Shown: positions 1 through 64,000, counted from the first letter of the stretch. The stretch: 64,000 nt of DNA from Paragordius varius (GCA_964247055.1 OZ176057.1:3162001-3226000), one strand, 5' to 3'. Notes: a model not told the origin generated them from the letters alone. Program-made: numbers and translations.

Positions 1-1038
1 AAAAAAATGGCGGTAAATAACTTTAAGATGATGATTTTCTTACAATTTTACATTTTTTTAAAAAAATGGTGTAATGTTCCTAATATATAGACTAAAGAAA
101 GCATATATATATATATATATATAAATTCGGCTTAATAACTTGCACAATATTTAAAATATTCAAATTTTAAATCGCTTTGGGATATAAAACTACCCCAAAA
201 GGTAAGGAGTGTTTGCCATTTAATTAGTTTTGATGTACAAAAATTAAAACTAAAATAATCACATTTATGTTAAACTACTGCATAGATTTAAAACACATGC
301 CAGAGTATTTAAATCATTTTTTATGCCATATTTATTTCAAACATATATTTTTTTAATGTTACTATCTTTTGATTGCAAGATATGTTTATATGCTTTTCTT
401 CTGACTGGTATAATCTTTTTGGGCATCTATGTAAATTGTCACTTTTTCAAACGGTTAGTTCGGTTAACATTTTTAATTGCCTTAGAATCTTATGTAATTA
501 CAATATTCATTTTAATGGTTGCTTATTTCACACTATTGTTAGGCATTCTCTAACACAGTAGTGTATGGAAAAAAGACAACAAAATTTTGAATAAACATTT
601 TTTCCTATCTTTTTCCATACTACACTACTGTGTTGCAAATTGCCCAACTATAGTGTCAAATAAGCAACCATTAAAATGCATACACTAATGTAATTTTTTA
701 ATTTAGTATACAATTTTTTATACTAAATTAGAGCAAAAATTAAAATCATACCGACAAAACGTAAACTCAAAGGATAAATATTTTTTTGTAAAAAGGCAAC
801 AACCATACTTTCCAAACGTTTCATTTTCCTATATAATCTAGGCGGTTACAATAATTTAACATTGACAGTTTTCCACCAATTTACTTTTATCATCATTATT
901 TTGTAACTCAATTCGTCATATTTTAAATCATTTTATGTTTGAAATTATTTTTGTCATTTTCTATTAATACATTTTTTTACAATTTGATTTATACCATAAA
1001 TTTTAAACAAAAATAATATAATATAATTTTAAATTAAC

Positions 1039-1538
1039 TATACCATTTACGATTCAAATTCACCATTGAACAATTCGAATACCCTCGAACAATTCAAGTT
1101 CACCCTAAAATAAATTATGTGTTATTTAAAATTAAAAATTACCCATATTTTTTTATATTTTTATAACATGAAATCTCGTTTAAAATTAATATAATACTGA
1201 TAAAATAATAAACTATTCCATATAAATATATTTTATATTAATAATGAGTTATATTATCCCGAAAACATATAATTTATTTTTAAGGGGAATTTGAATTGTT
1301 CAAGGGTGAATTTGAATTGTTTGAGGGTGACTTTGTATTATTTAAGGGTGTTTGAATTGTTTGAGGGTGAATTTGAATTGTTCAAAGGTTAATATGAATT
1401 GTTTGAGGGTTAATTTAAATTGTTCCAGGGTGAATTTGAAATGTTTGAGGGTAAATTTGAATTGTCCAAGAGGGAATTCGAATTATTTAAGGGGGAATTT
1501 GCATTGTTCAAGGGTGAATTTAAATTGTAAATGGTATA
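1039..1538. mobile_element. MITE family A (foldback; ends TATACCATTTACAGTTCAAATTCACCC; 20-bp subterminal tandem repeats), expanded copy
   Basis: Inverted termini. The right arm has about 12 tandem units of GGGTGAATTTGAATTGTTCA. Confidence 0.85.
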
Positions 1539-2096
1539 TCTCATTTGCACTTCAAGAGTTTCCTTGTACACTCCAAGCTTTTTCAATCAAACCGTGCATT
1601 TATATATTTTTTTATTCTCTTGATAACCAAAAAATCAAAATCAACTTTTAATCATTCAAGAAACCGTGTATCTTTTATTCTTAAAATATATTAGTTTTTT
1701 TAGATTTTAAATGTAATAAAATATCAGTTTGGTTATTAATTACAATTTTTGTTGAAAATTCATAATTGAATATTATTGTTGGATTGGAAAAAAATTGATT
1801 ACAAAAAAGGGGCTTTTAAATGAAATAATTTAAAATGACATATATAACAAATCAAGAAAATTAGTTTAATTATTTATTTAATTAGTTTGGGCTTAAACAC
1901 AACAAAAATATAAATAATTAAATAAATGGCATGGAAAATTTTTGGTTAAATCAAAATATAAAATGATTAAGGACTAATTTGAAATGTTTAAAGACCAACT
2001 TGAATTATTCAAAGACCAACTTGAAATCAAGGACAAACTTATATTGTTCAAGGACACTCTTAAAATGCAAATGGTTTAAAACCTAATTTCCGTTTG

Positions 2097-2165
2097 TTAT
2101 TTTACTTTTTTTCGCATTACATGGATTTTGGTTTATATCCTTAAATTGTGTACTTACATGGCTTT
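2097..2165 (+). pseudogene. Decayed duplicate (pseudo-exon) of Rheb exon 2270-2352
   Basis: CGCATTAC-ATGGA..GTTTATATCCTTAAA..TACATGGCT versus CGCATTAG-ATGGA..GTTTATATCCTCAAA..TACATGGCT. The acceptor AG is changed to AC. Confidence 0.7.
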
Positions 2166-2269
2166 CCGTAAATTTTAAAAAATAAACGAAAGATAATAAA
2201 AAAACATATCATATACCCAATTTCTCTTTCTGTGCTTAATGATCTTTATTTTATTTTTTTACGCATTAG

Positions 2270-4458
2270 ATGGACCCTAGTTTATATCCTCAAAGCTGTT
2301 TTGTTAACATACATGGCTACCTTATAGTTTATTCTATCGCTAATTACGACAGGTAAATTCTTTATTTCAACGTATAATAGTTTTATGATAGCCTTATCAA
2401 CTTATGAACGGATTCAAAGGATGACTGGAAAATCTATGTAATGTATATTCAAATTTTATATGTGATTGGTATGGTTTAAAATATTTCATTGCATAAATTT
2501 TAAAATATATTTTGTCAGTTTTATGTATACATTGTTCGCAAATTTCGATTTTATACAAATAATATTTTTATATATTTACGTTTTTTTTTACACATCAAGA
2601 TAATATAGCAAAATTATGGGGAATATATATATATATATATATATTACATATCCATAAAATGTTTCCTTATTATTTTTTTGTAATTACTTCACATTAAATT
2701 TAAAAGGTCTTTTTCATATTTTTTTCAAATAAATTTGTAATATACACCACCCCGTCCAAATGACACCTGGGAATAACCAAATAATTTAAAACTATTGTAT
2801 GGAAATAGGAAAAATCTATGATAGCGCATTTGTTACAAGGATTTAAAAAATATAATTTTCGATCATTTGTCAAAATTGATCGATATTTGGTATTTTACAG
2901 AGCTTTTAAGAGTTTATTGGATTCGTCATTAAATGAAAAATCCTTATTATTATTATTATTATTTTTGCATTGGTTTTAAGTTAGTTTCTCAATATAAATA
3001 AAAGTTTCAATTTGAATTAATTAATTAATTATAAAACTTAAAAGATTTGTTGTAAAGTCATCAACAAACTAAAGTGCTAGAAGGGTAAGAACTATATATA
3101 GTTGAGATACTTTTAACTGTTTAATAAAAATTATATATTTGAACCTTAGTTAATTTTTTTATTAAATATGACTCTATTTTTATGCGTATATCGTTTTTTA
3201 AAACATATATTATATACCATTTGCAGTTCAAATTCACCCTCGAACAATTCAAATTTATCCTAAAATAAATTATGTTTTTAAATAAATTATGTAATAAAAT
3301 TTTTTTTTAAATGAAATTTTGTTTATTATTATAATAGTGAAATAATCAATTATGCCATAAAAATATATTTTATAAAAATATGATGAGTTATATTAGCCCG
3401 CAAACACATAATTTATTCTTAGGGTGAATTTGAATTGTTCAAGGGTAACAAATGGTATATATATATATATATATATATAACGTTACAAATTTCTATTAAT
3501 CAAACGCTATAATTGTTTTTCACTTAATAATCTATGATTAGAATTAGCAATACTCCATCCCTGTATAATTCGACCCCGAGTCTGACATACTTAAATTTGT
3601 CACCAAAAGCACCTTTGGAGAAAACTGACAAACCTCATGCTTCAGCAACGAAACCGCTTAAAAAATCTATCTCTAACATGAGAGAGCCCACCAAAACATC
3701 AGTTATAACTGAGACTACCAAACTTAAAAATCGGAATGTAAACCATTACGATATAACTGAGAGTGTAGGGATAGATGCATTACACCTAAACGAAATTTTT
3801 CCACAAAACAGGGCAGATGACGAAAAAAATATTTCCAATAATATATTTGATGTTAAAAAAACGCCAAAAACAAGCCAAAATATGATAAGCTCTAGTCAAA
3901 ATGCTTTACATGGGCTTATTGGTACGCCACAACAATCCGATTCTGTGATAAATTCGGCCTATAGGTTGATACTTTTTTTAATGCTATTTTATAAGTTTAA
4001 AGCCTGGGAATCAAGTATATTTTCCTAGTATTCCACGAATTTTATTTGTATACAGTAAAAAACGCAATTAGATGGGGTAAAAATTTTGGTGTTTGTAAAA
4101 ATATGTATAGGTAAAATATATTACAGTAAAAACTGAAATTATACGGACAAAATGTAAAAATATAAAGACAAATATTTTTTCTAAAATAAAACCATACTTT
4201 TTAAATCTTAATTTATTTCATTATAACTTATTATTAAAATTGGCAAAGTCTGAAATAGATATATATATATATATATATTACTAACAGAATCATTTCTAAA
4301 TTTTACAATTGTAACTAAATAGCTTATATAAGAAAAATAAGGTTTTAAAAAGTATGGTTGTCTTTTAGAAAAAAATTTTTGTCTTTATATTTTTACGTTT
4401 TGCCCGCATAATTTTAATTTTTACTGCAATTTATAACCAGCAATTAAAATATATTCAC

Positions 4459-4492
<34 letters not shown>

Positions 4493-4704
4493 ATTATTGT
4501 AGATTTTCGTTTAAACTTTAATTAATTATGAAAAATATGAAATTATAGTTTTAAATAAAACTTAACTTACTACACGGTTTTTAAGGAAGGATTTGTTAAA
4601 TTCCTTTCGTGAGAATAATATATTGTATTGATTCGGACATATTATAAAACGTTTTTGATGGAAATATCGTTTATTTTTTTATTTAATATAAAAATAATTT
4701 GTAA

Positions 4705-4745
<41 letters not shown>

Positions 4746-7700
4746 AAAATGGATTTTTAATATTAGTTTTATATACATTGTTACATACTGTAAATTTATA
4801 AGTCACAGAATCGATTTTACTATATAAAACTTCAACCAAACGCAACATTTTCCATTCATATGGAACTGAAATGTTGCATTTGTTTTAAAAATGTTGTGTT
4901 TGCTTGAAAAAATGTTGCTTTGTACTGAAAAAGGTAGATGCTTTTTTAGAGTTTTTCGCTAATATTATGTTTTTTTTATTTCTCAATAAAATATTTTTTT
5001 TCCCGACTAATTCAAAATCTAATTCTTTGTGCAATTTTTTTAATTAATATTAATGTTATTCCTCATTACAATATATTTTTTGTTATAACGTTTCTATAAA
5101 ACAAGCACTGTTTTGTAGAAATTTTACAATATTGGGTTTAATTTATATATATATAAATATATATAGAACACCGGTGGTTTTTGTTGGAAACAAATTGGAT
5201 CTGCTAGCTCAAAGGTATAACATAATTTTTTTACGATTATCAAAAATATTAAAATATGTGTCATTCAAAAATATTTTATTTACTCAATTAATTAGTTATA
5301 ATATAAAATATTTGATATAAAATGGCAAAAAACGCTAAATAAATATACCATTTACAATTCAAATTCATCCTTTAACAATTCAAATTCACCCCGAACAATA
5401 TAAATTGACCATTGAACTCAAATTAAAATTCACCCTAAAAATAAATTATGTGTTTTTGGGCTAATATAACTCATCATTAATATGAAATATCTATATGGCA
5501 TAGTTTAATATTAATTATGTTATTTTATTTTTAAACAATTTTTTTAAATATAAAATATATAAGTAATTTTTAATCGTAATAAACGCATATTTATTACATT
5601 TTAAATTTGAAATCTTCGAGGGGGAATTCGAATTGTTTGTGGGTTTTTGAAGTGTAAATAGTATATTTCATTTTTTAGAATTGTAAATCAATTAAATTTA
5701 AATTTACCTTTTAAAATCATAAAAGAACATTAAACACGTAAAAATTGACAAATGCATCATATCTTTATAAGATTAAAAAATATGAAACAATTTAATCAGT
5801 TTTTGGAATACATTTTTGAATAAAAACTAATTTACCAAGCGATATGCACCTATCTTTGAATATTTGCAATTTTTATTTTTATTAATTATCGATATACCAT
5901 TTTTTTTAATTTTCACAGGATTAATTTTACTTTTTTTGGGGTTTTAAAAAAATAAGTTTTCATCAGACTTAAAAGATTGACTACAATTTTGATTGACCAA
6001 TAACATATTGTTTTCCTCAACCAGGTCAAGTTGTTTAATGAGTTTTTTTACTCAATATACATAAAATTTTGCTGCAGAACAATTTTAATTATAGCGTTGA
6101 GGAGGTATTTAAGAATAGTGATGATTGGGTATATAGAAGATTTCATGATTATAACAAATATTGTAACAATCCCAACCCAATCATTAAATAAATGTATATG
6201 GCCAACAACTATACTGTGAAGCAGTTTTATAGAATAACATGAGATATGAATAAAGGCAGATTTGGGAATAAACTATCTGCCTTAGATCCCCACATAATTC
6301 CCTAGTTTGATGAAGTTATCTTAAAAATAGAGGCGTGAAATTTTTATGAATATTAATTTGATTTGAAAGACCCATGTAGGAGTTCCTAAAAGTGTAGAAA
6401 CTCTTTTTCTAAATCTTTTTTAATTATTGTTAGCTATTATGCCTTATCACTGTCCCGTTAATGATAAAACACATTCTAGTCTAAATAGTTTAAATTGGTT
6501 AGAGATGACAGGATACTTAGACAATATTATTGACACAATTACTAAAGGGCAGGATTATAAAAACTATTTTATGATTTAATATAATAAACGAAGGCCAATT
6601 TTAAATTACCTTTCCAAAAAATTAAATTAGTTGCCCAAATCACATATAAGAGGCAAGGATTAATTGTCCAATATACTCAAGTCTTGTATTTCATGGTTCA
6701 GGCAACAACTCCCACAAAAGCGAAATTTAATTTTTTGCTGCCATTGAATGATAGTATTCAAACCGCTGGTGGCATATCGACCTAAAACTGCTTTTTTGTC
6801 GCCCTAAACTCCTTGCTAAATTTTTTTAATATATTCATTTTGAGTATAAATATCAGCAAATGTGTCAAACATCTTAAATTTTTTTATTATTATACTAGCG
6901 TAAATCTCGTGCTGCTACGCAGCCTGAGGAAGTCCTTTGGACTTCTGCGAGGGGGGGGGTCATTTTTGATTTTATAAGGAATTTTGGTATGCGGCACGAA
7001 GTTTCAAAATGATTCACATAGTCTCATAAGTTTTCTTAAATTTGGCTCCAAAGGTAAGCTGTATCGATATGATGGCGCAGTTGTAGCCGGGTATCCCCTT
7101 ACCCAGAAGCCATTATAATGGAGTTAGATAAAAAAAATTTGCCTTTATACCTGGAATCAACGTTTATACCTATGGAAGAATGGCTCAAAACTAACATTTT
7201 TTAAAGGAGTAAAAGGCCTATTTAACAGATAATTCAAAAAATCTGCTCGAATTTTGACTTTTTACGGGTAATACTTTAAGCAGCTATTGAACTTATATGG
7301 CCTGATAGGTTTTCTGCAAATTAGCCCCAAAAGCACGCTATTTCGATATGACGGGTCAGTTTTTAGCGGCCAGCTCCTTACCCAGCAGCTATCATCAAAG
7401 AAACGCTTGACTACAATTTTTGACTTTTATCAGGGAATACGTGGAATCCATCCTGAATTTTTACGGTCCCACACCTAGGGCGAAAAATAGATTTAAAAAA
7501 TTATTTTTGGGGACATTGACGGGGGGAGCGGGTAAAAAGAAGGCCTAAATTAAAAAAGCGAGATGAGTATGTTCGGCGCAATCGATAATAAGTAAATTAA
7601 AATCATATTTGAAATTGAATGGACCAACACGTTTTCCAGAAAATGGTCTCAAAGACACGATTTTTGTGGACGTTTTTTTTGAAAAAAATGGCATTTTACG

Positions 7701-8743
7701 GGGATAGCGGGTAAGAGGGCCTAAATCAAAAAAGTGAGTCGACTATGTTCAGCGCGATCAAAAATAAGTGAACAAAAATCATATTTGAAATTAAATGGTC
7801 CAACACATTCTCCGGAAAATTGTATCAACCCGTTTTTCACACGGGGTAGGCCCGAACTGGGCCCCTAATTCCAAAAAGGGCGAAGCTATTGTCGGGACTT
7901 TTATTAATAATTATATTTTTTCGATATTCGGATTCGATTGGGTTCACCGGTTTTCCGGAAACAGATCACAAAGCCAGCATTTTTCATTTTTATAAATATA
8001 TAGATGTTGCATGCACGGCGTATAAGACAAAATAAATATTTTGCGGCCCTTTCAAATTTTTCGCTAAGTATGGTTATTACTGATCTAAAGTAAACTTTAT
8101 CGATATTATGACTCATGAGACATGATAATATTTTTTGTGAGTACCACCATGAATTATTTCATAGATCTTTCAAATAATAATTGACTACTTTTGGATGCCA
8201 ATGCCTCCAATATAGTATATTACAGCGCATGAGTTAAATAACTTTATTCTTTATCGCTTGAAACATTTATATATTTATTTAGTTTGTTTGCATTTTACCG
8301 TATACTATAAATGATTTAATTTAAATTTTTGAAATTACTATAATTACCTAGTTTGATTTACTTTTAAAATTTATTTTGTTTGATTTAACAAATTTATTTT
8401 AAAAATGTGATAATTTAGTTTAATAACGCATGCTTGATTGTATATACTATAATTGATCAGATACCGGGTTATTATTTTTTACCCTTCAAATAATAATGAA
8501 TGAACACAATATTAATATTTTTAATTTTATTAATATTGTGTTAGAACTGTTTCAAAGGAAATGGCTAAAAAGTCTAGCAATAATCTCAAAGTTCCACTCT
8601 ATGAAACATCTGCCAAAACAAACCATGTACTTTTAGTTAACTTAAATTTTTATTAGTTTTCATGTTTAATCCTACAATATTTTATTAATACAATTTTAAT
8701 AATACTTTTTTCAACAAGCATATTTTATATAATTTTTTGGATA

Positions 8744-8782
<39 letters not shown>

Positions 8783-9565
8783 ACACCGATTCTTCAAATT
8801 GATATTTTAAAAAACTAACAAAAACGGTTCTAATTAAAATTATTGCTTTTATCCTAATGAAAATTATATAAATAAGCTAAAATATCCTAATAACATTTAG
8901 TTTTGGAACTACTTGGACGCCATTTTTATTTTACAACATTTTTGCACAATATAGTGTTTATTTGATTCTTAGCCTAAAATTAATTAAGTTTTTTATTAAA
9001 ATCACGTTTAACATTTATATAAACAGAAAATGTGGTATATTTTGCATTATTTTTTTTATTTTGCTTATGCACACATGTCATCTTGATTAATTTTTACCTT
9101 TCAGTTAAGTAATATCTAGTATTTTTGAAATTTTTTAATATATTTCAGTTCTTTTAATGTTATAAAAGTTCAAACCTTTGCCATGTTTTTATTTCTTCCA
9201 TATTTTTAAAAATATTTAAATTTAAACAAGCCTCGGGTATCTAACTACCCCATTTTGAATCGAAGGACTGAAATGAATGCGTTATATCCAATTTTTAATA
9301 TATATGAACTAGCATTTGAGGTTTAATTGATGTTGGCTATTTTAAAAAAACCTATTATTTTAGTTTTAAAAATTAATTGATACTTATATCAAGATATAAT
9401 TCATTGTTATAGAATGTTTGTCATGTGTTTGAAGCCATTCTTTATGAGATTGAAAAACTTGAAATTATAAATCAAAACGTTTCCGATCAAAACGATACTG
9501 GCCAAAGTTATTCGAAGAAATCCATTTCATCATATAAAAAAGATAGCGCTTGTGCAATAAATTAA
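2270..9565 (+). CDS. Rheb: Rheb small GTPase, 5'-partial. Exons 2270-2352, 2381-2437, [candidate cassette 3542-3964], 5167-5214, 8545-8626, 9413-9565
   Basis: Spliced translation MDPSLYPQSCFVNIHGYLIVYSIANYDSFMIALSTYERIQRMTGKSITPVVFVGNKLDLLAQRTVSKEMAKKSSNNLKVPLYETSAKTNHNVCHVFEAILYEIEK...SACAIN*. It has G4 NKxD, G5 ETSAK and a C-terminal CaaX. All introns are GT-AG with consistent phases. Exon sizes 83/57/48/82 equal human RHEB exons 4-7 as I recall them. Exons 1-3 (G1-G3) were not found in the window. Confidence 0.9.
3213..3459. mobile_element. MITE family A
   Basis: TATACCATTTGCAGTTC...AAATGGTATA termini. Confidence 0.8.
3542..3964 (+). CDS. Rheb: Candidate in-frame 423-bp cassette exon of Rheb (141 aa, S/T/N/K-rich)
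   Basis: Lies within ORF 3534-4028. AG at 3540-3541 and GT at 3965-3966 give a phase 2 to phase 2 exon. It joins exon 2381-2437 (..GKS I ISNTPS..) to exon 5167-5214 (..SAY R TPVVFVGNK) without frameshift. Confidence 0.55.
4124..4426. mobile_element. MITE family C
   Basis: TA|CAGTAAAAACTGAAATTATACGGAC...TTTTTACTG termini. Confidence 0.8.
5344..5665. mobile_element. MITE family A
   Basis: Same termini and internal sequence as other A copies. Confidence 0.8.
6895..8004 (-). mobile_element. Non-autonomous Helitron, copy 1 (Rheb intron)
   Basis: The minus strand starts TCTATATATTTATAAAAA and ends in a GCTGC-GTA-GCAGC hairpin followed 13 nt later by CTAG. Inserted in an A|T target with no TSD. 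Similar to 14731-16080. Confidence 0.85.
8783..9297 (+). mobile_element. MITE family B, decayed
   Basis: Internal homology and right-end motif TTTGAATCGAAGGACTGAAATGAATG. Confidence 0.65.
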
Positions 9566-9727
9566 ATTTGATGTGCTCGGAAAAATTAAAGCTCAATGAA
9601 GTTTTAGGGGTTATTGTTGTCGCGAAAAAAAATTGATGTGATATGTAAATATTTTATGGAATAAGTCGCCAAAAAAATTTATGTGATATGTAAATATTTT
9701 ATGGAATAAATATATTTTTTATATTTT

Positions 9728-12700
9728 GAGAAAATCGTAGTCTTTTTAGACATTCTCTAGCCTGGTGCAGCGAATAAGGTACCCTCACCTCTGAGTTAAA
9801 GGGGTTGGTTTATAAGGACATATAATCCGTAAAACCTTGCCTCAATCACAAAACCATGCAGAAACGACTTACAAAAATGATTGATGATAATAAAACATCT
9901 ATTTCAAAGCGAAATTTTAATTTTAATATAAATGATAATATATATTATGATAATGCTAGTACACCTATAAATGCAAATTATATAAATAATAGAAATAAAA
10001 ATAATTCAAAAGCAATAATAAATAAACCAGGTACAAATGAACAACCAAAAATAAAAATGAGATACAAGAATCTATATAAAAACTTCAAATCTATATCGGA
10101 ATCATTTAAATTGGCTCTTGGAATGTTGGAACAATGGTTAATAAGCAATGGCTGGTAATAGATACGGTGCGAAACTTAGATTTAAACATATGCTCTTTAC
10201 AAGAAACTCGATATAAAAATGCAGGTATAAAACACTTTGATGGTTATTCATTACTATACCAAGGTGGGAACAAAGGACAATCTGGCGTTGCCATAATGAT
10301 GAAAGAAACACATCGACAAAACCTAATTACCGTGACCCGTCACAGTGATAGAATTATTCAAGCTAGAATGATATACAACAAATTGATCCTCAATGTTACT
10401 TCCGTATATCACCCCAAAAAGGCTTGCCCGATAAATGCAAGCTGGATTTTTGGGATCAGCTCTATCAAATATGTTCCAATATACCCGAAACAGACTGTAT
10501 AATGATTGGAGATTTAAATGCACATGTTGGAAGCAGCGAAGGTTTTTCTGGTATACATGGAGGATAGAACTTTGATAATCGGGACAAAGAAGGAGAAAAT
10601 GTTTTAGAATTCTGTGCACAGCTCAGCGACTACAGTTAGCAAACACTTTGTTCACCAAAAGCAAAAATAAACTGATTACATACACTTCTGGCAATAATAA
10701 TATAACAATAGACTACATCATAACTAGCCAACACATTCGAAAATATCTGGTAAATACAACCACTTCTAATTCTGAAACACAGCATAAAGTTTTAACATCA
10801 ATTTTTAAATTTAACTCAAGGCCTTTCAATCATAAAACCAAACCTAGAGTTAATATACACAAGTTTAAAAAACCTGATATAATGAAAAATTTCAAAAAGT
10901 CGCTTAACTTAAACATTGATAAAAGACTCCTGGCAAAGTTTAAGAAGCAATACGATTGAAAATGTAGAAAAATGGTGTGGTAGAAGAAAGAGCAAAGCCC
11001 AAAAGAAATGGTGGTGGGACGATGCAATTAAGCCATTACTTAAAGAAAAGGCGCGTTTGTATAAAAAATGGAAGAAATCGAAAAGAGAATACGACAAAAC
11101 TGAGTATTACAAATACAACAAAATGGTACAAAAGGAAATAAATAAATTAATGAAAAGGCTAAAGATACTGCCGATAAATTCGAAAAGGAAATCCAAAATA
11201 ATAAAATTTTTAAACATATGAAACTTTACAATAATAACAAAAAAGATATACCAACGATTAATGTATAAAAGATAATAATAATAATTTACAAATACAACCA
11301 GAATTAATTAAATCCATATGGCAAAAATATATGGAGCAAAATCTAAACAACCCTGTAACACCCATAATAAATTCTGACAGAGATCCCTGTTGTGGTCCAT
11401 TAAGGACATTCACAATACAAGAAATTGAAATTGCTTTAGACCAAATGAAATCAAACAAGGCATCGGGCCCTAGTGAACTATGTTTTGATGTCATTAAATT
11501 AATACCCAATATATCCATACTTCTAACAAATTTATTTAACAAAATAATAGTTGAAATGAAAATACCACAGACTGGGAAAAAAGCATTATATTTCCCATCT
11601 TCAAAAATAAAGGAGATATCCTAACCTGTTCCTCATACAGGCCCTTAAAACTTTTTGAACATGGGTTAAAAAATTTTGAAATATGCCTCAAAAATCGTAT
11701 CGTCCAGCTCATATCAATTAACAATGCAATTCGCCTTTTCAGCGGGTAAAAGCACAATCGATCCAATTTTCTTACTCAGATAAATACCGAGCACAAGGTC
11801 TTAAACTATTCCACCTTTTTGTCGATTTAGAAAAGGCTTAAGACTCAGTACCTAGAGCACTAATAATAGAATCACTGCGCTACAACAACGTAGATGAATA
11901 TACCATGAAGTTAGTTATATTAATCTACACTAACTCAATCAGTTGTGTTCTTACACCTGTTGGGAATTCAGAGTATTTTAGTATAAATACTGGGTTGCAT
12001 CAGGGGTCTGTCCATAGCCCATTTCTTTTTATAGCTATAATTGATTACATAACAAAAGATATTAAAGACGGTCTAGCACATGAAATTCTTTACGCAGACG
12101 ACCACATAATCACTGCAGAAGATATTTCAATACTCGAAAATAAATATCTAATATGGTCAAAACAATTACATAAACACGGTCTTAAAATCAATACAAACAA
12201 AACTAAAATTCTAATCACAGGAGATTAACATAAAACTATAAAGTTCCCATGCCCAGTGTGCACCACTGAGGTTTGTTGTACAAAATGCAGAAATTGGGTC
12301 CATAAAAAATGTTCCAACATAAAAGGAAAGTTAATTAATAATAATAATTTTATTTGCACACCATGTGCTTTATCAATACCACTGCCAATATCGAATCCAC
12401 GTACTTTAAACTTTAATGGAGACAAACTAGAAGTTGTAACATCTTTTCCATATCTGGGCGATTATATATCATCTGATGGTTCTTTGAGGGATGCCATTGC
12501 TCATAGAATCAGATAAGGATGGGCCAAATTCAATCAATTAAAATATATTTTAACTAATAAAAATATCAAATCGAATCATAAGATAAAGATTTACAAAATG
12601 GGAACAAGACCTGCTATGACATACGCTACAGAAACCTGGGCCCTTACAGCAACAGACCTAAATAGACTTACTAGAGCTGAAAATCACATGCTCAAAATTT

Positions 12701-13005
12701 GCAACAATAATTTGATAATACCATAGAAGAAGATGAACCTCTAGCTCTATTCATCCAGCGAAATCGATTGCGATATTACGGACATATTCAACGTATGAAT
12801 TCCGATAACTGGGTACAAAAAATACAACATTTAAATATACCCGGCCCAAACAGAAAAGGCCGCCCTAAACTCACATGGTCCAAACAGCTGACCCAAGATC
12901 TATCACACTTCAATATTGAACACAAACAAGTCTTTGATAGAACATTGTTCAGAAAGTTGGTGCATGGAAACCCCAGATACCCTGGGACCTAAAATGGATG
13001 GATAG
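9728..13005 (+). mobile_element. Full-length decayed RTE-clade non-LTR retrotransposon (APE endonuclease + reverse transcriptase + PHD-like finger)
   Basis: Frameshifted fragments carry IGSWNVGT, CSLQETR, IGDLNAHVG, TIDYII (APE), KWWW, KASGP, GLHQGS, LYADD (RT), FPYLG, ATETW, YYGHIQR and RKGRPKLTW. About 3.3 kb, with a short ATGG/ATAG repeat tail. A possible 7-bp TSD ATATTTT at 9721-9727 and 13006-13012 is weak. Inserted about 160 bp after the Rheb stop. Confidence 0.9.
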
Positions 13006-13561
13006 ATATTTTATTAGTTATATTATTTAAGCAAATTGGTTGATTTTTTTTAACATTGTGATCATTACGTCTTTAAAATTGATTTGATATAATATTATGC
13101 AATATAAAAAATGGGTAAATAGATGGGCATACACCACAATTTAAACCAAATGATTTTAATACGGATCCGTTTTCCGAAAAACGGATTAAATTTTTAAATA
13201 GTTATGTTTTCGGTTTTATTTATAAAAAAAATGTCAAAGTATATTAATTCATTAATAAAGAAAAATTTAATATGAATATATATTTTTATTTAATACTTTT
13301 AATTTAAATTCATAGAAAACATTATATTAATCTGTGAATTTACACCGTATTAAAGCTTCAAATTTTCATATATAAAGGTTGTACTCGCCTTTCTTAAACA
13401 TAATCATAAAAATAGGGTGGCTAAATCTTGAATATCCTCCCAAATTTAGAATAAATCAATATTAAAAAATTTAAATATTTTTGACGCCACTTTCCCTTGT
13501 TGTAAATATAGCAAGATATGGTTTTTTACAATTATTTTAAGGTTGCTTTTATATATATGTA

Positions 13562-13836
13562 CCAGTTTTCAGTCAAAAGCAACTATTTTCAAGCAAACGC
13601 ATTTCTCAACCAAACAAACGCAGCAATTTCTCACCCAAACACAATATTTTTTAATCAAAGCAACATTTTTTTAAGCAAACGTAGCTATTTCTCAACCAAA
13701 TGTAATATTTTTTAAAAACGCATCATTTTTTCAACCAAACCCAACTTTTTTCAAGCCAAGTCAACTAAAAAAGGATGCGTTTTAAAAAACGTTGCTTTTA
13801 GATGAAATAATGTTGCGCTTTTGACTGAAACATGGT
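13562..13836. mobile_element. MITE family I (CCAGTTTTCAGTCAAAAGC ends, degenerate ~20-bp internal repeats); fragments at 4840-4935 and 14030-14095
   Basis: TIR CCAGTTTTCAGTCAAAAGC / GCTTTTGACTGAAACATGG. Confidence 0.65.
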
Positions 13837-14730
13837 CCATAAATAAATTTTAATTATGGGAAAATTAAATGTTTGGAAATTAAAATATACTATTGAATTT
13901 GATGTAATAAAAATCATGTATACAAATATGTCCTAATTCAATGTTAAAAATAAACTAATCATTAACTTAAATTTAACTGAATATTCAATAATAAATTGTC
14001 ATAAGATAAAAAATTTGCTTATATAAAGAAGGTTGCCTTCGCTTGAAAAAATGTTGCATTTGAATGAAAATGTTGCTTTTAACTAAAAAAATGGTGTACT
14101 AATTCCTTTGCTTTTGAAACAAAACCAAGAAAATTTTAAAACTAGCAGTCAAAAAGTTTTAATATTTTATTATATAAATAGCATAAATTTATCAAACATA
14201 TTCTTTTGATTTGGTTTTCTTACCACCAATCCTTGCATGTAATTTGAGAGAATGCGATTCGAAATTTGGATTTTCAAACTTTTGAGTTGTAAATAAAGGT
14301 AACAGCATATTTTCAAACAAAAATATTATCGGAATTATAAGTACAAAATTAAACAGAATCATTTTTCCTTGTATGGTATATTACACCACAACAAATAGCT
14401 TTAGGGATTTATTTTATAAAATAAGGACGTTTACAAAAATAGTAATAAATATTACATTTTTGACATTATTTTTAGCCTATAAAAACAAGTATGGTCATAT
14501 TTCTCGAAAGAGTTTATAAAATATATTTATTTCAGGGATATATAAGCTAATAAATGATTATCAAAAGTGTATCTCACAGTAAAGAGTCTACGTTCATTGC
14601 AATTTTGGGTAAAATAAAGGGCTATCTTCATTAATATAGTTTTTATAATTAAAAAACATTTTTTTTAAAATTAATATATATATGGATGCTTAAATAAATA
14701 ATATAAATGTATGTATTTATTTATAATAAA

Positions 14731-16080
14731 CTAGCGTAAATCTCCTGCTGCTACGCAGCCAGGAAGTCCCTCGGACTTCTGAAGGGGGCGGGGCATTTTT
14801 GATACAAGCAATTTTATTATGCGGCACGAAGTTTTAAAATGATTCACATAGTCTCATAAATTTTCTGAAATTTGGCTCCAAAGGCATGCTGTATCGATAT
14901 GATGGCGCAGTTGTAGGCGGGTACGACCCACTACACATAGGCAAATATAAAAACGTATTTAGATAAAAAAATTTGCCTTATAACTGGAATCATCATTCAT
15001 TCCTAATAGTTTATGGAAGAATGGCTTCAAAACTAAATAATAGTTCAATAATAGCGCATTTTTCAGGGCGTAAAGGGCCTATTTTACGGCTAATTTATAA
15101 AATCCGCTCGACTAAAATTTTCGACTTTTTACGGGTAATACTTTAAGCAGCTATTGAACTCATATGTGATAGGTTTTATGAAATTTAGCCCCAAAAGCAC
15201 GCTATTCCGATATGACGGGTCAGTTTTTCGCGGGGAGCTCCCTTCTCAGCAGCTATCATCAAAGAAACGCTTGACCAAAATTTTTGCCTTTTAACAGGGA
15301 ATACATAGGATCCTTTTTGATTTTTACGGTCTCATACCTTGGGCGGTAGATTCAAAAAATTATTTTTGTGGACTTAATTTTTTTGAAAAAAATGGCATTT
15401 TACGGGATGAGCGGGTAAAAAGAGGGCCTAAATTAGCGAGCCGACTATGTTCGGCACAATCGAAAATAATTAAACAAAAATCTTATTTATTGATTGGTCA
15501 ACACGTTCTCCGGAAAATTGTTTCAAAGACGCGATTTTTGTGGACTTGTGTTTTTAAAAAAACCGTTTTTTACACGGGGTGGGCCCGAAACGGGGCCTAA
15601 TTCAAAAAGGGCGAATCTATTGTCGGAGCATTCATTAATGATTATATTTTTTCGACATTCGGATTTGAATAGGTCTACCGGTTTACCGGAAACAGATCAC
15701 AAAGCCACATGATGGATTAGTTTTTTAGCGGGTAGCTCCTTACCCAGCAGCTATCATCAAAGAAACGCTTGACTAAAATTTTTGCCTTTTTACAGGGAAT
15801 ACGAATCCTTATTGAATTTTTACGGTCTCATACCTTGAACGAAAAATAGAATCAAAAAATTATTTTTGTGGACTTTGTTTTTTGGAAAAAAAAGCATTTT
15901 ACGGGGAGAGCGGGTAAAAAGAGGGCTTAAATTAAAAAGCCGACTATGTTCTGCGCAATCGAAAATATGTAAACAAAAATCTTATTTGATATTGTCCAAC
16001 ACCTTCTCCGGAAAATTGTCTCAAAGACACGATTTTTGTGGACTTGCGTTTTCAAATTTCCATTTTTATAAATATATAGA
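14731..16080 (-). mobile_element. Non-autonomous Helitron, copy 2
   Basis: Same TC...hairpin-CTAG termini and A|T target as copy 1. About 240 bp longer because of an extra internal sub-repeat near 15710-16040. Confidence 0.85.
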
Positions 16081-17663
16081 TTAATAAATATAAACCCTTG
16101 ACGGTTGATTCCATGTATACCAACCACACTGACATTTTAATTAAAACCTCAAAAATACCGCAGATTTATTATTGAAAATTATTATGAAACTTTGGGATAA
16201 AATACTTAGATTTCTATTAACTGGTTCGACATTTTGCGATGCATTGAAAACATATATATGCCACTGGCGGTTTTAAGATTAGAGTTTAGTATAAATTAAG
16301 TACTTTTGTTAAGGTTCAAATTGATTGTTCTCCCACTTCTGCCATTAACAGTCGCTATAAACTTATCCAATGATCTAAATTTCATAATATGAACAGGTAA
16401 GATAGTTAATGCTGATATATCAGCTTTATTATTATTAATATCTTATAGTTCGATTACTTTTTAAGCCATTCATTACATTTAAATTTATAAATAAAAACTC
16501 ATCTAACTTGTCTGATACATTTGCTTCGTATCTGAGATTACTGTCTTATCAATTACAATTATTATCTCAAACATGACAACATTTTTAGAAAACATGGTAA
16601 ATGCAAATCAATTCCAATAAATCAAAAAAATTTCGAATTAACCCATAAGTTAGACATATCAGTGGCTCTCGTTCTCCTATTGAAACATTAATAATTATAT
16701 ATTTATCACTTAAGCCGGAATCGTTAAATGGCCCAAAAATCACATTTAATTATAATAAAATTTGGGCATTACACGACGTCAGTTTAAAAACGAAAATACG
16801 GCGGCTAGCCAACGCAATTACAGTTAAAATTGAAATTATACAGACAAAACCTAAAAATATCAAGACAAATATTTTTTTCAAAATATAACCAAACTTATTT
16901 AACACCTTAATCCTTGCCATATAAACTACCAAACTGCTATTCCAATATATATAATTAATTTTGTTATCAATATACATTTCTATTTTATATTTAGCAATTT
17001 AAAACAATGAGTTATATTTGTAGATATTTTTACTGTATTTTCCAGGATGGTTGGAGTTTTAAAACAGGAAGACGGAAACTTAATGTCATTCTAGCTAGAT
17101 AAATTACCAAAGTTAACAAATAGAAACAAAAAATTATTCCAAAAATTTATAGCAGATAATTTATTAAAAAGACATTTTTATAAACGAAAATTTGTCCATA
17201 CACTACTAAAGTATTTACTATGTGGAAGATAAAATATATATGTTTGGCAATCTTTACTATGCTAAATAAGATAAGTCCAATACTAACTTTTATAATAACA
17301 AACATATAATTTAAAAATTTGTTGAAAATGGGTTATAAAAATTGAAATGCATATACATACATATAGATAATAGATAGAGTTATACGGAGCATATATAAAT
17401 TTGACAATATTGCACTTGATTAGCATATAATACACAATATTATTATCCAAATAAATTAGTAGTTTATATCACTAAATTAATGAATGCTCTATTTTTTTTA
17501 AATTTTTGGTATAAAATAATAATTATAATGTAACACCAATTTTTTTAAAAAACGGGGTATAGGTGTAATTTTAAAAAAGGGCGTAAGTTTTGATTTTTGG
17601 CAAAATTATGGAGAGCAAATCCATTATTTTATGGGATTAATAAAATGTATATATAATTTTTTT

Positions 17664-47513
<29,850 letters not shown>

Positions 47514-47605
47514 TCAAGATTAACCCAGTAAAATTTGCTGGAAGAACATGTGTTATATTTGAAACAGTTGGTGAACCAAATATACGGTTTTATTTTAATT
47601 TAATA

Positions 47606-48176
47606 CACTTCGATTCAAATTGGGGTATCTAAATACCCCAGACTAAATTAAAATTAATATTTTTAAAAAACTACTGAAGGGAATTGTCCCAATTTAATAT
47701 GCTTCTATTCTGATAAAATTATATAAAAATGCCAAAATATCTTGATAAAATTTTGTTTTAAAAAAAAGTTCTATCTCAAGCTACTTCGACGCCATTTTTA
47801 TTTTACAAAATTTTTGCAAATCGTCTTTATTTAATTTTAAAGGTAAAACTTGAGCTAATTTTTATATAAATTACATCTAACATGGATAGAAATAGAAAAA
47901 GAGGTTTATTTTATATTTTTTTTAATTTTACAATTTGACACATGTCACGTTGAAGAAATTTTTACCTTTCGTTTTTAGCTTAAAATAAGTAATATTAAGT
48001 ATTTTTGAATAATTTTTTTTTATATTTCAGTTTATTAATGTTATATAAGTGTAAAATTTTGCCATGGTTTCGATTTCTTCCATACTTTTTAAAGTATTTG
48101 ATATTAAACAGGCCTGGGGTATCCAACTACTCCAATTTGAATCGAAGGACTAAAATGGGTGTGTTGTATCCAAGTG
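47606..48176 (+). mobile_element. MITE family B, 92 bp upstream of the PKC ATG
   Basis: CACTTCGATTCAAATTGGGG...CAAGTG|TTAA; strongly similar to 56489-57027. Confidence 0.85.
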
Positions 48177-49710
48177 TTAAAAGATATACAATTTAAAGAT
48201 TTATGATTAGAATAAAAGGGAGGAAAAGAAAAAAATTTATAAAAAATATTGGATATCAACGCAATTAGACAATTATTTACTTTTTTAGTAATTGCCTTCG
48301 AGAGTGATTTTAAATAAATTTAATTTCGTTGTATGTATGCATTTTGTATTAAAATACACTTAATAACTTTGAAGTTATACCCCATTAAAAAATTTTTTTT
48401 GACAAATTTAAATAATATATCTGTAGCCTTTTAGGCGGTTGGTACAAAAAAATTTGTTTAAAAATGAAAAATTGTTCAAGCTCAAACTTTTCCGCCATTA
48501 TCTTTAATTTAATTGTATGCAACCCGGAAAAAATAAAAAATCAACTTTGATAAGCTTTCTAATTAAAATTTTAAAATTTTTGATTAATTGATTTTATTAT
48601 CAGCCTATAGTAGTCGAGTTTTGGAGCTATCTGTATTTGGTAAAAGTTCACTTGGAACAATTATATCTTTTTCATCTAATACAGAAGAAGAGAATTTGAC
48701 AACTATATTTTAACCAAAACAACTTAAAGAACAGTAGTGTTTACCAATTTAGGCTATGGGATCCAAAACTAACCCAAATGTCATCGCGAACAAATATTTA
48801 AAAAACGATGATATCATATTTTTGGGATATTTTTGTAGAAAGGTATACCTATATTACTGTTAAAGTTTTAATTTTTAGGCAAATAAAACTATTGATTTAA
48901 TATTTTTCTGAATTTAATAGCATTCGTTAAAATGCTTATATAAACTACTATGGACATTTTTGATTTTATATAATTAGCTAAACACCTTTTGGCCCTAGTT
49001 TCCCATGGGGTGGTTTAAAACCTAAATATCACTTTTATAAATAGTCTACTGTTTTGAAAATTAATTTAAATTTTAATTATCAAACATTGTTCACATGTAT
49101 AAGATAAAAAAGCATATAATTTTTACGGTTTTGGGACTTCTAGAACCTTAAATTCCGACAGATCCAAAACATAATTGAAACGAAATGATAAATCAAAATA
49201 TTTCAAGTTCCTGCCAAAGGGTGTTCTTATAGTTAATTATTTATATTATATTTTATACATTTGGTTGCATTAGTGATGTTAAAAAATTGTGTTTATAATT
49301 ATGCATTTTAAAAAATTGTATTAAGCGCCTAAAATAAAAAGCGTATTTATATATTCTAATAACTTATATACTTTTTTAGATATTCAAACAAAACTCTCTG
49401 TGATATTAAACTAGCTAAAAGGTAATGGAATTTCATTAATGGAATTATCTAATTTATTTATTTTAGATGTTATAATATTTGATTTTGTTTTTATATATAC
49501 GTCAAGGGTAATATACCCCATGGCCAATTTAAATATATTATAAATTTAGGCAACGAGCCAAATTATAGCTTTCTTTAACTTTTTAGGTGTATGATACAAA
49601 ATTTTTATTAAAAAACTTTAAAATAAACTTTTCAGCCGCCATTTTACCGTAAATTTTTTAAACCGCGAATGCAACAGGAAAGTAAATGTCTATTATGGTT
49701 GATATATTTG

Positions 49711-50954
49711 CACTGTGTGCAAAAAAATATTAACGAATTTTTTTTTCATTAGATAGCTTATGACCAGCGTATTCATTTGCCGCAAAAATTTTTATTTGTT
49801 GACAACCTTAGTTTTTGAAATATTGAGAGAAAATCAAGATCGGGCAAAAAGTGAAAATTAAGGATAATTAAGAATAATTTAAAAAATAATGATAAAATCT
49901 GAAATATTATCGTTTATTATCATTTTAGGAGATATTTTAAATATATAAATAGCCTAAAATCATGTTAGGGTTTCTATAAAATTTATAGGTCAAAAGATGG
50001 CGTTTTATCACACTTAAAAGACAAAAAAATTTAATGAAACTATATTAAAATAATTTTTTTATTAATTTACCTAAACTCACTATTAAAATCTTAACATTCA
50101 TATTTTACAGGAAAATAAACTTCTATATCAAAATAGAACCAAAAATATTGTTTTTTATTTTTGCATTTTTTTGTCATCTGGTTTATGTGCATGCAAAAAA
50201 TTTATACTGTCATTTTGGATTCTTAAATGATAAGGAATTATTAAGTAGTTAATTTATACAAAATAGGATTTAAAAGTAGAGGATTATCAACCAACAATCC
50301 TTATACTTTCCTGTAACAAGTCTGTTTTATGACAAATTAATATCTGTATTGGGATTTATACGGATTGTTGGTTGATAGTCCACTAATTTTCAATCCTATT
50401 TTGCCTAAATTATACTTAATAATTCCCACTCATGTAATCCAAAATAAAACAGTATAAATTTTTTATACACTCATAAACCTAATGACAAAAAATGCAAAAA
50501 TAAAAAACAATATTTTTGGTTGCATAGAGTTTATTTTTCTAAATAAAATATGAATGTTAAGATTTTAATAGTTAGTTTAGGTAGTAAATAAGTAAAAAAA
50601 ATTATTTTAATATTTCATTAAATTTTTTTTCTTTTTAAGTGCGATAAATGAAAAACGCCATCTTTTGACGTGAAATTTTATAAAAACCCTAACTATAAGA
50701 TTTTAGGCTATTTATATATTGAAATAATCTCCTAAGATAATAAACGATAATATTTCATATTTTATCATTATTTTTTGAATCTTAATTATCCTAAATTTTC
50801 ACTTTTTGCCCGATCTTGATTTTCTCTCAATATTTTAAAAACTAGGTTGTCAACAAATAAAAATTTTTACGGCAAATGAATACGCTGGTCATAAGCTATC
50901 TCTGAAAAAAAATTTTTTCGTTAAATTAAAATGATCCTCTTTTTGCACACAGTG
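49711..50954. mobile_element. 1.24-kb foldback element with ~590-bp arms (Tc1-like CACTGTGTGCAAAAA ends)
   Basis: CACTGTGTGCAAAAA...TTTTTGCACACAGTG|TA. The arms pair almost to the centre (spacer about 50301-50361). Confidence 0.85.
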
Positions 50955-51714
50955 TATATATATATATCTGGAAAAATTATATCACAATTTACGAGCTTTT
51001 CGATATTTATTTTTTTTAATATCAGCTGTTCATTTCAATCGTGTTCTAGGACCAACTTGAATTGTTTAAGTACCAACTATAAGTTTAACCAGCTTGAAAT
51101 GTTCAAGGACACTCTTGAAGTGCAAATGGTATATATTCAAGAGCTAACAATATCAATTAGAGCTGCAAATAATGCACTGGTAGATATTTCGATAAAAGAT
51201 ATATTTATAAAACAGTGCCAACATCAAGCAAAAGTTATCCACCAATAATGTTTGGAGAAGGGGTTAAGTAGTAATGCAGTGCGTTCTCATGTTAAATAAA
51301 AAAGATATCGTTTATAATTTAATATCGATCTTTTTGATGTAATTATCTTATTAATTTTAAGACTTTTTAAAAGGATTCTAATGTCGTGTGATTTATCATT
51401 ACCAAACCAAACATAAATTCATAATTAAATTTAATAGTAAACTAAAAACCGCCTGCTTATTAATTTTCCTTGATACCATAACCTCTCCAAAATTTTCCAA
51501 ATCTCTATAAATTTATAATTAATCTAAAATGCGCATATGATAAGAATATAAATTTTAATTTTCGACTTTTATTGTAAAGTCATTATCGAAAAAAAAACAT
51601 ATACGTTTATAATAAATAAATTTAATAATTTATAATGCGTAATTCTCTCAAATTCTCTATATTTTAATATTTTAAATAAAAAGCCATAATATTGAGTATT
51701 TATATTCGGTTTAC

Positions 51715-51747
<33 letters not shown>

Positions 51748-51762
51748 ATAGACACATATAAA

Positions 51763-54700
51763 TTATGTATTATTATTTTCCCTAAGCATTTTAAACTGTT
51801 TATCATCCCCAATATAATCTGAAATATCAAGTGCTATAACACACGATTCTTTAACCAGGGGGTCGGGATCATTGAGAAACGAACGCAAAAATGCTTCATA
51901 TTTTTCATATAATTTCAAAAATTCTGCCTTCTTCGTGGGTTCAATCTGGGCTGATTTATTTTCCAAGATTTCACTATCTACACATGTATAATTAGATTTT
52001 TACAAAAAAATATTAAATATACACTGGAATTTCACAAAAAGCTTAATACATCCACCAAAAATAACATGTACGAATAACAAAAATATAACAAAAAATCCAA
52101 AAATCAATATTAATTTAATATTAACCTAAAATTATAAAACACTGGTTAAAAAACATATACATATGAATCTAGAACTTTCTAAATTAAAATTCCAATTAAT
52201 ACCAAAATATTGAGTATTTCAACGTAAATAATATACAAAAACAAAAAAAATTTGATAAAATCCTTAAAAAAGAATTTAAAATGTGCGCACAAATTTTTCC
52301 AATGATTGAGCCTATGGCTTCGGCACTTTCATGTCTAACCATAGCGTGTTCTCCTTTGTCCCTCAAGCGCTCTGCGAGGCAATCCAAAGTTAAGGGTTCT
52401 TGCATTTGTCCCATGATGAAAGCTATCTCATGATTTAATAGCCGATTATTTCGATTTGCTGGATCTGATAATGCTAGTCAAAGGAAAATATTATAAATAA
52501 ATTTTCTTTAAATTTCAAAATTTTTGTTGTAATTCGTTTTTTTGGCAAAAATTCGTTAGTGATAATTTTAAATCTATAAAAAATAGACGAGAGAGCTATT
52601 TTATGATTTAATAATTGATAATGTCAATTACGTGGAACCGATCAAATTTTTTACATAAAGATTGATGATCATAAATTGTTATAGGAAAACGGATATTATA
52701 GGTTTAATTTTCATTTTCGTATTATTTATTCAACATTTGTTTTACCAAAGAGTAGTATCTTTTTCGATGGTTATAAAAAAAAGTTAGATAAGAAATTATG
52801 TTAAAAACATTAGTTTATATTTGAGTTATGCATTTAACCGATGATAAATGCAACCTTATTATAAGATAATAACTGATTATGGCGTTTACCTGGATTTGAT
52901 AATGATAAAATATTTTTTGTAGGAAGTAAAATAATAATGTCAATATGTAATTACATAAAACTCATTTTACTTCTTTAATATACAAGGTAATAAAAATTTT
53001 ATGGTTATAAAAACATTTTTATAATTTATAATTAAACTATACCAATTACAATTCAAATTCACTCTTGAACAAATCGAATTTACCTTTGAACAATTCAAAT
53101 TCACCTTTGAACTTAAGTTTAACCTAAAAAGAAATTATGATTTTCGGGCTAATATAACTTAACATTAATATGAAATATTATCACATAATTTATTAATTTT
53201 TCACTATTATTTTAATTTAATATTTCTTTTTTTTAACATAAACCATATAGGTAATTTTTAATGTTAAACACTTATTTTAGGGTGAATTTGAATTGTTCAA
53301 GAGCAAATTTGATTGTAAATGATATACTAAAAGGGATATTTAAAAACTATAAAAAAGGGAGTTCCAAGTAAATTTTTTATTGGGAAATTTAGAACAAATA
53401 TTTTATCTAATATAATTATATTAGATCCACAATAATTGCTACAAAAGGTTATGAAATCAAATCATTTTATACGGTTGTATAGTAATAAAAAGTTAAAGTT
53501 AATATTTATCTACAGGAAAAAGATACTATGAAATAAAAATTTGGGATCTATTTAAGTTTTGAATAATTTTAGGGGCTCAGAATAGGGGAAAAAAACTAAA
53601 TGTTTTAAAAAGAAAAATCTCAAACTTCTTGAAAGTATATCAATACAAGGCGGTGTAGCTATATCACGGAGGGTAAATAGAGCCTTATACTTATCATAAA
53701 TGTCTGAGTCGGGGTCGTCTAACAGCAAAGTACGACAATGTTCTATCAAATGATTTTGATCTAATTATCATATATATATATATATATAAGTAATTTAAAA
53801 TAAACCATTTATATATTCTCATAGTGTTTTATAGGGAAACACAATCCTTTTTCAAATTAAATATTTAAAAAGGATTTTTTTACATGCAATTTTTTTCCAA
53901 TCAAATAATATCAGTGATATTAAAAATTAATATTAGATAAAAAATGCTAATGAAATGATATTATTGAAGCTTATTTAATAAAAAATTTAAAAGATTATCT
54001 GGATATCTTTAAAATAACTTGATATTAATTTTCAATAATTACTGTAACAATATGTATTAAGGAAAGGTAAGGCGAATAAAATTAAGCCATTCTGATTTCT
54101 TTAAGAGCTACAAAATATGTAGCGTTGGTTAAATTCAAAAAAACAAATAATATATGAGAAAAAAAGAGCAAGGATCATATTAAATTAAAATAAACATATA
54201 TACCATTTACAGTTCAAATTTACCCTTGAACAATTCAAATTCACCCGCGAACAATTTAAATTTACCCTAAAATAAATTATTAAATGAAATTTTGTTTAAA
54301 ATTAATTTAATACTGAAAAAATAATAAACTATGCCATAATTTTATATTAATGATGAGTTATATTAGCCCGAAAAAACATAATTTATTTTTAAGGTGAATT
54401 TGAATTTAAGGGTGAATTTGGATTGTAAATGGTATATTAAACAAATCATTATGATGATACTTTTTCGATGTGAATATATTATTTTAAAAACTTAATATAT
54501 ATATTTTTATCATAATTCTTCATGAAACAGTATTTAGATCGTGTAAAGTAAATCATAAATTTTAGAAGTTTAGTAAGTCTTAAGATTTATGTTAATAACT
54601 AATGGAATTTCTAAAAACTTAACCATTAACTTTCATATTTATCTCTTATATTTGAATTTTTTAATCAATTGCCTAAGTATAAACCTAAAAATCCAGGATA

Positions 54701-56443
54701 TTCGCCATTCTGTATGAATGAGGGAGCCGGATCCACCGTGTCATATGATATAAGTGTGCCATCGTAGGAGAAAGATGGTACATTTTTAACTCCATTTTCT
54801 ATTTTATTGCATTTTTTGGCATTAGATTTGGAATTTGCTTGAATATCTTGTAATTTACGTAGGGCCAAATAACACGTTTCACGTATCTATAGCATAAAAA
54901 AATATTTTATCCCAAGCTAGAAAAATAAAAAAAATACACTTTTAAAACCCCATAAACTATGTTTAAATAAAAAATTAACATCTGCTTATAAATTCGACCT
55001 TTAAATTTAAGTAATGATATTTGTATTTTTTATATAATACATGATAATCTTTAGTCTATATTTTAAATTGATATTTACCTTTGACAAAGATTATTTGTAG
55101 TAATCTAAAATTCACATTGATAAATTTATTCAATCATAGCTGAATATAATCCCAATATTAAAAGATATATTATTGTCCGATTCGTAGGTAAAAAATAATA
55201 AAAAAGTTTATTTCAAATTATCTGATAAGAGTTGAAATAAAGAGTTGCATAATAAGATTATAATAAATATGGCATAAATATATAAAAACTTGAAAACCAA
55301 AAAACGAATTGGTGCCCAAAATTATTGTAAATATGTGGTAAAAGTTTTGATAATCATTATATTCAGTGTTTATTATATAAAAAAGAATAACCCAAAAACG
55401 ACGCGTTAAATTTAACGTGTATATTAAGTGGCATCTTAAGTGATTTTTAGTACCGAAGCAGCCTTTTTTGAAACTCTTTAGAGGTGTAAAATAAATTTTT
55501 TTCAACAAGGATGTTTATTTGAGATCCGCGATAAATTAGGATATTCATAATTTTTAAATATATATTTTCATAAAATCTAGGTAAAATCAACATTTCTTAA
55601 ACCATTTTTCTAATTTTGCCTAGGGAAAACAAAAAATTGTTATATTTATTTGCATTTAATAGTCTTTCTTATATTTAAAATCTAATAACTTTTAAATGCG
55701 GCCCATTTGTGTTGGCCACCTCGTTTACAACATTTATAAAACAATTCTTGACTCAGTGTTTTACCAAAAAAATTGTAACTGATAATACTATCAAAACTAT
55801 AATGCCATCTTTGTAAATTAAAAAAAACTGAGAGTTTAAAAAAATAAGTTTAACAAAACTTTTCCCATTTCGAAAAATATTTCGAAAATATAAAATAATA
55901 AAATTTATCATTGGCATCAATCATCCATTTTATTCAAACATATTTTGTTTTGCACATTATAAAATACAAATACTATCATAAACTAAAATAAATTATGCTC
56001 AAAGGTTATCAGATTTCAAAAAAATATATATTAATTATATAATTTTAAATAATCGTAAAGAAAAATTCAACCTCTTTGTTATCCAAATTAAGATATAACT
56101 GGATTATAGGAATCGAGTCGGGATTACCAATTGCACTAATGGCTTCACCTAAAATTATATTTGAATATAGACCTGCTTCATGCCTGACAATAACCGCTTG
56201 CGATTCATCTGCCAGTAAATCGTATAAATACGATAATGCATATTCATTTTTCATTTGACCTAAACAATATGCACATTCATGTTTAAACAAGATCGATGGC
56301 TCCCTTATCAAGGAATTTGTTATTGCATTGATAGCTCGTTCTCCACCCAAAGTTCTTAAAGTAAAAACTGCACGAAATTTATCAGTAAGGGGTGAATTCG
56401 GATTCGATAGCACACTTAAAGCCGATTCAAATGTGTCAAGCAT
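51763..56443 (-). CDS. DOHH: Deoxyhypusine hydroxylase (HEAT-repeat di-iron enzyme), about 360 aa. Exons 56443-56173, 56148-56072, 54886-54685, 53760-53626, 52473-52291 (donor uncertain), 51977-51763
   Basis: All four His-Glu iron-ligand motifs are present (KHEC, RHEA, NHEI, RHES). Also FRAVFTLR and YKALFTLR repeats, TVDPAP linker, and RETC and KESC helices. The 77-bp second exon matches human DOHH as recalled. Phases are consistent. Confidence 0.92.
53038..53326. mobile_element. MITE family A
   Basis: Same termini and internal sequence. Confidence 0.8.
54199..54436. mobile_element. MITE family A
   Basis: Same termini and internal sequence. Confidence 0.8.
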
Positions 56444-56488
56444 GGTAAACACATGAAAGAGTGAAAATATTAGATTTTTTTACATTAA

Positions 56489-57027
56489 CACTTCGATTCA
56501 AATTGGGGTATCTAAATACCCCAGACTAAATTTAAATGGATATTTTATTAAAACTACTGAAGGAAACGATCCTAATTTAAATTTATGCTCTATATTAATA
56601 ATTATATAAATATGCCAAAATATCTTGATAAAATTTTGTTTTAAACTACTTCGACGCCATTTTTATTTAACAAAATTTTTGCAAAATATCGTCTTCAATT
56701 AATTTAAAAAAAAATTATTTAAATTACATCTAACATTGATAGAAATAGAAAAAGCGGTTTATTTTGTATAATTTTTTAATTTTACCATTTCACACATGTC
56801 ACGTTGAAGAAATTTTACTTTTCGGTATTAGCTTAAAATAAGTGACATCAAGTGTTTTTGAATAAAAAAATCTATATATTTCGGTTTATTAATGTTATAT
56901 AAGTGCAAAATTTTGCCATGTCGATTCATTACATACTTTTTAAAATATTTGATTTTAAACAGGCCTCTGGTATCCAACTACCCAAATTTAAATCGAAGGA
57001 CTAAAATGAGTGTGTTGTATCCAAGTG
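56489..57027 (+). mobile_element. MITE family B (piggyBac-like, TTAA TSD), 45 bp upstream of the DOHH ATG
   Basis: TTAA|CACTT...AAGTG|TTAA. An internal inverted repeat (CTTCGATTCAAATTGGGG) abuts one end and is offset by about 27 bp at the other. Confidence 0.85.
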
Positions 57028-58780
57028 TTAAATTTTTATAAGGCATAACATATTCTCGATAAAAGAAATATCGTATATATTCTGATAGGTGTATTAAGAT
57101 GGCGCTCCTTTTGGTTCTTACGAGTGATTGAATAGATATTATAAATTTTTGGAAGTAACTGCTCTATAATTACGGAATTTGTGTATTTTGGCAATTTATA
57201 TCTTTTTGGTCAGAGCAATCTCAAAATATCACTTAAAAGTAAAACAGTATTTTTACAAAGTTTAAATGTTAGATATCGTTTCCAAAAGTTCCATATTTTT
57301 TGCCCTACTAATATGGGCCAGTTCTCTTAACATTCCATTTAGAGATATTTATATTCCGGAGCGAATATAATTTGAATATATTAAAAAATTTAGTCTTTTA
57401 TGCGCCTATTAAAATATTTTTTTAAAAATATAAAATTGAGAGAAATTAGGATTTTGATATCAGCTGTTCGTAATCATGTTTTTACCTTGTCCCAAATTTA
57501 AACAGATTATATATTAAAAATATAAGTTTCATATCCATGAAAACCACGTTTGAATTGAATATGGATTAAAATAACTTTCATTTCCAACACCTAAACTTAA
57601 ACAAAAAATTGAAAACATATTCTTTGGGGTTTGTACACCTCTGAGCCATTAAAACTTAATATCTCATAAAAATATTTATAATCGAGCCATATTTAAATTA
57701 TCTTTTTTTAGGTTTTTAGGCGCATGATACCAATATATTTTTTAACATTTCACTACCCTTTGCCGCCTTATAATTTAAAATAGCCGATTTCATAATAAAA
57801 TTTCCTTAGCTTTTGAGGCGATGCTTTAAAAATTTTCTACAAATGTAAAATTATGTAAAAATCCTTATGTTAAACCTTTTCGCCTCATTTTTACTTTTTA
57901 AAATCGCTAATACATTGCGCAAATAAATGTATATTAAGGATATAAACTGAAAATAATTGACCTAAATTTAATGTGACCAAATATTTTAAACCCTGGAGCA
58001 TGTACAAATTTAAAACATGCTTTGCCTATTTTTCACCAGATTTGCTGCGGTTTATCAGATGATATAGTTCTTTTTTATTTGTTAGCTTATTGGAAACACA
58101 TATAATTAACAAATGCATTAAATTAACCGAAACAAATAAAACAAACATTAAACTTTTAAATTTTGATCAAATTTTTATAAAATATCATAAATTCATTTTG
58201 TGTTTATTTTTATTTTGAGGCCGCTTTTGCAGAAACCCCAAGTTAAAGGGCCGTTAGCCTAAATCTTTCGAAAAAATTATAGTTCCGCCACTGATTGATT
58301 GCCTTTATAAACGGTTTTACCGATCCGACACTCGATTCCATGTATAACTCAATCAGAAAATAAAATAACCAATTAAAAATAGGCCAATATTAGTGTTTAT
58401 CTAAAAATGAACCTTTTATTTTTTTTTAAAATTATTATTTTATCAAAGGGTACACTATAAAATTCATTAATTTTTTTTATATATAAAGGTAATAAATATA
58501 TTAACAAAAATTTTTTAAAAGCAGTACAAAAGTCAGGGCAGTACAGGCCATTTTTTTTCGAAAACCCAGTACTGTACTGCGAAAAACAGCCTATCTGGTC
58601 ACATTACTAAATTAGCTTTTAGGTTATTTACCAGCAAAAACTTGATATTTATTGATATTCAAATAAGCTGTTTTCTTTCTATTGTGTTAATGAGCTCTCC
58701 CAATTTTAGACAATAGAACAGGAGCCAAATCAATGGCTTTGCTGTTTTAAACACTTACAGACTTTTTTGGTAAAGGGGAC

Positions 58781-59447
58781 CAGTGGCGTATCAAGCATTT
58801 TCGGCGTCCGGGGCATAACTATCTTTTTTTAGAAAGCCAATTAAACAATTTAGTAAAAAAAATACAAACGTTGCAACCTAAACATCGTAGATAAGACAGC
58901 ACAGCCATATAAATTTTAAGATATATATATATGAAATTAAATATATTTATATTCAAATACATACGTGAAAATATTCTAATAAATTCTATAATATGAAAAT
59001 TAGATATATAAAAATAATACACATTGATCGTTGTATATATTGAATTGATCTGCTGATAAATTCCCTCAACAAAACTGCTTGAGTTCTAGCACTCTATCGG
59101 GTTTAGACTCACGCTTAACAGTTTTTTTAGTATATTTTGTAATAGGTCCCATCTAATAGTTGAACGTGAAAAAAAACAGGTGCCTGTTTAAGAAACGTTT
59201 TTTAAGCAAAAAATATAAGTTTGCACATGTTGTAGGGAATAACTACATGAAAGTTGTTTTTTGCAGAATTGATCTTGTCATTTATATAATTTTTATATTA
59301 TTTTAGGGATTATTACGGAAATTGTTGAAAAATCTTACCTAAAAGTTGTTAATCATTTTGCATAATTCAAATTTAATTAATAAAATCATTTAAGCGACTC
59401 TAATAACGGCGTCCGGGGCATGATGCACCCTCTCCCCCCCGCTCGCT
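58781..59447. mobile_element. hAT-like MITE (CAGTGGCGTA end, GGCGTCCGGGGCAT subterminal motif). Related ends at 58200-58273, 61890-62067 and 63959-64000
   Basis: CAGTGGCGTATC start, the motif repeated at 58803 and 59408, and a C-rich right end. No clear 8-bp TSD was seen. Confidence 0.55.
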
Positions 59448-62107
59448 GAATGTTGGGTTTGGTTAGATGTATAATAAAGTTACTTGCACTTTTGTGGTAA
59501 TTTGATTTCGCAAAAGCGCAAAATTAGCGCACGTTAAATAATTTTTTTTGGAAAAACATAAATATTTTATTCCAAAAATAATATAATCCACAGATAGAAC
59601 AATCTACAAAAACCTTGCCCGTCCAGAATAAAGTTGAATAATACCATTTATTTATATTTAAAAATAAAAGCTGTTTATATTTATTTTTATTTTTTTATTT
59701 TTGGGCTTTGAAAGATTTGTTTCTATTCAGAATGAGCAAGTTCTATTAAAAAACGGAGAAATGCCGAGCTTTTGCAATTAAATTTATAAATATGTTAGAT
59801 TATTTAATCCAAATACATAATTCTAAAAAATGCATTTTTATTCCAAAACTTATTTGAAAATTTTGTTGAAGAGTACATCATATGAATTTGAGGACTGAAG
59901 GAAACGTTAGAAAACGCTGTAAGATATTCTTAAAAAAACTTTTTTTTATTACTACATCATCTTTTGGGGGTAATTTTATAACCCAGGGTCATTTTGATAT
60001 CAAATATTTTTAGCAATTTTTAAAATATAATTTCTTGAGCCTTTTATATTAAACTAAGATTTTTTTAATGTAATATTGTAAAAAATCATCATCTAAAATT
60101 ATTTCGCTGCTATTTTTTTTTAATTTTTATTTAAATTGTGTACAACAGGCAAATATATGTATATTATGGTTAAAGAAATAACTTTAAAACACTTTCAAAT
60201 TTTAATCTAATATATTTATGCTATTTATGGATTTTAATATCAGTATTAGTTTTAATGTTTTGGAGCTATCTGAGTTTAGGACTCTAGAAGTTAAAAAACT
60301 GTAAAAACTTATTTTTTATTTAATACTTGACAAGAGAATTTAATAATTAAATTTTAACCTAATTAACTTATTTTATTTACTACATTAAGCTCTGGGGTCA
60401 TCGCCTAGAAAAAAATGAAATTGAAATTAAGTTTAAAATCACTTGTAATGGCCGAAACCAAAAACACCATGATAATGCTAATATTTATTCCTATCAAAAA
60501 AAATATATTTACGTGATATTAATTTGTGGACACGGTGTTAAATTTCAGTTAATCTACGAAATCTTAGTTTATTTACAAGCTTTAGGGTATTAAATTTTCC
60601 CAAAATATAATTATCTGCAATAAAATTATTTTTTAGTATTGGAACTAATAATTTATCGATAATTGTCTATTGATTCAGGTAATGGCAGTAGAAAAGTTAA
60701 AATTTATTTGTAGTTATTTAATACTCTTGTATATTTTATAATTATTATATTTTAAAACGATCGCTTTATGACCAACCATTTATATATTTTAATGGTTTCA
60801 AACTTTTAAATATTACGAATATTACCTAAATTGTATTTCAATCCAAACAAAAACGTATTCCACACTTCAAATATTGGGCAAACGAATGAATAGCAATTAT
60901 AATCAATTTAAAATGTATTTAAAACAGCATTTAAAAGATTTAACAGTTAACATAAAAACATTAACCTCTCATCTTTGCTCATTATATCTAGAAAGTTTGG
61001 CGGTTTTCAATTATTGGTATAAAGTCGAGTTTTCTTCAACTATACAGATAATGATATTCGAATCACAGTGCAATTAGTTACCATCTCAATTACAGCTAAC
61101 CATTGCTTTTTTACCAATCCACCCTTCACCTTTGCTCCTACTACCGAGAAAATTTACGGTTTATAAGTATCGGTACAAAGTCGAGTTTCAACTAAAAAAT
61201 TTATCAATCACAGCAAAATGTACTCAACTTCTATTAATGGCTAAAAAATAATATTTGCAAACAATTATTTTGTACACACTCATCAATTCTTAATATAAAT
61301 AAGGCCTATCTCAATATATCAAGTCACCAGTTTTATGAGATGAAAATATTTAGAAATAAGTTTTATATGGTTAAATGTTTTTAAAAAATATTTATTCCAA
61401 TAGAAATAAATAATATTATAACAAAAGTTATTATATAAAATGTGTATATCCATGGTTTATGGTGAAACTTTAAAATTAAGCCGTGAGTCTTAAAAACTCT
61501 TTTTCCCGTATCAACTGTGTTAATAATAGAAATATATGGCAAATGCAAAATTATCAAAGACTCTTGGCATCCTTTTATTTATTATGTTAAATTTTAATAT
61601 AAAATATACTATGTCATAAATCTGTGCAATTAGCCGAAACGATTATTTCACTAGGTATATATGGGTGAAATTTAACATATTATTGTTTGAATTTAAGCTT
61701 CTAAAAATAAATAATGAAGGGCAAGGATGCTTGTGTTTAAGTCCGTTTAAGGAAAATTCAATAATCCAATTCTATTAATCGAATTAAAATAAAATGGTTA
61801 ATATATACTGTGAACGAAATTGGATGTATATAAAATATTTGGAGAAATTACATATATTCTGCTAGAGGAATGTTTATAGGTAATATTGGGAGAGGTGTAA
61901 CTTGAATTCTGGGCTCCAATGCATGAGTGATGGCGCCCCTTTCCCTCCAACCACTGATAAATGAGTGATCTATTACGTATTATTTAAGATAATAATTCTT
62001 AGATACTTATTTTATGAAATAAAATTATGGCGCCCAATGCATCAGCCCCCATCTAGCTACGCCTCTGTTTATTGCTATTAACACTATTTATTTGAAATAT
62101 TGGGTAG

Positions 62108-62159
<52 letters not shown>

Positions 62160-62265
62160 TTTAATAAAAATACTTAAATAAGAAATATTATTTGGGAGTC
62201 TAATATTAGTGTTATAAAATTGAAGTTTGTTTTATTTAGCATTTTTTTACTACTTAAATTATGAT

Positions 62266-62309
<44 letters not shown>

Positions 62310-62555
62310 TCCGAAAACAACAAATTATAAGATTGAACCAAGATTTATGTTGAATAAGAGATTATTATTTGAAACGGCATAAAATTAATCATCATAATCT
62401 ATAAACAAAAATTAAAAGCATTTGCATCAAAACCAAGCCAAAAAATTATCATTAACGCCCTAAGCCGATTGGCTGGATTATTTTTTAATATTATTAATAA
62501 TGCATCCTTTAACAATTACATACAGACTCTTCTAATTTCTTAAGTTATATCCTTT

Positions 62556-63836
62556 ATGAATGTCATCATAGAAATATCAAGTTTTAAACCTTTGTTAACC
62601 CAAAATCCGGCCGAAACATTTTGTGTATTCTATATTCGGTCACTTCTATTTTTATCCTTTTTTGCATTATTAGTTAATAGTTATGTCCTGTACGTTTTAT
62701 TAATCAAAATTAAAACGCCATATCGCCCATACTATTTTTTACAATGTATAACGGTTGTAAATATATTAATTAGTATAAATACCCTAGTCACAGTTAGTCT
62801 TTACTATATAGTTGGTGGACACTTTGCTCCTAACTGTATACTTATCAATTTTTTGACCAAATTAGTCGTTTCTATAAAACTTATATTGGCTATGCTTAAT
62901 TGTTACCTCATCTTAATGTTATTTGCGGATCGGCTCTATGGACTGATATGTTTTACTAGATTACGGTGGCTTAGAAGTCAAAAATTTTATATACTATCAC
63001 CGTATATCTTGTTTTTCATCATATCTATTCCTCACATAGTTGATTACCGATTGAGTGATGTTTATATGGTACAAACATTAAATTCCGATATAGTTTACAA
63101 TGTTTTAGATTGCAAAAGTGAATCTGCATATGGTACAATATTAAACAATACAAGTGTAACATCTATGAAAAATCATAGCCTACCAATCAAAATTCCCCCT
63201 AAAATACCCCTTTGTCTACTCTACCATGGCAAATCAAGGTATAATGTTCAATATGTCCGCCGAATTATAATAAGTTATGCAGTAATAATAGTAACATTGG
63301 CTATTACCCTGACCGTAATGATTTATGTAGTTGTTTTTTACCTCCTGAAATATAAAAAACGGAGATCCACGGTATTTGCCGATAAAAGTCCGCATGTAAT
63401 TAAGTCTATCATCCTGGCTACTGTCGGAAATACTAGTTTTTCACCGCTGAAAAATGATAAGTCAAATAAATCTTTGACACCTATTTTAAATAACTTCTAT
63501 GGCGTTAATCGAATTCGCCAGTGGAATAGAAAAATACAACGAAACAGATTACCTCCTGTTTTCCAAAAATCAATTCAAAAATTTTTTTGTCTGTACCTAC
63601 TCATTTTGGGCCATTTCCTTATGATAGCTCCTTCATATATTGTTTATATATGTTTTAGTCGATATTATGTTTTGCGAATGGAACCGCCCATAAAACTCCT
63701 TTACGCAAAACCGATAACAAAAATCATTAAACTTTTATCACTATTTTATACCATTATCTATGTTTTATGTGATCCAAACCTACGAAAGGTATTTAAAAAG
63801 TCATTCTACCCCAAAAGTCAAATTAGATGCTGCTGA
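62556..63836 (+). CDS. Intronless divergent class A (rhodopsin-like) GPCR, orphan, 426 aa
   Basis: Seven hydrophobic segments. TM1 Asn (LLVNS), a DRY-like DRL motif preceded by a TM3 Cys, an ECL2 Cys, a long basic ICL3, TM6 Pro (MIAP), and TM7/helix 8 YTIIYVLCDPNLRKVF. Confidence 0.8.
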   Translation: MNVIIEISSFKPLLTQNPAETFCVFYIRSLLFLSFFALLVNSYVLYVLLIKIKTPYRPYYFLQCITVVNILISINTLVTVSLYYIVGGHFAPNCILINFLTKLVVSIKLILAMLNCYLILMLFADRLYGLICFTRLRWLRSQKFYILSPYILFFIISIPHIVDYRLSDVYMVQTLNSDIVYNVLDCKSESAYGTILNNTSVTSMKNHSLPIKIPPKIPLCLLYHGKSRYNVQYVRRIIISYAVIIVTLAITLTVMIYVVVFYLLKYKKRRSTVFADKSPHVIKSIILATVGNTSFSPLKNDKSNKSLTPILNNFYGVNRIRQWNRKIQRNRLPPVFQKSIQKFFCLYLLILGHFLMIAPSYIVYICFSRYYVLRMEPPIKLLYAKPITKIIKLLSLFYTIIYVLCDPNLRKVFKKSFYPKSQIRCC

Positions 63837-64000
63837 CTCTGGCAACCAGAAGCATAGCTTACATATCTATCACCTGGTGAATGAATCCGAGATGGCGTTC
63901 CCCTCCATGCAACTTCTGCATTTTAAAATAATAATCAAATTTAAACCGTGATCATGACAAGTGGCGTACCGAGCATTTGCTGCGCCCGGGGCATAAAACT

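Follow-up and report, generated by a model that had tools for sequence, protein, structure and literature searches.

The window analysed here, a 64-kb stretch of the Paragordius varius genome with a GC content of 24.9%, carries on its plus strand a gene for a Rheb-like GTPase that, by exon-by-exon reading, has eight exons and 203 codons. Exon 1 opens with an ATG at window position -2109 and is followed by a 26-nt intron; exon 2 encodes GKTSLLQQFLNQSFSSIYDPTLET and exon 3 encodes ..NIKLNHQEYEITLLDIGGQ. Exon 4 (2270-2352) is separated by a 28-nt mini-intron (2353-2380) from exon 5 (2381-2437), which encodes the end of helix alpha3 (...RMTGKS). The phase-2 intron 5 that follows (2438-5166; 2729 nt) is the host of the ORF with which this work is concerned. 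Beyond it lie exon 6 (5167-5214), encoding strand beta5 and the G4 motif NKLD, exon 7 (8545-8626), with the G5 motif ETSAK, and exon 8 (9413-9565), which ends in the CaaX-like sequence CAIN and a stop codon (9563-9565). Translation of the exons gives a complete set of Ras-type G motifs in the expected order, namely GYPSSGKT, DPTLET, DIGGQ, NKLD, and ETSAK. In searches of the PDB, RhebL1 was the top match for exon 2, and all 14 matches for exon 4, which aligned with human Rheb residues 68-89, were Rheb or RhebL1 chains; exon 7 as query gave no match. Judged from exons 2 and 4 searched singly, the host gene is closer to Rheb than to other members of the Ras superfamily, and the exons flanking intron 5, on which the preliminary description of this locus had relied, proved to belong to a real eight-exon gene. 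A second Rheb gene was not found when the organism's own genome was searched with exons 4 and 8.

Like canonical Rheb (human RHEB, 184 aa, PDB 1XTQ and 6BCU; RhebL1, 3OES), the encoded protein has an N-terminus of the type MPTKSRK..GYPSSGKT, a DPTxE switch I, the DxxGQ, NKxD, and SAK motifs, and a C-terminal CaaX-like box. It differs in its length of 203 aa and is divergent at two sites that are usually invariant, the G3 motif, which is DIGGQ (window about -986 to -972) and not DTAGQ, and the CaaX box, which is CAIN (9551-9565) and not CSVM. CAIN shows the Cys-a-a-X pattern, but substrates of farnesyltransferase do not usually have Asn as the X residue. Counting on from the exon 4 alignment, the junction of positions 2437 and 5167 falls between human V110 and Q111, a point in the alpha3-beta5 loop eight residues ahead of N119-K-x-D122. 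Removal of intron 5 as a whole gives a protein that matches human Rheb collinearly over residues 1-122 at the least, with no indel before the 2437/5167 junction. The preliminary description had placed a possible insertion between alpha3 and beta5, ahead of NKxD, and had held that its omission leaves an ordinary Rheb; both statements agree with this alignment. A degenerate echo of exon 4, comprising its acceptor and first ~55 nt at ~75-80% identity, lies ~165 nt upstream at 2098-2175, where the AG has become AC.

Three mini-introns were mapped in Rheb and in the DOHH gene of the same window, at -2060 to -2035 (26 nt), at 2353-2380 (28 nt), and at 56172-56149 on the minus strand (24 nt). The last of these corresponds to an exact 8-residue gap relative to human DOHH (PDB 4d4z) at the metal-site motif HEAG/EALG. 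Such mini-introns coexist in the same genes with introns of kilobase size.

Intron 5 of Rheb contains, on the host strand, an orphan ORF of 164 aa (3534-4028) that runs from an ATG at 3534, one codon downstream of an in-frame stop, to a TAG at 4026-4028. The stop-free stretch in which it lies (3531-4025; 495 nt) is the second longest among the six frames of the window, the longest being that of a 426-aa ORF at 62556. First-order Markov simulations produced a stretch of this length once in 200 whole windows and once in 5000 local segments of 600 nt that had the same composition. The 495-nt ORF is thus longer than expected by chance, in agreement with the preliminary description, which had called so long a stop-free ORF improbable. 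The portion of interest is a candidate in-frame exon at 3542-3964 (423 nt, 141 codons; alternative start 3548), hereafter the block, which is stop-free, a multiple of three in length, and in phase 2 on both sides. The earlier claim that the AG and GT at its ends are compatible in phase with both flanking Rheb exons was checked and found correct. However, an in-phase AG and GT close to the edges of such a block are expected by chance with a probability of roughly 2-17% and so are not rare, and the other Rheb exons, at 48-153 nt, are far shorter than the 423 nt of the block.

Several MITE-like inverted-repeat elements occupy the Rheb introns, at 1030-1650, 3212-3460, 4116-4434, and 5343-5640; the second is just upstream of the ORF and outside it, and the third, with inverted arms of 65 nt, is downstream of it. 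Some of these elements have the common motif CAAATTCACCC...GGGTGAATTTG, and they often adjoin (TA)n runs. The sole Rfam candidate in positions 1-10000 is a sub-threshold hairpin at 544-643 that matches plant MIR1507 on both strands. Its 31.7 bits fall short of the gathering score of 73, and it probably represents a MITE hairpin rather than a microRNA. At 6600-8100 and at about 14700-15700 there is a dispersed repeat of high GC content (36-40%) and without a long ORF; it has >2400 first-look candidates genome-wide, at 77-90% identity, and much of Rheb intron 6 is taken up by one of its copies. A frame-shifted LINE with endonuclease and reverse transcriptase (9826-12989, plus strand) follows just past the 3' end of Rheb, and on the minus strand, some 8-11 kb ahead of the first Rheb exon, lies a Gypsy-type LTR element with gag, protease, reverse transcriptase, and integrase.

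The ORF itself is not a repeat. Its only match in the 110.6-Mb genome of the organism, both as DNA and as protein at E<=10, is itself, whereas a control repeat from the next intron gave 2414 first-look candidates in the same genome. As the ORF is single-copy and has no Pfam match, an origin from a transposon or other repeat was rejected; similarity to a transposon, raised beforehand as a possible flaw in the exon proposal, was looked for and not found.

Four independent signals indicate that the block is coding, or was coding until recently. Its GC content, at 32-35%, exceeds the 22.5% of the intron, and on the plus strand there is a strong excess of A over T and of C over G. Base composition differs between codon positions (chi-square p 0.002-0.005) when the null is formed by sequences simulated as open. 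The encoded residues are rich in Ser, Asn, Thr, Lys, and Pro, and the first 143 residues have no Cys or Trp and a Phe content of 1.4%, against 10% in background open stretches. A codon model was also trained, within this one window, on 2.7 kb of exons from PKC, DOHH, and Rheb, with the introns of these genes as the contrast; it gives the block +0.236 bit per codon, or +33 bits over 140 codons. By comparison, 132 decoy open stretches average -0.30 +/- 0.19 bit per codon, and real exons, each left out of training in turn, range from -0.10 to +0.44. The ORF ranks first among the open stretches of the window in total codon score. The other frames of the block are positive as well (0.09 and 0.13), so that composition explains part of this score.

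Unsupervised ML segmentation of base composition, with two boundaries allowed between 2900 and 4700, places the block at 3546 to 3959/3965, with support intervals of 3519-3559 on the left and 3933-3976 on the right. The right compositional edge is thus at the proposed donor, ~60 nt upstream of the ORF stop. The sequence past 3965 scores as non-coding in both possible frames; in the ORF's own frame the last 20 codons (LILFLMLFY...) are T-rich and intron-like at -0.20 bit per codon. This change-point on 3965 is the best single argument for a real exon end there, as opposed to an arbitrary position within a longer ORF.

AlphaFold, run on the single sequence, gives residues 1-135 a pLDDT of ~50 and no secondary structure, in keeping with the earlier suggestion of a disordered loop, and the lack of structure makes insertion into a surface loop sterically plausible. 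It also predicts a confident helix at residues 136-162, most of which lies in the tail that would be lost if the donor at 3965 were used. This helix is among the features that would be accounted for if the ORF were instead an orphan gene in its own right, nested in intron 5 on the strand of its host. It would run from ATG 3534 to a stop at 4026 or 4069, and its product would be small and disordered, about 165-170 aa long, and would end in a short tail of hydrophobic or helical character. Such a gene would explain why the ORF has its own stop and its own ATG one codon past an in-frame stop, a placement whose probability by chance we estimate from base composition at ~5-17%, and why the ORF body scores as coding. 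It gains further credit from the second ORF of this window that has no relatives in a word search (426 aa) and from a GT...AG pair at 3965-3995 that, with 31 nt and a start 431 nt after the ATG, resembles the mini-introns of this genome and whose use would carry the frame to a stop at 4069-4071. However, the coding-like composition stops at ~3960-3965, well short of either stop. Both C-terminal tails are non-coding in score, at -0.20 bit per codon for the direct one and -0.29 for the 24 codons that would follow the mini-intron, which leaves the mini-intron continuation weakly supported. In addition, the ATG has no Kozak-like purine at -3, and a codon-model scan of the same strand found no other coding-like unique block nearby, a result on which a nested gene with several exons was rejected. 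Nested genes in animal genomes are more often on the opposite strand to their host, which we count against a nested gene here. In having a start and a stop of its own, in its want of relatives, and in its wholly intronic position, the ORF is like known nested intronic genes and orphan ORFs of de novo origin. It differs from them in being on the host strand, in losing its coding character at an in-phase GT far ahead of the stop, and in that the block edges match the phase of the host intron. We therefore regard a nested gene as unlikely.

Whether the edges of the block have the appearance of splice sites was judged with position weight matrices built from 17 homology-mapped introns of Rheb, PKC (minus strand, 47.5-17.7 kb), and DOHH, all from this one window. 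The mapped donors have A at +3 in 13 cases, T in two, and G and C in one each, and only 4 of the 17 have G at +5, a degenerate 5' splice-site consensus. Both donors with T at +3 are forced by frame and homology, one in DOHH (GAG/GTTGAA; 56071, minus strand) and one in PKC (CAT/GTTAGT; 34607, minus strand). The former, which had been cited as the precedent for the candidate donor, is the only GT at that place that keeps the frame. The PKC gene also contains a claim of the same kind as the present one: exons flanking a 6.5-kb intron (gene segment 27590-34125, minus strand) are collinear with human PKC-alpha (..SFGITELL / ..VDGWFKLL), and that intron holds a proposed Asn-rich insert exon at 32475-32647.

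The candidate donor of the block, TAG/GTTGATAC (3965-3972), has its GT (3965-3966) in phase; GT is rare within the ORF, and no other in-phase one occurs between 3599 and 3995. As TAG/GTTGAT the candidate scores 3.9 bits, a value that falls to 0.3 bits when training omits the DOHH site. With real donors spread from -3.2 to 9.2 bits, it belongs to their lower half, and 19% of decoy GTs score as high. On the other side are two candidate acceptor AGs, at 3540-3541 and 3546-3547, both in phase and six bases apart, with decoy-like scores of -5.6 and -2.1, respectively; 4 of the 17 real acceptors are equally poor. The first AG is preceded by an AG-free zone of 98 nt with 60% pyrimidines, and in both respects it resembles real sites. 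The median length of this zone is 61.5 nt at real acceptors against 19.5 nt at decoys, of which 5% reach 95 nt. Overall, the splice signals are compatible with use and carry little information either way.

The same signals could serve other Rheb transcripts, in which the block would be an alternative first or last exon. As a first exon, transcribed from an internal promoter, it would be translated from ATG 3534 and spliced from 3965 to exon 6, yielding the block joined to the C-terminal third of Rheb; a first exon would explain why there is an ATG at the 5' edge as well as a GT where the coding-like composition ends on the 3' side. As a last exon, it would be joined to exon 5 at 3542 and read through to the stop at 4026; the resulting Rheb would be truncated, with no NKxD, SAK, or CaaX box, and here the AG-free zone of the acceptor fits. 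However, each product would have an incomplete G domain, which, from what is known of the Ras fold, should neither fold nor bind nucleotide. The last-exon product corresponds to the truncated, possibly membrane-anchored form put forward in the preliminary description. The hydrophobic tail then noted is present, but its run of ~9 consecutive hydrophobic residues is too short to span a membrane, and the tail scores as non-coding. Either arrangement seems improbable to us.

Searches for relatives of the ORF in Pfam, by word search, in the ESM Atlas, and in NCBIfam returned nothing usable, and phmmer found no credible homologue among 1.84 billion representative proteins. Its single match, P0001, was rejected as a translated tandem repeat, the E-value being the sum of eight weak matches to 45-residue pieces at about 30% identity each. 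Exact look-ups of the ORF and of a neighbouring ORF were likewise negative, in a collection that may lack records of this genome. When the open stretch around exon 6 was used as the query of a word search, so as to detect partial transcript-derived Rheb fragments, no match was obtained. The lack of relatives is weak evidence, because such records may be missing and because the neighbouring 426-aa ORF is also without a match in the word search. The latter (62556-63836, plus strand) is a single-exon ORF, very hydrophobic in the manner of a multi-pass membrane protein or receptor, with a codon-model score of ~0, and may encode a lineage-specific membrane protein.

A further possibility is that the block is non-functional, either a recently dead exon or gene fragment or a GC-richer island that is open by chance, and is never translated. 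That no homologue appears among the 1.84 billion proteins, apart from the spurious tandem-repeat match, and that Pfam, the Atlas, and NCBIfam offer nothing usable is consistent with this, as is the finding that the other GC-rich islands of the neighbouring introns are plain repeats. The lone PDB match of the ORF, to the ABC ATPase 4yms_J (E 0.012; collinear over residues 34-127), would fit a version in which the block is a badly decayed ABC-ATPase relic. However, this version fails targeted profile tests. In the own-genome scan PF00005 misses the ORF, NCBIfam returns no ABC family, and a custom profile made from 28 nucleotide-binding domains of bacterial ABC ATPases gives 0.9 bit, a score reached by 2.8% of shuffles. 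The lysine of the Walker A motif GxxGxGK[ST] is also missing, the position reading KPHASATKP, and an ABC-ATPase relic was accordingly rejected. Against a non-functional block in general, a neutral frame soon gains stops in DNA this AT-rich, and openness of this extent has a local frequency of only ~1/5000; the periodicity and codon usage argue for selection or a very recent origin; and, in distinction from the neighbouring islands, the block is not a repeat. A block without function is, in our view, rather doubtful, if less so than a nested gene.

The reading that we tentatively favour, at something short of an even chance, is that the single Rheb gene uses 3542/3548-3964, a lineage-specific coding segment, as an internal exon in frame with its neighbours; the readings considered above leave only a small remainder for any other. 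We prefer it because the compositional edges coincide with an in-phase AG and GT, because the sequence past the donor scores as non-coding, because the acceptor has a long AG-free zone, and because the block is on the same strand as Rheb. Against it weigh the decoy-like acceptor motif, the ATG that opens the ORF, and the fact that the skipped form of Rheb misses nothing. In an in-frame exon of this kind, the donor at 2438 would be paired with the acceptor at 3541 (or 3547), and the GT donor at 3965 with the exon 6 acceptor at 5166, whether constantly or as an alternative event. Inclusion would add a disordered stretch of ~141 residues in which Ser, Thr, Asn, Lys, and Pro abound. The G domain of Rheb would remain complete and would carry a long flexible alpha3-beta5 loop on the face away from the switches, whereas skipping would yield a Rheb of canonical length. 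The analysis establishes the open frame, its coding-like statistics, the matching phases, the place of the junction in the fold, and the plausibility of the candidate sites in this genome; their use by the spliceosome, like any function of the loop, is inferred.

To our knowledge, no Rheb with such an insert has been described, and relative to canonical Rheb the proposed isoform would stand apart by its 141 extra residues in the alpha3-beta5 loop. The closest parallels are found elsewhere. The low-complexity loop inserts of Plasmodium and Dictyostelium are likewise rich in Asn, Lys, Ser, and Thr, free of structure, and set into a conserved fold, in genomes of ~25% GC like that of this window. 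Those inserts usually lie within a continuous exon and are confirmed in mRNA, whereas the insert proposed here is a separate candidate exon flanked by two introns of >1 kb. Similarly, Rho-family GTPases have an extra segment peculiar to the family, the Rho insert, which lies on the surface of the G domain away from the switches and serves as an effector platform. In contrast to the block, which encodes 141 disordered residues, is placed one loop earlier, and is lineage-specific, the Rho insert is a helical segment of about 13 residues between beta5 and alpha4, ancient and constitutive. The loop of the proposed isoform contains five Ser/Thr-Pro sites. With somewhat greater reserve than we attach to the exon itself, we suggest that inclusion of the 423-nt exon might produce an isoform of the mTORC1 activator whose 141-residue loop acts as a splice-regulated platform for docking or phosphorylation.

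Should the block turn out to be a nested orphan gene or a dead relic, it would be of modest interest. Splice sites in this organism carry little information, consisting of GT plus A/T with no G at +5, and the contrast in composition between exon and intron may therefore decide splicing; the block in intron 5 of Rheb displays just such a contrast. The locus is thus a clean case in which to ask whether open, coding-like intronic blocks without relatives are real exons. Rheb is a small switch that activates mTORC1, and its length is almost invariant across eukaryotes. If the in-frame exon is real, a large optional loop in its G domain would be an unusual way of adding regulation to that switch.
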